64,000 nucleotides of DNA from Candidatus Omnitrophota bacterium. Its GTDB lineage: Bacteria > Omnitrophota > Gorgyraeia > B26-G9. Positions 1 to 64,000 of this stretch are shown here, piece after piece. The notes under the pieces were generated by a model that saw only the letters and a list, made by a program, of their open reading frames with translations, searched no databases and was not told the DNA's origin. Every line of letters begins with the position of its first letter. Positions within the stretch are counted from its first letter, which is position 1. The stretch spans positions 92,350-156,349 of the forward strand of contig JBDRJV010000028.1 in NCBI GenBank assembly GCA_043814605.1, given 5' to 3'. Both the position numbers and the translations under genes were made by a program.

Positions 1-20
1 CGACAAAATATATAAATATT

Positions 21-1229
21 ATGCAAGAAAATAAATCAGGCAAACATCATTTGGCTATTGAATTTTTAACCTCGCAAGAAGAGGAAAAACTTCCGGCAAC
101 ATTTTATGGCAGTACTGGACAAGGGAAATGTTCTGTTGCTGTGCCTGGAGAGTTAACAATTAATAGCGCCTTGGATGAAATATTAGTTTCCGCGCGGCAA
201 ACCAATGCTTCGGATGTGCATATTTCAACGCATAACCAGATTTATTTTAAAATCAACGGGAATTTAAAACCGCAAACCCTAGGCAGGCTAACTCCGCAGC
301 AAGTAAATAATTTAGTCCATACCGGCTTAACGCCGGAGCAATTTAAAAAGTTCAAACATTCTGGCGATATTGAAATAATTTATGTTATCAAAGGCGCCGG
401 GCGTTTCCGATTTTCTCTGACCAAAAAAACCCCGGGGATTGATCTTACCGTGAGATTAATTCCGCTGCAGCTTTATTCTTTTGAAGAATCCGGCATGCCG
501 GAATCCTGCCGCGAACTAACGAAATGGTCGCAAGGGTTAGTGCTGGTTACCGGCCCTATTGGCTGCGGAAAAACAACCACACTGTCTGTGCTTTGTGAAA
601 TGATTAATCAAGCACGCCAGGAGCATATTATTACAATTGAAAACCCGATTGAGTTTGTATTTACACCAAAAAAATGCCAGATTACACAAAGAGAACTGCA
701 TTTACATACTCTTTCCCAGGCAAATGCCTTAAGGGCGGCATTACGGCAAGACCCGGATATTTTAGTAATCAGCGAACTGCGAGATACTGCAAGTATTCAG
801 CTTGCGGCAACAGCTGCAGAAACAGGCCACTTGGTTTTAGGGACAATGAATACAAATGATGCAGCGCAAACAATTTTAAGGATTGTAAATTCTTTTTCGG
901 CAGAAGAAAGAGGGTTAGTACAAAGCATGCTGGCATCATCTCTGCGGGGGATTATTTGTGAACAGTTAATCCCGAAAAAAGATGGCAGCGGCCTTGTTCC
1001 GGCTTACGAAGTTTTATTAGGCACCGGGGCAGTATCGAACTTGATCCGCAAAGGCAATGTTGATCAAATTCTGCGGGTCATTACAACTGGTTCAGCGGAA
1101 GGCATGGTCCCGATGGATACATCATTGATGAAATTATTAAAAGAAGGAGTGATTACTTGGGAGTCTGCTTATGGACGCTGTACGAATAAACAAGAATTTG
1201 AGAAATTTAGATATATGAGGCATGTTTAA
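21..1229 (+). CDS. PilT/PilU-family type IV pilus retraction ATPase, with a ~45-aa N-terminal extension
   Basis: Walker A GPIGCGKTTT, Asp-box/Walker B region, NLIRKGN (AIRNLIRE-like) motif; 402 aa. Confidence 0.8.
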   Translation: MQENKSGKHHLAIEFLTSQEEEKLPATFYGSTGQGKCSVAVPGELTINSALDEILVSARQTNASDVHISTHNQIYFKINGNLKPQTLGRLTPQQVNNLVHTGLTPEQFKKFKHSGDIEIIYVIKGAGRFRFSLTKKTPGIDLTVRLIPLQLYSFEESGMPESCRELTKWSQGLVLVTGPIGCGKTTTLSVLCEMINQARQEHIITIENPIEFVFTPKKCQITQRELHLHTLSQANALRAALRQDPDILVISELRDTASIQLAATAAETGHLVLGTMNTNDAAQTILRIVNSFSAEERGLVQSMLASSLRGIICEQLIPKKDGSGLVPAYEVLLGTGAVSNLIRKGNVDQILRVITTGSAEGMVPMDTSLMKLLKEGVITWESAYGRCTNKQEFEKFRYMRHV

Positions 1230-1244
1230 TATTTTAGGATAATT

Positions 1245-2291
1245 ATGGCAAAAATTGATCCTTTATTTTATGAATTAGTTGAAAAAAACGGTTCGGATTT
1301 GCACTTAGAACAAGGGCAAAAGCCAAAAGCAAGAATTAATGGTACATTAATAGAATTAGCCGAGCATAAAGTTTTAACAGAACAATATTTAAGCGAAATT
1401 TTATCTGGAATCGCGGGGATAGAAAATTGGCAGCGCTTTCAAGATAAAGGCGATATAGATTTTGCCTATGCTTTAGATAATGGGACACGTTTCCGCTCAA
1501 ATTATTTTCGCCAATTTTACGGATACGGAGCAGTTTTTCGCTTAGTCCCATCAAAAATTTTGGACTTTGAACAATTAGGATTACCGGAAGTATGCAAAGA
1601 TATTTGTAAGTTACATTCAGGATTAGTTTTGATTACTGGCCCCACCGGAAGCGGAAAATCTTCAACCCTTGCAGCAATGATCGATTATATTAATAATATT
1701 TTTGTCAAAAAAATTGTTACGATTGAAGAGCCAATTGAATTTATGCATAAAAACAAGAAGTGCATTATTGTCCATCGTGAAGTGGGGGTAGATACTGTTT
1801 CCTTTTCTCAGGGGCTGCGCAGTGCATTAAAAAGCGATGTACACATTGTGTTAGTGGGTGAAATGCGTGATCGCGAAACAATAGAACTAGCGCTTACTGC
1901 TGCGGAAATGGGTATTTTAGTTTTTGGGACTTTGCACACAAATTCAGCGGCAAAAACAATTGACCGCATTATTGATTCCTTCCCGGTTGATAAGAAAGAA
2001 CAAATGCGTGAAATTCTTGCGAACACACTCAAAGCAGTAGTGGCCCAGCAATTAGTCCGGAGCATTGACAATTCTCGCAGATGGGGGGCATTTGAAGTTC
2101 TTTTAAGCAGTACGGCTTTACCGGCGATTATCCGCGCCGGAGATACAAATCTGCTCAAAGGAGAAATTAATACGAATGCTAATGCCGGGATGATTGCTAT
2201 GGATAACTATCTGCTTAAGTTAGTGCGTGAGAATAAAATCTCCCAGGAAGATGCCTTTCTTAAAGCTTTGGATAAAAATCTATTTAGATAA
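1245..2291 (+). CDS. pilT: Type IV pilus twitching-motility ATPase PilT/PilU (canonical length)
   Basis: 348 aa; GPTGSGKSST Walker A; typical PilT N-terminus (DLHL..G..P..RING). The AIRNLIRE motif is degenerate (AIIRAGDTNLL), so this may be a PilU-like paralog. Tandem with the previous PilT. Confidence 0.8.
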   Translation: MAKIDPLFYELVEKNGSDLHLEQGQKPKARINGTLIELAEHKVLTEQYLSEILSGIAGIENWQRFQDKGDIDFAYALDNGTRFRSNYFRQFYGYGAVFRLVPSKILDFEQLGLPEVCKDICKLHSGLVLITGPTGSGKSSTLAAMIDYINNIFVKKIVTIEEPIEFMHKNKKCIIVHREVGVDTVSFSQGLRSALKSDVHIVLVGEMRDRETIELALTAAEMGILVFGTLHTNSAAKTIDRIIDSFPVDKKEQMREILANTLKAVVAQQLVRSIDNSRRWGAFEVLLSSTALPAIIRAGDTNLLKGEINTNANAGMIAMDNYLLKLVRENKISQEDAFLKALDKNLFR

Positions 2292-2325
2292 TTTTCCCAC
2301 AGCTTTTTTCTTTTACATTATTAAA

Positions 2326-2355
2326 TTGACAAAAAGACAGTGCTTGTGATATTAT
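2326..2355 (+). promoter_or_regulatory. Sigma70-like promoter upstream of PFOR (TTGACA-N18-TATTAT), followed by a ~240-nt hairpin-rich 5' UTR
   Basis: ttgaca at 2326-2331 and tattat at 2350-2355. Hairpins ggcttaa..ttaagcc (~2388-2412) and aacataac..gttatgt (~2437-2472) lie in the leader. Confidence 0.45.
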
Positions 2356-2596
2356 ATTTTTCTAATTGGCTTAATATTGCTTAAGAAATTTAAGCCTTTA
2401 GTTACATCAAATCTTTGTGCCTCCTTCAGAATAATAAACATAACTTATTTATTATTAATATGTTATGTCTTTTTAAGTTAAATATGCTGATTGAGTAAAA
2501 ACACAAGAAAAAGATCTATAAAGGGGATTTTTTGTCTCTTTTTTTATGAATTTGCAGGTTAAAAATTAATAATAAAAATTTAAATCGGAGGATGTA

Positions 2597-5500
2597 ATGG
2601 CAAGAAGAAAAATTGCAATGGATGGGAATACTGCAGCAGCTTATGTAGCGCACGCAACGAACGAGGTATGTGCGATTTATCCCATAACCCCGTCTTCGGG
2701 AATTGGGGAAATGGCAGATGAAAGATCAGCGGAAGGAAAAGTAAATATTTGGGGACAGGTGCCGATTGTTTGTGAGTTGCAGTCAGAAGGCGGTGCATCC
2801 GGAGCAGTGCACGGAGCTTTAACTGCAGGGAGCTTAACTTCTACATTTACAGCCTCGCAAGGATTACTTTTAATGATTCCAAACATGTTTAAAATTGCTG
2901 GGGAACTTACGCCAACTGTATTTTATGTAACCGCACGCACAGTGGCCTCGCATGCGCTTTCAATTTTCTGTGATCATTCTGATATCATGGCCGCACGTTC
3001 AACCGGCTTTGGAACTTTTTTTGCCTCAAGTGTGCAGGAAGTTATGGATTTAGGTTTAATTGCCCAGGCGGCAACACTCGAGTCCCGTGTCCCTTTTATT
3101 ATGGCTTTTGATGGATTCCGTACTTCGCATGAGATACAAAAAATTGAAGAATTAACTTTTGATGATATGCGTGCTGTGGTTCAAGAGGAAGCAATTATGG
3201 CGCATCGGTTGCGTGCGCTTACGCCGGATAAACCCACAATTAAGGGGACTTCCCAAAATCCAGATGTTTTCTTCCAGGAAAGAGAAACAGTAAATCCGTT
3301 TTATAATCAGGCTCCAGAAATTATTCAAGAAGTAATGAATAGATTTGCTAAAATTGTTGGCCGGCAGTATAAACTTTTTGATTACTACGGAACGCCTGAT
3401 GCAGAAAATATTATTGTGATTATGGGCTCAGGCGCGGGTGCGGGACAAGAAACAGTGGATTTTTTAAATAAAAACGGCGCGAAGACAGGCGTTGTGATTG
3501 TCCGCGTATACCGTCCTTTTTCTATAGAAGCGTTTATCAAGGCATTACCAAAAACAACCAAAGCAATTGCGGTTTTAGACAGGACTAAGGAGCCGGGTTC
3601 AATCGGAGATCCGCTTTATATGGATGTACGCTCAGCCATTGGCGAAGCCATGGAACAGGGGATAACGCCTTTTAAAAATTGGCCAAAAATTATCGCTGGC
3701 CGTTACGGATTGGGTTCAAAGGAATTTACTCCGTGTATGGTGAAAGCTGTATTTGATAATTTAAAGAAAAAAGATTCTAAAAATCATTTTGTTGTGGGGA
3801 TTAACGAAGATGTAACTAAGAGCAGTCTGCCTCTAGATGATTGTTTTGATGCAGAGCATGCAGATACTTTCCGCGGTGTATTTTACGGCTTAGGGGCTGA
3901 CGGGACAGTGGGCGCGAATAAAAATTCTATAAAAATTATCAGTGAACTTACGAATAATAATGTACAAGGTTTTTTTGTTTATGATTCTAAAAAAGCCGGT
4001 TCCCAAACTGTATCGCATTTACGTTTTGGCAAAAACCCAATCACCAGTACCTACCTTATTCAAAAAGCAAATTTTATTGCTTGTCATAACTTTAGCTTTT
4101 TAGAAAAATACAATATGCTCTCCGGCGCAGATAAAGGGGCGGTATTTTTATTAGCCAGTCCTTACGGTAAAGATGAAGTTTGGGATAAAATGCCTAAAGA
4201 AGTTCAGCAGCAGATAATTGATAAAAAATTAAAGTTTTACATTATTAAGGCTTTTGATTTAGCAAATGAAATTGGCTTAGGCAGCAGAATCAATACAATT
4301 TTACAAACTGCATTTTTTAAAATCAGTAATATTATCCCGGTTGACGATGCAGTAAAAGCAATTAAAGATGCAATTGCTAAAACTTATGGGGCTAAAGGGG
4401 AAAAAGTTGTTAGTATGAATACAAAAGCTGTGGATGCAGCCCTGGCCGCAGTTGAGGAAATTAAAGTCCCGGCCAAAGCAACCAGTAAAATTTCTATCCC
4501 AGATGTTGTCCCGAGTAATGCTCCGGAATTTGTGAAAAAAGTTACGGCGGAAATTATTGCCGGCCGCGGCGATAATTTACCAGTTTCTGCTTTCCCGGTT
4601 GACGGCACTTGGCCGAGTGCAACGTCACAATTTGAAAAACGTAATATTGCACTTCAAATCCCAGAATGGATACCGGATGTTTGTATCCAATGCGGACAAT
4701 GCAGTTTTGTTTGCCCGCACGGTGTAATTCGTATGAAAATATATGACGGGGCTTTATTAAAAAATGCTCCGGAGGGATTCAAAAGCATAAAAGCAATGGG
4801 TAAGGGTTCAGAAACAAAAATATTTACTTTGCAAGTTGCCCCGGAAGACTGCACAGGCTGCGGCGCTTGTGTGCATAAATGTCCGGCCTTAGAAAAAGAT
4901 GCAGATAAAAAACCTACGGGCAAAAAGGCAATTAATATGGTTTCTCAAGCAGAACGCCGGGAGCAGGAAAAGAAAAATTTTGAATTTTTCCTGTCGATTC
5001 CGGACATGAAAATAAAAGATCTGCCTTTTGATATTACAACAGTAAAAGGTTCGCAGTTAATGCGGCCTTTGTTTGAATTTTCCGGAGCCTGTGCAGGCTG
5101 CGGCGAAACGCCGTATGTAAAATTAATGAGCCAGCTTTTTGGCGACCGCGCATTGATCGCTAATGCTACGGGATGTTCTTCAATTTACGGCGGTAATTTA
5201 CCCACAACTCCCTATTGTGTAACCGCAGAGGGGAAAGGCCCGGCGTGGTCCAATTCATTATTTGAAGATAATGCGGAATTTGGTTTTGGCATGCGGCTTG
5301 CGGTTGACCAGCTGCGTGAAAAAGCGCAAATTCTTTTGAAAAAAGTCATAGAAAAAGAATTGTCTGCTTCTAAAAATTTAGCAAATGAAATTATTAATGC
5401 TGTTCAGAAAACACATGCAGATATTGAAACACAGCGGCAAAGAGTAGTTAAATTAAAAGAGGCGCTGAAAAAAGCAAAAAGCACAGAAGCGCAGGAATTA

Positions 5501-6181
5501 TTAAAAATTGCAGATTATTTATGCAAAAAAAGCGTTTGGATTTTAGGCGGAGATGGCTGGGCATATGATATTGGTTATGGCGGGTTAGACCATGTTTTAG
5601 CCCAGGATAAAAATGTTAATGTACTTGTATTAGATACAGAAGTTTATTCTAATACCGGCGGCCAGATGTCTAAAGCTACTCCTATGGGTGCAATTGCCAA
5701 ATTTGCTGCAGCAGGAAAACCAATGTTCAAAAAAGATTTAGCCATGATTGCCGCGACTTACGGTTCAATTTATGTAGCGCGAATTGCGATTGGTGCAAAC
5801 CCGGTTCAAGCGCAGAAAGCAATGATTGAGGCGGAAAGCTATGACGGGCCGTCCATAATTATTGCCTACACACATTGTATTGCGCACGGTATTAATATGA
5901 CTAAAGGCATGGATGAACAGAAAAACGCAGTACTTTCTGGCTATTGGCCATTATTCAGATATAATCCGGACCTTATTGCACAGGGTAAAAACCCCATGCA
6001 GCTTGACAGCAAGGCACCCAGCATACCCTTGGCAGAGTATATTTATAATGAGAATAGATTTAATGCCTTAAAGAAAATGAATCCCCAGCGTGCGGAAATG
6101 CTTTTGAAAAAAGCTCAGGAAGAAGTAAACAGAAGGTTTAAAATGTATGAGTATTTAGCAAAAATGGAGTATAGCAAATAA
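2597..6181 (+). CDS. nifJ: Pyruvate:ferredoxin (flavodoxin) oxidoreductase, single-polypeptide PFOR
   Basis: 1194 aa; two 4Fe-4S ferredoxin motifs (CIQCGQCSFVCP, CTGCGACVHKCP); TPP-binding GDGWAYDIGYGG; characteristic PFOR N-terminus. Confidence 0.95.
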   Translation: MARRKIAMDGNTAAAYVAHATNEVCAIYPITPSSGIGEMADERSAEGKVNIWGQVPIVCELQSEGGASGAVHGALTAGSLTSTFTASQGLLLMIPNMFKIAGELTPTVFYVTARTVASHALSIFCDHSDIMAARSTGFGTFFASSVQEVMDLGLIAQAATLESRVPFIMAFDGFRTSHEIQKIEELTFDDMRAVVQEEAIMAHRLRALTPDKPTIKGTSQNPDVFFQERETVNPFYNQAPEIIQEVMNRFAKIVGRQYKLFDYYGTPDAENIIVIMGSGAGAGQETVDFLNKNGAKTGVVIVRVYRPFSIEAFIKALPKTTKAIAVLDRTKEPGSIGDPLYMDVRSAIGEAMEQGITPFKNWPKIIAGRYGLGSKEFTPCMVKAVFDNLKKKDSKNHFVVGINEDVTKSSLPLDDCFDAEHADTFRGVFYGLGADGTVGANKNSIKIISELTNNNVQGFFVYDSKKAGSQTVSHLRFGKNPITSTYLIQKANFIACHNFSFLEKYNMLSGADKGAVFLLASPYGKDEVWDKMPKEVQQQIIDKKLKFYIIKAFDLANEIGLGSRINTILQTAFFKISNIIPVDDAVKAIKDAIAKTYGAKGEKVVSMNTKAVDAALAAVEEIKVPAKATSKISIPDVVPSNAPEFVKKVTAEIIAGRGDNLPVSAFPVDGTWPSATSQFEKRNIALQIPEWIPDVCIQCGQCSFVCPHGVIRMKIYDGALLKNAPEGFKSIKAMGKGSETKIFTLQVAPEDCTGCGACVHKCPALEKDADKKPTGKKAINMVSQAERREQEKKNFEFFLSIPDMKIKDLPFDITTVKGSQLMRPLFEFSGACAGCGETPYVKLMSQLFGDRALIANATGCSSIYGGNLPTTPYCVTAEGKGPAWSNSLFEDNAEFGFGMRLAVDQLREKAQILLKKVIEKELSASKNLANEIINAVQKTHADIETQRQRVVKLKEALKKAKSTEAQELLKIADYLCKKSVWILGGDGWAYDIGYGGLDHVLAQDKNVNVLVLDTEVYSNTGGQMSKATPMGAIAKFAAAGKPMFKKDLAMIAATYGSIYVARIAIGANPVQAQKAMIEAESYDGPSIIIAYTHCIAHGINMTKGMDEQKNAVLSGYWPLFRYNPDLIAQGKNPMQLDSKAPSIPLAEYIYNENRFNALKKMNPQRAEMLLKKAQEEVNRRFKMYEYLAKMEYSK

Positions 6182-6199
6182 AAAAACAGAAAATAAATA

Positions 6200-6238
6200 A
6201 AAACCCTCTTTTGGTTACTGAGGGTTTTATTTTTTTTT
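6200..6238 (+). terminator. Rho-independent terminator after PFOR
   Basis: aaccctc-ttttggttact-gagggtt hairpin followed by a T9 run. Confidence 0.8.
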
Positions 6239-6317
6239 GCAAAAATTGTTAAATAATGCTATACTTTTATGATTTTTATTAATTAAAGATTGCTATCTCA
6301 GATAATATCAGGATATT

Positions 6318-7766
6318 ATGAAAAAGCGAATAATAGGTCTCCTTATATACACACAGTTATTGTTTGTTTTACCTAATGTTTTTGCAGTTGAAAAAGATTT
6401 TAATTTTCAAAAAACCAAGCAAGACTTAGCTTTCTTATCTCCTTATATCACTATTGATTTTTCAAATATTCAAAACAGTTTCATCTTAAATCAACAGCAA
6501 TGTGAGAATATATTAAATTTTGATAAATCAGAACAAATAGTTTTTGATTTACTAAGGAAAATGCTTAATTTATCTGATAACCAGGCGATTACTACCGAAA
6601 TGATAAAACATCTTCAGAACGAAGATTTTGCTAAGTTATCTTTTAAAGAACAGAATTTATTTCTTGATTTATTGGACCAGGTGGATTATTCAGATGCGAA
6701 AATTGATAAAGATAGTTTTGGGAAAGAAAGATTGGGTACAAAATCAGAGGATTTTTCACAAGCACCTTCAATCCTCGCACTTGCTTGTCCGAATGCTTTA
6801 GATTTTAATATTCAAATTCAAGAATTAGACAATAAGTTGAATATCACCAATCTATCTGCCGTGATTGGCGGTAAGGCAATCAACGCTGCAAAAACACTGG
6901 TTCGCTTTGGAAGAAAAGTAGAAATCATCGGGTTTAATGGCCAGGGTAAGGTAGGTGAGAAATTTAATGCTTTACTCAAGACTAAAGGCATAGAAAATAT
7001 TAGTTTTGTTAAAACTAAGACAGATACACGCCTAAACCCTATGTTTTTTGTTAAAACTCAAGATGAAAACATAGAGAAAAGAATTCTTGTTCCGGGAGGA
7101 AAAATAACAGAGCAGGAAGAAAAAGAATTTTGGCAGAACTTTGAACAAATACTGCAAAATTCACATGTAGGACAGTTTTTACTTATCGGGGGGAGAATTC
7201 CTCCGGGATTATCCGATGATTTTTGGTGTAAAGTAATCACTAAAGCAAAACAAAAAAAGATTAAATGTGAATTTGATTTTAGCATCTCTCTTACTGACGA
7301 ACAGATAGCAATTACTCTTTCTGCTAATCCATATATTATAAAACCAAATTTAGAAGAATTGGCTAAGATTACTAAAACCGATATTTCTCAATTACAGAAT
7401 GACTTTACAATTATTAAAAAAGCAAGGGAACTAAACAAGCAAGGGATAGAAATTGTTATTGTTTCCCTCGGTAAGGCTGGGTCAATTCTTATCACCAAGG
7501 ATCTTGTTTTAAGGGCAAAAGTTCCTGAAATAGATTCTGAAAATACAGTAGGCGCTGGAGATTCGTTTATTGGTGGCTTTGTGCATATGCTTTCGTTAGG
7601 TAAAAATATCGAAGAAGCATACTCTTTTGCCAGTGCAGTAGGAACAGCAACTTGTTTGTACCCCCAAGTAGAAACAGTAAACCTAAATATAGTTGATACA
7701 GTTCGTTCAAAAATCAAAATTTCTTCCCATCTTAAATATCATGTTTTTATAGAAAATTCTATTTAA
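6318..7766 (+). CDS. PfkB-family carbohydrate kinase (1-phosphofructokinase/tagatose-6-P kinase-like) with an N-terminal signal peptide and a ~150-aa N/Q-rich extension
   Basis: C-terminal two-thirds has PfkB signatures (GGKAINAAKTL, DTVGAGDSFIGGF). N-terminus MKKRIIGLLIYTQLLFVLPNVFA looks like a cleavable signal peptide. Confidence 0.6.
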   Translation: MKKRIIGLLIYTQLLFVLPNVFAVEKDFNFQKTKQDLAFLSPYITIDFSNIQNSFILNQQQCENILNFDKSEQIVFDLLRKMLNLSDNQAITTEMIKHLQNEDFAKLSFKEQNLFLDLLDQVDYSDAKIDKDSFGKERLGTKSEDFSQAPSILALACPNALDFNIQIQELDNKLNITNLSAVIGGKAINAAKTLVRFGRKVEIIGFNGQGKVGEKFNALLKTKGIENISFVKTKTDTRLNPMFFVKTQDENIEKRILVPGGKITEQEEKEFWQNFEQILQNSHVGQFLLIGGRIPPGLSDDFWCKVITKAKQKKIKCEFDFSISLTDEQIAITLSANPYIIKPNLEELAKITKTDISQLQNDFTIIKKARELNKQGIEIVIVSLGKAGSILITKDLVLRAKVPEIDSENTVGAGDSFIGGFVHMLSLGKNIEEAYSFASAVGTATCLYPQVETVNLNIVDTVRSKIKISSHLKYHVFIENSI

Positions 7767-7850
7767 CTTAAAAATCCGCTTGCTTATTGACAAAACAGGT
7801 AGAGAGTAAGGTATAATAATTAAAGAATATTAAGATTCTTATTAATGGAT

Positions 7851-7925
7851 CAAGACATCCTATAATAGGAAAGTAGGAGGATGTCTTGATTATATAGATT
7901 AAAATTATTTTATAGAGAGATTACA
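7851..7925 (+). ncRNA. 5' half of the repeated leader element family A (hairpin aagacatcct..aggatgtctt plus the 'gagattacag' arm), here split by the GxxExxY gene
   Basis: Near-identical to 63069-63150. A promoter-like ttgaca (7787) with ggtataat (7810-7817) lies upstream. Confidence 0.5.
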
Positions 7926-8234
7926 GTGATTAAGGAGAGGGATCTGTTAACTGAGAAAATAATCGCTTGTGCTTATAATGTACATAGTAAACTTGGTCCT
8001 GGATTTAGCGAAAGTATATATCATAAGGCATTAAAAATAGTGTTAAAAGAACAGGGTTTAAAGTATCAAACTGAGAAAAGTTTTGATGTTTGTTTTCAAG
8101 GTAAAAACATTGGTAAATGTAGGCTCGATTTAGTCATCGCTGACAAGATTGTAATAGAACTGAAAGCTCTTAGCGGTAATATTCCTGCTGTATTTGAATC
8201 ACAGGTTTTATCTTATCTAAAAGTATCAGGATAA
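7926..8234 (+). CDS. GxxExxY family protein (PD-(D/E)XK-like), GTG start
   Basis: Motif GPGFSESIYHKAL (G-x-x-E-x-x-Y); 102 aa; sits exactly between the two halves of leader element A. The second copy of the element (63069-63252) lacks the gene. Confidence 0.7.
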   Translation: MIKERDLLTEKIIACAYNVHSKLGPGFSESIYHKALKIVLKEQGLKYQTEKSFDVCFQGKNIGKCRLDLVIADKIVIELKALSGNIPAVFESQVLSYLKVSG

Positions 8235-8282
8235 AAGAGCGGGTTTTTGATAAGCTTTGGCAATAAGAGTTATCAAGTTAGA

Positions 8283-8373
8283 AGATTAATGGTTTAATCT
8301 TCGTAATCTATTGTTAATCGTGGTAATCAGGGATAATCCAATCCAGGAGTGAGGATTATACCAGGAGGTATAA
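8283..8373 (+). ncRNA. 3' half of leader element A (cgtaatc arm plus hairpin gggataatcc..ggattatacc), immediately before the RBS of the 8374 gene
   Basis: Matches 63166-63252 almost base for base. Hairpin ends 12 nt before the ATG and is followed by aggagg. Confidence 0.5.
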
Positions 8374-8742
8374 ATGAAAAAAATAGTTATGTTTTTATTT
8401 TTCTTATCAATTACATCAGTAAGCTTTGCACATCCGCCGAGCAATGTGAAAATCAGCTATTCTTCGGAGCAAAGTATGTTGGCGGTTAATTTTACACATC
8501 TTACGAATAATGGTAAAAAACATTATATCCGTAAGATCAGCATTATCCGGAGCGATGTCAGTACTGAGGATACTTATTACGTGCGGCAGGAAGAAGTAAA
8601 AGATGTTTTTAAAACTATACCCATAAAATTAAACCCTAAGGAAATGATTAAATTAAAAATTTACTGTGAAAAGGGCGGGATGAGCGAGACCGCGTATACC
8701 GCGGCAGAGGGAAAAAGTCAAAATAAAAACAAAAAAGAATAG
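8374..8742 (+). CDS. Small secreted protein with signal peptide, hypothetical
   Basis: MKKIVMFLFFLSITSVSFA signal peptide; Lys-rich C-terminus; no recognisable domain. Confidence 0.5.
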   Translation: MKKIVMFLFFLSITSVSFAHPPSNVKISYSSEQSMLAVNFTHLTNNGKKHYIRKISIIRSDVSTEDTYYVRQEEVKDVFKTIPIKLNPKEMIKLKIYCEKGGMSETAYTAAEGKSQNKNKKE

Positions 8743-8751
8743 GGGGGTGCG

Positions 8752-9078
8752 ATGAAAGTAATAATTTTAACTGCTTTAATGATAGTCATATTTATTCCGG
8801 CTTATGTTAGAGCGGAAGAAGCGGATGATGTGACCTATCAAATGCAGGAGATGCAGGGGGTCCCGGGAAATGCCTTGCCGGCAGTTGAAGTGGGCAACAC
8901 AATCTGCCTGGTTAGCGGGGAAGAAGTTGATGAAATGGGAGAACCGGTGAAACATAACTATAACGGGAAAATTTATAGTTTCTGTTGCAGTGGATGTGTG
9001 GAAGAATTTAAAAAAGACCCGAAAAAATATATCAAAATCTTCGAAGATTCTATGATTTTAGAAAACACAGCAGAATAA
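8752..9078 (+). CDS. Secreted YHS/TRASH-domain metal-binding protein
   Basis: Signal peptide followed by a YHS-like KHNYNGKIYSFCCSGCVEEFKKDPKKY motif. Confidence 0.6.
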   Translation: MKVIILTALMIVIFIPAYVRAEEADDVTYQMQEMQGVPGNALPAVEVGNTICLVSGEEVDEMGEPVKHNYNGKIYSFCCSGCVEEFKKDPKKYIKIFEDSMILENTAE

Positions 9079-9217
9079 AAGTTTAAAACAAAAAGCATTC
9101 TTAGCTGTAGGGTTAAATTATTTTTAAAAAATATCAAAAGGCTATAATCTAATCTGAGGGAGTCGCCGGGTTTGGTCAGAGGGGAGAACCCTTGAATTCT
9201 TAAAGAGCCAAAGGTTA

Positions 9218-11230
9218 CTATATTGACTGTTCGATTCTCAGGGTGAGAAAATCCTTCTGGAATTTAGGGAAAATAGCATTAATAAAAAACTCGTGCATTT
9301 TTATATCATCAGCAGAGTAAGTCTGCGTAATTTCATTGATTTTTTGTACGAGCAGCAATATCCGTTGCTTTAAATCTTTTGTATTAAGAATTTTCTGGTA
9401 TATTTTAAAATCTGGGTATTTTTTGCATACCTCTAAAAGTTTAAAGTCGACAGTTTTTTTTATAGCATTTATTAAATAATCATACGCTTGTGGATTAAGT
9501 TTCGCTAAGGCATTATGTTTTAATGCTTCTCGAATAGTAATTGGCTTAGCCTGGCCAAAAATTTGCGGCTTATTTTTGTCGTAATCATCAATGCTTAAAA
9601 TATATATTACAGTATCAAAATCAATGAGTTTTTGTTGAGGCGCCAAAATACAAGGCAACCCATTATGATCTGTCCAAAATGTAACTTTATCAGTAGAAAG
9701 ATTCTTTTCCAAGTAATATATAAGGTTCTGTCCTGGCACGAGCGTTAAATGTAATTTAGTACCAGCCACAGGTTTGTTTTCTATGCGCAGATTAGGGCCC
9801 ATCTGCCATAAGGTTAGGATATCCCCGGGCTGGTTATTGTTTTTGCTTAAGTCTAAATATTCTAAAACAGATTTACTCTCAGGATCCAGGGGTTGTTTTT
9901 TATTATGCAAAACTGGTATTTTTTTATGAGTACTGCGCAAAGTTTGATTTTTTGAACCAAATATTTGTATAGGGAAAGATTGTTTTTCTTGATTTTCTTG
10001 ACTTTTAATATGTGAAATAATTAATTTTTTACCGGATACAATCACTTGTATTTCTACATTTTCCTGAGGGTTAAAGTTATTTGGCAAAATATGTTTTTTA
10101 CAGAAATTTACATAACGCTGTGTTTTATCCAATACCTGAACTTTGAGATATCTTACGCGGATTTGAGTGCTTTTTATTTTTAATGAGTCTAGCAGATTGA
10201 AAAGAGCAGAATAGGTCAAGAAGCTTTTTCCACTCTCGTTGCTTATAGTCAGAAATAAGTGCCATTGCCCATCTTCTGGATTGTAATATTCAATACGTAT
10301 AAAATCATCAAAAAATTTATTTTCTGTTTGCTGTTCTGCAGTTGAACTAAGCGGATAAAGCCGATAAGGGCTGCCGTTTTCTGTCCAGATTAACAGCAAA
10401 GAGTTTATAAAAGGACTAAAATATTTTTGCGCGGGAAATTTTGTTAAGTATCGAAACGCTTTTAAATCATTAGTTGGTATCCCGGCAATAAATCCGGTCC
10501 AGGCATTGTATTTTTCTTTTACCTCAAGCTGAGTATCATAAAGTATGCCTTGTTTTGTATAAAATTCAAAAGGTATTAAAAAATTTGGATCAGCTTTATC
10601 GTAATGATTGCGGCAAACCGCTCTTAAGATCGGAAAGTCTGAATTTGGATTTTGAGAAAAGAACATCCTGACTGGCTGGCTGCTCTGACCGGCATAACGT
10701 ATATAATATTTGCCCCATAATATAATATCTGTATTTTTTTTTGTTTTTTTACCCTCAATAATCAAAACCGGATGAGTTTTTAATAATTTATTTAGCGATA
10801 GCTTTAACTGCGTCATGTTTTTTTGTTTGTCGATGATATTTCCGTTTAAATCAAGGATTATAAAAAATCCTTGTTGAATCAGTTCTTTTCTTTGTCCAAT
10901 AGTCTGGGCTTTAAGCCAGGGGGTTTGAGTTAAGTCTTTATTATGCCAGGAATCAGCCATCACCGCGTTATAATTTAATTCCCAATCTTTCAGCGGGAAT
11001 TGAGAGCTGTTTTTTAATGTTACATAGCTGTTATTTACCCAGCTCTTTGGCAGAGCAAGAATAGAAAGGCTTATCTGCGGGGAAAGCATGTTTTGTTGTA
11101 TTTTTTCAACTCCGGCAATCACTGTAGATTGGGGCAGGCATATCAGACAAATAAAACTACAAAAAGCAAATAAGCAAAGCATTTTTATTATTCTGTTATT
11201 TGTAGCCATATTTTCCCCCTCAAAAAGCAT
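9218..11230 (-). CDS. Large secreted hypothetical protein (670 aa) with signal peptide
   Basis: N-terminal hydrophobic signal (MLCLFAFCSFICLICLP); no motif recognised. The likely true start is the internal Met of MATNN. Confidence 0.5.
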   Translation of the reverse strand: MLFEGENMATNNRIIKMLCLFAFCSFICLICLPQSTVIAGVEKIQQNMLSPQISLSILALPKSWVNNSYVTLKNSSQFPLKDWELNYNAVMADSWHNKDLTQTPWLKAQTIGQRKELIQQGFFIILDLNGNIIDKQKNMTQLKLSLNKLLKTHPVLIIEGKKTKKNTDIILWGKYYIRYAGQSSQPVRMFFSQNPNSDFPILRAVCRNHYDKADPNFLIPFEFYTKQGILYDTQLEVKEKYNAWTGFIAGIPTNDLKAFRYLTKFPAQKYFSPFINSLLLIWTENGSPYRLYPLSSTAEQQTENKFFDDFIRIEYYNPEDGQWHLFLTISNESGKSFLTYSALFNLLDSLKIKSTQIRVRYLKVQVLDKTQRYVNFCKKHILPNNFNPQENVEIQVIVSGKKLIISHIKSQENQEKQSFPIQIFGSKNQTLRSTHKKIPVLHNKKQPLDPESKSVLEYLDLSKNNNQPGDILTLWQMGPNLRIENKPVAGTKLHLTLVPGQNLIYYLEKNLSTDKVTFWTDHNGLPCILAPQQKLIDFDTVIYILSIDDYDKNKPQIFGQAKPITIREALKHNALAKLNPQAYDYLINAIKKTVDFKLLEVCKKYPDFKIYQKILNTKDLKQRILLLVQKINEITQTYSADDIKMHEFFINAIFPKFQKDFLTLRIEQSI

Positions 11231-11555
11231 AATTCTCCTATTTAAAAGTAATAAAATATAGCATATTATTAAAGTTTATGCAATAAGCCTGGCTGTACGC
11301 TTTGAGGAATAGTTCTAAAGGTATTGTGAACAACCCTTCATTGTCTAATGATCTTAAAAATTTTCTGATTTTTATATAAATTTCTATATTCTTAAACTAT
11401 TATTTAACAATATGTTACAGCAATAATTACTCAAGCTTAAATAAAAGTTTTCAAACCCTTGTAAAATCTTAAAGCTTATGGTACACTTTAAAACCTTTTT
11501 TATATATAGAAAAAATAGTCAATAAATAATTAATCAAAAAGAAAGAAAATTAAAA

Positions 11556-12179
11556 ATGGTAAAAATTAATAAAAGTATATTTAGCCGGGCGATTTATTAT
11601 CTAGAGCATCATGAGAAATCCATGCGGGTTCCAGCCTGGATAATCCGCCATCAAAAAGAGGTATTTTTTATTGCCTATCGTATGGGAGAGGTTTTAGGGT
11701 TTGCTTCGGAAAACTTAACTGCCTTAGCAATTACCGCCCGTTTTCACGATATTGGCAAAAGCAATATTGACCCGGGCATTATTAATAATCAAGGTGTTCT
11801 TAGCGATGCGCAGCGTTATGAAGTTTTTGAGCATGTACTTTTTTCTTATCAAATTCTAAAGAAAAAAGGCATAAATTCAAAGATTATTTTAAAAAGCGTG
11901 TTTCATCATCATGAGAATTATGACGGCAGTGGTTATCCGGATAAATTGCGTGCAACAGAAATCCCTGTTTTTGCCCAGATTTTAAGAATTGCGGATTCCT
12001 TCAGTGCCATGCTTGGAGCGCGGCCTTACCGCAACCCTAAGGGAAAAAATTTCAAATCTGCTCTTACGCAAATCGAAAACGGCCGGGGAACATTCTATAA
12101 CCCTAAGATGGTAGATGTTTTTTTAAGGATATTACAAACACCGGATAAAAGCGATTTAATCCCCGGGTTAAACTATTAA
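11556..12179 (+). CDS. Stand-alone HD-GYP domain c-di-GMP phosphodiesterase
   Basis: HDIGK and HHHENYDGSGYPDKL motifs. Confidence 0.8.
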   Translation: MVKINKSIFSRAIYYLEHHEKSMRVPAWIIRHQKEVFFIAYRMGEVLGFASENLTALAITARFHDIGKSNIDPGIINNQGVLSDAQRYEVFEHVLFSYQILKKKGINSKIILKSVFHHHENYDGSGYPDKLRATEIPVFAQILRIADSFSAMLGARPYRNPKGKNFKSALTQIENGRGTFYNPKMVDVFLRILQTPDKSDLIPGLNY

Positions 12180-12209
12180 CACGGATAAAAAAGAAAGAAA
12201 ATTTTTGTA

Positions 12210-15200
12210 ATGCATAATTCTCAAATTTTTCATAAAAAAATCATCCAAAGAATTTTTAGCGTGCTGATTATCAGCGTAATGCTTACCAGTAATATTGCCT
12301 GGGCTGCATTAGATAATCATAATGTTGATACTTTAGCTCCGGCCTTGAATTTAAAAACAGATATTTTTCAGCAAGGAGTTCAAAAGCTGATACAAGACTT
12401 ATCCTCGGATATAGCAGTTGTAACTGACCTCGAAAAAGTAAAAAACATATTATCTGATGATCCAAATTTAGCAAATAACCCCACAATAATAAAAATGCTT
12501 GCAGCTTATGAACAAGCACTTGAGTTTAATTCTCTGGCTATGCAGCAAGTAGCTTTGGCTGAGCAGATGCAAGCAATAGGCAATTTTAAAAGCAAGCAAG
12601 AATATATAGAAAGATTAAAAATGATAGAAAGTTATTTTCTTGATGCGATAAAAATGCTAGATTTGCATTTAAATAATATAGAGAAGGTAAGGGGGATTTT
12701 ACCAGAAGAAAAAAACCAGGTTTTATACGAGATTGCCAGGCTTGGAGCAGAAATATGCGCATCTTTAGCAGATTTTTATTCATTAAATACACACAAATCA
12801 AACCAGTTCTGGATGAAAGCAGAAAAAAACATGGCATTTGCTTTTTCTTTATCTAATATAAAAATTGATTTTTATGCATTAGTCAAAATGGCCACAATTT
12901 ATGGGAAGCTAAGTTTACAATCATCTCTTAAAACAAAAGAAAAAATTAATTTAGTTGATAAATCAATAGCTTTTTTTAAAAAAGCAGAAGAGCAAATACC
13001 TAATCTTGCTAAAATCAAAAAAACAGCTGCAGATATTGCGGATATGTATTCTACATTTTGTAACGTATTTCATGCGGCAGCCTTTTTTGCCGAAGCATTA
13101 CCAGATTATGATAAAGCGTTAAGATATTATGATCAAGCGGAAAAGTTAATCCCGCATTTTATTCAGGATAAATCATATTTAGCAATTATAAAAAAAATGC
13201 ATAAGGATTATTATAATTTAGTTTGGGATTATGCTTCAGCATTGCTTGAAAAAGCAGAAAAACTGAAACCAGAGGAACAAGAAGAACGCAAAAAAGCAAT
13301 AAAGGGATTTTTTCATATTACCAGCCGTATTGCTTTAAAATATTTATCGTATTGTTCAAAAAATGAATTAACAACAGAAGAAAGTATTGAGCCTTTATCT
13401 ATTATTGTGGGCTCGAATCTCGTAGTCGCAACCATTGAATTGGATACAATTAAAAATATAAGCAAAGCTAATCAAAGCTTAAGGCAGGCAGCAGATAACT
13501 TAACTAAAGTAAACCAGTTAAAGCTGTTTAATCCCTTCGACAGTTTTAATAAAGCCCGGTTATATATTCTTTTTATAACTCAACGGATTCAGATGCTTAA
13601 ACAACTGATTTTAAGTGGCGAAGTTTTTAAAAATAATTTTAAAATCACAGAGTATTTAGAACCGGAATTTTTTGGAGAATTTATTAGCCGTTATGAACAA
13701 GGGGAATATAAAGAATTGTTTAGAAAAATACATGCTGAGCAAAAAGATCCTCTTAATCTTGAAAAATTGAGCCAGCAAATATATCTCTATTCTATAATGA
13801 ATAGTAAAGTTTTAAAATTGTTGCAAGAATGTACAGATGCCACCACCAAGGACTTTCAAAGAATTTATGGGGATATTGAATATGAAAAAAAATATAAGGA
13901 GTTTAAACAATATAGATTTAAAGCAGCCATAACAGCTGCAGGGTTATATGTGGTTAACCAGCAATTTAAGCGGGCACAAAAATGTATTAATGTTGCAGTG
14001 CAGGATCAGGCACGATTTATTTCAACTGATTCTTTTCATGAAACAATATTGCCCCAGCTAATACTGGCTCAAGAAAATGGGTTAAATTTTTTAGTCCAAT
14101 TATTATCAAAAAAAGAGGTTAACGAGATTTTAGTTGAAAATTTTATTTCCCATAAGCATGATTTAACTCAAGAAATAATAACATTTTTTACACAAGTTTT
14201 AGATTCCCCGGAGTATAGTTTTTTGCTTAAACAAAACCACATTGTAAAGCTTATCAAAGAACTGGAATTACCGCTTAAAGTCCTTAATAAACAAAAACAA
14301 GATGCAATTCAATCCCCGCAAACAGACGAAATGTTAATTACTGCAGCCAAACAAGCAATAGAGGCATTAAACGGTAACGGCAACGGAAAAACAAAAAAGA
14401 AAAAACAGAAAAAAATAAAAGGTATTGATTTAAAAACAAGCCAAGGCCGCAGGGTTCAGAACGCCTTAACCGTAATTATTGAAAAAGTAGATAACACACC
14501 AAAAAAGAAAGAACAAATAATTACAAAACTAACTGATTATATGCAAACAGTAGTTAATGAGGCTTTAATCCTTAAACAGGCAAATAATATCAGGATGATT
14601 GCCGAGATTTTTGTTTTAACAGAAACAAATTATGGACTGGAGGTTTTGCGAGAATTGGGGCAAGCTGCCGGTACGCCGGCTATTGATTCATTAAGAGAAG
14701 AAATAAATCAATCCTGCAGACAACAGGAGATATATTTAAACAATATGGTTGAAGTTGAGTTAATCGCGCAAGATATAATTGCCCGCTTGGCTAAAATGGA
14801 TACCGCAGATGTCCAGGCGGATAATTTTATTAACGGTATTGAACAAGAATCCCAGAAGTTGCAAAATAAGTATTCTTTTGACAAAGCCAAAGGCAGCAAA
14901 TTAAAAGCTGATTATCAGGCTAAAATTACGCAGGCTTTAATAAGTGCGCGGCAAAGAGTAGAAACAGTAAAAGAAAATAAAATTAGTGTTTTTGAGAGAA
15001 AAGCAGACAGAATTGAAGGCAAATTAAAAGCAAAAATAGAAAAAATTATTAATAAAGAAAATCAGTCTAATTTTCAAAAATATTATTATTTAAAACAATG
15101 GTGGAAAACTTTAGAGTTGCCTTATGCAGACGAAGATATAAAAAATTCACCCAGATGCATACAAGCACAAGAAAAAATCAACTCAACAAAAACAGCAATA

Positions 15201-16094
15201 GATATACAGGTTAACGAAAAACTTTCTCAATTGGCAAAGATGTGTAAAGGAGGAGTTGTTTTTGGGTTATCTGATGATTTTAATACTTTGACTTTTGAAG
15301 TGGTTAAAAAGGTTCATGGACTATCCGAACTTTTTGCTCAGGAAGCAGAGATGCTAATCCCTCAGGCATTAGAATCAAATCCGCAGGTTAATATTATTGC
15401 CTTAACCCCAACCTATGTGGGATTTATTGAACCGACGATAAATAAATGGCAGGAGAAATTAACACAGGCGCGAAAAAAGCAACAAGAAGTTAATGATTTT
15501 ATTAACAAATGCAGTAAAAAAGAAGAATTTCTTAAAGCTGGTTTTAAAAAGATTGTTAATGAGAATAAAAATAGATTCCATAAAATAGAATTGCTTAACA
15601 ATTTCTTCCCTGCACAAAGATCATTCATCCCGCATTTAGATGAAGATATTAACGCTGATGAATACCCGGAAATTATTAAAGCCGTAGATAGTTTGGATAG
15701 CACTTATGATAATCTCTTAAAACAAAAAGATAATTTATCAATTATTTGTTTTGGCAAGCTCAGGATAAAGTTATCTTATGATCCAGACGAAGGGGGATTG
15801 CTGCCAGAGTTTAGTTATGTTAATCCCCAGGATAGGGCGATTAATATTATTCCCGAACAGATAGCGGCAATTCTTGATGATTTACTTGAATTCAACCCAG
15901 ACGTAGATGCTTTTTCAGTAGGAGCAGGCATATCCGGAGAAGAAGAATGGGTTATTGATCTTGCGGATATTTTTGATCGAGAAAAAGAAAAGTTTGATCA
16001 AGCACGCAAAAAGCAGCAAGTAATTCACACAAAAGTTTCTCCAGATACACAATTAACTAATCAATGCAATGTTTTTATCCAATATGCAATTTAA
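12210..16094 (+). CDS. Giant (1294 aa) membrane-anchored alpha-helical/coiled-coil protein, unknown function, 30 nt downstream of the HD-GYP gene
   Basis: N-terminal TM/signal (IIQRIFSVLIISVMLTSNIAWA); K/E/Q-rich helical repeats; poly-Lys patch KKKKQKKIKG. Shares an 'aaaagaaagaaaat' RBS-region motif with the upstream gene. Confidence 0.45.
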   Translation: MHNSQIFHKKIIQRIFSVLIISVMLTSNIAWAALDNHNVDTLAPALNLKTDIFQQGVQKLIQDLSSDIAVVTDLEKVKNILSDDPNLANNPTIIKMLAAYEQALEFNSLAMQQVALAEQMQAIGNFKSKQEYIERLKMIESYFLDAIKMLDLHLNNIEKVRGILPEEKNQVLYEIARLGAEICASLADFYSLNTHKSNQFWMKAEKNMAFAFSLSNIKIDFYALVKMATIYGKLSLQSSLKTKEKINLVDKSIAFFKKAEEQIPNLAKIKKTAADIADMYSTFCNVFHAAAFFAEALPDYDKALRYYDQAEKLIPHFIQDKSYLAIIKKMHKDYYNLVWDYASALLEKAEKLKPEEQEERKKAIKGFFHITSRIALKYLSYCSKNELTTEESIEPLSIIVGSNLVVATIELDTIKNISKANQSLRQAADNLTKVNQLKLFNPFDSFNKARLYILFITQRIQMLKQLILSGEVFKNNFKITEYLEPEFFGEFISRYEQGEYKELFRKIHAEQKDPLNLEKLSQQIYLYSIMNSKVLKLLQECTDATTKDFQRIYGDIEYEKKYKEFKQYRFKAAITAAGLYVVNQQFKRAQKCINVAVQDQARFISTDSFHETILPQLILAQENGLNFLVQLLSKKEVNEILVENFISHKHDLTQEIITFFTQVLDSPEYSFLLKQNHIVKLIKELELPLKVLNKQKQDAIQSPQTDEMLITAAKQAIEALNGNGNGKTKKKKQKKIKGIDLKTSQGRRVQNALTVIIEKVDNTPKKKEQIITKLTDYMQTVVNEALILKQANNIRMIAEIFVLTETNYGLEVLRELGQAAGTPAIDSLREEINQSCRQQEIYLNNMVEVELIAQDIIARLAKMDTADVQADNFINGIEQESQKLQNKYSFDKAKGSKLKADYQAKITQALISARQRVETVKENKISVFERKADRIEGKLKAKIEKIINKENQSNFQKYYYLKQWWKTLELPYADEDIKNSPRCIQAQEKINSTKTAIDIQVNEKLSQLAKMCKGGVVFGLSDDFNTLTFEVVKKVHGLSELFAQEAEMLIPQALESNPQVNIIALTPTYVGFIEPTINKWQEKLTQARKKQQEVNDFINKCSKKEEFLKAGFKKIVNENKNRFHKIELLNNFFPAQRSFIPHLDEDINADEYPEIIKAVDSLDSTYDNLLKQKDNLSIICFGKLRIKLSYDPDEGGLLPEFSYVNPQDRAINIIPEQIAAILDDLLEFNPDVDAFSVGAGISGEEEWVIDLADIFDREKEKFDQARKKQQVIHTKVSPDTQLTNQCNVFIQYAI

Positions 16095-16211
16095 TTATTC
16101 TAAATAATTGGATAAGAGCAGCAATCCATTTCTTAATTAATTTTTTATTCAATATGCAGATAACCTTGATTTTAATCAGAGTTTATGTTATTTTGATAAC
16201 CACTGATAGAT

Positions 16212-16757
16212 ATGAAAAAATTTAATCCACGCAAACAGCATAAATTAAAAGATTATAATTATTCGCGAACAGGGTATTATTATATTACAATATGTACCTA
16301 TAATCGCAGGGAGATTTTTGGCAGCATTCAAAATAATTATATGATTTTAAATGATTACGGTAATATTGCAAGTAAAACATAGGATAAAATTCCCGAGCAT
16401 TTTGCAGATATTGAATTAGATGAATATGTGATAATGCCTAATCATATTCATGGGATAGTCAATATTAAAAATCCTGTAGGGGACGGGCATGCCCGTCCCT
16501 ATTATAAAAACAATAAATTATCAATAATTATTGGTTCATTTAAATCAGCAGTTTCCAAAAAGATAAACATAATTTATGATGGTTTGTTTAAATGGCAACG
16601 ATCGTATTACGATAATGTAATTAGAACAACAAATTCATTACATAAAATAAGGCAATATATTAAAGAAAATCCATCGATGTGGGCAATGGATGAAAATAAT
16701 ATTGTAAATTATCAAGTAAGGGACAAGGCATGCCTTGTCCCTACAGGAACAGAATAA
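16212..16757 (+). pseudogene. tnpA: IS200/RAYT-like Y1 (HuH) tyrosine transposase interrupted by one in-frame TAG (16380-16382)
   Basis: Single frame reads MKKFNPRKQHKLKDYNYSRTGYYYITICTYNRREIFG...ASKT*DKIPEHFADIELDEYVIMPNHIHGIV...WQRSYYDNVIR (HuH HIHGIV plus catalytic SYYD Tyr). TAG is a real stop elsewhere in the window (e.g. MscS, MBL genes), so this is a nonsense mutation or sequencing error. Confidence 0.75.
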
Positions 16758-16825
16758 ATATTAAAAGACTTCTCGCCCTGAAAACAGGGTTCGAAGTTCT
16801 CAAAATTTGTTTCACAAATTTCGCG

Positions 16826-16915
16826 GGAGAGGTGCCGGAGCGGTTTAACGGGCATGCCTGGAGAGCATGTGTAGTCGCAAGGCTACCCAGGGTTCGAATC
16901 CCTGCCTCTCCGCCA
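16826..16915 (+). tRNA. tRNA-Ser (anticodon GGA), type II with long variable arm, CCA encoded
   Basis: Acceptor ggagagg/cctctcc; 3-bp D-stem ccg/cgg; anticodon stem catgc/gcatg with loop cuGGAga; long variable arm; T-arm caggg-ttcgaat-ccctg; discriminator G plus CCA. Confidence 0.85.
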
Positions 16916-17485
16916 AAAATAAAATCCCCTTTTCAGGGGTTTTTATTTCATAGAGGGAAACGAAGTTTTTACCTATGGGCGCTCGTTCCGCCGATGGCGG
17001 GAGCTCGCTGTCACTCCTTTCCATAATGTTGAATTCTTAGTCAAAAAAGATGGGGAGTATTATCCACTTTTTATTTAAAAATCTTTGCCCATCATAGTAA
17101 TTCCTTTAAAATCAATAAGTTAAGTTAAAACAGTTGACAAAGGAAGATTTAGAATGTATACTTAGTAATAGGATTTACAAAGTTTTTATTAACATTTGGA
17201 CAGTTAAATTGAAAGGTGCAAGATAAAGAGACAGGGAAAAAGAAAAAGGAAATTATATTATTTTTGATTACTGAAAAGTAATTATTAAAATTTGTTATTA
17301 GTAGCCCCTATCTCCCAATTGAATACCCTTCAATTATTAAATATCCGAAAAGGCAAACCCTAAGCAATTAGGGGACCCCGGCGATAATTATTCCGGGTCC
17401 CGCCAAAGGCGGGAGCAAAGCTACGGGTCTTTTATCCAAAGATTGCCGAGCATACCGATAACGCGCAGATTAAAAATTGGACAAG

Positions 17486-17541
17486 ACAGCCGAGCTGCCG
17501 AAGTATCTAGATGATGCTTTAGTAGTTCGGCTGTTTTTTTA
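17486..17541 (+). terminator. Hairpin + T7 (acagccga..tcggctgt-ttttttt), 75 nt upstream of the C25 peptidase start; terminator or attenuator of an upstream small transcript
   Basis: 8-bp stem plus T-run. Preceded by GC hairpins ggaccccgg..ccgggtcc and cccgcc-aaagg-cggg in the tRNA-peptidase spacer. Confidence 0.5.
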
Positions 17542-17615
17542 TAACTGAAGCGTATCAGTATGTTAAAGTATTTAGGATAGGTTATTGTTGTAACAAAAAA
17601 ACGGAGGTAACGATT

Positions 17616-20600
17616 ATGAAGAAATTGTTTATAGTTTTATTTGTTTTAAGTATGTTTTCTTTTTTATATTGTATCATTTTTACGAATAATGTGTTTGCTG
17701 AAGAGATTAGAATACCAATTGAGTTCCCTGAACCAATACTTACCCCTGCAAGTAATGGTTATTGGCATATTGAGATGAATGGCATGCGTAGTATTGCCAA
17801 TCCTGGAGAGCCTGTTTTACCGGTAAAAGGGGTAAAGGCACTTATACCTTATAATAACGAAATAAAATCATATCATGTTGAATTAGGCCGGAGGATTGAA
17901 CAGTTTGGTTCTTATAAGATTGAACCTGGCCAAAAAGAGTATCCGTTAAGTTATGAAGGAAAGATAGACTACACCCAGCCTAAGAAAGAAATTTATAAAA
18001 GTGCTGGTGTTTATCCTGCAAAGCGAGCATCTGATAAATTTAACAAACAGCGCTTACATGGATATGAGATTGCGGTTATAAATCTGCATCCTGTGGAATA
18101 TACTCCGATTTCTGGAAAGATTGCTTATTATGATTCAATGACTTTAGTGATAAAAACTCAGAAAAAGTCTAGCACAGCAGCGCCGTTTATTAATCGCCAC
18201 AGCCCTGGAAAAGAAAGGAAATGCCAGGTAAAGAATTTGCCAAGGCATAGAAAAAAATTATTAAGTCTGATTGACAATCCTCAAACTCTAGATACCTATA
18301 ATAGCGCAGTTGATACACAAGATAATAGCGTGATTCAGCAAGAAAATTCTGGTATAGCCGACGAACAAGCAGCAGCGGCGTTTGGTATTGTGCCTTCCGG
18401 GGATTATCGATATGTGATTATTACTGCTGCGGCATTTGAAAATGTTTTTCAAGCGCTTGTTAATCATAAAATTCTCAAAGGCATAATGGCAACGATAGTA
18501 ACTACAGAATGGATATATGCTAATTATGATGGGACTCGTCCTGATGGGGGAATTGATAATGCTACCAAAATCCGGAATTTTATCATTGACGCCTATGAGA
18601 ACTGGAATACAGAATATGTACTCTTAGCTGGCGATGGCGATGGGGCGAATTTGGGAGGTGAAAGTGAAGATAGTATTATCCCTGCAAGATGCCTCCGTAG
18701 CGGCGGGGCAACTATTGCCGCGGATTTGTATTATGCTTGTTTAGATGGTAGTTTTGATAATGATCAGGATGGTGAATATGGCGAAGAAAATGATGGAATA
18801 GATGGAGAGGAAGTTGATCTTGTTGCAGAGGTGTATGTGGGCCGCGCACCAGTTGACTCAATATCTGAGGCGGAAAATTTTGTAAATAAAACTATTCAAT
18901 ACGATGAGATAGGGGGCTCTTATCTGCAGCAATGTTATATGTTAGGAGAATATTTGTGGGTTAAAACATGGGGTGCGGATTATATGGAGGAAATCCGGCT
19001 TGGCTCGGATAATTACGGCTATTCTACAATGGGGTTTATTGAGAATGAATTTTTTAATGTCAAAACGCACTATGATAAAGATAACCCTCCTGTTGGCTGT
19101 CATGGGCAGGAATTAGTGGATATTATTAATAATGAAGTTCATATATTAAATCATGTCGGGCACTGTAATAATTTCTTTCTAGCAAAACTTTATGTGCCGG
19201 ATAAGAATATCTTTGAATCTGAGGAACAAAAAAATAAGTATGCGGATGTTAACTTAATTACCAATGAGAACCCCTTTTTTATGAATAGCCAGGGGTGTTA
19301 TCCGGGAGCATTTGATAATAAGGATGCTTATACCTTAAATTATTTGCCGGATGATTGCATTGCTGAGCATTTATTGGGGGAAGAGAAAGGCGCGTTTGCC
19401 CTCATAGTTAATTCAAGATATGGATGGGGAATTTTAAATTCGACAAACGGTCCTTCACAATATTACCAGCGGCAATTCTGGGATGCGGTATTTAGGGAAG
19501 GAATATTAGAATTAGGCAGAGCTAATCAGGATTCCAAAGAAGATAATATAGAGTTTATTGATTATGGCATGAATCGTTATTGTTATTTTACAGTTAATCT
19601 CTTAGGGGATCCGCAGCTGCAGCTTCATGTAAGTATCCCTGATATTGATTTTTATCTGAGCGCTCCGTTGCTTAATAGTTGCGTAAAGGGAACTATTGAT
19701 TTGATCGGAACTGTTGATGGAAATAAGCTGGATAGCTATGAATTATACTATTGGGAGGAAAAAGATGCGGAGAATAAAATTTTATTAGGAAAGTCATTTT
19801 CTCCAGTCAACGACGGACGTTTAGGGGTCTGGGATACTACAGAATGCGTGGATGGAAATTATGTGCTTGGAGTTCGGGTGATAACAAATAGCATAGACAG
19901 CAACGCCTATTGGCTTGAACGTGCAATTAAAGTTGATAATGTAAATGAGCCGCCTGTTTTTAAACAAACATCAAGCAAAGGTGCCATTGCGAATGATGTT
20001 CTTCATCCTGAAGAACCAGAACGCGATGTTTATCTTTTGTTTTCCGTAAGTGCTGAAGATCCTGATGATCCGAACACACAAGCAGGAACACTGGTGTATT
20101 CTGCGGAAAATATTCCTCGTAGAGCAAATTTTAATGCAGATACAGGAAGTTTTTCATGGGCTCCTTTAATTTCAGATATAGGACGGCATACAGTAACATT
20201 GAAAGTCCAAGATAGTGAACATTTGATAACTCAGAATATAGATATTTATGTGTTTGAAGCTGATAGTACCAAAATAACTGGTACTAATTATTGGGATCAT
20301 TGTGATATTGATGAATATCAGGAGCCAGTGATAGGTAAAACACTTACTTATAAAGTATGGCAGAAGGACCTGGGGAGCATTGGTGCGGATAATATTATTT
20401 TTAGTAATATGTCGGAAATTGTGAAATATAATATAAATGAACCGCAAGAACCGACACGGATTAGTGATAATGGCAGGGATACGCGATTCTTAGCAGTTTC
20501 GCAGAATCGAATAGTGTGGAATACTCGGGACTACTCGAATTATGAGAAAATATTATCAGATATATTAATACATGATTTGGAAAGTGGACAGGAGAGACAA

Positions 20601-21947
20601 ATTACCAATATGCCTGCTGAACGCAGATATATTAATATAGAAGGAAATTATATAGTCTGGCAGGACAAAAGAAATGGCAACTGGGATATCTACATGTATA
20701 ATATCGCAGATGGGGCAGAGGTGCAAGTTACTGATGAGCCTTGCGATCAGAAATATCCAGGCATCTCTGGTAACCGGATAGTTTGGCAGCAAATAAGAGA
20801 AAAAGATGGTTACTGGGATATCTATATGTATGATATTACAACTGGCGTAAAAACACAGATTACTGATTCCCCTTTTAATCAGCAACATCCCTGTATTTCA
20901 GGCAACCGCATAGTTTGGTCGGAAAAGATATTTTTTAACTGGCATGAAGATTCGGATATTTTTATGTATGATATAGCAAGCGGCCAGACAACGCAGATTA
21001 CTAACGATCCTGCAGCACAAGATTATCCAATTATCAAAGGAGATATGATAACCTGGCTTGACCACCGAAGTGATGACCTTTATGGGGATCTGATGTGGGA
21101 TATTTATATGTATAATTTAAATTATAATATCGAAGTTAAAGTTAATAATAATATGTTGTTCGGGGATTATGGTGGTTCTACTAATCCGACGAATATTCCT
21201 GTAATCTATGATGGCCGGATTCTCTGGGCAGGAGGTGATTATTATAATGATGGTATTTATGTATTTAACATGATATTTAATACACCGCCAGAAATTTTTC
21301 CTGTTTTTGCTCAAGAAGTTTTTGAGGAAAAACCAGTTGCTTTCTATGTACGAGCTACAGATAATGAAGGAGACGAATTAATATATAACGCGCAATTAGC
21401 TGTTTCCGGAGAGTTGGTTTCAACATTAGGCGCGAGTTTTACTACAGTTATTCTGGGAGATTTTAATCAGGATGGCCGAGTGGATATGCAGGATTGGTTG
21501 ATGTTCAGTTCAGCTTGGGGCGCAGTAAAAGGAGATGAAAATTATAATGCTCAAGTAGACTTAGACAGTGACGGAAAAATTAACATACTTGATCAGCAGA
21601 TATTTAGCACAAACTGGGGGACTACAGATTATTCTGGCACTAAGGCTGGATTTTTTGAATGGGTGCCTGCGCAGCATCAAGGGCCTGATGATTACGAATT
21701 GGAATTTATAGCTACAGATAATCATAATGCTGCAGGGAAGGGGTTAATTACAATTACAGTGTATATCCAGGGAGATTTTAATAAAGACGGCCGGGTAGAT
21801 ATGCAAGATTGGTTGATTTTTAGTTCAGCTTGGGGCGCAGTAAAAGGAGATGAGAATTATCTTCCGGATGTTGATCTAAATAATGACGGAAAAATTGATA
21901 TGCTTGATCAGCAAATATTTAGTAGTAATTGGGGGAGAACAGACTAA
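17616..21947 (+). CDS. Secreted peptidase C25 (gingipain-like cysteine protease) with beta-propeller repeats and two C-terminal dockerin domains
   Basis: Signal peptide. C25 signature region YVIITAAAFENVF..IRNFIIDAYENWNTEYVLLAGDGDG..IP plus His/Cys candidates (HVGHCNNF, NSQGCYPGAFD). About 5 repeats of 'GNRIVW..WDIYMYD..G..TQITD'. Two dockerin-type Ca-binding repeats (GDFNQDGRVDMQDW..DLDSDGKINILD and the GDFNKDGRVDMQDW paralog). Confidence 0.7.
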   Translation: MKKLFIVLFVLSMFSFLYCIIFTNNVFAEEIRIPIEFPEPILTPASNGYWHIEMNGMRSIANPGEPVLPVKGVKALIPYNNEIKSYHVELGRRIEQFGSYKIEPGQKEYPLSYEGKIDYTQPKKEIYKSAGVYPAKRASDKFNKQRLHGYEIAVINLHPVEYTPISGKIAYYDSMTLVIKTQKKSSTAAPFINRHSPGKERKCQVKNLPRHRKKLLSLIDNPQTLDTYNSAVDTQDNSVIQQENSGIADEQAAAAFGIVPSGDYRYVIITAAAFENVFQALVNHKILKGIMATIVTTEWIYANYDGTRPDGGIDNATKIRNFIIDAYENWNTEYVLLAGDGDGANLGGESEDSIIPARCLRSGGATIAADLYYACLDGSFDNDQDGEYGEENDGIDGEEVDLVAEVYVGRAPVDSISEAENFVNKTIQYDEIGGSYLQQCYMLGEYLWVKTWGADYMEEIRLGSDNYGYSTMGFIENEFFNVKTHYDKDNPPVGCHGQELVDIINNEVHILNHVGHCNNFFLAKLYVPDKNIFESEEQKNKYADVNLITNENPFFMNSQGCYPGAFDNKDAYTLNYLPDDCIAEHLLGEEKGAFALIVNSRYGWGILNSTNGPSQYYQRQFWDAVFREGILELGRANQDSKEDNIEFIDYGMNRYCYFTVNLLGDPQLQLHVSIPDIDFYLSAPLLNSCVKGTIDLIGTVDGNKLDSYELYYWEEKDAENKILLGKSFSPVNDGRLGVWDTTECVDGNYVLGVRVITNSIDSNAYWLERAIKVDNVNEPPVFKQTSSKGAIANDVLHPEEPERDVYLLFSVSAEDPDDPNTQAGTLVYSAENIPRRANFNADTGSFSWAPLISDIGRHTVTLKVQDSEHLITQNIDIYVFEADSTKITGTNYWDHCDIDEYQEPVIGKTLTYKVWQKDLGSIGADNIIFSNMSEIVKYNINEPQEPTRISDNGRDTRFLAVSQNRIVWNTRDYSNYEKILSDILIHDLESGQERQITNMPAERRYINIEGNYIVWQDKRNGNWDIYMYNIADGAEVQVTDEPCDQKYPGISGNRIVWQQIREKDGYWDIYMYDITTGVKTQITDSPFNQQHPCISGNRIVWSEKIFFNWHEDSDIFMYDIASGQTTQITNDPAAQDYPIIKGDMITWLDHRSDDLYGDLMWDIYMYNLNYNIEVKVNNNMLFGDYGGSTNPTNIPVIYDGRILWAGGDYYNDGIYVFNMIFNTPPEIFPVFAQEVFEEKPVAFYVRATDNEGDELIYNAQLAVSGELVSTLGASFTTVILGDFNQDGRVDMQDWLMFSSAWGAVKGDENYNAQVDLDSDGKINILDQQIFSTNWGTTDYSGTKAGFFEWVPAQHQGPDDYELEFIATDNHNAAGKGLITITVYIQGDFNKDGRVDMQDWLIFSSAWGAVKGDENYLPDVDLNNDGKIDMLDQQIFSSNWGRTD

Positions 21948-22062
21948 ATACTATATTGGAATGAGAATTTTAGTTAATAAACATAGCTAGAAATAAGAAT
22001 CCCCAGTCAAAAAGGCTGGGGATTTTCTCTGTTTAAAATTTACAAAGAAGATAGAAATAAAC

Positions 22063-22092
22063 TTGACATACCCTGGGGGGGTATGGTATACT
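22063..22092 (+). promoter_or_regulatory. CsoR promoter with embedded CsoR-type operator palindrome ATACCCTGGGGGGGTAT (22068-22084)
   Basis: ttgaca (22063-68), tatact (22087-92). The operator is near-identical to the B. subtilis copZA CsoR site (ATACCC-N-GGGGGTAT). Confidence 0.7.
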
Positions 22093-22112
22093 ATATTATG
22101 AAAGGAGGGCAA

Positions 22113-22385
22113 ATGAATAAATATCCTGACCATCAAGAAAACATAGTTTCATTTAAGCGGATAGAAGGCCAAATCAGGGGTATCCAAAAAATGGTTGAAG
22201 AACGCAAATACTGCGTGGATATCCTTACCCAGATACAGGCAGTAAAAGCAGCTTTGGCAAGGGTAGAAAGAAATATCTTACAGAAACATATTGAAAATTG
22301 TGTGGTAAATGCTGTTAAAGGAAAATCCGCAGTTGAAAAAAATAAAAAACTTGAAGAAATTTTTCAATTGCTCAAAAAGATGTGA
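22113..22385 (+). CDS. csoR: CsoR/RcnR-family copper-sensing transcriptional repressor
   Basis: RIEGQIRGIQKMVEE..YCVDILTQI..H..C pattern; start at Met-11 of the track ORF after RBS aaaggaggg. Confidence 0.8.
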   Translation: MNKYPDHQENIVSFKRIEGQIRGIQKMVEERKYCVDILTQIQAVKAALARVERNILQKHIENCVVNAVKGKSAVEKNKKLEEIFQLLKKM

Positions 22386-22399
22386 GAAAGGAGGAGAAA

Positions 22400-22525
22400 A
22401 TGAAATATTTGATCATCGCGCTAATAATTGCTGTTATTGCATTTTCAGGGATATCTATGTCAAATGCAAAAACAGAAGGCTGCAAATGTTCTCCATGTGA
22501 ATGTTCACCCTGTGAATGCCGTTAA
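22400..22525 (+). CDS. Unannotated 41-aa peptide: N-terminal TM helix plus C-terminal CxC-rich metal-binding tail (MKYLIIALIIAVIAFSGISMSNAKTEGCKCSPCECSPCECR)
   Basis: Perfect RBS aaaggagga 8 nt upstream, 14 nt after csoR stop, followed by a strong terminator. Not in the ORF track (<60 aa). Confidence 0.6.
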   Translation: MKYLIIALIIAVIAFSGISMSNAKTEGCKCSPCECSPCECR

Positions 22526-22546
22526 TTAAATGGAAACGAAAGTTTA

Positions 22547-22590
22547 GCGAAGAGGGAATATCATAAGCATTATCCCTCTTCGTTTTTTTG
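22547..22590 (+). terminator. Rho-independent terminator of the csoR-peptide operon
   Basis: gcgaagagggaata-loop-tatccctcttcg plus T7. Confidence 0.8.
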
Positions 22591-22843
22591 TCTTTAAAAT
22601 ACTGGCTCTTTAAATTAAATCTTTTATAAAATCTCTGCCCGCCTTATTATTATTGAGAAAAAAAGCATAATGTGATAAATTAATCATATGAAAATATGGC
22701 CAAAAAAGTTATTGGACAAGACAATTTTTTATAAATAAGAATTGTTTTTTTTATTTATGCCGACTTTCATAACGGACAGAAAGATAAATAGTAAGAAGGC
22801 ACAGGGGAAGTAGGGGCAGATTTTACAAGCTGATAAAATTCAT

Positions 22844-23179
22844 ATGAAACCAAAAACAAATAATCTATTTCAGGAAATCTCTGGGCAACTTTCCCAAGAA
22901 ATTTTTGATACCCTGCTGGAAACAGAAAATTTTCGTTTAGAACGCATAGTCTCTCAAGGCCAAAGCACTCCTCCCGGAGAATGGCTTGAGCAAAAACAGG
23001 ATGAGTGGGTTGTTTTACTCAGCGGTGCGGCCAGGCTATTATTTGCGCAAGATAAAACTCAACTGAATATGAAGCCCGGAGATTATGTGCATGTCCCGGC
23101 AAATTGTAAGCACCGGGTAGAATGGACAGAGCCGAATACGAAAACTGTTTGGCTTACTCTGCATTATGAAAATAAGTAA
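22844..23179 (+). CDS. Cupin-domain protein
   Basis: PGDYVHVPANCKHRV cupin motif; 111 aa. Confidence 0.55.
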   Translation: MKPKTNNLFQEISGQLSQEIFDTLLETENFRLERIVSQGQSTPPGEWLEQKQDEWVVLLSGAARLLFAQDKTQLNMKPGDYVHVPANCKHRVEWTEPNTKTVWLTLHYENK

Positions 23180-23241
23180 GGGTTTTTATTTATAACCTAG
23201 TAGTATAATACAACCCAGTTTTTGACAAGGAGACTGATTAA

Positions 23242-23685
23242 ATGCAATATTCGCAAGCTAAGCAAGGCAGAATATTTATTATCCGGCTAGAAGACGGAGA
23301 TATTATTCACGCGGAAATTGAAAAAGTTGCACGTGAAGAATCCATTAAAGCTGCAGCTTTAATTATTGTCGGCGGAGTGGACAAGGGCAGTAAGCTTATT
23401 GTCGGGCCTAAACAAGGGCGTAAAAAACCGGTTATAGCCATGGAACATATTTTGAACAATGTCCATGAGGTCGCCGGCACAGGCACTATTTTCCCGGATG
23501 AAAAAGGCAATCCCCTGTTGCATATGCATATTACTTGCGGCAGAAAAACCGCTACGGTAACCGGATGTATCCGCAAAGGCGTCAAGACCTGGCATGTTTT
23601 AGAGGTTATATTATTTGAATTGGTAAATACAAAATCAGCACGTGTTTTGGACAAAGTTACAGGATTTAAGTTGTTAAAAGCCTGA
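23242..23685 (+). CDS. PPC (DUF296) domain DNA-binding protein
   Basis: GRIFIIRLEDGDIIHAEIEKVAREESIKAAALIIVGG pattern typical of the PCC/DUF296 fold. Confidence 0.5.
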   Translation: MQYSQAKQGRIFIIRLEDGDIIHAEIEKVAREESIKAAALIIVGGVDKGSKLIVGPKQGRKKPVIAMEHILNNVHEVAGTGTIFPDEKGNPLLHMHITCGRKTATVTGCIRKGVKTWHVLEVILFELVNTKSARVLDKVTGFKLLKA

Positions 23686-23819
23686 TATGAAAAATCAGAT
23701 TAAAGATTAAAGAAGCAAGGCAATATTTAATTTGTAAAAATAATTCCCTCCTTATATTAAGCGCATTTTTGTGTTCAATTTTAGGGCTAGTTTAAAGGCT
23801 TGACAAAAATATTGTTCAA

Positions 23820-25106
23820 ATGAAAAAGCAAACCACATTTATTTTAGTTACAGTAATTATTACCTATTTAATAATTGAAATGTTTACAGGGATTGTTTTG
23901 TATTTTATCTCTGAGCGGAAATTTTGGTGGGATTTTGCTCTAAATAATAAAACGCAACTAATCCCAGAAAAATTAGCCAAGGAAGATATTGTTTTACCGC
24001 CTTGGCTTGTAAGAAATGATGAAAAACAGCTGATTCATCCCTATTTGGGGTTTATTAATAACCCGGCGCAAATGGAATCAACCCGGTTTGGATTTACCGA
24101 TAATAAGTCTCCTCTTCAAAAAAAATCTCAGGGTAAGATTATTGTCGGAATTTTTGGCGGGTCTGCAGCCGAAATATTTGCGCAATTCGGAAAGCAGGCA
24201 CTAAAAGAACAATTACAAAAATACCCAAAATTTACTGGTAAAGAAATTGTTGTGCTTAACCTGGCAATCGGCGGATATAAGCAGCCACAGCAGTTAATCG
24301 CGCTTAATTATATCCTGGCCTTAGGCGGAGAATTTGATATTGTGATTAGCTTGGACGGTTTTAATGAGGTGGTGCTGCCGGTTATTGATAACCTTCCGCA
24401 CGGGGTTAATCCTTTTTTCCCTTGCCGCTGGGATTTGAAAGTAAAAAGTGATGTTATAACCGAAAAAGAAATAGTTTTGCTATCAGAAATTATCCGGCTT
24501 AAGCAATTAAAGAAAAAACTAGCAGATTTTTATGCAAAAGGGTTATTACGTTATTCTCCTACAGTTTGTTTAATTGTGCAGCGCTTATATATTAATGCAG
24601 AAATAAATACCGCAAAAAAGAGAACGGCACTATTTGATCTGCCGAGAGTAGCGGAAAATAAAAGTGTGGTTGCTTGCGGGCCGGAATTTAGCTATGAAAC
24701 TAACCAGGAATTGTTTAAAGAGCTGACATCAGTATGGATAAAGGGATCAGTATTTATGCATAATTTATGTAAGAATAATGGGATTGAATATTTTCATTTT
24801 CTGCAGCCTTGCCAGTATCTCCCCGAGGCAAAAATAATGACGGATGCAGAACGTAAAATAGCTTTTAATGAAAAAGCCAGACACCGGCAAGCAGTTATTG
24901 ACGGGTATCCGTATTTAATAAAAGCAGTAGAACAGTTAAAGCAGAAAGGAATTATTTCCCAGGATTTAACCAAAGTTTTTTTAGATCACCCCGAACCAAT
25001 ATATATTGATGATTTTTGCCATTTTGGCCAAGCCGGCAGCCAAATTATTGCGGATGTTGTTGCAAAAACAATAATTCAAAAACTAGAAAAACAGTATTCC
25101 GATTGA
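23820..25106 (+). CDS. Membrane-anchored hypothetical protein (possibly an SGNH-like/AlgX-like fold)
   Basis: N-terminal TM helix; GIFGGSAAE and LDGFNE segments; no confident family assignment. Confidence 0.4.
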   Translation: MKKQTTFILVTVIITYLIIEMFTGIVLYFISERKFWWDFALNNKTQLIPEKLAKEDIVLPPWLVRNDEKQLIHPYLGFINNPAQMESTRFGFTDNKSPLQKKSQGKIIVGIFGGSAAEIFAQFGKQALKEQLQKYPKFTGKEIVVLNLAIGGYKQPQQLIALNYILALGGEFDIVISLDGFNEVVLPVIDNLPHGVNPFFPCRWDLKVKSDVITEKEIVLLSEIIRLKQLKKKLADFYAKGLLRYSPTVCLIVQRLYINAEINTAKKRTALFDLPRVAENKSVVACGPEFSYETNQELFKELTSVWIKGSVFMHNLCKNNGIEYFHFLQPCQYLPEAKIMTDAERKIAFNEKARHRQAVIDGYPYLIKAVEQLKQKGIISQDLTKVFLDHPEPIYIDDFCHFGQAGSQIIADVVAKTIIQKLEKQYSD

Positions 25107-25585
25107 TCGGTTATTTTTTTAATTATTTTTTTGCCGGGAAATTACAATTTAAAACTAACCCCATGCTTACTTAATTTTTATAAAAAATAACTTAAAAGAA
25201 ATATTTAGTATGCTATAATATGTAGTAATATAGGAACAATCGGCGGCTTTTTGGTTGTTGTGGGTAATGTAATTTCTGATCCGGATTCAACAAGTTCAAC
25301 AACAATTAATGAACGGTCAAATTGACGGTTGTGTTTATAGTACCGGGGAATTCAGAGTCAACGGAGGAGGAGCAGGCTTAAATGTTTTAGGTGGTGTTTG
25401 GTCTGGCAGTGATGGAGTAAGATTAAACGGATCTGTGGAAATTGAGTATCATAGACCTTATATGGATGCAATCCGATATGTTATTAACCCCAGTTCCGAT
25501 ATCCAATTAGTTTCCTGGCGCAAACTTTAAAACATTTTAATATTTTGATATTTTGATATTTTGATATTAATCTGAGAATCAATAC

Positions 25586-26749
25586 ATGCAAACTTTAATT
25601 TCTGATCTGAGTATATTACTTGTTGCTGCGGCAATATTATCGTATCTGGCAATAATCCTGAAACAGCCGATTATTATTGCGTATATTATTTGCGGGATTA
25701 TCATTGGGCCGGGCGGCCTCGGGTTAATCAAAGGTTTTGATTTTATTGAAATTATTTCTCATCTAGGTATTACCTTATTGCTTTTTTTAGCCGGCCTTTG
25801 CCTGCATCCGCAAAAACTTATTGGATTATTCAAAAAAACATCTCTGATTACATTTGCCAATTGTACAGTTTCATTCCTAGTCGCTTTTATATTTAGCTTA
25901 CTGTTTAAATTTAATTTTGTTGACAGTGTATGTATTGGGCTAGCGTTAATGTTTTCCAGCACAATTTTGGTGGTTAAATTATTGCCGACAACCAGATTGC
26001 ACCATGAGCGAATGGGCGCAATCTGTATCAGTATTTTAATATTACAGGATTTATTAGCTATTGCGGTTTTGGCTTTAGTGCGCAGTTTTAGTTTATCCGG
26101 GGTATTGCTAATTCAATTTCTTTTTTTGGTCATAAAACTTATTGCTTTTATCTTAATATTAATTTTAGTTGAGCAATTTATCTTAAGAAAAATAATGTAC
26201 CGGATCGAGCGTTTACACGAAGCTTTATTTATTTTAGGCCTGGCCTGGTGTTTTGGCATTGCGAGTATTTCCAACCAAATGGGTTTATTTTATGAAACCG
26301 GAGCTTTTTTTGCCGGGGTGGCTTTAGCGCGTCATAAAATTTCTCTTTTTATTTCGGAGAGCTTAAAACCATTACGGGATTTTTTCCTGGTTTTATTCTT
26401 CTTTACTTTAGGCGCGCGGTTAGATTTTTTTGTTTTAAAAAATGTTTGGCTGCCGGCATTTTTATTAGCAATTATTTTTATTGTCTTTAAACCGTGGTTA
26501 TTTAAAGTACTTTTTATTTGGGCCAAAGAAAAACCGGCTTTTTCACAAGAGCTGGGGATAAGATTAGGCCAGTTGAGCGAGTTTTCTTTACTGGTGGCAA
26601 TATTAGCTTTTCAGCTAGAGCATATCAGCAGTTCGGCATCACAATTAATTCAGCTAGTTACAATTTTTACTTTTATTATGTCTAGTTATATAGTTGTTTT
26701 AAAATATCCCACTCCGATCGGGACATCTGAACAGCTTATTCGTGATTAA
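25586..26749 (+). CDS. Cation:proton antiporter (CPA/Na+/H+ exchanger family)
   Basis: Polytopic protein; N-terminus IIAYIICGIIIGPGGLGLI is typical of Na+/H+ exchangers. Confidence 0.7.
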   Translation: MQTLISDLSILLVAAAILSYLAIILKQPIIIAYIICGIIIGPGGLGLIKGFDFIEIISHLGITLLLFLAGLCLHPQKLIGLFKKTSLITFANCTVSFLVAFIFSLLFKFNFVDSVCIGLALMFSSTILVVKLLPTTRLHHERMGAICISILILQDLLAIAVLALVRSFSLSGVLLIQFLFLVIKLIAFILILILVEQFILRKIMYRIERLHEALFILGLAWCFGIASISNQMGLFYETGAFFAGVALARHKISLFISESLKPLRDFFLVLFFFTLGARLDFFVLKNVWLPAFLLAIIFIVFKPWLFKVLFIWAKEKPAFSQELGIRLGQLSEFSLLVAILAFQLEHISSSASQLIQLVTIFTFIMSSYIVVLKYPTPIGTSEQLIRD

Positions 26750-26896
26750 ATTCAAACCCTGCAAATAAGATTTTACTGAAACGCTTTTATTTCTCCAAAA
26801 ATAAGTTTAAAATAGAAAAAACAGCTGTATACTAAATTAGTGTGTTTAATTTTTTAGTCCAAGTGGTTTTTTAAAAGAAGAAGGAAAGGGAAGGAT

Positions 26897-27211
26897 ATGG
26901 AGCAACCCTACAATAATAAAGAAGATTATTTACTGCAAAAGAAACTGTTAAGTTATCTGCTGGCAAAAACGGATAAACGCGCTAATGCGGCAGAACTTAT
27001 TAAACTAGCTTCCTGCCCGGGAAATATTTTTCGTCGTAATATTAATTTTATGCTTGAACAAGGATTTATCACCGGGAGAGAATTCTCTCTGGAATTTATT
27101 AAAGCCGGGGGTGATTCAAGCTTTAGAATGTCCGTTGTCTTAACGGCACAAGGGGAACAGCGGTTTGTGGATATGATCAAAGAAGAGCAGTCAAATTCAT
27201 TTTATGAGTGA
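26897..27211 (+). CDS. Hypothetical small protein (possible winged-helix)
   Basis: 104 aa; no motif recognised. Confidence 0.35.
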   Translation: MEQPYNNKEDYLLQKKLLSYLLAKTDKRANAAELIKLASCPGNIFRRNINFMLEQGFITGREFSLEFIKAGGDSSFRMSVVLTAQGEQRFVDMIKEEQSNSFYE

Positions 27212-27456
27212 ATTAATTATTGGACATGGCAAAAAAAGAAAGAGAAAATCGGCATAGATATTAATAAAAATTTAAACAGTGTTTACATCTCTTGACAACC
27301 TAAATGTTATGGCTTATCATATTATTTCACAGATAGTTATAATTGTTAAGTGTTTAATCGAATTGACCTGCCAAGTTAATTCATAGCAGTTTATAGTAGT
27401 GAGGCTTTTATATGAAAATTCTCCCGCTAAGACGGGATCATGGGGAGGAATAAATT

Positions 27457-28509
27457 ATGCCGGAATTTTTAAATAATATATATTTAGGAAATAGCCTTTT
27501 AAAATATCTTATTAGCGCAGGGATTTTTTTAGGAGCAGTGATTATTTTACAAGTCATCCGCAAAATGGTTATTACCCGCTTGAAAAAATTTTCCAGTAAA
27601 ACACAAACAGCAATCGATGATTTTGTGGTGAAAATTTTTCAACGAAATATGATGCCGCTGCTTTATTTAGGGGCATTATATATATCATTACAGAATTTAG
27701 TTGTGCCGGAACAAATAACCAAAATAGTTAATCTTTCAAGTATAATTATTTTGACAGTAATGGCAATCCGGTTTAGTGTGTCTTTGAGTACTTATGTATT
27801 ATATGCTTTTTGGATTAAAGACGAGAAAAACGAAGCGCGGGAAAGGTCGCTTAAAGGGGTTTTAAGTGTAATTAAAGTTATTGTTTGGGGCGGCGGTATC
27901 GTTTTTTTGCTGGATAATTTAGGATTTAAAATTTCTGCGGTAATTGCCGGATTAGGTATTGGCGGGATTGCGGTTGCTTTAGGCGCTCAGGCAGTTTTAG
28001 GAGATCTGTTCAGTTTTTTCTCTATTTTATTTGACCGGCCTTTTGAAATCGGCGATTTTATCATTGTTGGAGATTATTTAGGATCAGTTGAATACATTGG
28101 GATTAAAACTACCCGTATCCGCAGTTTAGGCGGCGAACAGCTGATTTTTTCTAATACAGACTTAACAAATTCGCGGGTGCGCAATTATAAAAGAATGCAA
28201 GAACGCCGTGTCGTATTTAAATTAGGGGTTACTTATGATACAAATTATGAAAAGATAAAAGAAATTCCCCGGATTGTTAAAAGTATCATAGAAAAAGTCA
28301 AAGAAACCAGATTTGACCGGGCGCATTTTTCCGCATACGGAGATTTTAATTTAGTAATAGAAGTTGTATATTATGTTTTAAGCCCGGATTATAATAAGTA
28401 TATGGATATTCAGCAGGAAATTAATTTAGCCATAAAGAAAGAATTTGAAGCAAAACAAATTGAATTCGCATTTCCCACTCAGACGTTATATGTGAATAAA
28501 CAAACATAG
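27457..28509 (+). CDS. MscS-family mechanosensitive channel
   Basis: TM helices plus conserved MscS beta domain (GDFIIVGDYLGSVEYIGIKTTRIRSLGGEQLIFSNTDL). A ttgaca-N17-tatcat promoter lies ~27292-27320. Confidence 0.8.
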   Translation: MPEFLNNIYLGNSLLKYLISAGIFLGAVIILQVIRKMVITRLKKFSSKTQTAIDDFVVKIFQRNMMPLLYLGALYISLQNLVVPEQITKIVNLSSIIILTVMAIRFSVSLSTYVLYAFWIKDEKNEARERSLKGVLSVIKVIVWGGGIVFLLDNLGFKISAVIAGLGIGGIAVALGAQAVLGDLFSFFSILFDRPFEIGDFIIVGDYLGSVEYIGIKTTRIRSLGGEQLIFSNTDLTNSRVRNYKRMQERRVVFKLGVTYDTNYEKIKEIPRIVKSIIEKVKETRFDRAHFSAYGDFNLVIEVVYYVLSPDYNKYMDIQQEINLAIKKEFEAKQIEFAFPTQTLYVNKQT

Positions 28510-28565
28510 TACAGCGTCTAGCGTTTAGCGATTAGCGTTTAGAAAAAAGAAATTTCTCGTTATTT

Positions 28566-28636
28566 GCTACTCTCTACTCGTTGAGAACATTAATATTAAT
28601 TTTAGCGAAATTCCCGCAAGGGCGGGGCTACTTTAA
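28566..28636 (+). repeat. Repeat element D copy 1 (71 nt: gctactctctactcgttgagaacattaatattaattttagcgaaattcccgcaagggcggggctactttaaa), ends 10 nt before the 28647 start
   Basis: Second copy at 32243-32313 (2 differences). Contains hairpin cccgc-aagg-gcggg and the rc of the agtagagagtagc motif. Preceded by the 'tagcgtttagcgattagcgtttag' micro-repeat (28518-28541). Confidence 0.7.
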
Positions 28637-28646
28637 AAGGTAAAGC

Positions 28647-29018
28647 ATGGCGCGTGAATTAATTATCATCGGGGATCGGGTATTAATTAAACCGGACAAT
28701 CAAAAAGAAATGACGAATTCAGGGCTTTATTTGCCGCAAGGGGCCTATGAAAAAGAAAAAGTTCATAGCGGGAAAATAATAAAAGTTGGACCAGGAATCC
28801 CGGTTCCTGAACCGCAAAATTTTCAAGATGAGCTATGGAAGGAAACTCAGGATAAGTCAACACAATATTTCCCGCTGCAGGCAAAAGTAAATGACCGGGC
28901 TATTTTTTTGAGAAATTCTGCTGTGGAAATTGAATATGAAGATATAAAATATGTAATTGTTCCTCAGGCTGCGATTTTAGCTTTGATCCGGGATGATCTT
29001 TTAGACGATATGATTTAA
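28647..29018 (+). CDS. GroES/Cpn10-like protein (long, with insertion), no adjacent GroEL
   Basis: GDRVLIKP..SGLYLP..EKEKVHSGKIIKVGPG..AIFLRNSAVEIEYEDIKYVIV matches the Cpn10 pattern with a ~25-aa insert. Confidence 0.5.
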   Translation: MARELIIIGDRVLIKPDNQKEMTNSGLYLPQGAYEKEKVHSGKIIKVGPGIPVPEPQNFQDELWKETQDKSTQYFPLQAKVNDRAIFLRNSAVEIEYEDIKYVIVPQAAILALIRDDLLDDMI

Positions 29019-29044
29019 ACTGTTTAAAAAACAAAGGCAAATAA

Positions 29045-29788
29045 ATGCAGGTAATTTTTTTGGGAACCAATGGCTGGTTTGATACTGATACGGGCAATAC
29101 TATTTGTACGTTAATTAAAACTAAAACCTGCAATATAATTTTAGATGCGGGGTTTGGTATTTATAAAGCAGACCGCTATCTTGAGAATAAAAACCCCACA
29201 TTTTTATTTTTAAGCCATTTACATCTTGATCATACTGTAGGAATGCATGCCTTAGCGAAATTTAAATTTCCGAAAGGGCTAACCGTAATTACTCCTGTAG
29301 GCACAAAAACAGCTTTAAATAAAATTATTGCTCAGCCATTTACAATTGCTTTTAAAAATCTTTCGTTCAAAGTTAATGTGCTCTGTGCAAAAAAACAGAT
29401 GCGATTTGCCCAAGGCCGGGTTCAAACTGCGGAATTAGTGCACCAAAGCCGGTGTTTTGGCTATCGTTTTGAATTTCAAAATAAGGTAATTACTTATTGC
29501 ACAGATACAGGGGTTTGTGAAAACATTTTGAAATTAGCGCAAGGGGCAGATTTGTTGATTACAGAATGTGCACTCCGGCAAGACCAGGATGATCAGGGTT
29601 GGCCGCATCTGGATCCCACTCACGCGGCCAATCTCGCAAAAAAATCAAAAGCCAGGAAATTAGTGCTGACTCATTTTGATGCCGATAATTACCCCACCAA
29701 AAAAGCCAGGCAAAAAGCACAAGTTTTTGCTAAGAAAATTTTTCCTCAAACTCTCGCGGCTTATGATAGCATGAAATTGTCAGTATAG
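29045..29788 (+). CDS. MBL-fold metallo-hydrolase
   Basis: LSHLHLDHTVG (HxHxDH) motif. Confidence 0.7.
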   Translation: MQVIFLGTNGWFDTDTGNTICTLIKTKTCNIILDAGFGIYKADRYLENKNPTFLFLSHLHLDHTVGMHALAKFKFPKGLTVITPVGTKTALNKIIAQPFTIAFKNLSFKVNVLCAKKQMRFAQGRVQTAELVHQSRCFGYRFEFQNKVITYCTDTGVCENILKLAQGADLLITECALRQDQDDQGWPHLDPTHAANLAKKSKARKLVLTHFDADNYPTKKARQKAQVFAKKIFPQTLAAYDSMKLSV

Positions 29789-29809
29789 TATTATCAAATA
29801 AGAGGAATA

Positions 29810-31081
29810 ATGATGATAAAAAATATTACGTTGAAACAGGCAATTTTTTTCTGGGTAATATTGCTTTTTTCTTTTTACACTGGCGCGGCCGCACAAACTT
29901 TCATATCCCAGGATCAAAAAAATCAGGTTATTATTGATCAGATAAAAAACTATTATAACCAAATCAATACTTTTTCTGTTAATTTTTCCCAGGTTAATTC
30001 TGCCCCCGGATCGGAAATAAAATTAAAAGGAACATTATACTACCAAGCTCCGGATAAATTAAAATCGGAAGTAATTATTGAAGGGATGGCGCAGGAGGAT
30101 AAAATAAAAACTTTAACAATTTTTGACGGACAATTTTTATGGCAGCAGCAAAGTTTAATAGATGAAAAAAATATTAATGTCCTGAAATCAACAATAGATA
30201 AAAATACTTTACAGGGTCAGGAATTATTAAGACAGTTTGATTTTAAAGAACAGCTGGATTATTTGTTCAGCAAATATAATGTTATTAATTTTGAAAAAGA
30301 AACTAGGGAAGGAAAAGCGGTTAACGTGTTAAATTTAGAAATAAAAGAAGACAATCGCAATAAATTGGAATTATTAATTAAAGCAAAAGGCTATAAATCG
30401 GTTTCAGATATTATGCCTGAGCAAATTTTACTTTATGCTGACGGAGAACAAGGCCGGTGTTTAAAAATTGACACATTTAATACAAAACATAAACTGGTTT
30501 CAAGTATCAGCTATACTGATACAAAAATTAATCCGGGATTACCAAAGGATATATTTATTTATGTTGTGCCGGAGGGAGCGGATGTTATTGACATGACGCA
30601 GACTTTGAATAATCCTAAGGATACAGGACAAAACACAGTAAATAAAATCATCGAAGAAAACTGCCCGGGATTTTCATTATTAGATTTAAACGGGAATACT
30701 TATGAGTTTAAAAATTATCAGGATAAAATTATAATTATTATTTTTTGGGCAACCGGGGCGTCTCTTTGCGAAAAAGAGCTGCCTTTAATACAGGAATTAT
30801 TTGAAAATTATAAGCAGGATAATCAGGTAGCAATATTTACAGTCAGCCATGAGCCAAAAGATGATTTGCTGAATTTTGTTTTTCAAAATAAGTATACTTT
30901 TCATGTTTTATTAGATGCAGAACATAAGTTAGCTCAGGATTTCAGGATACATTCTGTCCCGAGTTTATTTGTGATTGATAAAAAAGGGAAAGTAAATAAA
31001 GCCTATTTTGGTTTCTACGATGATATTATTGACAAGCTGGATGCAGATATTGAAGAATTAAAACAAATAGAGGAATTTTAA
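29810..31081 (+). CDS. Secreted protein with LolA-like N-domain and thioredoxin-like (redoxin/TlpA-like) C-domain
   Basis: Signal peptide; C-terminal FSLLDLNGNTYEFKNYQDKIIIIIFWATGASLCEKELP..HSVPSLFVIDKKGKV (SxxC variant). Confidence 0.5.
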   Translation: MMIKNITLKQAIFFWVILLFSFYTGAAAQTFISQDQKNQVIIDQIKNYYNQINTFSVNFSQVNSAPGSEIKLKGTLYYQAPDKLKSEVIIEGMAQEDKIKTLTIFDGQFLWQQQSLIDEKNINVLKSTIDKNTLQGQELLRQFDFKEQLDYLFSKYNVINFEKETREGKAVNVLNLEIKEDNRNKLELLIKAKGYKSVSDIMPEQILLYADGEQGRCLKIDTFNTKHKLVSSISYTDTKINPGLPKDIFIYVVPEGADVIDMTQTLNNPKDTGQNTVNKIIEENCPGFSLLDLNGNTYEFKNYQDKIIIIIFWATGASLCEKELPLIQELFENYKQDNQVAIFTVSHEPKDDLLNFVFQNKYTFHVLLDAEHKLAQDFRIHSVPSLFVIDKKGKVNKAYFGFYDDIIDKLDADIEELKQIEEF

Positions 31082-31089
31082 AAAGGTGA

Positions 31090-31875
31090 TTGATTTTGCA
31101 TGTCTTGAATAAAGAGCAGAAAATAGCGCAAGCTGCGGCAATTAGTGCCGGAAAACTTATAAAAAGAAGATTAGGTAAAATATCCAGAATCCATTTTAAG
31201 GGTGCGATAAATATTGTTACGGATGTTGATAAAAGAGCAGAAAAATTAATTATAAAAAAACTGAAAAATGAATTCCCGGATTATGGGATTCTAGCAGAAG
31301 AAAGCATCCCGGAAGAAAAAGGTACTTGTAAGTGGATAATCGATCCTTTAGACGGAACAACTAATTTTGCGCACGGGTTTCCTTTTTTTGCTGTATCTAT
31401 TGCCTTAGAGAAAAACAGGGAAACTGTTTTGGGTGTTGTTTATGAACCATTGCGGGAAGAATTATTTATCGCTTTAAAGGGGGAAGGGGCTTTTTTAAAT
31501 AAAAAAAGAATTTATGTGTCAAAAGTTAAAGATATAGAGAAAAGTTTTTTAGCTACGGGTTTTTCCTATAGCTTTAAGCATAAAAAAAATAATAATATAA
31601 ATAATTTTAAAAAATTTTTAATGGCTTCGCTGGCCCTGCGCCGGGCTGGGTCAGCATGTTTAGACCTTTGTTATGTGGCCTGCGGCAGATTTGACGGATT
31701 CTGGGAGCTGGATCTTTTCCCCTGGGATATGGCCGCCGGTGCCTTGATTGTTCAGGAAGCTGGTGGTAAAATCACGGAATGTTCAGGAAGTAAGTTTAAT
31801 AATTACAGTAAAAGTATTTTAGCCAGCAATGGGAAAATACATAAGGCAATGCTGAAAGTCGTAGATAAAAAATAA
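31090..31875 (+). CDS. Inositol monophosphatase family protein (SuhB-like), TTG start
   Basis: WIIDPLDGTTNFAHGFP and WDMAAGALIVQEAGG motifs. Confidence 0.8.
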   Translation: MILHVLNKEQKIAQAAAISAGKLIKRRLGKISRIHFKGAINIVTDVDKRAEKLIIKKLKNEFPDYGILAEESIPEEKGTCKWIIDPLDGTTNFAHGFPFFAVSIALEKNRETVLGVVYEPLREELFIALKGEGAFLNKKRIYVSKVKDIEKSFLATGFSYSFKHKKNNNINNFKKFLMASLALRRAGSACLDLCYVACGRFDGFWELDLFPWDMAAGALIVQEAGGKITECSGSKFNNYSKSILASNGKIHKAMLKVVDKK

Positions 31876-32242
31876 ACGATAACCGATCTTTGGGAATCAA
31901 ATAAAAACACATCCTATGAAATAATGTTTATTTTCTGGCAATTTATGCCCGAAGACTATGCCGCCAAAAAACCATCCTTGGTTTATGGCGTTTCGACATC
32001 CTGCCAGCCTCGCCGTTACAGTGAGGTTGGCATGAAGATGGCTAGGCGGGTCTTCATCTTCGTACATAAATTAAAGAAAATCACACATAATTTCATTATG
32101 GCTGCTTTTTTTATTTAATTTTCAAATAAGTAATTAAATCAAAAATTGTTCGCAAACTGTAGTAATATTATAAATAGGGTAAAGGGAATCAAGATAAGGA
32201 GAAAGTGAAAAAATCTCGCTACTTGCTTGTGCCCGTAAGGGT

Positions 32243-32313
32243 GCTACTCTCTACTCGTTGAGAACATTAATATTAATTTTAGCGAAATCCCGCAAGGGCG
32301 GGGCTACTTTAAA
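32243..32313 (+). repeat. Repeat element D copy 2, ends 10 nt before the GTG start at 32324
   Basis: See 28566-28636. Confidence 0.7.
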
Positions 32314-32323
32314 GAGGAATAAA

Positions 32324-33268
32324 GTGCGTACCGGAGTTTCATATTTATCTTCACACAACCCAAAGCATATCAGAGCAGACCTGGAAGAAATTAAAAGCCT
32401 GGGATGTGATGATATATTGCTGGCAGCCCAGGAAAATGATTTTTTGTATTTCCCAGGTAAATTAAAGTTTTTACCGGAAATTGCCAAAGAATACGGGATC
32501 CGGCCGATTGCTGTTTTCTGGGGCGCAATAAATTATTTTGGCGGCGGCAGGTCCAGCCAATTTTTACTTTACAATCCACAAACGCACCAAGTTAATAAAG
32601 ACGGTTCGTATAATCCCGCAGGTTGTTATAATAATCCGCAAGCAGTAGGTTTTATCAAAAAACTGATTGATGAAATTGCCGAATATGGTTTTTGCGGTTA
32701 TTTTATTGATGAGCCTTCATTGCTTGATTGTTATTGTCCGTCTTGTTGTGAGCTTTTTGAGAAAATGTTTTCGGCAAAGCTTCAAGATGCAAATTATACA
32801 GCCTATAATCAATTTCGTAAAAAATGCGCGATTAATTATGTAGAGGATATTTCGGATTATATAAAAACCAAATTCCCCAAAATAGAAACAATGTGCTGTG
32901 TTATGCCGCAAGATCAAGTGCTTTGGCCGCAAATTGCCAAAATCCAGAGTTTAGATAATTTAGGCACAGATATTTACTGGGTTAATAATGATCAGGATGC
33001 TGAACTTACCCGTCCTTTGATCAGGGAAATTGCTGGTTATTGCCAGACTAATCAAAAAAAACACCATCAATGGCTCCAAGCATGGGGAGTTGAAAAAGGC
33101 CGGGAAGCGAAAATTAAAGCGCAAGCTGAAATTATTATTAATGAGAATCCGGATAGTTTATATGTCTGGGCGTATAATGGACAACTCGGTACATCTGAAA
33201 CCTGCGAAGACCCAGGCCTTTCTTGGCAAACAGCGTGTGAAATATTAAAAAGCGTTAAACATCTATAA
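32324..33268 (+). CDS. TIM-barrel glycoside-hydrolase-like hypothetical protein (GTG start after RBS aaagagga)
   Basis: Pattern ..GIRPIAVFWGAINYFGGG..CGYFIDEP resembles glycosyl-hydrolase-like TIM barrels; weak. Confidence 0.35.
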   Translation: MRTGVSYLSSHNPKHIRADLEEIKSLGCDDILLAAQENDFLYFPGKLKFLPEIAKEYGIRPIAVFWGAINYFGGGRSSQFLLYNPQTHQVNKDGSYNPAGCYNNPQAVGFIKKLIDEIAEYGFCGYFIDEPSLLDCYCPSCCELFEKMFSAKLQDANYTAYNQFRKKCAINYVEDISDYIKTKFPKIETMCCVMPQDQVLWPQIAKIQSLDNLGTDIYWVNNDQDAELTRPLIREIAGYCQTNQKKHHQWLQAWGVEKGREAKIKAQAEIIINENPDSLYVWAYNGQLGTSETCEDPGLSWQTACEILKSVKHL

Positions 33269-33341
33269 TGATGCTAGATCCTTGATGCAAGATACTCGTT
33301 TGTTTTTTTAGTGTTTAGAATCCAGGATCCAGAAGCCAGGA

Positions 33342-34664
33342 TTGATAATGAACCAAAAAATTGCCCTTATCTTAGCTCCGCCATTTTGGCCGAATTTACC
33401 GCCGCTTAGTTTAATCAGTCTGGCTAGCTTTCTTGATTTTCATTCCGTAGAATCAAAATTGTTTGATTTAAATAATAAAATTTTTAATTTAAGCGATGAT
33501 AGCTTAAAAAAAGAGTGGCTAATCAGTGCAAATAAACCACTAGAAGATAAAATGCTGCATTTATTAAAAACAAAATTTAAAAAACAAATAACTCATGTTT
33601 ATGAACAGCTTTTAACCTATGATATTGCAGGATTTTCCTGTTTTAGAAGTAATTTTCTGATATCTTTAACAATGGCGCAATATTTGCGTCAAGTCAAAGG
33701 TAAAAATATAAAAATTATTTTTGGCGGGCCGCAAATTACTAATCTGTATTTTAAAACAAAAGGGGAATATACTGCGGAATTATATAAGCTCGCGAATTTA
33801 ATCGTTACCGGAGAAGGAGAAAAACCATTATTAGATTTTATCTGCAAAAAGACAAAGCAGAAGATAATCTGCTTTGATCAGTTAAAAAATATAGGTGATT
33901 TTAACTATATCAAAGGGTATAAAAATATTAATAATAATCTTTATCCTAAAAAACAGGCGATGCCTTTACTTTTTTCCCGCGGCTGTATGCGTCAATGTAA
34001 ATTCTGTTCAGAAAAATTATTATACAGAAATTTACGCATAAAAAAAATAGAAACAATAATTAGTGAAATAAAATATTTGCAAAAGGAAAAAGGAGTTAAA
34101 CAATTTATTTTTCACGATTCCATGTTAAATGCGGACTTAAAGGAATTAGAAAAATTATGTGATATGATAATTGAAAGTTTTGGGTCTATCCCCTGGGAAG
34201 CTCAAATGGGGGTAAGAACAGATATGAGCGAAGAACTTTTATTTAAAATAAAAAAAAGTGGCTGTTATAACCTTTTTATTGGGCTTGAATCCGGATCGGA
34301 CAATACATTAAAAAATATGAACAAAGGTTTTACCGCAGCTCAAGCAAAAAAATTTTTCAAATCTTTGAATAAAGCCGGGTTATTTTTTGGCGTGAGTATG
34401 ATTGTGGGATTCCCCCAGGAAACAGAAGAAGATTTAGAAGAGAGTTTAAAATTTTTAATTGATCATAAAAACATAATTCCAAAAATTGAGCAGATTAATC
34501 CCTTTGTTTATTATGCGGGCACAGCCGTGGATAAAAATCTGGGGTATCGCGATAATCCCGAAATTTTAGCCAAAACAGATTATTTTATTAGCAGGCTTAA
34601 ACAGGAAAAGTTCAAAATGACAAAAGCATTCTTAAATAATCTGGTAGAAAAATATAAGGAATAA
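33342..34664 (+). CDS. B12-binding-domain radical SAM protein
   Basis: CMRQCKFC (CX3CX2C) plus N-terminal B12-binding-like region (IKIIFGGPQIT). Confidence 0.7.
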   Translation: MIMNQKIALILAPPFWPNLPPLSLISLASFLDFHSVESKLFDLNNKIFNLSDDSLKKEWLISANKPLEDKMLHLLKTKFKKQITHVYEQLLTYDIAGFSCFRSNFLISLTMAQYLRQVKGKNIKIIFGGPQITNLYFKTKGEYTAELYKLANLIVTGEGEKPLLDFICKKTKQKIICFDQLKNIGDFNYIKGYKNINNNLYPKKQAMPLLFSRGCMRQCKFCSEKLLYRNLRIKKIETIISEIKYLQKEKGVKQFIFHDSMLNADLKELEKLCDMIIESFGSIPWEAQMGVRTDMSEELLFKIKKSGCYNLFIGLESGSDNTLKNMNKGFTAAQAKKFFKSLNKAGLFFGVSMIVGFPQETEEDLEESLKFLIDHKNIIPKIEQINPFVYYAGTAVDKNLGYRDNPEILAKTDYFISRLKQEKFKMTKAFLNNLVEKYKE

Positions 34665-34954
34665 AATTGTGAAAGTAAAAGTGATTATTTTATGAAATCT
34701 TTCCTTACTTTAATTTGATTTTAAATTATTAATAACTCAGCTATTTCTTTAATATAATTATTGATTACAATGTTCATATTAATATTAAATGTTTTAATGA
34801 TATGCAACATGTCGGATATCCTTAACTTATTATTTTAAAGTTAGTTATAGCTAAAAATTTCCCTTCTATCAAGTTGTAAAATATCCATATATATGGTATA
34901 CTTTTAAAACTTTTTAATAAAAGAGAATCAATAAAAAATTGAAAGTAAAAATAT

Positions 34955-35380
34955 ATGAAAAAATTAGGCAAAACATTTGTTTCTATTGTTATAATCCAAA
35001 CATTATTAATATGTTATATGTTTAGCGGGGATTTGTCTACTTGTTTAGCGGCTCAGGAAACAACAACTTTAGTTTTTTCAGCAGTAAAGTTGCAAATATA
35101 CACTGCTGTTTTGTTTTCTTCTACACTAGCTCCGCAAGTTGTACTTACCCAAAAAGATATCCGTAATGGTTTTCTTGAGAATATATCAAAATCAAAAGAA
35201 ATTATGTTGCAGCAGATTAACTCAGAATTGACTAAAATAGCTCTTGAACGTGGCACTAAAACAAGCAGCAGTATGCTTAGAAATCGTATTCCTCTCAAAT
35301 TAATAGGCAGTCAGGAGACTCAAAGGTATTTAAATAAGGGATATACCCGGGATGAAAAAGAACAGGTTCAGCATTATTGA
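34955..35380 (+). CDS. Small secreted hypothetical protein
   Basis: Signal peptide; 141 aa. Confidence 0.4.
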   Translation: MKKLGKTFVSIVIIQTLLICYMFSGDLSTCLAAQETTTLVFSAVKLQIYTAVLFSSTLAPQVVLTQKDIRNGFLENISKSKEIMLQQINSELTKIALERGTKTSSSMLRNRIPLKLIGSQETQRYLNKGYTRDEKEQVQHY

Positions 35381-35562
35381 GCCTAATACTGCGGGGAATT
35401 TATTTAATAGGGAAAAGCAGGAGTTATTGAGGTCTCGTCAGATTGTTGATAATAATACATTAAGAGTGATTGAAAATGCAATATAGTGACGAATTACCTG
35501 AAAAAATATATTAACCTCGTTGCTTTTTAATTATTACTAATGAATTTTCCTGGAAAATAATT

Positions 35563-36471
35563 ATGGAAATTATTGAAACTAAAGTTTCAACAATTTTAAG
35601 ACCAACCGGCATTGATCTGGCTTCTTATGTGATTAATCCTTATCAGGGGTGCCAGCTGGGTTGTTTTTTTTGCTATGCACAGTTTAACAGAGTAGCGCAA
35701 AAAGAAAAAATGTCTTGGGGAAGTTATGTAAAGGTAAAAATCAATGCTTTAGAGGTCTTAGAACAAGAGCTAGATAAATTAAAACCAAAAAAAATTTTGC
35801 TTGGCTCAACCACAGAGTGTTTTCAACCGATCGAAAAAAAGTTCAAAATTACAGGGCAAATATTAAAACTATTAAATAACAGAAAAATAAAATATATTAT
35901 TCTTAGCCGTGCCCCGCTTATTGCAGAGTATCTCCCCTGGCTGAGGCAAGGTTTTTGTGAGACTATTTATTTTACAGTTGATGTTTTGCCGGATAGATTG
36001 AGGAAAATATCCCAACCGCAGGCGATAGCTACAAGCAGAAGCATACAAATTATTAATAACCTAACCCAGAATAAAATCAATGTAATTGCTTATTTTTGCC
36101 CAATTATGCCGTGGTTATTTGATTCTCAAGACGTATTAAATAAAATCCCGGGGAAAATGAAATATACGGAATTTGAAATTTTGAATTTTAATATGGCTGG
36201 TTCCCAGGGGATTATGAAATTCATTAAAGATTTTTATCCGGAACATGTTAAAAATTATACAAAACTTTTAAAAAATAAGAGTTTTTATGAGAAGACAATA
36301 AATAATCTGGAGCGAGAAATTAAAGATAGCTTTAACAAAAAATTCACCATAATAAGAGTTCATAAACATAAATACGGGAATTATTTTAATAATCGTTATG
36401 ATCCGGCAAAAGTTATTCTAGTTCTATTTTATTTGAGCGCAATTTCTTTTTTACGGCACGGATTTCTTTAA
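35563..36471 (+). CDS. Radical SAM protein of the spore-photoproduct-lyase/DNA-repair-photolyase-like family
   Basis: PYQGCQLGCFFCYA (CX3CX2C) near the N-terminus, typical of the SPL-like family. Confidence 0.65.
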   Translation: MEIIETKVSTILRPTGIDLASYVINPYQGCQLGCFFCYAQFNRVAQKEKMSWGSYVKVKINALEVLEQELDKLKPKKILLGSTTECFQPIEKKFKITGQILKLLNNRKIKYIILSRAPLIAEYLPWLRQGFCETIYFTVDVLPDRLRKISQPQAIATSRSIQIINNLTQNKINVIAYFCPIMPWLFDSQDVLNKIPGKMKYTEFEILNFNMAGSQGIMKFIKDFYPEHVKNYTKLLKNKSFYEKTINNLEREIKDSFNKKFTIIRVHKHKYGNYFNNRYDPAKVILVLFYLSAISFLRHGFL

Positions 36472-36826
36472 CCTTACGCAGTTTTTCCCGGGTTTTTTTG
36501 GAGCGTTTTCGTTTTTGCTTTTTTATTTTTGCAATACGTTCTTGTTCCTGGGTCTGCTGTTTTAAAATTATGCTTTGAATTTTTTCAATCAAAATCCTGC
36601 GGGCATAAAAGCGGTTTAAAGTTTGAGAACGGGTTTTTTGGCATTTTACTTCCAGGCCTGAGGGTGAATGCTTGAGATATACACAGCTAGAAGTCTTATT
36701 TAATTTTTGCCCTCCTGGACCTTGCGCGCGAATAAAACGCTCAACAAGCTGAGATTCTTTGATTCCCAACAAAGCCATTTGTTCTTTTTGTGATTTTTGT
36801 TTTTGAAAACCAGCTATTCTTTCCAT
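36413..36826 (-). CDS. arfB: ArfB-like peptidyl-tRNA hydrolase (GGQ release-factor domain with basic C-tail)
   Basis: GPGGQKLNKTSS GGQ motif; Lys/Arg-rich C-terminal tail; 137 aa. Confidence 0.75.
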   Translation of the reverse strand: MERIAGFQKQKSQKEQMALLGIKESQLVERFIRAQGPGGQKLNKTSSCVYLKHSPSGLEVKCQKTRSQTLNRFYARRILIEKIQSIILKQQTQEQERIAKIKKQKRKRSKKTREKLRKVKEIRAVKKKLRSNKIELE

Positions 36827-37040
36827 GCTAATATAATAACATAGAACAAGTGATAAAGAGGGATAATAAATAATCCTGTAGGGACAGCCCCGACGAAGGA
36901 GGGGTGCGAAGCAGGCACTGCCCTGTCCTTCAACAATAGTACAAAAATAATAATATAGACCAGAGGCATTGCTTGTCTGCTAACAAATAAAAACACATCC
37001 AGTGAAATTATGTTTATTTTCTAATAATTTATCCGGTCGT

Positions 37041-37247
37041 GTCTTGTGTTTATTCACACCAGACCACTCGTTGGTCCCCAGCGAGGCCCAACTTCGTTCG
37101 GCGATCCGTGTTCGCGCTTGAGGCTTTAATAATTTTTTAGCCTCAAACCATGCCTGCTCACACTTCTCAACGTCCGGCTTAGAATAAACACATAACACAT
37201 AACAGCTATGAGCTATCAGCCATAAGCTAGTTACTGGCAACCTTTTT
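37041..37247 (+). ncRNA. Structured RNA element B copy 1 (~200 nt, hairpin-rich, ends in a T-run), candidate sRNA
   Basis: Paralog at 40964-41168 (~85% identity). Compensatory changes preserve the stems (gttgg..ccaac vs gttagg..cctaac; gtgtttattc..gaataaacac vs gtatttattc..gaataaatac); loop-only changes in the gaggc-loop-gcctc hairpin. Confidence 0.55.
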
Positions 37248-37465
37248 CAGAATAACACACACATTTACTATGGTCTATGGTCTGTTGTCCCGAATGAAGT
37301 TACTTCTTTAGCTGCCTCATCGGGATTCCGCGGCTGCGGGATCTTTGGTCTGGACGGTTTTTTGTTTCTTGAAAAAAGGACTTAAAAGGGATATAATTGC
37401 GGAAAAGAAACGATAAATTAACCTGCTTAAAAAACTAAAATTGGTTAATATGGGACGCAAGTCTT

Positions 37466-40087
37466 ATGACAAAGTTTACAAAAAATAACAAAAAGTTATC
37501 AGAACAAGATAAAGAAACTGCCGTGATTTTAGACGAAAATATTAAACGTATAAAAAAAGGGCACGAAAGGACTTTAGATGCCCTGCAGGAAGGCTTTGAG
37601 CTTTATCAAACTTTATTTGAAATATCCCCGGAAGCAATAAATCTCATTGATTTAAAATTTAATATTATTATGGGCAATCAGCAGTCTGCGTATTTACACG
37701 GGGTAGAGAATATTGATGAGTTAATCGGGAAAAGTGTTTTTGATGTGGTTTTACCGCGGGATAAGAAACAGGTAAGGACTATTTTAGAATTAATTATAAA
37801 AAGTGGCAAGCCTCAAACTCAAGAACGCTGTCTTGTCAGAAGTGACGGATCAGTTTTTATGGCTGACATTACTGTCTCTGTGATTAAGAATGTAAAAGGC
37901 GACCCGGTAGCTCTAATTTCTGTTGTCCGGGATGTAACCGAACGCAAAAATATCGAACAAGCATTAATGGAAAGCGAATTGCGCTACCGGACTCTTACCG
38001 AAGCATCAATTGCCGGAATCTATATTATTCAAGATGATAAATTTATTTATGTGAATCCTGCGCTTTGCGAAATGTTCGGCTATTCCCAGGAAGAGGTTAT
38101 CAATAAATATAGTTATAATGTGCTGACACATCCGCAGGACCGGATTCAAGTCACCCGTCAACTAAAAAAACGTTTTCAAAATAAAGCGGATGAAGTGCGG
38201 ACAATATTTAGAGGGCTAAGAAAAGACGGCAGCGTAATCTATTGCCAATCTCTGGGACGGGTAATCGAACTAAATGGTAAACCAGCCATTATCGGAACTT
38301 TGATTGATATTACTGAACGTAAAAAAATGGAAGAAAAACTTGCGTATAAATACGAATTAAATAATATTATTACCTATTTATCCACAAAATTTATAAATTT
38401 AAACCCGCAAGATGTTGAAGCGGGGATAGACGATGCTTTAAAGATTATCGGAGAATTTGCGCAAGTTGACCGCAGTTATGTATTTTTATTTTCCAATGAT
38501 CATACAAAAGTAGATAATACAAATGAATGGTGTGCAATTGGGATTAATTCTCAAATTAAAAAATTAAAAAAAATACCGGTAGAAAAGTTCCCTTGGATTT
38601 TTAAAAAGATTAAAAAAGGCGAAACTGTATGTGTTCCACGATTAGAAGATTTACCCGCTGGGGCTAAAGCAGAAAAATACGAATGGAAAAAAGAAAATAT
38701 CCGATCATTAATTAATGTTCCGATGATTTATCTGGGGCAGGTAATTGGGTTTGTCGGCTTTGATGCGGTAAAAGAAGAAAGGGAATGGGATGAAGATATC
38801 CAGATATTACTTGGGATCGTGGGAAATCTTTTTGCCACTATTATTGAAAGAAGGCAAATGGAACGAGATATCAAAAGTTTAAATAAAGAACTTTTAAAAA
38901 CAAATATGCATTTAAAGCAATTAGCACTGAAAGATTCTTTAACTAATTTATACAATCACCGTTATTTTGCAGAAGCAATAGAGGCAGAGTTTATCCGGGC
39001 CAAAAGGTATGCCTTGCCGCTTTCGGTAATCATGGTTGATATTGATTATTTTAAATCGATCAATGATGTTTACGGCCATCAGTTTGGCGATTTAGTTTTA
39101 AAGCAGCTTGCCGGCCAGCTGACAAATATGGTGCGTAAATATGATACAGTTATTCGTTATGGCGGCGAAGAATTTGTGATTATTACCCCCGGCGCAAATA
39201 AAGAAATTGCCATGATTTTAGCGCAAAGATTACTGGATCTGCTAAAGCTTAATAAATTTGGCAATGAACAACATGGAGTAAAATTAAAATTGAGCGTAGC
39301 TGTCGTTTGCTTCCCGGAAGATAAAATCCATCAAGGAAGTAATTTTATTGAAATTGCCGAGTACGTTTTAAATAAAGTAAAAGAAACCGGAGGCGATAAA
39401 ATTTATTCATATTCAGACCTTAAAAAACGCAAGGAAATTAGTATGCTCGATGCCGAAGTGACGACAGATGTTAATGTACTTAAAGATCAATTAGATAAAT
39501 TAACAAAAAGAGCTAACCAAAGTTTAGTGGAAGCAATTTTTGCTTTTGCTAAAACAATAGAAATAAAGGATCATTGTACAGGAGAACATGTGGAGAAAAC
39601 TGTACATTACGCGACAGAAATCGCAATGTCTTTTGATTTATCGGAAGATGAAATCGAACGTATTAGACAGGCGGCGATATTGCATGATTTAGGGAAAATT
39701 GGCATTAGTGAAAAAATCCTCCGTAAAAAAACAAAACTTACAAAAAAAGAATATGAAGAAATTAAGACCCATCCTCAAGTTGGAGCGGATATTCTAAGGC
39801 CGATCCATTTCTTCCATTCGATTATTCCTTTTATTCTCCACCATCATGAACATTGGGACGGGAAAGGGTATCCTTTTGGCTTAAAGGGGGAAGAAATTCC
39901 TTTAGGTGCACGGATTATTGCTGTTGCGGATACGTTTGAAGCCATAACCTCTGACCGGTATTACCGCAAGGCGGCTTCTGTCCAAACAGCAATAAAAATA
40001 ATTAAAGAAGTCTCCGGCACACAATTTGACCCTAAAATAGTAGAGGTGTTTTTGCAGGTAATACAAAAAGAACAAAAAAGGTTTTAA
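37466..40087 (+). CDS. PAS-PAS-GAF-GGDEF-HD-GYP sensor protein (diguanylate cyclase / c-di-GMP phosphodiesterase)
   Basis: RYGGEEF (GGEEF) active site; HD..HHHEHWDGKGYP (HD-GYP); two PAS blocks (VVRDVTERK, LIDITERKK). Confidence 0.85.
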   Translation: MTKFTKNNKKLSEQDKETAVILDENIKRIKKGHERTLDALQEGFELYQTLFEISPEAINLIDLKFNIIMGNQQSAYLHGVENIDELIGKSVFDVVLPRDKKQVRTILELIIKSGKPQTQERCLVRSDGSVFMADITVSVIKNVKGDPVALISVVRDVTERKNIEQALMESELRYRTLTEASIAGIYIIQDDKFIYVNPALCEMFGYSQEEVINKYSYNVLTHPQDRIQVTRQLKKRFQNKADEVRTIFRGLRKDGSVIYCQSLGRVIELNGKPAIIGTLIDITERKKMEEKLAYKYELNNIITYLSTKFINLNPQDVEAGIDDALKIIGEFAQVDRSYVFLFSNDHTKVDNTNEWCAIGINSQIKKLKKIPVEKFPWIFKKIKKGETVCVPRLEDLPAGAKAEKYEWKKENIRSLINVPMIYLGQVIGFVGFDAVKEEREWDEDIQILLGIVGNLFATIIERRQMERDIKSLNKELLKTNMHLKQLALKDSLTNLYNHRYFAEAIEAEFIRAKRYALPLSVIMVDIDYFKSINDVYGHQFGDLVLKQLAGQLTNMVRKYDTVIRYGGEEFVIITPGANKEIAMILAQRLLDLLKLNKFGNEQHGVKLKLSVAVVCFPEDKIHQGSNFIEIAEYVLNKVKETGGDKIYSYSDLKKRKEISMLDAEVTTDVNVLKDQLDKLTKRANQSLVEAIFAFAKTIEIKDHCTGEHVEKTVHYATEIAMSFDLSEDEIERIRQAAILHDLGKIGISEKILRKKTKLTKKEYEEIKTHPQVGADILRPIHFFHSIIPFILHHHEHWDGKGYPFGLKGEEIPLGARIIAVADTFEAITSDRYYRKAASVQTAIKIIKEVSGTQFDPKIVEVFLQVIQKEQKRF

Positions 40088-40141
40088 TTGTGTGTTTGGT
40101 TAATATCCGTAAAGAAAAAAATTAAAAATAAGGTACAAAAA

Positions 40142-40864
40142 ATGGGAGAAGTAGAACTAAATATTAAACTTTTAGAAGTTTCACAAAATGCTGTTTCAGT
40201 GATTTATGCAGCTTGCCGGCAGTGTTACTCTGCTAACTTTGCCGGGGATGTTTTTAGCCAAGTACAGGATTCAAAAGAAAAAAGAGAAGAGTTTATTCGC
40301 AAGATTATTGCTTCAGGACATGAAAGCCCGCTTGAACATGTAAAATTTACTTTTGCAATTGAAGGGGTTTCCCGGGCTCTAACCCATCAACTGGTTAGGC
40401 ACCGTATTGCAAGTTATTCACAGCAAAGCCAGCGCTATGTAAAAGAAACAGATTTTGACTATATTGTGCCGCCTGCAATTAATTCGGAAAAGGAATTAAA
40501 GAATGAATTTTTAAAAATAATGGGAAATATCCAGCAAAGTTATAATAAAATACTGGAAATTTTTAAAACAAAAAATACAACCGGAGAAAAAGCTAATCAA
40601 GATGCCCGGTTTGTTTTGCCGCAAGCTGCTGAAACGAAGATTGTGGTTACGATGAATGCGCGGGAATTGCGGCATTTTTTTAAATACCGCTGTTGTGCAC
40701 GGGCACAATGGGAAATCAGGAATTTGGCCGAAAATATGCTGAAGATCACTAAAGCCCAGCTGCCTTGTATTTTTGAAAATGCCGGGGCAAAATGTGTGGA
40801 GCTTGAATATTGCCCTGAGGGTGAAAAATTCTGCTGCGGCCGCTATCCGCCAAAAAAATCCTAA
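40142..40864 (+). CDS. thyX: Flavin-dependent thymidylate synthase ThyX
   Basis: RHRIASYSQQSQRY ThyX motif. Confidence 0.85.
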   Translation: MGEVELNIKLLEVSQNAVSVIYAACRQCYSANFAGDVFSQVQDSKEKREEFIRKIIASGHESPLEHVKFTFAIEGVSRALTHQLVRHRIASYSQQSQRYVKETDFDYIVPPAINSEKELKNEFLKIMGNIQQSYNKILEIFKTKNTTGEKANQDARFVLPQAAETKIVVTMNARELRHFFKYRCCARAQWEIRNLAENMLKITKAQLPCIFENAGAKCVELEYCPEGEKFCCGRYPPKKS

Positions 40865-40963
40865 ACTCTAAAATCTTCTTCCTAAACCTTAAGTAAAAGT
40901 TATTTTATCTTACAGTAGCTGATATTTTTTTCGTTCAATTTAAATTTATTTTTCACAAACACT

Positions 40964-41168
40964 GTCTCGTATTTATTCACACCGGAACACTTGTTAGGCC
41001 CCGGCGAGGCCTAACTTCGTTCGGCGATTTGTGTTCGCTCTTGAGGCTTTATTTATCTTTTAGCCTCAACCCATGCCCGCTCACACTGCTCAACGTCCGG
41101 CTTTGAATAAATACTCGCCAGTAGTATCAACTTTAAAGAATAAAGCTTGTAACTGTCAGCTTTTTTTA
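40964..41168 (+). ncRNA. Structured RNA element B copy 2, ending in a clear intrinsic terminator (aaagct-tgtaactgtc-agcttt + T7 at 41141-41168)
   Basis: See copy 1. Lies 100 nt after the thyX stop. Followed by the micro-repeat gctaatcgctaaacg (41199-41213, rc of the 28518 motif). Confidence 0.55.
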
Positions 41169-41225
41169 AGGATGATGTATTTTCTCTATTCGCTGACCGC
41201 TAATCGCTAAACGTTATTTTATTAA

Positions 41226-41253
41226 TTGACAAACCAAGAGCAGTTGATATAAT
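41226..41253 (+). promoter_or_regulatory. Promoter of the cobalamin-riboswitch operon (TTGACA-N16-TATAAT)
   Basis: ttgaca 41226-31, tataat 41248-53. Confidence 0.6.
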
Positions 41254-41257
41254 ACAA

Positions 41258-41500
41258 AACAAATACAGGTGCTCTTAGGAAGAGCTTAAAAAGGGAAGTA
41301 TGGTTTAAAGCCATCACGGTCCCGCCGCTGTAACTGAGGACGAAACTTATAAAGCCACTTTCTTAGCATTTAAGATGGGAAGGTATAGGGAGTAGGATGA
41401 TTCAGAAGTCAGAAGACCTGCCTGTTATTAATAAGTGTATAGCAGAAATGGATTTTCGCTATCCTCGCGGAAGGATGAATTAAAATCAGGGTGCAATCCT
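41258..41500 (+). promoter_or_regulatory. Cobalamin (AdoCbl) riboswitch
   Basis: aaaaAGGGAAgtatGGTttaaagCCatCACGGTCCCGCCgCTGTaa core (B12-box-like), plus downstream aaGCCACTTtcttagcatttaagatGGGAAGGTa and aGTCAGAAGACCTGCC segments matching the Rfam cobalamin consensus. Confidence 0.8.
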
Positions 41501-41535
41501 TTAGGTCATTTACAGGACTTGGAGGATTTTTTTTT

Positions 41536-42474
41536 ATGCAAACTTATGTAAGTATCGCTCGGGAAGTTAAAAGCAAAATAATTCAATCCATAAAAAATAA
41601 TAAAGCCCAAGGGATTCTTTTTTCCGGCGGTCTAGATACAGGGATTATTGTCGCAATATTTCCTAAGTTACCGTGTATAAATATCCAGCTAGAAAATTTC
41701 AGCACAGACTTGACGTATGCCCAAGAATTAGGAAAAATTTTTGATCTAAAAATTTACTTCCTAACAATCAATGCACAAGAAGTTATTGATGCAATTCCTG
41801 AGGTTATCAGAATCCTTAAGAGTTTTGACCCGGCGCTTCCGAATGATTTAGCCGTATATTTTGGGCTAAAATTTGCTAAAGAAAAAGGCATTAATTCTTT
41901 ACTTACTGGCGACGGGGCAGATGAACTATTTGCCGGCTACGATTATATGCGTCAAACTCCTGGCCTAGCAGAATATATCCGATATATTTCCCGGCGGATG
42001 CTGTTTAGCTCAAATAAATTAGGAGAATATTTAGGGGTTGGTATCAAACAGCCGTTTATCAGTAAAAGTATTGTTGATTTAGCGGTCAATGAATTATCTT
42101 GTGATTTGAAGATTGCCAAGTATGATGAAAAAATATTCGGCAAATGGATACTGCGTAAAGCGTTTGAAGATATCCTTAGCCCAAATATTGCTTGGCAAAC
42201 GAAAAGGCCTTTAGAAATTGGATCAGGCATGACTCAAATCAGAAAAATTATCGCTGATAAAATTTCAGATAATGAATTTGCTAAAAAGAAAAAAGAATAT
42301 GGAATAGATTTTTACACAAAGGATCATTTTTATTATTATGAAATTTATAAACAGGTAATCGGAGATATCCCGATACCTTTAGCGGATCAAGAAATATGCC
42401 CAAGCTGCGGTGCGGGATTTTTTATCGGGTCATTACATTGTTATACCTGCGGCTGGGTAAAAAAATGGGAATAA
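41536..42474 (+). CDS. Asparagine-synthetase-like PP-loop ATP pyrophosphatase (amidating domain only, no Ntn glutaminase) with C-terminal zinc ribbon
   Basis: SGGLDTG PP-loop; AsnB C-domain-like length; CPSCG..CYTCGW zinc ribbon; first gene after the B12 riboswitch (RBS ggagga). Confidence 0.6.
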   Translation: MQTYVSIAREVKSKIIQSIKNNKAQGILFSGGLDTGIIVAIFPKLPCINIQLENFSTDLTYAQELGKIFDLKIYFLTINAQEVIDAIPEVIRILKSFDPALPNDLAVYFGLKFAKEKGINSLLTGDGADELFAGYDYMRQTPGLAEYIRYISRRMLFSSNKLGEYLGVGIKQPFISKSIVDLAVNELSCDLKIAKYDEKIFGKWILRKAFEDILSPNIAWQTKRPLEIGSGMTQIRKIIADKISDNEFAKKKKEYGIDFYTKDHFYYYEIYKQVIGDIPIPLADQEICPSCGAGFFIGSLHCYTCGWVKKWE

Positions 42475-43145
42475 AAGGGAAGGCAGAAAACAGAATGAAA
42501 TCATTTGTTTCTTGGAGCAGCGGTAAAGAAAGCGCATTAGCTCTTTACCGAATGCAAAAAAAAACACAGGTTTCTTGTCTTTTGAATATGGTCTCCGAAG
42601 ATAAAAAAAGAGCCCGGTCTCATGGGATTGAAGTTGAGTTAATCAAAACCCAATCAGAAGCTCTGGGCTTACCGCTTATTTTAAAAACAAGTACTTGGGC
42701 AAATTATGAAGCGGTTTTTAAGAAAACGCTTATTGAATTAAAGTCAAAAGGTATTAATTCTGGGATTTTTGGGGATATTGATATGCCTGCGTATAAAAAT
42801 TGGGTAAAAAAAGTTTGCGCCTATGCCGGGATAAAGGCTTATTTACCCCTGTGGCAGGAACCAAGAAAAGTTTTAATGGATGAATTTATCCGGTTGGGAT
42901 TTAAGGCGATAGTTATTTGTGTAAAAACAGAATATTTAAATAAAAATTGGCTGGGACGCGTAATTGATAAAGAATTTATTAAAAAACTAAAAACATTAAG
43001 GAACGTAGATCTGTGCGGCGAAAATGGCGAATATCATACTTTTGTCTATGATGGACCGATTTTTAAAAAACCCGTAGAGTTTGTAAAGAATAAAATCATC
43101 AATAAAAAAGAACATTTATTCCTGGAATTAAACAAAAAAAATTAA
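42465..43145 (+). CDS. DUF71/Dph6-like PP-loop ATPase (diphthine-ammonia-ligase family, MJ0570-like)
   Basis: VSWSSGKES PP-loop characteristic of the ATP_bind_4/DUF71 family; start uncertain (42465 or 42495). Confidence 0.55.
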   Translation: MGIKGKAENRMKSFVSWSSGKESALALYRMQKKTQVSCLLNMVSEDKKRARSHGIEVELIKTQSEALGLPLILKTSTWANYEAVFKKTLIELKSKGINSGIFGDIDMPAYKNWVKKVCAYAGIKAYLPLWQEPRKVLMDEFIRLGFKAIVICVKTEYLNKNWLGRVIDKEFIKKLKTLRNVDLCGENGEYHTFVYDGPIFKKPVEFVKNKIINKKEHLFLELNKKN

Positions 43146-43150
43146 AGATC

Positions 43151-43993
43151 ATGCATTTATCAAAAATATTGTTATTTATTTTTATAGTATTCTCAGGCAG
43201 TTTAGTTTTTGCTCAGAATGATTTTAAAAGAATAGTTTCTTTAGCCCCTTCTTTAACCGAGGAACTTTGTCAATTAGGAGCTGCGGATAAAATTATCGGG
43301 ATAACGACTTATTGTACAAGGCCTGAATATATTCAGGAAAAAGAAAAAGTAGCCAGTATCATTGAAGTTAATTTAGAAAAACTTATTACGCTTAAGCCGG
43401 ATGTTGTTTTAACGATTCCGCTGACAGACCAAAAAGCAAAACAGGCCATTAAGAATTTAGGCATAGAACTGGTAGAATTTCCCCGGGCAAAAAATTTTCC
43501 AGATATTTGCAGCCAAATGCTAAAATTAGGGAGCATTATCCAGCAGGAAGACAAAGCTAAAAAGCTTGTGCAGAGAGCACAAGAAAAATTTAATCAGGTT
43601 AAAACAAAAGTAAAGCTAGATAACCAGCCTAAAGTTTTTATTCAAATCGGCTTCAAGCCTCTGGCTACAGCCAATAAAGAGTATTTTATCGATGATTTGA
43701 TAACTCAAGCCGGAGGGATTAATATTGCCTCAGAATCTCCGGGGGTATTGTATTCGCGGGAGAAAGTTATTGAGCTTAACCCGGATATTATCATCATTGC
43801 TAATATGGGCATAACCGGAGAAAAAGAAGAAGAGCATTGGAGTAAATACAAATCTTTAAGTGCTGTGAAAAAAAATAAAATTTATACAGTTGACTCATAT
43901 AAATATTGCTGCCCAACTTTAGATAATTTTGTGAATGCATATGAAGAAATTGTTTCGTTTTTTAATGAAGGGGAAATAAACAGTGAAGAATAA
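43151..43993 (+). CDS. btuF: ABC transporter periplasmic substrate-binding protein, BtuF/FhuD-like (class III SBP)
   Basis: Signal peptide; RIVSLAPSLTEELCQLGAADKIIGIT typical of BtuF/PF01497; B12 riboswitch context. Confidence 0.75.
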   Translation: MHLSKILLFIFIVFSGSLVFAQNDFKRIVSLAPSLTEELCQLGAADKIIGITTYCTRPEYIQEKEKVASIIEVNLEKLITLKPDVVLTIPLTDQKAKQAIKNLGIELVEFPRAKNFPDICSQMLKLGSIIQQEDKAKKLVQRAQEKFNQVKTKVKLDNQPKVFIQIGFKPLATANKEYFIDDLITQAGGINIASESPGVLYSREKVIELNPDIIIIANMGITGEKEEEHWSKYKSLSAVKKNKIYTVDSYKYCCPTLDNFVNAYEEIVSFFNEGEINSEE

Positions 43994-44990
43994 AATTATT
44001 AAATTAATTACCTGGATTATTTTGCTTTTCCTGGTTCTTTTGGCTATCAGCATAATCGCCATATCTACAGGCACATCAAAAATCCCCTTTAAAATTGTAA
44101 CAGCATGTTTGTTTTTACAAGGGAAAAATTGTTCTATCACAGATGCGGATATTATTTTAAAGATTCGCATGCCTAGAATTTTATTAGGGTTTGCCGTGGG
44201 AAGCGCTTTAAGTTTGTGCGGAGTAATTTTGCAAGGCATGTTTCGTAACCCGCTGGTTGAGCCTTATACTCTGGGAATTTCCGGCGGCGCAGCTTTAGGG
44301 GTGTGTTTGTGTATTGCTTTAGGACTGAATAAGAATATTGGAATAATTGCCATTCCTTATGCCGGATTAATTGGTGCTGGATGCGTAATTTTTATAATTT
44401 ATTTGTTAAATGTTTCTCGCGGTAGGCTTAAAATCCACGGGCTTTTACTCTCAGGGGTAATGGTCAGTTTTATTTGTGCATCTTTATTTATGCTGATTAT
44501 GGCGATTGTAGGGGCTGAGGATTTACAAGGTATAATTTTTTGGACAATGGGAACTTTGGAACAGCCGGTTGCTTATTTAATAAAAGTAATGATGGTTGTT
44601 TCTGTTGGCGGCTTGATTATTGCCTCTTTTTTTTCAAAAGAGTTAAATGCTTTTTCTTTAGGAGCTGAGCAGGCATTGCATTTAGGGGTTAATACTGAAA
44701 GAATAATGATGATACTTTTTTTTACTACATCTATATTGACAGGAGTCAGCGTTTCTGTTGCCGGGATAATCGGTTTTGTGGGATTAGTTATCCCTCATTT
44801 TATGCGGCATTTAGTCGGAACAGACCACCGCTTGCTGCTAATTACCAGTTATCTTAGTGGGGGCATTTTTCTGATTATCTGCGATACTATTGCCCGTACA
44901 ATAATTAGCCCTCTGGAATTACCAGTAGGCGTGATTACGGGAATTATTGGCGGAGCAGCATTTATAATTGCTTTACTCAAGAAAGAATAA
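43983..44990 (+). CDS. btuC: FecCD-family ABC permease (BtuC-like)
   Basis: Polytopic; FecCD signature region; overlaps neighbours by a few nt (operon). Confidence 0.8.
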   Translation: MKNKIIKLITWIILLFLVLLAISIIAISTGTSKIPFKIVTACLFLQGKNCSITDADIILKIRMPRILLGFAVGSALSLCGVILQGMFRNPLVEPYTLGISGGAALGVCLCIALGLNKNIGIIAIPYAGLIGAGCVIFIIYLLNVSRGRLKIHGLLLSGVMVSFICASLFMLIMAIVGAEDLQGIIFWTMGTLEQPVAYLIKVMMVVSVGGLIIASFFSKELNAFSLGAEQALHLGVNTERIMMILFFTTSILTGVSVSVAGIIGFVGLVIPHFMRHLVGTDHRLLLITSYLSGGIFLIICDTIARTIISPLELPVGVITGIIGGAAFIIALLKKE

Positions 44991-44998
44991 ATAAAAAT

Positions 44999-45808
44999 AT
45001 GCTTAAAATTAAAGATATTAGCTGCGGATATAAAAACCAATTTTTGCTTGAAAATATATCGTTTTCTTTAACCGCTGAAGGAAATTTTACGGGCACAGGG
45101 ATTACCGGAATTGTCGGGCCTAACGGTTCCGGCAAAACAACGTTGCTGCGGGCAATAACAAAAGTATTGCCTTTATTAAAAGGAGAAATTTTTTGGCAAG
45201 AGAAAAATATCCGGGATATGGATTTTAAGGAATTAGCGCAAAGTATTACTGTTGTTTCTCAAGATAGGGAAATTCCAGCGGATATTAGCGTGGAAGAATT
45301 TGTTTGTTTAGGCAGGATTCCGCATCAAAGCAAATTTCAGTTTTTTGAATCACCACATGATCAGAAAATAGTTAATTCCTGCCTGGAGCTTACCGGAACT
45401 AGGGCATTTAAAAAACGCTTAATCAAAACTTTAAGCGGCGGCGAACGCCAAATGGTAGTTATGGCCCGCGCTTTGGCACAGGAACCGAAAATGCTTTTGT
45501 TGGATGAGCCTACGGTATTTTTAGATATTTCACATCAAGTGGCAATGTTAAATCTTATCCGCCGGCTGCATCATGAAAAAAAAATCAATGTATTAATTGT
45601 TTTGCACGAATTGAATTTAGCCAGTGAATATTGCGACCGAATTATTTTGCTTAATAAAGGGCAGATTGAAAACATCGGAACACCTGAGCAGGTTTTTACT
45701 AAAGAAATCATTGAACGGGTTTATAAAACCCCGGTTTTTGTAAAAAAACACCCTTTATCTGGCCGGCCGTATTTAGTGATTGTATCCGAGGATAATAATG
45801 AAAATTAA
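44999..45808 (+). CDS. btuD: ABC transporter ATP-binding protein (BtuD/FepC-like)
   Basis: GPNGSGKTTLLRAI Walker A, LSGGERQ signature, LLLDEPT Walker B. Confidence 0.85.
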   Translation: MLKIKDISCGYKNQFLLENISFSLTAEGNFTGTGITGIVGPNGSGKTTLLRAITKVLPLLKGEIFWQEKNIRDMDFKELAQSITVVSQDREIPADISVEEFVCLGRIPHQSKFQFFESPHDQKIVNSCLELTGTRAFKKRLIKTLSGGERQMVVMARALAQEPKMLLLDEPTVFLDISHQVAMLNLIRRLHHEKKINVLIVLHELNLASEYCDRIILLNKGQIENIGTPEQVFTKEIIERVYKTPVFVKKHPLSGRPYLVIVSEDNNEN

Positions 45809-45842
45809 AAAATATAGTTTTTCCCAAGGGGAGAATAAAATT

Positions 45843-46373
45843 ATGAGAAAAACAGGGTTGATCCAAATTTATACAGGCGAAGGCAAAGGCAAAACAACCG
45901 CAGCTATGGGCTTAGCTTTAAGAGCTTATGCCCAAGGATTATGTGTTATGTATATCAGTTTTCATAAGGATCCTAAGTTTTATTATGGCGGAGAACAAAA
46001 AATTCTAAAAAAATTAGGTATTTTTGTAAAATGTTTTGCGAAATCACATCCTTTTTGTTCTGTGAAAAATAAGACAAAGGCTTCAAGATACGAATGTTTA
46101 AAGGCTATTCAATATATAAGAAAAATATTTAAAAAAAATAAAGTAAATTTATTGATTTTAGATGAACTTAATATTACAGTACGCGACGGATTTTTAAAAG
46201 AAGATGAAGTTTTGCATTTATTAAATGAAAAACCAGAGGGATTAGAACTTGTGTTAACCGGACGAGGTGCAACTAAAAAGATGATTAGGCAAGCAGATTT
46301 GGTTAGTCATATCAAGGAAATTAAACACCCTTTTAAAAAGGGGATCAAAGCGCGCCGGGGAATAGAGTTTTAA
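45843..46373 (+). CDS. cobO: Cob(I)yrinic acid a,c-diamide/cob(I)alamin adenosyltransferase (CobO/BtuR family)
   Basis: GLIQIYTGEGKGKTTAAMGLALRA P-loop typical of CobA/CobO; start at the internal Met of the track ORF. Confidence 0.8.
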   Translation: MRKTGLIQIYTGEGKGKTTAAMGLALRAYAQGLCVMYISFHKDPKFYYGGEQKILKKLGIFVKCFAKSHPFCSVKNKTKASRYECLKAIQYIRKIFKKNKVNLLILDELNITVRDGFLKEDEVLHLLNEKPEGLELVLTGRGATKKMIRQADLVSHIKEIKHPFKKGIKARRGIEF

Positions 46374-46425
46374 AAAAATATTAGCTACAGGTGTTAGGTT
46401 ACAAGTTTCAGGCCAAAACATTTTT

Positions 46426-46530
46426 ATACATCTGCGGCCTAAAACCGCGCCCATTTATGGCGCGGATAAAAGGAAGCTGCTTGAATATTCCACCCCAGGA
46501 ACCACGGGCTTTAGCTTGTGGGGGTTCCAT
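46426..46530 (+). ncRNA. Structured RNA element C copy 1 (~105 nt)
   Basis: ~92% identical to 49503-49607. Stem acggg/cccgt in copy 2 becomes acggg/cttgt in copy 1, so the transitions convert G-C to G·U pairs on the + strand only; conserved hairpin ccgcgcc-atttat-ggcgcgg. Confidence 0.55.
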
Positions 46531-46746
46531 TTATGACTTGCAGCTTGATTCCGGATACTTGTAACTTGAAAGGTGGTGATCAAAGATTAGAAAATGTGAT
46601 TTTTTGCTAGGGGTTTTTATTCAATAAGTGAAAAAACAACGTTAAGAGAGAAGGAAATAACCAGATAAACAAAGGAACTCCCGTAACCTAATTGTATATA
46701 AAACTACAATTAAGAATTCGGGGACTGCCCCGCAACGGTAATATTT

Positions 46747-46810
46747 GGAAGTAGCAAGTAGAGAGTAGCAAGTAGAGAGAATCCAAAAAAATCTCGCTAC
46801 TCGGATCTCG
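46747..46810 (+). repeat. Heptamer-based repeat element F (agtagcaagtagagagtagcaagtagagag ... tctcgctactcgg ... cttgctact), imperfect palindrome upstream of the TonB-dependent receptor gene
   Basis: Shares the agtagagagtagc and aaaaaatctcgctact motifs with 32215-32260, with element D (as reverse complement) and with 63716-63750 (agagtagagag x4). Confidence 0.6.
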
Positions 46811-46885
46811 TTGCTTGCTACTTTTAAAAAAGTCCGGTCGATTGATTATCTGGTAAAAACTCTCGCGGGAGGAGATAGAAAGAGT

Positions 46886-48772
46886 ATGAAAAAAATATTT
46901 TTTATAATTTATGTTTTAATTTTTAGAATAGTTGCAAATAATAATTTGTATGCACAGGATTATGATTTAGGTCAGGTTATTGTATCCGCTACAAAAACCA
47001 AAACTTACCAAAGGCAAGTGGGTAGTTCCACAACAGTTGTTACACAAGAGCAGATTAAAAAAACAGGGAAAATTACAGTTTGTGATGTACTGCAGGATTT
47101 AGCCGGAGTTACCGTAACTGCTAACGGGCCTTTAGGCGGGGCAACATCTGTTGACTTAAGAGGTGCTAAAAGAGGCCAGACACTGATAATGATTGATGGC
47201 GTGGAAGTTTATGATCCGATGAGTGTAACCCGTGATTTTAATTTTGCGCATTTAACTGTAGATAATATCGAAAGCATTGAAATTGTACGCGGGCCGCAAA
47301 GCACGCTTTACGGCTCAGAAGCAATGGCCGGAGTCATTAATATTATTACTAAAAAAGGCAAAGATGTTACGCAGGGGTATGCTAGTGTTGAAGCCGGATC
47401 AAATTCCACATTTAAAGAATCAATGGGAATTAGCGGTACTGAGGGAAAATTAAATTTTTCCACAAATGCTTCCAGATTAGATTCTGAGGGCATTTCGCAT
47501 GCGCGTGACGGCGTGGAAGCAGACAGATATTCTAATACAACAATTTCCTCAAACATGAGCCTGGATGTATCGGATAACAGCAATGTTTTTATTTCCACGC
47601 ATTATTTAGATGCAAAATTTGATATTGATGACGGTGCATATCAGGATGACCCTAACCGGGAAAATGAAACTGAACAGTTTGCCGGAAAAATCGGCTGGCA
47701 ACAGGATATTACAGAAAATTGGGATCATGACTTAAGTTTTTCAGGCATAATGTCCGATCGTATTGATGCGGACCGGGCGGATACAGCCAGCTTAACAAAT
47801 ACAACAGAAAACGAATACTCCCGGTTTCGGGGTGATCGCAAGAAACTGGAATGGCAGCATAATATTTCTCTTTTTGATCTGGATACAAACACTTTAGGGT
47901 TTGAATATGAAAGAGAAAGCGGGGCTTCGTATTCCCGCGGTACGAATTGGTGGAGTAATACAGCTGCGGATAAAAGGACATTATTAACCCGATCTTATTA
48001 TGCCCAAACACAGCTTGAATTAAAGGATAACTGGTTTTCGACTCTAGGCCTGCGGATTGATGATCAGAGTATTTTTGGTACAGAGCCGACTTATAAAGCG
48101 GAAACTTCTTATTTAATCCCGGAAAATAATATGCGTTTACGGGCAAGTTTTGGCACTGCCTTTCGTGCGCCTAATGTTTATCAGCTTTATAACGCAGTTT
48201 ACGGCAACGCGCGTTTAGCTCCGGAAGAAAGCCGGGGTTTTGACTTAGGTATGGAAAAAAGTTATTTAGGAAATAAATGTAATTTAGCGCTTACATATTT
48301 TTATAATAAATATAAAAATTTAATTGATAGCCATCCCACAACCTGGCAGTATGTGAATATTAGTAAAGGAACATCGCAGGGGATTGAAATTGAATCTAAA
48401 TTAGAAGTTACGGATTCTCTGGGCATCGGAGCTAATGGAATGTATAATAAAAACCGCGACCCGGATACAGGAAAAGAATTCGGCCGCCGGCCCAGACGAC
48501 AGATGAGCACATTTATTGATTGGGATTATTGCGCACAAGGAAATATTTATTTATCCGCTCGCTATGTGGGCAGCCGCCGTAATGCGCCGCAATATACAGA
48601 TAATGTGAATGGAAGATATATTATTGTGGATATCAGCAGCAGGTATGAATTAAATGATAATCTAGAGCTTTTTGGAAGGGTGGATAATTTATTTGATGTT
48701 GATTATGAGCCGGTACGCGGTTATGCGGGTCAGGAAAGATTTACTTCTGTAGGAGTTAAAGGAGATTTTTGA
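46886..48772 (+). CDS. TonB-dependent outer-membrane receptor
   Basis: Signal peptide; TonB-box-like DLGQVIVSATK; plug domain; C-terminal ..VGVKGDF ending in Phe. Confidence 0.85.
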   Translation: MKKIFFIIYVLIFRIVANNNLYAQDYDLGQVIVSATKTKTYQRQVGSSTTVVTQEQIKKTGKITVCDVLQDLAGVTVTANGPLGGATSVDLRGAKRGQTLIMIDGVEVYDPMSVTRDFNFAHLTVDNIESIEIVRGPQSTLYGSEAMAGVINIITKKGKDVTQGYASVEAGSNSTFKESMGISGTEGKLNFSTNASRLDSEGISHARDGVEADRYSNTTISSNMSLDVSDNSNVFISTHYLDAKFDIDDGAYQDDPNRENETEQFAGKIGWQQDITENWDHDLSFSGIMSDRIDADRADTASLTNTTENEYSRFRGDRKKLEWQHNISLFDLDTNTLGFEYERESGASYSRGTNWWSNTAADKRTLLTRSYYAQTQLELKDNWFSTLGLRIDDQSIFGTEPTYKAETSYLIPENNMRLRASFGTAFRAPNVYQLYNAVYGNARLAPEESRGFDLGMEKSYLGNKCNLALTYFYNKYKNLIDSHPTTWQYVNISKGTSQGIEIESKLEVTDSLGIGANGMYNKNRDPDTGKEFGRRPRRQMSTFIDWDYCAQGNIYLSARYVGSRRNAPQYTDNVNGRYIIVDISSRYELNDNLELFGRVDNLFDVDYEPVRGYAGQERFTSVGVKGDF

Positions 48773-49428
48773 TGAATTTTATAAAAACTGGTATATGGGT
48801 AAAGGCATCCGATAAAAAAGTTCTTTTCTTTACGTTTACTATTTCGCTACTATTACACACAGTATTGTTATATGGGGTGGAAGTGTTTTTTGATCGTTCA
48901 CATTTACAGAATGAAAATATTGTAGAAACAAAAATCGTAGAATTAACACGAGAAGAAGTAAATAAAATTAAAGAGAGGCCTTCCCTGTTGCCGGAGATTA
49001 ATGTAATCGGAGAGGTTTCCCGTTTGACGCGGAATTACAAATCCCAAATTCCAAATGACAAATTATACTCTGAGAATGTGGAACAAGCGATAGCATTAGA
49101 GCATAAACAAAATATGGAGATAGATAAAGCAGCAGAAGAGGCGATGTTAAAGTATCAGGATATACTCAAGAAAAAAATAGAATCACAGCGCGTCTATCCT
49201 TTACGTGCCAGAGAAAAGGGGATTGAAGGAAACGTAGGAATTTGTTTTAATGTTTTACGCAGCGGACAAACTAACAACATCAGGATCAGTAATCATTCCG
49301 GCTCAGAATTACTGGATCAGGAGGCTTTAGATACAATAAAACGCGTCAATCAATTCCCGCCTCTACCGGATGAAATTAAAACTGATAATGTAAACATTCA
49401 AGTTGCCATAGTCTTTTCCCTAGATTAA
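48769..49428 (+). CDS. tonB: TonB (energy transducer, C-terminal domain protein)
   Basis: N-terminal TM anchor; C-terminal QRVYPLRAREKGIEGNVGICFNVLRSGQ..I TonB-C pattern. Confidence 0.75.
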   Translation: MMNFIKTGIWVKASDKKVLFFTFTISLLLHTVLLYGVEVFFDRSHLQNENIVETKIVELTREEVNKIKERPSLLPEINVIGEVSRLTRNYKSQIPNDKLYSENVEQAIALEHKQNMEIDKAAEEAMLKYQDILKKKIESQRVYPLRAREKGIEGNVGICFNVLRSGQTNNIRISNHSGSELLDQEALDTIKRVNQFPPLPDEIKTDNVNIQVAIVFSLD

Positions 49429-49502
49429 CCATCCATGCATCTACGAGGTGGAAATATGGTTGGATTTGACAAAAATTGACTAAAAAGAGTACAATGAATT
49501 TA

Positions 49503-49607
49503 TACATCCGCGGCCTAAAACCGCGCCCCTTTATGGCGCGGATAAAAGGATGCCGCTTGAGTATTCCACCCCAGGAACCACGGGCTTTAGCCCGTAGGGG
49601 TTCCATT
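49503..49607 (+). ncRNA. Structured RNA element C copy 2, 24 nt upstream of the DJ-1/PfpI gene
   Basis: See 46426-46530. Confidence 0.55.
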
Positions 49608-49630
49608 AATTTATAAAGAAACGGAAAAGA

Positions 49631-50185
49631 ATGCCTAAAAAAGTTTTAGTATTTTTAGCGGAAGGTTTTGAAGAAATGGAAGCAGTAATCAGTGTGGATT
49701 TACTGCGCCGGGCGGAATTAGATGTAGTTATCGCGTCTATTGAGGATAAACTTTTAGTTAAAGGGTCTCGCAATATTTATGTGCAAGCGGATATTTTGCT
49801 TGATGATTATAAAGAAATACCCGATTGCTTGGTTTTGCCCGGCGGCGGGTTTGGTGCTAAGAATTTAGCAATCAGCGATAAAGTAAACGCTTTAATTAAA
49901 AAGTGTTACAAACATGGTAAATTAATTGCGGCAATTTGTGCTTCTCCCGCTGTAGTTTTAGCTAAAACCGGGATTTTAGAAGGTAAAACAATAACGTGCT
50001 ATCCAGGATGCGAAACTATTGTAAAAGGAAACATCAGGATAATTGAAGATAGTGTGGTTATCGAGGATAATATTATTACCAGCCGCGGTCCGGGAACTGC
50101 ATTTGATTTTACTTTAGCGATTATTAAAAAACTTTGCGGCAATAATGTTGCAGAGAATGTTAAAGAAAAAGCATTAATCATATAA
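49631..50185 (+). CDS. DJ-1/PfpI (ThiJ) family protein
   Basis: AICASPAVVLAKTGILEGK nucleophile-elbow Cys motif. Confidence 0.8.
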   Translation: MPKKVLVFLAEGFEEMEAVISVDLLRRAELDVVIASIEDKLLVKGSRNIYVQADILLDDYKEIPDCLVLPGGGFGAKNLAISDKVNALIKKCYKHGKLIAAICASPAVVLAKTGILEGKTITCYPGCETIVKGNIRIIEDSVVIEDNIITSRGPGTAFDFTLAIIKKLCGNNVAENVKEKALII

Positions 50186-50208
50186 TTTAATAGGAATAGG
50201 GAAAATTT

Positions 50209-50601
50209 ATGGAACAAAAAAGAGTATATCGTAGGATTGAAGGTTTTGTGAAAGTTGAATGTATTTCTCATGCTTGCGGGGTTACAACCGTGATGACAAC
50301 TCAAACCCGGGATATTGGTGCCGGAGGAGTTAAGGTTTACTTAAATTATAGTTTTAAGCCAAAAAATAAAATACAGTTAAAAATTACTTTACCCGTTGAA
50401 TATAACCAGCCGGTTATTAATACTGAAAGCGAGGTAATCACATCCAATTTAATTGGGGTGATTGGAGATACAGGGGAAGAAAAGCTTTATGAAACACGGT
50501 TTAAATTTACGAAAATTGATTTAAATGCAAAACAGGCAATAACACACTATGTTTATGATTGGCGCAAGAAAAAGCGTAAAGCTAAATTTGACTTAGCCTA
50601 A
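50209..50601 (+). CDS. PilZ-domain c-di-GMP receptor
   Basis: RRIEG (RxxxR-like) and DIGAGGV (DxSxGG) motifs; 130 aa. Confidence 0.6.
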   Translation: MEQKRVYRRIEGFVKVECISHACGVTTVMTTQTRDIGAGGVKVYLNYSFKPKNKIQLKITLPVEYNQPVINTESEVITSNLIGVIGDTGEEKLYETRFKFTKIDLNAKQAITHYVYDWRKKKRKAKFDLA

Positions 50602-50632
50602 CTATTAAAACACAAAGAGGTAAAGGTAAAAA

Positions 50633-51019
50633 ATGAGCGTATTAAATGCAAAACTAAACTTTTCTTTCCTTTGCGACCATGCTTCTGTTAGCCGTGAAGG
50701 AAAACTAAGCATGAATGGAATTTTTGAAAACATTAATGTGCGTGAATTTCCTACACATCACCCCCTAATGTTTGTTATTGCTAATATTTCCGGGCTTAAT
50801 AATAAAGACCGATTTACTTGTGAATTAGTTTTTGATGACGAACAAAAAAAAACAATTGCAAGCATATCACAGGAAGTTAAAATTGACCCAAAAAGAAATT
50901 TTGGTTTTATCGGGCAATTTATTAACGTGCGCTATGAAAAATCAGGTAATTATTTGATCCGGTTTTTTGTGGATAATAAGGAAGTTGGTGCGCATTCTTT
51001 TCTCGTCCGCCAAACATAA
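50633..51019 (+). CDS. Hypothetical protein (128 aa), 31 nt downstream of PilZ gene
   Basis: No motif recognised. Confidence 0.4.
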   Translation: MSVLNAKLNFSFLCDHASVSREGKLSMNGIFENINVREFPTHHPLMFVIANISGLNNKDRFTCELVFDDEQKKTIASISQEVKIDPKRNFGFIGQFINVRYEKSGNYLIRFFVDNKEVGAHSFLVRQT

Positions 51020-51031
51020 TTCAAAAGGGAG

Positions 51032-51091
51032 CAGGGTAAGGGGGAAGGTTGAAGATCAAACCTTTCTCCCTAAACCCCTTACCCTGTTTTT
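51032..51091. terminator. Bidirectional intrinsic terminator between convergent genes
   Basis: cagggtaaggggg-N30-ccccttaccctg with ttttt on + and a T-run on the minus side; the minus-strand gene's stop codon lies inside the 3' arm. Confidence 0.7.
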
Positions 51092-52941
51092 AAAACAACT
51101 TCCACCATTCCGCGTACAGAATTAGTACAATAAATATTATCGGCATTTTTTAAGTCATTAAGATTTAATATTTTTTCTTTTACTTTTTTAGGGTGTTTTT
51201 TTATGAAATATTTACGGTAGACACCAGGCAAAAGCCCGCAAGAAACCGGCGGGGTATAATATAAATTATTTTTTTTAACAAAAATATTAGAAATAGCGCC
51301 TTCGGTGATTTCGTTCTTATTGTTTAAGAAAATTACATCAAAAACTCCCAATTGAGAATATTTTTTAAATTCTTTATCGTAAATTTTCCGTTTGGTTGTT
51401 TTATGGTAAAGGAATGGATTGTTTGGATTTATCCTGATTTTTGAAATAATAATTTTTTGTCTTTCTTTTAAGTTTGATGAAGTTATTGGGGTTGTTTGAA
51501 TTTTAAAATCACCGTTTACATCTAAGAGCATACGAATTTTACAGGCAGAATTTTTATTAAGAGCAGCTAATGGTTGAGTTAAGCCGTTTACAATTTTAGT
51601 TTTTATAAAAGGTATCCCAAAGAATTTTGCAGAAAGCCGCATTCGTTTCAGGTGCTCATTTAAAAATGAAATATTTGTTTTTTTGTCTAAAAGCATAGTT
51701 TCAATAAGTTGAAAGTGTTTAGGCTTAAGAAATTCAGCTTTTAAAAGGCATTCTTGAAATTCAAGATTACTTTTTGAATTGTAAGTAATCCCGCTGCCAA
51801 TACCCATTTCGCCTTTATTTTTTTCTAAAATAATTGTCCGGATAGCAATATTAAAAACCCCTTTCTTTTTCGGGCTAAAAAATCCAATAGAACCTGTGTA
51901 AATTTTTCGGTCCTCTGGTTCAAGCACTTTAATAATTTCCATCGTGTGTATTTTGGGGGCTCCGGTTACTGATCCGGAAGGGAAGAGGCTGGAAAACAAT
52001 GCAAACAGGGAAAGGTTGTTTTTTATTTTGCTTTTTATGGTGGAGGTCATTTGAAAAAGCGTGGTATATTTTTCTACACGAAAAAGGTCAGTTACTTTTA
52101 CCGAACCGGTTTTTGAAATTTTTCCCAGGTCATTACGCAAAAGATCAACAATCATAATGTTTTCTGCGCGGTTTTTAAGATCCATCCCCAGGTTAATTTT
52201 GTACTGCCGGTCTAATTCCGGGTTGAGTCCGCGCGGAGCTGTTCCTTTCATTGGTTTTACATGGATATTTTCTCCTTTTAATTTAAAAAAAAGTTCCGGA
52301 GAAAAAGAAAGCACAGTAAATTCCGGAGAATTGATAAAAGCCGAATAGTTTACCGGTTGTTTTTTGCGCAGATCTTGATATAGAGCAAAGGGGTTGCCGT
52401 GAAAATCAAATTTATATTTTAATGTATGGTTGACTTGATAGGTATCGCCGGATTCAATGCATTTTTTTATGGATTTAATATCTTTAAAATATTGGTTACG
52501 AGTAATATTTAAATGTTTATTTTTTATGATGTATTTATTGCCAAATTTGCCGGAAAGATGATTTGATTGCAACGTGTTTATTTTAGGTAAAAATTTGTTT
52601 GTATAATGATTGAACGTGATCGGTGCATCAAAAACCCCCATCCAAATTAAAGGAAAATCATAATTATTTTTTTGATATTTTTCAAGCTTATCAATTAAAG
52701 CAAATCCGGCTTCATAGGAAACAAAGCCGGCCACATAATACCCCTGATGAACAGCTTTTTGTATTTTATTAAAACAATCTTTAATTTGTCCGGGTGTATG
52801 GCAGGTAATAATTTGCTGGGGGCAGCGGAAAATATAAGAGAAAAAATTCTCCTTATCCTGCAGAGAACTTTCCAGCAAAACATAATTTTTTTGCGTTGTA
52901 AGATAATTAAAAACTGTGTTTAATGGTAAATTGTAGCTCAT
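51079..52941 (-). CDS. pabBC: Aminodeoxychorismate synthase component I fused to aminodeoxychorismate lyase (PabB-PabC; class IV aminotransferase domain)
   Basis: Chorismate-binding signature TGSIGFFSPKKKGVFNIAIRTI; C-terminal class-IV aminotransferase fold (GVFDVIFLNN..EITEGAISNIF). Start set at the internal Met (MSYNLPL), because a terminator hairpin occupies the upstream part of the track ORF. Confidence 0.75.
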   Translation of the reverse strand: MSYNLPLNTVFNYLTTQKNYVLLESSLQDKENFFSYIFRCPQQIITCHTPGQIKDCFNKIQKAVHQGYYVAGFVSYEAGFALIDKLEKYQKNNYDFPLIWMGVFDAPITFNHYTNKFLPKINTLQSNHLSGKFGNKYIIKNKHLNITRNQYFKDIKSIKKCIESGDTYQVNHTLKYKFDFHGNPFALYQDLRKKQPVNYSAFINSPEFTVLSFSPELFFKLKGENIHVKPMKGTAPRGLNPELDRQYKINLGMDLKNRAENIMIVDLLRNDLGKISKTGSVKVTDLFRVEKYTTLFQMTSTIKSKIKNNLSLFALFSSLFPSGSVTGAPKIHTMEIIKVLEPEDRKIYTGSIGFFSPKKKGVFNIAIRTIILEKNKGEMGIGSGITYNSKSNLEFQECLLKAEFLKPKHFQLIETMLLDKKTNISFLNEHLKRMRLSAKFFGIPFIKTKIVNGLTQPLAALNKNSACKIRMLLDVNGDFKIQTTPITSSNLKERQKIIISKIRINPNNPFLYHKTTKRKIYDKEFKKYSQLGVFDVIFLNNKNEITEGAISNIFVKKNNLYYTPPVSCGLLPGVYRKYFIKKHPKKVKEKILNLNDLKNADNIYCTNSVRGMVEVVLKTG

Positions 52942-52963
52942 TTTAAATAAATTAGTTAAGTTA

Positions 52964-53003
52964 AAAAAATAAAACCACCCCTTAACGAACCTGGGTGGTT
53001 TTA
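52964..53003 (-). terminator. Intrinsic terminator-like hairpin + U7 in the 5' leader of pabBC (minus strand), ~25 nt before the start codon
   Basis: Minus-strand read: aaaaccaccc-aggttcgttaa-ggggtggtttt-attttttt. A good minus-strand promoter (TTGACT-N16-TATAAT, + coords 53032-53060) lies ~60 nt upstream. Confidence 0.5.
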
Positions 53004-53375
53004 TAAACCTAGGCATAATCCGTTTAAAAATATTATATGAAATTATTTAGCTAAGTCAAGTTAACAAGGCTGTTATGCAGAATTTTGTGTTTTTTCTAAA
53101 CCTGGCTAAAATTATTTTAAACAGTTAATTCTTATTTTTGATTTTACTTCAAAAATCCCTAGATAAAATTTAAAAATATCATTGTTTTAGCTTCCAGACA
53201 AAATATTATGCTTTATTTAAATGCTGGTATATAATAAATTAAAGATGATTTTAGATATAGTAAAAAAAATGTATAATGCATAAAGTTTTGATACTCTGCC
53301 TCATCATTTAGCAGAGAGCATGTGCCGGCAATCTGTAACTTGAAACTTGTAGCTTAAATTGAAAGGAGTTGTTTT

Positions 53376-54113
53376 ATGAACATGTTATTGTTTTTTATTG
53401 CCTTGATTGTTTCTTTTATTATTGTGAGAATTGGGGCAATTGCTTTTGAATTAACCGGGCTGGATTGGTCCATGGCCACATTTCAGTCGCTTTCTTGTTT
53501 TACCGGTACGGGATTTACCACCAAAGAATCGGAATTAGTAACAAATAATCCCAGCCGCAGGCGAATCGCATCAGTTTTAATAGTTTTAGGACATGCCGGG
53601 TTTGTTACTCTAATTGCTACTTTTGCAAATTCATTAAGGTCTTTCGGGCTTAATCAAAAGCTAAAGACTTTATGGCTGCCGATACATGTGCCGGAGATAA
53701 TAATCCCTTGGATAAATATAACAATTATTTTTATCGCTATTTTTGCGAGTTACCGTATTGGTGTATATACAAAATTTGACCGTAAGTTAACGAGTCTTTT
53801 GCGTTCACGTATTGTAAAAAACGAAATAATTAAAAGGGTTTCTTTCGAAGAACTCGTTGTCGCAACTGGCGGTTATGGGATTTCTCAGATTGAAATAGGC
53901 CCAGAGTGTTCAATAATTGATAAGACATTAATGAATTCAGAATTAAGGAGTGCGGATATCACAGTTTTGGCAATTCAAAGAGAAGGAACAATTATTCCGA
54001 ATCCTTCCGCACATACCCGGATTAGCTTGGAAGATAAGTTAATTTGTTTTGGCAAATTAGAGAATATTCGTAATAAAATATGTGTTATCCCTAAGGAAAA
54101 AAATAAAACATAA
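53376..54113 (+). CDS. Small membrane protein with C-terminal TrkA-C (RCK_C) domain
   Basis: Hydrophobic N-half with FTGTGFTT segment; C-terminal RCK_C-like GPECSIIDKTLMNSELRSADITVLAIQREG. Confidence 0.5.
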   Translation: MNMLLFFIALIVSFIIVRIGAIAFELTGLDWSMATFQSLSCFTGTGFTTKESELVTNNPSRRRIASVLIVLGHAGFVTLIATFANSLRSFGLNQKLKTLWLPIHVPEIIIPWINITIIFIAIFASYRIGVYTKFDRKLTSLLRSRIVKNEIIKRVSFEELVVATGGYGISQIEIGPECSIIDKTLMNSELRSADITVLAIQREGTIIPNPSAHTRISLEDKLICFGKLENIRNKICVIPKEKNKT

Positions 54114-54115
54114 AA

Positions 54116-55384
54116 ATGCAGAATAAAATTAAAATAAAAATAAAAAAACCAGAATTGACTGCTCCGGCAGGGGATTGGCCGGGATTAGTTACGGCAGTAG
54201 CTAGTGGAGCGGATAGTGTGTATTTTGGGGTCAAAGGTTTTTCGATGCGTAATCTATCCGGTAATTTTAATATTTCAGAATTAAAAAAAGTTATGGATTA
54301 TCTGCATGCTCATAATAAAAAAGGATACTTGGCGCTAAATGTTTTTATCAGAAACGAGGAATTAAAAAAAATCAAAACTATCTTAACCCAGGCGAAAATT
54401 TCTAAAGTTGATGCAATTATTCTCTGGGATATGGCGGTTTTAGAACTAGCAAAAAAAATAAAACTAAACATCCATATTTCCACACAGGCAAGCGTAGCTA
54501 ATTTTCAAGCTTTTAAATTCTATAGCAAACTTGGGGCAAAAAGGATTATTTTAGCCCGTGAGTGCACGCTTGCGGACATAAGAAAAATTATTCAAGAGAA
54601 GAAAATACAAAAAATTAAAACCCAAATTGAATGCTTTGTGCACGGAGCGATGTGCATAAGTGTATCCGGCAGATGTTTTCTTTCCAGCTATACGTCCGGC
54701 AAATCCGCAAATCGGGGTGAATGTTTACAGTATTGCCGCCGGGAATTTTTTATTAATGACCTAGATAATCAAGGACAATATTTAATTGGAGAAAACTATG
54801 TTTTAAGCGCTAAGGATCTTTGTACGCTTGAGTTTGTTGATCAGTTAATTGAATCAGGGATTGAGTCTTTTAAGATTGAAGGCAGAAGGCGTGCCCCGGA
54901 ATATTTAAAAGTAGTTACGCAAGCATACCGGAAAGCAATAGATGCTTATTCTAAAGGTGAGTTGGATAAAAAATTAAAGCAAGAATTAAAAAGCCAAACG
55001 CAAGCTGTTTTTAACCGGGGATTTTCCGAGGGATTTTATTTTGGAGCCCCGGAAAATGACCGGAGCCGTGGGCTTGAAAATAAATACGAAAAAATTTATT
55101 TAGGACAGGTGAGAAAATTCTTTAAAAAAATTAGTGTTGCTGAAATCCATTTGCAAAATGAAGCTTTAAAAAAAGGGGATGAACTTTTAATTACCGGGAA
55201 AACAACACAGGCTTCGTTTGTCCAGGCTTGCGAAATACAACAAAAGCATACATTTGTCGATTCTGCAGCAAAGGGAGAGTTTGTAGGAGTTAAAGTCCCG
55301 ATGGCCGTAAAGCCGCAGGATAAAGTTTTTTTATGGTTAAAAAAAACAAAACAGAGAGAAGAGGTAAATAAAGATGAAAATTAG
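54116..55384 (+). CDS. Peptidase U32 family protein
   Basis: ELTAPAGDWPGLVTAVASGADSVYFG and E..CFVHGAMCISVSGRCFLSSY U32 signatures. Confidence 0.85.
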   Translation: MQNKIKIKIKKPELTAPAGDWPGLVTAVASGADSVYFGVKGFSMRNLSGNFNISELKKVMDYLHAHNKKGYLALNVFIRNEELKKIKTILTQAKISKVDAIILWDMAVLELAKKIKLNIHISTQASVANFQAFKFYSKLGAKRIILARECTLADIRKIIQEKKIQKIKTQIECFVHGAMCISVSGRCFLSSYTSGKSANRGECLQYCRREFFINDLDNQGQYLIGENYVLSAKDLCTLEFVDQLIESGIESFKIEGRRRAPEYLKVVTQAYRKAIDAYSKGELDKKLKQELKSQTQAVFNRGFSEGFYFGAPENDRSRGLENKYEKIYLGQVRKFFKKISVAEIHLQNEALKKGDELLITGKTTQASFVQACEIQQKHTFVDSAAKGEFVGVKVPMAVKPQDKVFLWLKKTKQREEVNKDEN

Positions 55385-56063
55385 CTGTTTGGGAGTAGAT
55401 ATTGAAAATGGGAAGATTAAATATCAGGATGAAAGATTGGTAAAACTTACGGAAAAGTTTGACCCTAAAAAAATTTCACCGTTTTTCGCGGAGTTTGTGG
55501 GAGAGAATTTTAGCGGCAGTGATTGTATAATTGTCGCTCGCGATAAAATTTTAGATTTTTTAATTATGGATATGGAAAAAGTAGATACGCGCATGAATAA
55601 TACAAAAGACGAAGCGGAAAAGAAAATATGGCAAAAACTTCAGCAATACTTAGAGAAAGAAGTACCGGTTTGTGATATTGAATTTAACGCGGAGGAATTT
55701 TCTAAAGTCAAAGAACTTGCACCGTTAAGCTTAAAACCAACACTTGTAGTAGAAGGCGAGATAGAAATCAATGATTTAATTATTCAGGCCTTTTCTAAAT
55801 CCGGCATGATGTTTTTTTATACTGCTGGTAAAAAAGAAGTAAGGTCTTGGCCGGTTAAAAAAAATTCAGATATAATTACTTGTGCAGGGAAAATTCATTC
55901 TGATCTTGCCCGGGGGTTTATTAAGGCGGAAATTATAAACTTTAAAGATTTTATCAATTTTCATAATATGCAGGAAGCTAAGGCTAACGGATTGGTAAAA
56001 CTGGTTGACCGTGATTATATTGTCCAGGAAGGAGATATCATCGATATCCGGTTTAATGTTTAA
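55374..56063 (+). CDS. YchF C-terminal-half homolog (TGS/DUF933 region) lacking the N-terminal GTPase P-loop
   Basis: FFYTAGKKEVRSWPVKKNSDIITCAGKIHSDLARGFIKAEII...VQEGDIIDIRFNV parallels YchF-C. Middle LSLKPTLVV resembles the YchF helical-domain motif; no GxxxxGKS/T at the N-terminus. Confidence 0.55.
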   Translation: MKISCLGVDIENGKIKYQDERLVKLTEKFDPKKISPFFAEFVGENFSGSDCIIVARDKILDFLIMDMEKVDTRMNNTKDEAEKKIWQKLQQYLEKEVPVCDIEFNAEEFSKVKELAPLSLKPTLVVEGEIEINDLIIQAFSKSGMMFFYTAGKKEVRSWPVKKNSDIITCAGKIHSDLARGFIKAEIINFKDFINFHNMQEAKANGLVKLVDRDYIVQEGDIIDIRFNV

Positions 56064-58167
56064 TAAGAGAAATAAAACACTATTTATTGCCGGCGGATTT
56101 TTAGCGGCAATTATTATCCTCGAGATATTACTTCAATTATATTCCTTTATTATAGTTGAAAAGGAAAATTCAACACGTCCAGACTTATTAAATAAAGCAG
56201 GTCTTTGCCGTATTCTTTGCCTGGGGGACTCTTATACTTATGGCATTGGGGCCGGGTTCAAATACAGTTATCCGGCTCAATTACAAAGACAATTAGACCA
56301 AAATTATCCAGAAAGCCATTTTAAAGTGATCAACGCCGGGTTGCCGGGTATTAACACGCCAATTCTTTCTCAGGAAATACAAAATAAGTTAAAAATGTAT
56401 GATCCAGACATTGTAATTGTAATGATTGGCGTCAATGACCAATGGAATTTTGAGGGATTTCTATCCCTAGAGAATCCAGGCACAAGGATATTGAATAAAT
56501 ATTTTAAATGGTCTAAAGCATTTAAATTAATAAAAATTTCAACACAGAATTTTAAAAAAAATCCCTTAATGTATGTATCGCAAGAAAAGGGGACAAAGTT
56601 AAATAAAAACTATAAGTATCATGATTACGTTTTTATGAAAGCAAATTTATTAAGACAGGAAAAACAATTTGAACAGGCAAACCAATACTATAACTGGCTG
56701 GAAAAAGAAAATTTAGATAACAGCAGTGTTTATTTAGAAAAAGCCCGTTGTTATCGGCAGATGCTTAAACACCAAAATATAGATTTGTCAACATCCTGGA
56801 GAAACGAAACAATTGTAAAAACCAATAAATATTTAACAAAAACAATTCTAAGGCTGCTGGATAAAACTAGTTTTTCAGGAAAATTAACTCCAGAAATGGC
56901 CCAAGAAATAATAGAGTTGAATAATTTTTTGGTGAGCATCTTAACAAGTTTGATTAATAATTACTATTTTGAGAAAAATAAACAAGTAAAGCAATATTTG
57001 CAGGATGAGATTACTTGGGTAAATGAATTTATTTACCGGCTGATCAGATATGACCGGATTAAAGTCTATACCCCGGAACAACAAGCAGAAAAATTATTAG
57101 AGGTATCAAGAATCTTTAATAAAATTACAAAAAAAGAATTCGAAGATAAAAATAAACATCCTCACGCTTATCTAGATAAAATAAAACTACTAAAAGAAGC
57201 AAGCCTTTTCGGCTTAAGCAAAGAAATATTACAAAAAGAAATAATTTCAATCACCCGTGATTTAAGGCAGAACAGTTTTTATTATGAAAGCTTAATTCTT
57301 TTAGATAAAGCATTAAAATTGCAATGCGATGAAAAAGAAGTATGGGATGAATTAGATGAGGTTTTTATTGATTGGGGGCAGCCGGATAAAACCATAGGCT
57401 ATTATCTTTATTTGCGGGAAAGTTATCCTTTGAAGGAGCAAATATATCTAAGGTTAGGCCGTACATATAAAATGTTAAAAGATTATGTAAGGGCAAAAAA
57501 ATATTTTAAGCAAGTTTTAGAAATAAACAGCCAAAATCAGGAAGCCATAGAGTCAGTCAGAACTGCGGAATTTTTTGTGGATAACTCCTTAAGCGTGGAT
57601 AGCGCAGAACAGATAACGGAAACAGAGATAAATGATTTTATTAACAGTTTTAAAATTAGAATAAATGCACAAGCAGAAGATTTAAATCAGGGGAAAAACA
57701 AAGCAAATAAGTTAAAATCAGAAGAGCAAAGAAAAGCAGAAAAAAATGAAAATATTATTAATGATTGCGTTGATGCCCAGGCATTAACCATTATTGGCAA
57801 AGACGATCCGCACACTTTAAATTATGTTGATAACGCGCAACAATTGAACGAAATTGCTTTTAATATGCTTGAGAATATTTTTTTACGTTGTCAGGATAAG
57901 GGAGTGGTGTTGTTTTTTTTAGGGTATCCGGGAGAGACTCCGGAATATGTGGTTAATGCGGCTCAAAAATATAACATACCGTTTTTAGATTCAAGAAAAG
58001 TATTTTTAAAAATAATTACACCCGAAAATATTAAAGATTATTTTGTTCAGGATGGCCATTGTACTGCAGAAGGCTATGGGATTATCGCTCAGGTGGTATT
58101 TGATAAAATTTGTGAACTTCAAAAATCACAAACAGATACAGCTGTAATGGAAAAAATAACTAAATAA
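56056..58167 (+). CDS. Membrane-anchored SGNH/GDSL hydrolase fused to TPR-like helical repeats
   Basis: LCLGDSYTYGIGAG (GDSxxxG block I), VMIGVNDQWN (block III); long helical TPR-like remainder; C-terminal ..DGHCTAEGY (block V-like DxxH). Confidence 0.6.
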   Translation: MFNKRNKTLFIAGGFLAAIIILEILLQLYSFIIVEKENSTRPDLLNKAGLCRILCLGDSYTYGIGAGFKYSYPAQLQRQLDQNYPESHFKVINAGLPGINTPILSQEIQNKLKMYDPDIVIVMIGVNDQWNFEGFLSLENPGTRILNKYFKWSKAFKLIKISTQNFKKNPLMYVSQEKGTKLNKNYKYHDYVFMKANLLRQEKQFEQANQYYNWLEKENLDNSSVYLEKARCYRQMLKHQNIDLSTSWRNETIVKTNKYLTKTILRLLDKTSFSGKLTPEMAQEIIELNNFLVSILTSLINNYYFEKNKQVKQYLQDEITWVNEFIYRLIRYDRIKVYTPEQQAEKLLEVSRIFNKITKKEFEDKNKHPHAYLDKIKLLKEASLFGLSKEILQKEIISITRDLRQNSFYYESLILLDKALKLQCDEKEVWDELDEVFIDWGQPDKTIGYYLYLRESYPLKEQIYLRLGRTYKMLKDYVRAKKYFKQVLEINSQNQEAIESVRTAEFFVDNSLSVDSAEQITETEINDFINSFKIRINAQAEDLNQGKNKANKLKSEEQRKAEKNENIINDCVDAQALTIIGKDDPHTLNYVDNAQQLNEIAFNMLENIFLRCQDKGVVLFFLGYPGETPEYVVNAAQKYNIPFLDSRKVFLKIITPENIKDYFVQDGHCTAEGYGIIAQVVFDKICELQKSQTDTAVMEKITK

Positions 58168-58237
58168 AACTTGATATTTATCTTAAAATAAGGTATAAAC
58201 TTGAGATATTTTGAGTTAAGGGGATAAAGAGTAAAAT

Positions 58238-58786
58238 ATGTTTAGCCGGGCCGAGGCATTAGTTTTGCTTAATCAGTATATTCAAAACCAAAACCTGATA
58301 AAACATATGCTGGCAGTTGAAGCATGTATGAGGGCTTTAGCGCTTAAATTTTCAGAAAATTCCGAAACTTGGGCAATGTCCGGGCTTTTGCATGATTTAG
58401 ATTATAACCAGACGAAAGATGATTTTAGTCAACACGGGTTAATTAGTGCGGAAATTTTGGCAAAAATCCAAATTTCTCAAGACATCATAGATTCAATTAA
58501 AACACATCCCGGTCATTTCCCGCGGGAATCTTTAATGTCTCAGGCGTTGTATTGCGTTGATCCTTTAACCGGATTGATTGTGGCTGCAGCGCTAATGCAT
58601 CCGGATAAAAAATTGAAATCCGTAGATGTAAAGTTTGTACTAAATAGGATGAAAGAGAAACATTTTGCCAAGGGAGCAAACCGCGAACAGATCAATGCTT
58701 CTGGGCAATTAGGGATAAAGTTAGAAGAATTCATCAGTATTTGTCTTAATGCAATGCAGGGCATTGATAATGAGTTAGGGTTATAA
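58238..58786 (+). CDS. HD-domain hydrolase
   Basis: H..LAVEACMRALA..LLHDLDY HD motif; 182 aa. Confidence 0.6.
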   Translation: MFSRAEALVLLNQYIQNQNLIKHMLAVEACMRALALKFSENSETWAMSGLLHDLDYNQTKDDFSQHGLISAEILAKIQISQDIIDSIKTHPGHFPRESLMSQALYCVDPLTGLIVAAALMHPDKKLKSVDVKFVLNRMKEKHFAKGANREQINASGQLGIKLEEFISICLNAMQGIDNELGL

Positions 58787-58844
58787 TTTTAAAGAAAAAT
58801 AATTTCTGAAGTTTTTTTATAGCTGTGAACTTGTAATTGATGGG

Positions 58845-59324
58845 GTGAAAATGATTGTAAAAAATAATATGCAGACACAAATTTTATCTGTGAAACGCGG
58901 GACAACTCTAACCCAATTATTAGGGTTATTTAAAGATTTCCACAGTTTTCCAGTGGTTCCGGTTGTAGATAATGATAATGTATTAATCGGCATTGTGCAT
59001 ATTAAAAGTTTTTTTGAAATTTTTCAACCTACGTATCAAGATATTTTAATGCGTAATCCGCTTTCGATGATCAGCCGGGCGCCGGCTAATATTTTTGATA
59101 TTGATATTGACGAAGGTTTGGGATTTTTGGTATTAGTTGCGGATATTATGGATAAAAATATTGTAAAAATTAAAGAAAACCAGGAAATCAGAGCAGCTTA
59201 TGATTTAATGCATTTACATGGCTGGGATGCGATTCCTGTGGTTGATGACCAAAATAAGTTAATGGGGATTATTAGTACCTTCGATATTATGATAAAAATT
59301 TTTCAAGAAAAAGGATTAATATAA
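58845..59324 (+). CDS. CBS-pair regulatory protein (unit 1 of tandem duplication)
   Basis: Two CBS motifs; ~80% aa identity to 60591-61064. Confidence 0.7.
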   Translation: MKMIVKNNMQTQILSVKRGTTLTQLLGLFKDFHSFPVVPVVDNDNVLIGIVHIKSFFEIFQPTYQDILMRNPLSMISRAPANIFDIDIDEGLGFLVLVADIMDKNIVKIKENQEIRAAYDLMHLHGWDAIPVVDDQNKLMGIISTFDIMIKIFQEKGLI

Positions 59325-59360
59325 AAACATGAAAAAATATAAGAATTTGAAAGCACGATA

Positions 59361-60536
59361 ATGAATATAATTTTAGGTGTGGGTATTATTTTAATCTTTG
59401 GCCTTTTTTCCGGGAAAATTGCGGAAAAAGTTAAAACCCCGGCGATTACTGCCTATCTTATTTTAGGAATATTAATCGGTCCTTATGCTTGTAATCTTAT
59501 TTCCGGGAATGTAATCAAAATTTCCGGGATTATTTCTAATATTGCTTTAAGTTTTATTGCGTTTAGCATTGGGCAGAATTTTTCTGTGCAGACTTTCCGG
59601 GAAGTTGGTAAGCAAGTATTATGGATTTCAATACTGGAAGCCTTGGGAGCCTGGATAGTAACAGTTGTGGCTTTGGTTTTTTATAAAGTTCCTTTGTATT
59701 TAGCGCTTATTTTTGGGGCAATTGCTGCGGCAAGTGCTCCGGCAGCAATAATTATGGTTGTGCGTGAATATAAAGCACGGGGAAAATTTGTGGATGTTTT
59801 AATGGGTGTGGTTGCGTTGGATGATGCCTGGGGATTGATAATTTTCTCTATTTCCATGGCTTTATCAAAGGCAATGTATGCACATCTTTCCACGAGCGTA
59901 GGGAATGTTTTAGGTAAGGCATTTTTTGAAATTGGCGGTTCTTTTCTGCTGGGAGGAGTTTTGGGAGTTGCCTTAAGCCGGATGGGAAGGTTTTTAAAAA
60001 ATCAAACAGAACTTTTAATTTATACAGTAGGCATAATTTTTATCGCAACTGGATTAGCGCTGTATTTTCATGTCTCTGTTTTGCTCACCACCATGTTTTT
60101 AGCGGCTGTAGTTGTAAATTTAAATAGTGAAAGTTTTAAATTTTTCGATGTTTTAAGCCATATTGACTGGCCGATATATCTTATATTTTTTGTTTTAGCC
60201 GGGGCCAGTTTAGAAATTGATTTATTGATGAAAATCGGTATAATAGGTATTGTATACATAATTTTTCGCGTTGTGGGAAAAATTATCGGTACTTATTTAG
60301 GGGCAAAAATTTCTGGAGCAAGCTCTGATATTCAGAAATATTTAAGCTTAGGCTTATTGCCGCAAGCCGGAGTTGCTTTAGGAATGGCTTTAATTGCCCG
60401 GGATCAGTTTCCTGAATTTGGCGGTATTATTTTTACAACGGTTGCAGCGACAACAGTGATCTATGAAATAATTGGTCCTTTTTTTGTTAAGATGGCCCTA
60501 ATTAAGACAAATCAGATTCAAACACTTTCACATTGA
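59361..60536 (+). CDS. Cation:proton antiporter (unit 1)
   Basis: Polytopic; N-terminus AITAYLILGILIGPY; paralog of 61067-62275. Confidence 0.75.
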   Translation: MNIILGVGIILIFGLFSGKIAEKVKTPAITAYLILGILIGPYACNLISGNVIKISGIISNIALSFIAFSIGQNFSVQTFREVGKQVLWISILEALGAWIVTVVALVFYKVPLYLALIFGAIAAASAPAAIIMVVREYKARGKFVDVLMGVVALDDAWGLIIFSISMALSKAMYAHLSTSVGNVLGKAFFEIGGSFLLGGVLGVALSRMGRFLKNQTELLIYTVGIIFIATGLALYFHVSVLLTTMFLAAVVVNLNSESFKFFDVLSHIDWPIYLIFFVLAGASLEIDLLMKIGIIGIVYIIFRVVGKIIGTYLGAKISGASSDIQKYLSLGLLPQAGVALGMALIARDQFPEFGGIIFTTVAATTVIYEIIGPFFVKMALIKTNQIQTLSH

Positions 60537-60590
60537 TAATGTTATTAAATTTTTTTTCTCTAATTTACTAAAATTTACTAAGGGTAAATT

Positions 60591-61064
60591 ATGCAAGTAA
60601 AAGAAATAATGCAGACACCTGTTTTAAGTGTAAAACGCGGGACAACGCTTTCCCAGTTGTTAGAATTATTCAAAGACTTCCATAGCTTTCCAGTGGTTCC
60701 AGTTGTAGATAATGATAATATATTAATTGGCATTGTACATATTAAAAGTTTTTTTGAAATTTTCCAGCCGCATCATCAAGATATTTTAATGCGTAATCCG
60801 CTTTCAATGATCAGCCGGGAGCCGACTAATATTTTTGATATTGATATTGAAGAAGGCATGGGATTTTTAGTATTAGTTGCGGATATCATGGATAAAAAAA
60901 TTGTGAAAATCAAAGAAACTCAAGATTTAAAAGAAGCGTATAATTTAATGCAATTACATGGACGGAATATGGTCCCGGTTGTGGATGATCAGAAAAAACT
61001 GGTAGGGATTATCAGTGTTTTTGATATTGTTATGAGATTGTTTAAAGAAAAGGGACTTTTGTAG
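60591..61064 (+). CDS. CBS-pair regulatory protein (unit 2)
   Basis: Paralog of 58845-59324. Confidence 0.7.
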   Translation: MQVKEIMQTPVLSVKRGTTLSQLLELFKDFHSFPVVPVVDNDNILIGIVHIKSFFEIFQPHHQDILMRNPLSMISREPTNIFDIDIEEGMGFLVLVADIMDKKIVKIKETQDLKEAYNLMQLHGRNMVPVVDDQKKLVGIISVFDIVMRLFKEKGLL

Positions 61065-61066
61065 CA

Positions 61067-62275
61067 ATGAATGCTCTCCTTGGCATAAGCATAATTCTTT
61101 TGTTTGGCCTTTTATCCGGAAGAGTTGCGGAAAAAGTGAAAACTCCGGCAATTACTGCCTATCTTGTATTAGGAATTCTTCTTGGGCCTTATATGTTTAG
61201 TTTTGTGCCCAAGAGTATCCTCAATTCTTCAGGATTAATTTCTAATTTTGCGTTAAGTCTAATTGCTTTTAATATTGGGCAGAATTTTTCTAAAAATATT
61301 TTTCAGCAAGTTGGCAATCAGGTATTATGGATTTCTGTATTAGCAGCTTTTTCTGCCGGAGCCTTTGTTGTCTGCGGATTATTTTTGTTAGGACTGCCTT
61401 TATATATTGCTTTAATTTTTGGCGCAATTGCTACCGCGACTGCACCGGCAGCGTTGATTATGGTAATCCGGCAGTATAAAGCAAAGGGGAGATTTACAGA
61501 AATCTTAATGGGGGTTGTGGCCATTGATGATGCTTGGGGCTTGATTGCTTTTTCGGTTTGCTTGGCTTTTGCCCGTAAAATTCATTTTAATCATACTTCT
61601 AGTTTTTTTCAAGTAGTGTTAAAATCTACAGCTGAAATTGCCGGGTCTCTTTTTTTGGGAGCGGTTATTGGTTTTATTTTTGTAAAATTTTCTAAATATA
61701 TTTATAGCCAAATAGATTTATTAATCTATACTGTCGGAACTATTTTTTTTACTGCAGGACTGGCAATACATTTTCATTGGTCAGTACTTTTAGCGTGTAT
61801 GATGCTTGCAGCAGTGATTGTTAATTTTGACCGCGAAAATTTTCGATTCTTTGATATTTTACAAACTATTGACTGGCCGATATATCTACTATTTTTTGTT
61901 TTAGCCGGAGCTAATTTAGAAATTGAACTTTTAACTAAAGTTGGCTTAATTGGTACGGTATACATTGTGATGAGAATTGTCGGAAAATGCGTGGGCACAT
62001 ATTTAGGGGCAATTGCCTCAGGGGCCGGATCCGACATCAGAAATTATATGGGAATAGCCCAAATGCCTCAAGCGGGCGTGGCTTTAGGCATGGCGTTAGT
62101 TGCTAAGGATAGTTTTTCTGAGCTGGGCGGCATGATTTTTACCACCATTGCAGCGACAACAATTATTTATGAAATAATCGGCCCTTTTTTTGTTAAATTC
62201 GCCCTACAAAAAACTAACCAAATACCTCAGGCAAAACCGACAAAATTAGAAGTCCCGGTGGAAACTTCTTCATAA
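61067..62275 (+). CDS. Cation:proton antiporter (unit 2)
   Basis: Paralog of 59361-60536. Confidence 0.75.
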   Translation: MNALLGISIILLFGLLSGRVAEKVKTPAITAYLVLGILLGPYMFSFVPKSILNSSGLISNFALSLIAFNIGQNFSKNIFQQVGNQVLWISVLAAFSAGAFVVCGLFLLGLPLYIALIFGAIATATAPAALIMVIRQYKAKGRFTEILMGVVAIDDAWGLIAFSVCLAFARKIHFNHTSSFFQVVLKSTAEIAGSLFLGAVIGFIFVKFSKYIYSQIDLLIYTVGTIFFTAGLAIHFHWSVLLACMMLAAVIVNFDRENFRFFDILQTIDWPIYLLFFVLAGANLEIELLTKVGLIGTVYIVMRIVGKCVGTYLGAIASGAGSDIRNYMGIAQMPQAGVALGMALVAKDSFSELGGMIFTTIAATTIIYEIIGPFFVKFALQKTNQIPQAKPTKLEVPVETSS

Positions 62276-62974
62276 TTAAAGGATTTCTTTTTTCTTTAAA
62301 TATCGAAACTTGCCTGGTTCTAAATCTCCGAGTTTTAATTTCCCGAATTGAATTCTTTTTAATTCAATTACCGGATGATCAAAGAGCGCAAAGATTTTAC
62401 GAATCTCTCGTTTGCGGCCTTCATGCAGAATAAGTCTGATTTTTGTTTTTGTTTTTTCCCGGCGAATAATTCTAATTTTACAAGGAGAGGTTTTGTAATC
62501 TTCAATATTTATGCCGCCTTTTTCAATTTTTTTTATAGTTGATGGCTGAAGGGGGTTTTTCATGGATACTTCATAAATGCGGTCTATTTCAAATTTAGGA
62601 TGGGTAAGCTTGTAGCTTAAATTTCCGTCATTAGTTAAAATTAAGAGACCGCAACTGTCTTTATCCAAACGTCCTACCGGATAAACCCGGGCGAAAATAT
62701 CCGGTAAAAGATCTAATACGGTTTTCTCCGCATGTACATCTTTAGTGGTTGTAATATAGCCCTTTGGTTTATGCAAAAGAATATATAATTTTTTTTCTAA
62801 TTTTAAAGGCGTATTATTTATCAGAATTCTATCTTTATTAGGGTCTGCTTGCGTACCTAATTCAGAGATAATTATTTGATTTACCTTTACCTTGCCCTGC
62901 GAAATGAGCTCATCTGCTTTTCTTCGTGAGCAGAACCCGCTTTTAGCGATAATTTTATTTAAACGTTCTTTCAT
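62276..62974 (-). CDS. rRNA pseudouridine synthase (RsuA/RluB family) with S4 domain
   Basis: S4 N-terminus; GRLDKDSCGLLILTNDG catalytic motif. Confidence 0.85.
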   Translation of the reverse strand: MKERLNKIIAKSGFCSRRKADELISQGKVKVNQIIISELGTQADPNKDRILINNTPLKLEKKLYILLHKPKGYITTTKDVHAEKTVLDLLPDIFARVYPVGRLDKDSCGLLILTNDGNLSYKLTHPKFEIDRIYEVSMKNPLQPSTIKKIEKGGINIEDYKTSPCKIRIIRREKTKTKIRLILHEGRKREIRKIFALFDHPVIELKRIQFGKLKLGDLEPGKFRYLKKKEIL

Positions 62975-63068
62975 TATTTTTTTATTTTTTCTTTAATTTT
63001 AAATCAGTTGACAAGGATCTTAAATATAGTTTACACTAAAAATACATTTCTTGCTGAAAAAAAATAAT

Positions 63069-63252
63069 AAGACATCCTATAATGGGAAAGAAGGATGATG
63101 TCTTGATTATATAGATTAAAGTTATTTTATAGGGAGATTACAGTAATTAAGCAGAAGGATCCATTAGATGGTTTAATTTTCGTAATCTATTGTTAATCGT
63201 TGTAATCAGGTATAATCCAATCCAGGAGTGAGGATTATACCAGGAGATTCTT
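63069..63252 (+). ncRNA. Leader element A, intact uninterrupted copy (~185 nt) in the 5' UTR of a CBS-domain gene
   Basis: Hairpin aagacatcct..ggatgatgtctt (63069-63105); long-range arms gagattaca/cgtaatct; hairpin ggtataatcc-aatccaggagtga-ggattatacc (63209-63241); then caggag RBS and ATG at 63253. Colinear with 7851-7925 plus 8283-8373. Confidence 0.55.
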
Positions 63253-63708
63253 ATGATCGCTGGCGATATTATGACGAGAGAAGTTAAAACTGTCAATCCG
63301 CAAATGCAAATAAGGGAATTAGCGGCTTTTTTTGTGGAGGAGAATATTAGCGGTGCTCCGGTTATTAATGCCTCAGGAAGATTTTTAGGGATAGTTACGG
63401 AAGAAGACCTGATTTATCAGGATAAGAAGGTTCATTTACCAACTTTCTTAAATTTATTCTCAAGTATTTTTGCTATCGGCTTGGATCAAATGGAGGAAGA
63501 ATTTAAAAAAATTGCCGCCACCAATGTTGAACAAATAATGCAAACCAATTCGAAAATAATAACAAAAGAAACAACCATTGAAGAAATTGCTACGATTATG
63601 AGTGAAGATAAAGCCTATTATCTTGTGGTTATGGAACAGGGCAAGATTGAAGGAATTATTACAAAAAGAGATTTAATTAAAGCGGTAGCGAAAGGAAAAA
63701 TCTGGTAA
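63253..63708 (+). CDS. CBS-pair domain protein
   Basis: Two CBS motifs (GAPVINASGRFLGIVTEEDLI, GIITKRDLI). Confidence 0.7.
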   Translation: MIAGDIMTREVKTVNPQMQIRELAAFFVEENISGAPVINASGRFLGIVTEEDLIYQDKKVHLPTFLNLFSSIFAIGLDQMEEEFKKIAATNVEQIMQTNSKIITKETTIEEIATIMSEDKAYYLVVMEQGKIEGIITKRDLIKAVAKGKIW

Positions 63709-63767
63709 TTTATGGAGTAAAGAGTAGAGAGTAGAGAGTAGAGAGTAGAGAGAAAGGGGTGTAAGGC

Positions 63768-64000
63768 ATGAATGAAAAAGATGAATTTTTGAAAATGATG
63801 CAGAAAATGAATGTTAATAAATTGGCAGCAATAGTTTACGGGTTTTTACGGGTTTTCAGCATTTTTTTAGTGTTTTTAATATTTTTTGGAAACTGTATAT
63901 TTTATGTTGGTCCGGATGAATTTGCGATTAAACAGGTTAATATTGGCTTGAATCCGGGGATAAGAGAAAAAGTTTATAATACCGGACTGCATTTAATTGC
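63768..64000 (+). CDS. SPFH/band-7 (HflK/C-like) membrane protein, 5' partial in window
   Basis: TM helix then VGPDEFAIKQVNIG..G..VYNTGLH typical start of the SPFH domain; runs off the window end. Confidence 0.5.
   Translation, partial: MNEKDEFLKMMQKMNVNKLAAIVYGFLRVFSIFLVFLIFFGNCIFYVGPDEFAIKQVNIGLNPGIREKVYNTGLHLI

Follow-up and report, generated by a model that had tools for sequence, protein, structure and literature searches.

The window (the whole 64-kb stretch of DNA analysed here) comes from a Candidatus Omnitrophota MAG and has a GC content of ~35%, a positive GC skew and nearly all of its genes on the plus strand. Its Cpn10-like protein matches an NCBI entry from Omnitrophota with 100% identity. 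Two of its spacers, one between an MscS gene and a Cpn10-like gene (Pfam PF00166) and the other between an IMPase gene and the gene for a 314-aa protein in which a Pfam scan found no match, contain near-identical copies of a repeat, element D, which lie at 28565–28637 and 32242–32313 and are 98.6% identical over 73 nt with a single 1-nt indel. An earlier sequence-only reading of this DNA had described D as 71 nt long and as ending 10 nt before both start codons; the two copies are indeed there, but D is 73 nt long and the gaps are 9 nt to the ATG at 28647 (copy 1) and 10 nt to the GTG at 32324 (copy 2). Relatives begin MRT at the corresponding position, so this GTG is the orthologous start, and orthologues of the 314-aa protein share its starting residues. 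The repeat features of the window are the following, where R1 is a covariance model of the hairpin family whose construction is described below:

28512–28543, plus strand: 5' arm of the locus-1 hairpin, degenerate heptamers cagcgtc tagcgtt tagcgat tagcgtt tag (TRF, AGCGTTT × 4.3; period-7 scan; alignment to the 5' arm of model R1)
28544–28554, plus strand: A-rich loop of the locus-1 hairpin (MFE fold; R1 alignment)
28555–28580, plus strand: 3' arm of the locus-1 hairpin, TCTCGTTATTTGCTACTCTCTACTCG (R1 match; alignment to locus 2)
28565–28637, plus strand: element D copy 1 (73 nt), with the same sequence in contig L001 of an independent assembly
28613–28626, plus strand: GC hairpin CCCGC-AAGG-GCGGG, followed by GCTAC (read in the sequence and from the fold)
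32172–32313, plus strand: locus-2 composite repeat (only 9.6 bits with R1; alignment with locus 1)
41185–41216, minus strand: inverted TAGCG-type heptamer array (repeat search; TAGCGTTTAGCGATTAGCG match)
46749–46825, plus strand: element E, the best-preserved family member within the window
63715–63752, plus strand: element F, a lone 5'-type array, GAGTAGA × 5.4 (TRF; word matches)

Element D copy 1 consists of the end of a heptamer arm, a unique 32-nt segment that contains the palindrome ATTAATATTAAT (28589–28600), the GC hairpin and then GCTACTTTAAA. Read on the minus strand, the GC hairpin is GTAG-C-CCCGC-CCTT-GCGGG with a 5-bp stem, and CCCGCAAGGGCGGG has exactly two occurrences in the 64 kb, each within D. 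Model R1 matches positions 28506–28596 (23.6 bits, E-value 1.6e-4 in a 5.5-kb search), a stretch made up of the TAGCG array, the A-rich loop and TCTCGTTATTTGCTACTCTCTACTCG, the last being a diverged version of the family arm TCTCGCTACT...CTCTACTCG. This match identifies the "micro-repeat" noticed earlier at 28518 as the 5' arm, beginning 3 nt past the MscS stop codon, of a member that has diverged from the family, and the initial 16 nt of D, which are at the same time the final 16 nt of the locus-1 3' arm, as the end of that member's 3' arm.

The left part of locus 2 is a decayed purine-rich 5' arm followed by the loop/arm junction AAAAAATCTCGCTACT (32208–32223), and its 3' arm is split by a small hairpin, GTGCCC-GTAA-GGGTGC (GTGCCCGTAAGGGTGC, 32229–32244), that has TGCT on either side. 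The right end is D copy 2, with its GC hairpin at 32289–32302. Loci 1 and 2 can be aligned leftward beyond D, at ~59% identity, across the loop and the 5' arm, and the 18-nt indel that separates them is the small hairpin, which is present in locus 2. By this alignment D does not stand alone as a 71-nt element but is the best-preserved right-hand part of a composite repeat of ~130–140 nt (~126 nt at 28512–28637 and 142 nt at 32172–32313), and the right part of D (the 32 nt with ATTAATATTAAT, CCCGC-AAGG-GCGGG and GCTACTTTAAA) looks like cargo placed into a heptamer run. The orthologous leader of the 314-aa gene in the relative L002 has a small hairpin GTGCCC-TAGA-GGGTAT that is followed directly by TACTTTT TACTTTA and then by the Shine-Dalgarno sequence, and it is without the ~51-nt TTGAGAAC...CGGGG segment; the hairpin is retained there, with G-C replaced by G-U and U-G by U-A, substitutions that keep the pairing on the sense strand only.

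Element E displays the whole architecture. Its 5' arm is (AGTAGCA AGTAGAG) × 2 at 46749–46781, its loop occupies 46782–46791 and its 3' arm is TCTCGCTACTCGGATCTCGTTGCTTGCTACTTTT at 46792–46825, i.e., TCTCGCTACTC...GCTTGCTACTT; TRF reports it as a 14-mer × 2.1 at 46750–46779, in agreement with the tandem heptamer units that had been placed near 46747–46810. It folds as a long hairpin of −56 kcal/mol (z −4.3 versus shuffled controls) and scores 84 bits against R1. A GC hairpin, GGGGACTGCCCC, lies just 5' of it at 46720–46731, and UUUU follows directly on its 3' side, where the family consensus also has a U-rich tail. The 16-mer AAAAAATCTCGCTACT is found exactly at 32208 and 46786 and is the loop/3'-arm junction that is conserved in every member; the sequence-only reading was right about this recurrence, but its positions, 32222 and 46784, were off by 2–14 nt.

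Scanning GTDB genomes for (AGTAGAG) × 3 brought up another Omnitrophota genome (L105) with an E-like architecture and near-identical arms, AGTAGCGAGTAGCA(AGTAGAG)4 AGAATactattttTCTCGCTACTTGCTACTCTCTACTCGCTACT. A gapped, loop-spanning pattern, AGTAGAGAGAAT N5–15 TCTCGCTACT, applied to JGI metagenomes retrieved six contigs (L128–L133), five of them distinct (L130 and L132 are the same), whose arms are extensively similar and whose loops are unrelated; L131 belongs to Omnitrophota, judged by its ribosome recycling factor (RRF) homologues. A six-member alignment, from which R1 was built, gives a consensus hairpin of 21 pairs in which the arm sequence is conserved and one pair of the 21 covaries. 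The host species of the conserved arms span 39–49% GC. E, L105 and L128–L133 all have a REPIN-type layout, that is, inverted units, a short spacer and one hairpin, and other sequences are nested in some members: in L128 a GC hairpin, CCCCGAAC...GTTCGGGG, flanked by CGAG, splits the 5' arm, and in L274 the loop holds ~165 nt of cargo. A MITE would have terminal inverted repeats (TIRs) and a target-site duplication; the arms could serve as TIRs, but no direct duplication was seen around the seven members inspected. In these alignments, hairpins of the E type, whose arms are conserved and whose loops vary, come from loci of other Omnitrophota that are unrelated.

Within the window, the heptamer arrays are restricted to intergenic DNA. 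Ten period-7 arrays are present in 7.4 kb of intergenic DNA and two in 56.6 kb of coding DNA, against 0.5 in shuffled intergenic sequence, and among the periods from 4 to 15 the enrichment is at 7 and 14 and at no others. Array units have 2–3 variable bases and a 4–5-nt core (for example, gtcTAGC gttTAGC gatTAGC, or ggAAGTA gcAAGTA gaGAGTA); 5' arms are made of TAG-core heptamers (AGTAGNN or TAGCGNN) and 3' arms of the complementary NNCTACT, and the TAGCG-type and AACTTG-type arrays are without GTAG. TRF found the arrays at 28513, 46749 and 63715 and further ones at 33320, 37187, 37204 and 37268. Element F, at 63715–63752 where an (agagtag) array had been reported at 63716–63750, fills the spacer from the stop codon of a CBS-protein gene (63706–63708) to the next ATG (63768) and ends 15 nt before that ATG. 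The inverted array at 41185–41216 sits between a terminator-like hairpin of the ThyX operon and the promoter of a cobalamin riboswitch.

Could such matches be chance events in AT-rich DNA, or artefacts of assembly? The window does come from a low-GC (~35%) MAG, and the agreement with a second assembly covers the first D copy only. Against this, the word AGTAGAGAGTAGC has 8 matches at ≤2 mismatches where 0.5 are expected (on the minus strand in D, twice, where the sequence-only reading had noted a reverse complement and the GC hairpin; on the plus strand at 46757, at 46771 and over 63716–63749), and TAGCGTTTAGCGATTAGCG has 4 where 0.03 are expected by chance, so that shuffling gives 0.03–0.5 matches versus the 4–8 observed. 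The TAGCGTTTAGCGATTAGCG copies include the one at 28519 (plus strand), which had been put at 28518, and the inverted one at 41198–41216 (minus strand), whose recurrence had been seen correctly and which carries 1 mismatch. At the first D copy, an ENA contig that was assembled independently (L001) is identical over 28480–28660, and homologues are present in other genomes and in metagenomes. The chance or artefact reading is effectively refuted. A hairpin at 17402 that had been listed as a further recurrence was rejected as a family member: it matches only with 3 mismatches, a level at which 4 matches compare with 1.4 expected by chance, and it lies within a c-di-GMP-I riboswitch (17342–17502), which together place it outside the family. 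Oriented signals of the Chi-like or uptake-sequence-like type were also ruled out, since the words are on both strands of a window that is plus-strand coding and has a positive GC skew.

The same gene order (MscS, Cpn10-like, MBL, (thioredoxin), IMPase, the 314-aa protein, radical SAM) is kept in four relatives. Their MscS to Cpn10-like spacers are 11, 25, 57 and 78 nt long, compared with 137 nt in the window, and their IMPase to 314-aa spacers are 25–398 nt long, compared with 448 nt in the window. A BLAST of D, E and F against the syntenic relatives L002, L003, L004 and L006 gave no match, and a BLAST of the middle segment of D against loci L001–L133 gave L001 only, which is the same site in the second assembly. 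Exact scans of genome and metagenome collections, among which the source species is not present, with a 23-mer of D (GCTACTCTCTACTCGTTGAGAAC) also gave no match. The relatives that are without these elements have 81–87% protein identity, and in this between-species comparison their orthologous spacers differ in both words and length. The absence of D, E and F from syntenic relatives indicates that D is a lineage-specific insertion into operon-internal spacers, and D lies near start codons because, in such compact operons, an insertion is tolerated only in the gap that separates a stop codon from the next Shine-Dalgarno sequence. Closeness to a start codon thus reflects where insertions survive and no dedicated signal; with relatives' spacers as short as 11 and 25 nt, a survival site is enough to account for the position that had been thought regulatory. 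Elements in other genomes are placed similarly: that of L105 is 15 nt past a stop and 13 nt ahead of a start and almost fills its spacer, and that of L130, between two hydrogenase/NuoEF-like genes, is 3 nt past a stop and 11 nt ahead of a start. At the frr/tRNA/PTS-IIA locus, the element is just 5' of the PTS-IIA ribosome-binding site in L131, is present with an expanded loop in L274 (RRF 80% identical) and is missing from L276 (RRF 73% identical), a pattern which implies that certain copies persist through speciation and that others arrived recently, as in REP and MITE families.

These comparisons also bear on whether a single RNA- or DNA-binding protein with sequence specificity binds the heptamers, which would then define a post-transcriptional or transcriptional regulon. 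Arm sequences are conserved across Omnitrophota while the loops differ and covariation is nearly nil, and such conservation across species makes a protein-binding function equally possible; in addition, several copies adjoin the Shine-Dalgarno region, and there is a precedent in the regulon that was proposed for the Beggiatoaceae TAACTGA repeats 5' of start codons (PMC4679880). However, relative to the genes around them the elements are oriented either way (4 sense, 3 antisense), and AGTAGAG, which E and F carry on the plus strand, is a minus-strand word in D; the downstream genes, among them those for a TonB-dependent receptor, the Cpn10-like protein and the unknown protein of 314 aa, are unrelated; the elements are missing from orthologous spacers of the 81–87%-identity relatives; and the units are degenerate and fall into several word families. 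We regard a single-protein regulon as unlikely, and by comparison with the known repeat systems discussed below the elements are probably not a dedicated regulon signal.

Nor did our searches point to a conventional regulatory element. A scan of D found no promoter-like or terminator-like site, and promoter and terminator scans of E gave nothing relevant. With Rfam 15 at the gathering threshold, the repeats in the window and 18 related loci match no family, and when the D1, D2 and E regions were searched by E-value no family came close to its gathering score, although a weak Cobalamin-like match lies just 5' of E. Some of the observations would suit D and E being dedicated cis-regulatory RNA leaders (riboswitch platforms, attenuators or sRNA genes) for the adjacent downstream genes: the D and E regions fold more stably than their shuffled counterparts (z = −2.3, −1.6 and −4.3), L002 retains the small hairpin of the 314-aa leader by changes that preserve pairing on the sense strand only, and there are the UUUU after E, the U-rich family tail and the Cobalamin-like match to consider. 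But beyond the Rfam result and the lack of a terminator consensus in these scans, D is missing from the relatives' orthologous leaders, one element type stands before unrelated genes and also antisense to genes, and only 1 of 21 pairs covaries, and we think it very unlikely that D and E are leaders of this sort.

Stretches of (AGTAGAG) × 3 number more than 120 in GTDB genomes and come from many phyla. The idea that AGTAGAG is a special phylum-spanning word was dropped after a viral-contig control with permuted heptamers: in IMG/VR, (AGTAGAG) × 3 has 9 matches, two permuted heptamers of the same composition have 10 and 14, and TAACTGA has 107. Since the permuted heptamers are equally frequent, the broad distribution reflects the general abundance of heptamer microsatellites, and the Omnitrophota-specific feature is the composite hairpin, not the word.

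The orientation of paired arrays is strict. For the polarity set (120 loci from at least 8 phyla), a reverse-complement array lies within 200 nt of 28 of the 132 AGTAGAG arrays, and it is downstream every time (28:0, in at least 15 genomes); paired AGTAGAG arrays always read 5'-(AGTAGAG)n-loop-(CTCTACT)n-3'. TAACTGA arrays have their partner upstream (7:0), which is the equivalent rule when written as 5'-(AGTTATC)n-loop-(GATAACT)n-3', and the inverted arrays of the window (E, and 46385–46420 with 46537–46575) follow the same polarity. A three-frame stop function was rejected as the cause of the polarity, since the AGTAGAG 5' arm has TAG and the 5' arm of the TAACTGA family (AGTTATC) has no stop codon. 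By analogy, the polarity fits elements with defined ends, or a REP-like recognition of GTAG 5' of a stem (PMC3733652). That heptamer-array hairpins form a distinct, actively maintained class of elements with defined ends, and are not passive microsatellites, is an idea we offer tentatively and think unlikely; polarity and the conservation of arms in Omnitrophota would then imply a strand-specific enzyme or protein, RAYT-like or new, that recognizes AGT-phased stems and generates or spreads them. Simple slippage does not predict the strict 28:0 arm polarity.

The polarity is also relevant to whether the elements are true GTAG-tagged REPs or REPINs that are moved by a RAYT encoded elsewhere in the genome. 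The 28:0 rule, with the GTAG/AGT arm 5', fits strand-specific recognition, GTAG is in every 5'-arm unit, the inverted doublet hairpin resembles a REPIN (PMC3116915), and the minus-strand hairpin of D has the palindrome and GTAG tail by which REPs are defined (PMC3733652). On the other hand, no transposase or RAYT (Y1) was found among the ~50 window proteins scanned with Pfam, that is, none in the 64 kb, and the palindrome of D, present twice in the 64 kb and both times within D, does not have a high REP-like copy number. GTAG-tagged REPs have a 20–40-bp GC palindrome (stem usually 6–13 bp, rarely 5) with an unpaired terminal GTAG, whereas the stems here are AT-rich heptamers in which GTAG is paired inside, and the TAGCG-type and AACTTG-type arrays have no GTAG. 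RAYT-driven mobility of this kind is improbable in our estimation. The earlier suggestion of REP/BIME-like elements accordingly survives in part: the repeats are dispersed, intergenic, hairpin-forming, mosaic, operon-internal and missing from orthologous spacers, but membership in the RAYT-mobilized REP family is not supported, as the window has no RAYT, the stems are AT-rich heptamer runs, GTAG is located within them and copies in the window are few.

How do these repeats compare with other known systems? Heptanucleotide intergenic repeats are known from cyanobacteria (STRR), Xanthomonas, Nostoc and Beggiatoaceae (PMC4679880, PMC4692102), with GGGAATC/GGGGAYT arrays in Xanthomonas and Nostoc (PMC4692102). 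Those two papers relate that Mrazek et al. 2007 ascribed them to slippage of the polymerase, and the "long simple sequence repeats" (LSSR) of that study are summarised in PMC4679880. The Omnitrophota repeats share with STRR/LSSR their tandem 7-nt units, often degenerate at 2–3 positions, their restriction to intergenic DNA, their many dispersed short arrays of 2–6 units, and the ability of some inverted arrays to form stem-loops. STRR/LSSR arrays also vary in length and sequence from one close relative to another, as slippage would predict. They differ in their units (AGTAGNN, TAGCGNN), in being found in a phylum without an earlier description of such repeats, and in that the whole hairpin, with specific arms and loop ends, and not merely the unit, is conserved across species.

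TAACTGA direct repeats occur in marine Beggiatoaceae, cyanobacteria and Bacteroidetes (MacGregor 2015, PMC4679880), and the BOGUAY arrays are mostly forward direct repeats that overlap the ribosome-binding site, with one inverted set (PMC4679880). Like them, the heptamer arrays here lie few nt 5' of the start codons of unrelated genes, operon-internal ones included; unlike them, they have both orientations and heterogeneous units, and their typical form is an inverted pair that makes a hairpin. The individual sites depart from the TAACTGA type as well: F is forward and 15 nt from its ATG, the word in D is reversed and E is ~60 nt upstream, and a separate Shine-Dalgarno sequence is present at the D, E and F sites in every case.

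With REP, BIME and REPIN elements, the repeats have in common that they are short, non-coding, dispersed hairpins between co-directional genes, with mosaic clusters, a GTAG motif and presence/absence differences between relatives, and by analogy they are likely transcribed and may have side effects on mRNA. Their tandem heptamer stems are AT-rich where those elements have a GC-rich imperfect palindrome, their GTAG forms part of the stem, no RAYT was seen in the window, and the density of copies there is low. Very small dispersed repeats were reportedly described by Elhai et al. in 2008 as nested in Nostoc heptamer arrays and MITEs. Hairpin-like units of ~14–30 nt are likewise found within heptamer runs here (32229–32244 and in L128), but these have no sequence similarity to the Nostoc repeats.

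Taken together, we consider it rather probable that the sites are members or fragments of one non-coding, hairpin-forming family of intergenic repeats, selfish-DNA-like in character, in Omnitrophota. A complete element of such a family would have a 5' arm of degenerate TAG-core heptamers (AGTAGAG, AGTAGCA, AGTAGCG, TAGCGNN), a short A/T-rich loop that starts with AGAAT and ends with TCTC, and a complementary 3' arm (GCTACTC, TCTACTC, GCTACTT), and the small GC hairpins or unique segments nested in its loops and arms give the family its mosaic look. Slipped-strand mispairing, which in bacteria favours 7-nt units, would create heptamer runs and alter them, and whole elements or parts (the 73-nt D, for example) could be copied among spacers by a sequence-dependent mechanism of the REP/REPIN/MITE type or, alternatively, by gene conversion between heptamer runs. 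Copies would persist only where they are harmless, with heptamers excluded from coding sequence. The elements would be co-transcribed in operon mRNAs and fold there into long hairpins, and, if REP and BIME elements are a guide, may influence mRNA stability, processing, partial termination or translational coupling as a by-product; the E and D hairpins thus probably act as mRNA hairpins by side effect only.

For annotators, the DNA 5' of the Cpn10-like gene and of the 314-aa gene belongs to a repeat family; it is not a promoter, riboswitch or operator array, and regulation should therefore not be inferred from it. Although real, the repeats are of an ordinary kind, pairing heptanucleotide arrays of the STRR/LSSR sort with hairpins that resemble REP, BIME and REPIN elements, and with them Omnitrophota joins the short list of lineages that have heptanucleotide intergenic repeats. 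The covariance model and eight members provide a resource for a hairpin family whose conservation spans several species in a phylum that is uncultivated. Of all the features, only the polarity rule might open new ground; if the 5' position of the AGT arm is genome-wide, it would point to the mechanism behind bacterial heptamer repeats.

Every inverted heptamer array in the retrieved loci that carry AGTAGAG or TAACTGA units (L008–L127 and L167–L246) has its AGT-bearing arm as the 5′ arm, and the polarity counts are 28:0 for the AGTAGAG arrays and 7:0 for the TAACTGA arrays (written as AGTTATC). Other repeats and structured elements of the window are listed below, together with the tRNA regions of two Omnitrophota relatives.

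Other features of the window (window positions unless a locus is named)
7852–8367 and 63069–63246: 177-nt leader, two copies
7926–8234: PD-(D/E)XK_3 (GxxExxY-type) ORF within the ~340-nt insert of the 8-kb leader copy
17342–17502: c-di-GMP-I riboswitch (38 bits)
31898–31946 and 36984–37032: 49-nt intergenic repeat, two copies, 88% identity
37040–37191 and 40963–41114: 152-nt repeat, two copies, 87% identity
41250–41439: clear cobalamin riboswitch, heading the B12 transport/salvage operon
46423–46534 and 49499–49610: 112-nt GC-rich structured repeat, two copies, 92% identity
58845–60536 and 60591–62275: duplicated CBS + Na+/H+ exchanger pairs, 70–87% DNA identity
L274 3062–4100 and L275 3062–3355: interrupted tRNA regions, compared with L131 and L276

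The two copies of the 112-nt repeat, for which Rfam gave no match, differ in one hairpin (GCTTGT versus GCCCGT facing ACGGGC, a change from G-U to G-C). Inverted AGTTNCA/ACTTGNA heptamer runs flank the first copy on both sides, and the second lies 5′ of a DJ-1/PfpI-like gene, just after a promoter of the form TTGACA-17-TACAAT. The 152-nt repeat, whose ends are inverted (gtgtttattc ... gaataaacac), looks MITE-like, and the minus-strand ORF that overlaps it (36980–37240) is spurious. Both copies of the 49-nt repeat open long spacers.

A weak Cobalamin-riboswitch-like match (46675–46776; 16 bits against a gathering score of 31.5) lies just 5′ of the heptamer-array hairpin element E and of the TonB-dependent receptor gene, the last gene of the B12 transport/salvage operon; the match could be due to chance or could mark a second, degenerate riboswitch. 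The protein encoded downstream of the c-di-GMP-I riboswitch is 1443 aa long and has peptidase C25 and dockerin domains.

In L274 and L275 the tRNA gene after frr is broken by an insert past ...GGTAGAGCA, and in L131 and L276 the same gene is intact. The L274 insert encodes a LAGLIDADG_3 protein, and these inserts may represent an intron or a homing-endonuclease insertion. Read by eye only, the gene 3′ of frr is a putative tRNA-Lys with anticodon UUU.

Near the right end of the window, a CBS-domain gene and a Na+/H+ exchanger gene form a pair that is duplicated in tandem (58845–62275). The 177-nt leader, which contains a hairpin and TAATC words at ~10–11-nt spacing, precedes a 122-aa ORF (8374) and a CBS-domain gene (63253), and its 8-kb copy is interrupted by the ~340-nt insert. 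A relative of this leader is found upstream of the thioredoxin-like gene in the syntenic locus L004 (10403–10503), and the leader may be a cis-regulatory one that has acquired a mobile insertion.

Follow-up and report, generated by a model that had tools for sequence, protein, structure and literature searches.

The closest described kind of element to the one reported here, by general knowledge, is the group of MITE-like intergenic repeats that includes Correia/NEMIS in Neisseria, ERIC/IRU in enterobacteria, bcr1 in the Bacillus cereus group and RUP/BOX in pneumococcus. These families are 100–200 nt long, non-coding and strictly intergenic, and their stable fold is closed by a terminal inverted repeat; related genomes differ in whether they carry a given element, several unrelated repeat modules accumulate in the same spacers, and co-transcription with flanking genes is common. 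Fold-preserving divergence is known for repeats of the ERIC and Correia type. A second point of comparison is given by the locally duplicated, trans-acting sibling small RNAs (sRNAs) such as PrrF1/2, OmrA/B, Qrr and LhrC, which occur as diverged copies with a conserved structured core, without conserved flanks or coding potential; sibling sRNAs often lie only a few kilobases apart. For the Omnitrophota, an uncultivated phylum whose RNA-level annotation to our knowledge goes essentially no further than universal families and riboswitches, we know of no lineage-specific small RNAs, and a literature search on Omnitrophota repeats or non-coding RNAs returned nothing relevant.

The element described here, element B, resembles the MITE-like families in these respects, its co-transcription with neighbours being probable. 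It differs from them in its interior, which is made of branched, GC-rich, covarying hairpins where theirs is a simple imperfect palindrome, in having no target-site duplication and two copies seen in the window, and in lacking sequence similarity to them, as judged from general knowledge and not from a database test. We know of no parent insertion sequence. With the sibling sRNAs it shares copies a few kilobases apart and the properties listed above, but the promoters of these sRNAs are conserved and recognizable and their 3′ hairpin is a strong Rho-independent terminator, and neither was found for element B; it also exceeds them in size and in the extent of its base pairing, and shows no obvious single-stranded seed that is conserved.

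A duplicated element in two intergenic spacers

The window, the whole 64-kb stretch of DNA that was analysed, contains two direct copies of element B, 3.9 kb apart. A repeat search aligns positions 37040–37191 with 40963–41114 over 152 nt, ungapped and at 87% identity, and the same pair is recovered by blastn (E 4e-45) and nhmmer (1.4e-34). The conserved cores are:

37040–37193, core of copy 1: 154 nt, 49% GC, 86–87% identical to copy 2, gapless
40963–41116, core of copy 2: 154 nt, 49% GC, 86–87% identical to copy 1, gapless

No third copy was found in the 64-kb window by blastn, by nhmmer or with a covariance model run with filters off. Two randomly placed copies would fall this close within the window with a calculated probability of about 0.12, so local duplication fits better.

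The sequence-only reading had described the copies as about 85% identical. This is right for the core of 152–154 nt, at 86–87%, and too high for the full spans it had assigned to the copies, over which identity is 79% (167/211). Past the core, a linker of 26–30 nt is 47% identical between the copies, which is the random level, and is followed by a 24-nt tail block that is identical at 19/24 positions (p 0.011 against shuffles) and ends in T5–T7 at a similar distance from the core in both copies. The left flanks are unrelated (p 0.56), and each copy has its own unique flanks. Homology ends abruptly at its edges, which fall on a terminal inverted repeat. At 49% GC, against 35% for the window, the core forms a GC-rich island in AT-rich spacers, and it is C-rich on the plus strand. 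Element B is a real orphan two-copy structured repeat in which the fold is kept, a claim whose weight is limited by its coming from two sequences in one metagenome-assembled genome. Its earlier description as a genuine duplicated, non-coding, hairpin-rich element is borne out by the repeat search, blastn and nhmmer and by the strong folds described below.

No open frame is common to the two copies, all six frames being stopped in one or both, and the 20 substitutions of the 152-nt repeat show no preference for a codon position. A minus-strand open reading frame of 86 codons (36980–37240) spans copy 1 and could mark a short coding gene or a pseudogene. In copy 2 this frame is interrupted by two stops, and nearly all of the substitutions in it would be non-synonymous. 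Its translation has no homologue in 5.8 billion protein clusters, and a search of 1.84 billion representatives gave two marginal, spurious matches to unrelated repeat proteins, neither of them a credible homologue. We regard this coding origin as scarcely credible, and equally so the idea that the pair arose by chance or as an assembly artefact, given that identity and fold are far beyond chance and that the flanks of each copy are unique.

Rfam 15 gives nothing over either copy at gathering thresholds, and its relaxed lists (E up to 10) hold snoRNA, sRNA and lncRNA noise at 11.9–18.2 bits, against thresholds of 37–90. ARAGORN finds no tRNA or tmRNA. The earlier statement that it matches no known family has thus survived the Rfam check at both gathering and relaxed thresholds. 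A two-part pattern run against 185,579 species genomes returned no homologue, its 5 chance matches, in GC-rich genomes, covering the pattern words only. A 26-nt pattern had 0 matches in JGI metagenomes, three patterns in IMG/VR gave either 0 matches or an unrelated 17–21 nt word common to viral contigs, and blastn of element B against plasmids and phages returned nothing. A covariance model, R1, built on the minus strand, was run against loci of related Omnitrophota. With filters off in the window, L024 and L025, it found only the two window copies; it gave no match with default filters in L024–L043 (145 kb) or with filters off in L044–L047 (52 kb). Across these related loci, about 197 kb in total and part of it searched with filters off, there is no model or sequence match. 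The lack of a homologue in any search would fit a young, lineage-specific family.

Fold and divergence of the two copies

Both copies fold strongly on either strand. Against dinucleotide shuffles, copy 1 has a minimum free energy (MFE) of −49.8 kcal/mol on the plus strand (z −5.6) and −59.5 kcal/mol on the minus strand (z −5.1), and copy 2 has −51.0 kcal/mol (z −4.9) and −58.2 kcal/mol (z −5.7), respectively. The sequence-only reading had placed the element on the plus strand; the two-copy consensus fold is better on the opposite one, with −54.3 kcal/mol and 51 pairs on the minus strand versus −39.4 kcal/mol and 42 pairs on the plus strand. This advantage amounts to four invariant G-U pairs and one G-U/G-C site. 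Because the z-scores are equal both ways and the consensus gain comes from G-U sites, we leave the strand of element B undecided. The parts of the fold are:

37046–37055, closing stem of copy 1 (terminal inverted repeat), left arm, GTGTTTATTC; pairs with 37182–37191, 10 pairs, one covarying
37182–37191, closing stem of copy 1, right arm, GAATAAACAC
40969–40978, closing stem of copy 2, left arm, GTATTTATTC; pairs with 41105–41114, G-C to A-T swap relative to copy 1
41105–41114, closing stem of copy 2, right arm, GAATAAATAC
37058–37063 with 37173–37178, second stem of copy 1 in the minus-strand consensus
37066–37097, short arm of copy 1 in the minus-strand consensus; contains the GTTGG...CCAAC hairpin
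37070–37092, short-arm hairpin of copy 1, GTTGGTCC...GGCCCAAC; counterpart in copy 2 at 40993–41015
37099–37172, long arm of copy 1 in the minus-strand consensus; invariant 8-bp hairpin TTGAGGCT / AGCCTCAA at its tip
37108–37163, part of the long arm of copy 1, GTGT..GC / GC..ACAC round TTGAGGCT-13 nt-AGCCTCAA; consensus helices 4 and 5, copy 2 equivalent at 41031–41086

Both copies carry a 10-bp perfect terminal inverted repeat, GTRTTTATTC / GAATAAAYAC, which with mismatches reaches about 16–19 nt by inspection; within the window, this motif occurs at the four element B ends only. The predicted anatomy is that of a 154-nt GC-rich module closed by this repeat, 10 bp when perfect and about 17 bp when imperfect, with an interior that would be Y-shaped, comprising a long hairpin arm and a short one.

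The three sequence pairs quoted in the sequence-only reading are correct, and two fully compensatory pairs are confirmed inside the core. The closing stem carries a G-C to A-T swap at G37048A/C37189T, and the GTTGG...CCAAC hairpin of the short arm carries one of the same kind at G37073A/C37089T. The latter hairpin accordingly shows one compensatory pair together with one change from mismatch to pair (T37075G). One further change converts G-U to G-C, CC37106-7TT lies in a loop, and the 13-nt apical loop of the long arm holds three of the substitutions between the copies.

All 51 of the 51 consensus pairs are present in both copies, versus 31–43% when the partners are slid by 1–3 columns. A consensus predicted from the two copies themselves is biased toward compatibility, so one copy was mutated 500 times as a control, each random set having the observed numbers of transitions and transversions, and survival of the fold was scored. 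The real copy 2 keeps the fold better than the random mutants on the minus strand (p 0.002–0.006 for MFE and consensus energy) and on the plus strand (p 0.008–0.07, depending on the measure), in a test whose power is low with only two sequences. Since the real copy beats nearly all random mutants, the divergence between the copies is fold-preserving. The earlier claim of selection on RNA secondary structure is upheld to the extent that the substitutions preserve the fold beyond chance; the signal is modest and comes from two sequences only. Template switching or arm-to-arm conversion in inverted repeats can also generate paired changes without selection at the RNA level. If element B is a mobile-type repeat, it warns that compensatory changes between a pair of copies are not enough to establish an sRNA.

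Spacers, neighbouring modules and transcription signals

The gene context had been read correctly. Copy 1 lies between arfB (minus strand, encoding an RF-1-domain ArfB) and a PAS-GGDEF-HD gene (MFH1460204.1), and copy 2 lies between thyX (MFH1460205.1) and a cobalamin riboswitch at 41250–41439. The nearest relatives are distant, with 72–74% identity for ThyX and 63–65% for the PAS protein. Four distinct syntenic relatives (L024, L044, L045 and L046/L047, the last two being one place with the same PAS protein) have in common the gene order Cpn10 ... radical SAM, arfB (minus), PAS gene, B12 operon. The arfB–PAS spacer is 639 nt long in the window, versus 173 nt in L024, 155 nt in L044, 179 nt in L045 and 161 nt in L046/L047, such that the site of copy 1 is compact in all four relatives (155–179 nt), with no match to the element B model. 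In the window and in every relative, a TATAATAACAT block lies directly at the arfB start codon, and its distance to the conserved PAS promoter block, about 500 nt in the window, is by inspection only tens of nucleotides in the relatives. As this arfB promoter block hugs the arfB start, copy 1 is placed outside the arfB transcript. At the other site, the promoter of the B12 riboswitch lies 361 nt past thyX in the window; in L024 it begins at the base right after the thyX stop codon, and in L044–L046 it lies roughly 45–95 nt from the preceding stop codon (by inspection).

Both spacers are longer than in the relatives and the element is absent there, which places both copies in lineage-specific extra DNA, although relatives at 63–72% protein identity are too distant for exact empty sites to be aligned. 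Absence from the relatives would argue for insertion. Genomes this far apart have hardly any spacer sequence in common, so that the same absence is only weak evidence against a young RNA gene.

Copy 1 has a further neighbour on its left side, a module that recurs at the ends of another element of the window:

36975–37036, plus strand, D14 module directly left of copy 1; AT-rich, contains GTGAAA-17-TAATTT
31889–31950 and, as reverse complement, 32062–32126, D14 in element X, forming both of its terminal inverted repeats
31889–32126, element X; its core, about 118 nt and GC-rich, holds three hairpins within a terminal closing stem

The three D14 copies have nhmmer E values of 2e-13, 7e-15 and 2.5e-9, and the inverted-repeat test gave 0/1000 shuffles. 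Element X folds on the plus strand with −49 kcal/mol (z −4.7) and lies in a lineage-specific spacer whose counterpart is short in two relatives; its anatomy is that of a MITE with terminal inverted repeats of about 62 nt. With D14 both beside copy 1 and at the termini of X, the copy 1 spacer is a mosaic of small repeat modules, which favours reading element B as a repeat element. D14 also has a promoter-like reading, in which [A/G]TGAAA-17-[T/C]AATTT follows an A-tract; it matches the consensus at about 7/12, and its predicted start lies 1–3 nt before the closing stem of both element X and copy 1. This geometry would favour an sRNA at copy 1. The D14 module is absent at copy 2. The tails of element B were also compared with D14 as possible degenerate inverted copies, without significance (p 0.05–0.8).

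The tail blocks themselves are:

37224–37247, tail block of copy 1, AAGCTAGTTACTGGCAACCTTTTT; plus strand, weak hairpin and T-run; minus strand, TTGCCA (−35-like)
41143–41166, tail block of copy 2, AAGCTTGTAACTGTCAGCTTTTTT; the 'terminator' of the sequence-only reading; minus strand, CTGACA-18-TAAAGT

The hairpin after copy 2 had been taken for a textbook terminator. Its stem has 6 bp, two of them G-C, and its loop 10 nt; at −4.6 kcal/mol (z about 0) it folds no better than shuffles, and the terminator scan does not call it. The copy 1 tail hairpin (−7.8 kcal/mol) likewise has a z of about 0 against shuffles, and the plus-strand terminator scan gives a 5-bp stem there. Genuine terminators of the clade, such as those in the riboswitch expression platforms of the relatives, are GC-rich hairpins. 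A promoter scan found no sigma-70-like promoter conserved upstream of both copies on either strand, and called no plus-strand promoter upstream of copy 1 or of copy 2. The sole minus-strand candidate called is CTGACA-18-TAAAGT at copy 2 (9/12); its copy 1 equivalent, TTGCCA-17-GATAGC, scores about 8/12 by eye, fails the −10 rules and is not listed by the scan. Real promoters in the window are near-consensus, and two of them lie downstream of the copies: TTGAAA-17-TATAAT at 37369–37397, downstream of copy 1 in a block conserved in all relatives, and TTGACA-16-TATAAT at 41226–41253, downstream of copy 2 and just ahead of the cobalamin riboswitch. With no terminator called by the scan between thyX and copy 2, this copy would most likely be transcribed as the 3′ region of thyX.

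Explanations for element B

Our preferred reading, to which we assign a probability of about 0.45, makes element B a small, structured and non-coding intergenic repeat that is restricted to one lineage, is of the MITE/ERIC/Correia/bcr1 kind and is probably co-transcribed with its neighbours. The module would have been copied into two spacers that flank an ancestral PAS-GGDEF/thyX unit. As it has no promoter or terminator of its own, it would be expressed only by read-through transcription from neighbouring genes, and the copy 2 fold in the thyX 3′ region could act as an RNA structure, for example as a cluster of hairpins that protects or processes the 3′ end. Both copies lie in derived insertions with sharp edges at the terminal inverted repeat, no reading frame or promoter is conserved, and the tails fold like shuffles. 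An IS or MITE terminal repeat, named in the sequence-only reading as the finding that would speak against its proposal, is present in part, in the form of the terminal inverted repeat, the compact spacers of the relatives and D14. Against a repeat stand the lack of a target-site duplication (no direct repeat of at least 3 nt at the shared boundaries, those near the copies being AT-rich chance matches at non-equivalent positions) and of any mobility gene (transposase, integrase or reverse transcriptase) among window open reading frames of at least 110 aa, as well as the number of copies, two in 64 kb and only 3.9 kb apart. The branched interior of independent GC-rich covarying hairpins is no simple fold-back, and substitutions in loops with compensatory changes in stems are the pattern of a selected RNA. 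A conserved 24-nt tail on one side only and a D14 module pointing toward copy 1 would be expected of a gene more than of a symmetric transposon.

Those last points lead to the other live explanation, the candidate sRNA family of the sequence-only reading, in which the copies are two sibling sRNA genes of a new family. We hold this to be possible, with the odds leaning against it. The product would be a stable RNA of about 155–210 nt with its 5′ and 3′ ends paired in the closing stem; it would owe its second copy to a local duplication and would either act in trans or bind a protein. In the plus-strand version, copy 1 would be transcribed from D14 and both copies would stop near the T-run; in the minus-strand version, the conserved tail block would supply the −35 region. 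What stood of the earlier proposal is that the element is structured, non-coding and fold-preserving. The folds are strong (z −4.9 to −5.7), and divergence preserves them (p 0.002–0.006 on the minus strand, 0.008–0.07 on the plus strand), with two compensatory pairs and 100% of consensus pairs kept versus 31–43% after sliding. The GC-rich island in AT-rich spacers, the spacing of 3.9 kb, the tail block ending in T5–T7 at a similar distance in both copies and the GTGAAA-17-TAATTT of D14, with its predicted start 1–3 nt before the closing stem of copy 1 and of X, all point the same way, and absence from relatives at 63–72% protein identity counts little against it. What did not stand is a terminator or a conserved promoter: no plus-strand promoter passes the scan, the minus-strand candidates reach 9/12 (copy 2) and about 8/12 (copy 1), and the tail hairpins are no better than shuffles. 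Copy 2 is without D14, the fold data leave the strand ambiguous, and element B is found in no other genome searched. Complementarity of the element to translation-initiation regions is at the random level, the duplex energies with 48 start regions in the window being no better than those of shuffled elements. The repeat-element and sibling-sRNA readings overlap in practice, because repeats of this kind frequently end up in transcripts and work there as RNA structures. If element B is a small mobile-type repeat, it represents an ordinary though uncatalogued family and a marker of spacer growth in this Omnitrophota lineage; should it instead prove to be a transcribed structured RNA, few if any lineage-specific non-coding RNAs would have been proposed for the phylum before it.

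Two arrangements that tie the copies to the adjoining genes are much harder to sustain. The layout of a junction closed by a P1 stem, a 26–30 nt linker and a hairpin with a T-run recalls an aptamer with its expression platform, and both copies lie upstream of plus-strand genes. Element B could then be a plus-strand cis-acting attenuator or riboswitch-like leader, for the PAS-GGDEF gene at copy 1 and the B12-regulated operon at copy 2, in which an aptamer bounded by the closing stem, a variable linker and a terminator control read-through. The near-consensus promoters of both downstream units (37369–37397 and 41226–41253) lie downstream of the element, however, the tail terminators are weak, every relative with the same genes lacks it and Rfam has no match, and we judge a leader improbable. 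More improbable still is a DNA recombination site, an integron attC-like site or an att direct repeat flanking a mobile PAS-GGDEF/thyX cassette. The direct repeats do bracket a two-gene unit, and the short hairpin GTTAGGC...GCCTAAC resembles attC core sites; attC sites are likewise imperfect inverted repeats (60–140 nt) that fold as single strands and carry GTTRRRY and RYYYAAC motifs. In attC, R'' (RYYYAAC) lies at the 5′ end and R' (GTTRRRY) at the 3′ end, whereas in element B the order is reversed, with the two motifs only 7–9 nt apart inside one 23-nt hairpin. Unlike integron cassettes, the flanked genes are ancestral here and the window encodes no integron integrase. The order arfB, PAS gene, B12 operon is ancestral in all relatives, which are without the repeats, and this rules out an att-bounded cassette; the 13% divergence between the copies is also far from the identity of att sites.

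Element X bears on both the repeat-element reading and the sRNA reading. Like element B, it has a GC-rich multi-hairpin core of similar size, a closing stem, a lineage-specific spacer, D14 immediately to its left and a T-run about 45 nt past the core. The cores of X and B have no detectable homology to each other, and D14 lies at both ends of X but at one side of only one copy of B. A possible extension of the sRNA account, with the odds again leaning against it, is that B and X are free-standing structured RNAs of new families, about 130–210 nt long, launched from a portable 60-nt D14 promoter. Their ends would be paired and their cores Y-shaped or three-hairpin, with the B pair under structural selection and D14 and part of X also present in a distant Omnitrophota relative. 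If transcribed, B, X and D14 together would point to portable promoter-plus-RNA units. Element B has no counterpart in another genome, whereas X has a weak relative in L046, where D14 together with the first X hairpin recurs at a different locus (L046/L047).

Element X and a second duplicated GC-rich element

31889-32126, element X; a weak relative lies at 4237-4400 of locus L046, minus strand
46423-46534 and 49499-49610, a second pair of duplicated GC-rich elements, copies 92% identical

The terminal inverted repeats of element X are formed by D14, the AT-rich module that also lies to the left of element B copy 1, and are ∼62 nt each (0/1000 shuffles). The core between them is GC-rich, has a terminal stem that closes it, and contains three hairpins (z −4.7). 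The spacer that holds the element has a counterpart of just 25–33 nt in two relatives, and a weak relative of element X, comprising D14 and the first hairpin, is found at a different locus in L046/L047, two copies of one place. Element X resembles a MITE or a portable RNA unit.

The 49499 copy of the GC-rich pair begins directly after a putative promoter, TTGACA-17-TACAAT (∼49466–49494, by reading of the sequence), and together with it lies upstream of a DJ-1/PfpI gene; the 46423 copy is upstream of a TonB-dependent receptor. The element has no match in Rfam, and its fold z-scores are −1.5 and −3.1. We consider it a candidate cis-regulatory leader.

Other repeat blocks and tandem arrays

7852-8367 and 63069-63246, two adjoining repeat blocks, 90% and 96% identical
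28565-28614 and 32242-32291, a 50-nt block, TGCTACTCTCTACTCGTTGAGAAC..., 98% identical
28513-28542, 33320-33342, 37187-37229, 37268-37283, 41198-41216, 46749-46779 and 63715-63752, short arrays built from tandem 7-nt units
L024 11240-11600, a tandem array, GGCGGATAAACAGGATGCAA..., unit ∼50 nt (estimated by eye)

The adjoining blocks occur upstream of both a CBS-domain gene (63253) and a 122-aa ORF that lacks annotation (8374), and may represent duplicated leaders or 5′ regions. The heptamer arrays (units AGCGTTT, ATCCAGG, AACACAT, AGCTATA, CTATGGT, AAGTAGC, and GAGTAGA) are a recurrent feature of spacers, often positioned shortly before a gene or promoter, and one of them starts within the right arm of the stem that closes copy 1 of element B, the structured intergenic repeat. 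One copy of the TGCTACTCTCTACTCGTTGAGAAC block lies a short distance upstream of Cpn10 and the other where an unannotated 336-aa ORF begins; the block includes the reverse complement of GAGTAGA-type heptamers. In the syntenic relative L024, the GGCGGATAAACAGGATGCAA array lies downstream of the cobalamin riboswitch, and gene calling had placed a 162-aa ORF on the strand opposite to it.

Gene starts, gene order and c-di-GMP features

36827-36850, a conserved TATAATAACAT block, with equivalent sites in L024, L044, L045 and L046
17342-17502, a c-di-GMP-I riboswitch scoring 38 bits, slightly over the threshold
58845-62275, a gene pair duplicated in tandem, encoding a CBS-domain protein and a Na+/H+ exchanger

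The TATAATAACAT block directly adjoins the arfB start codon in all of the genomes compared, and could be a promoter giving a leaderless or near-leaderless arfB mRNA. Gene order was compared between window positions 40088–40864 and 41491–43145 and L024, L027, and L044–L047. The window, L024, and L027 are the only loci of this set with thyX in the position between the PAS-GGDEF gene and the B12 operon; L044–L047 have no thyX there. The window alone has two genes, one Asn_synthase-like and one Diphthami_syn_2, between the B12 riboswitch and btuF.

The c-di-GMP-I riboswitch is upstream of a 1443-aa Peptidase_C25/dockerin protein. The window also carries several c-di-GMP-related genes (PAS-GGDEF-HD, PilZ, and HD-GYP-like). 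DNA identity between the two CBS-domain and Na+/H+ exchanger gene pairs is 70%–87%.
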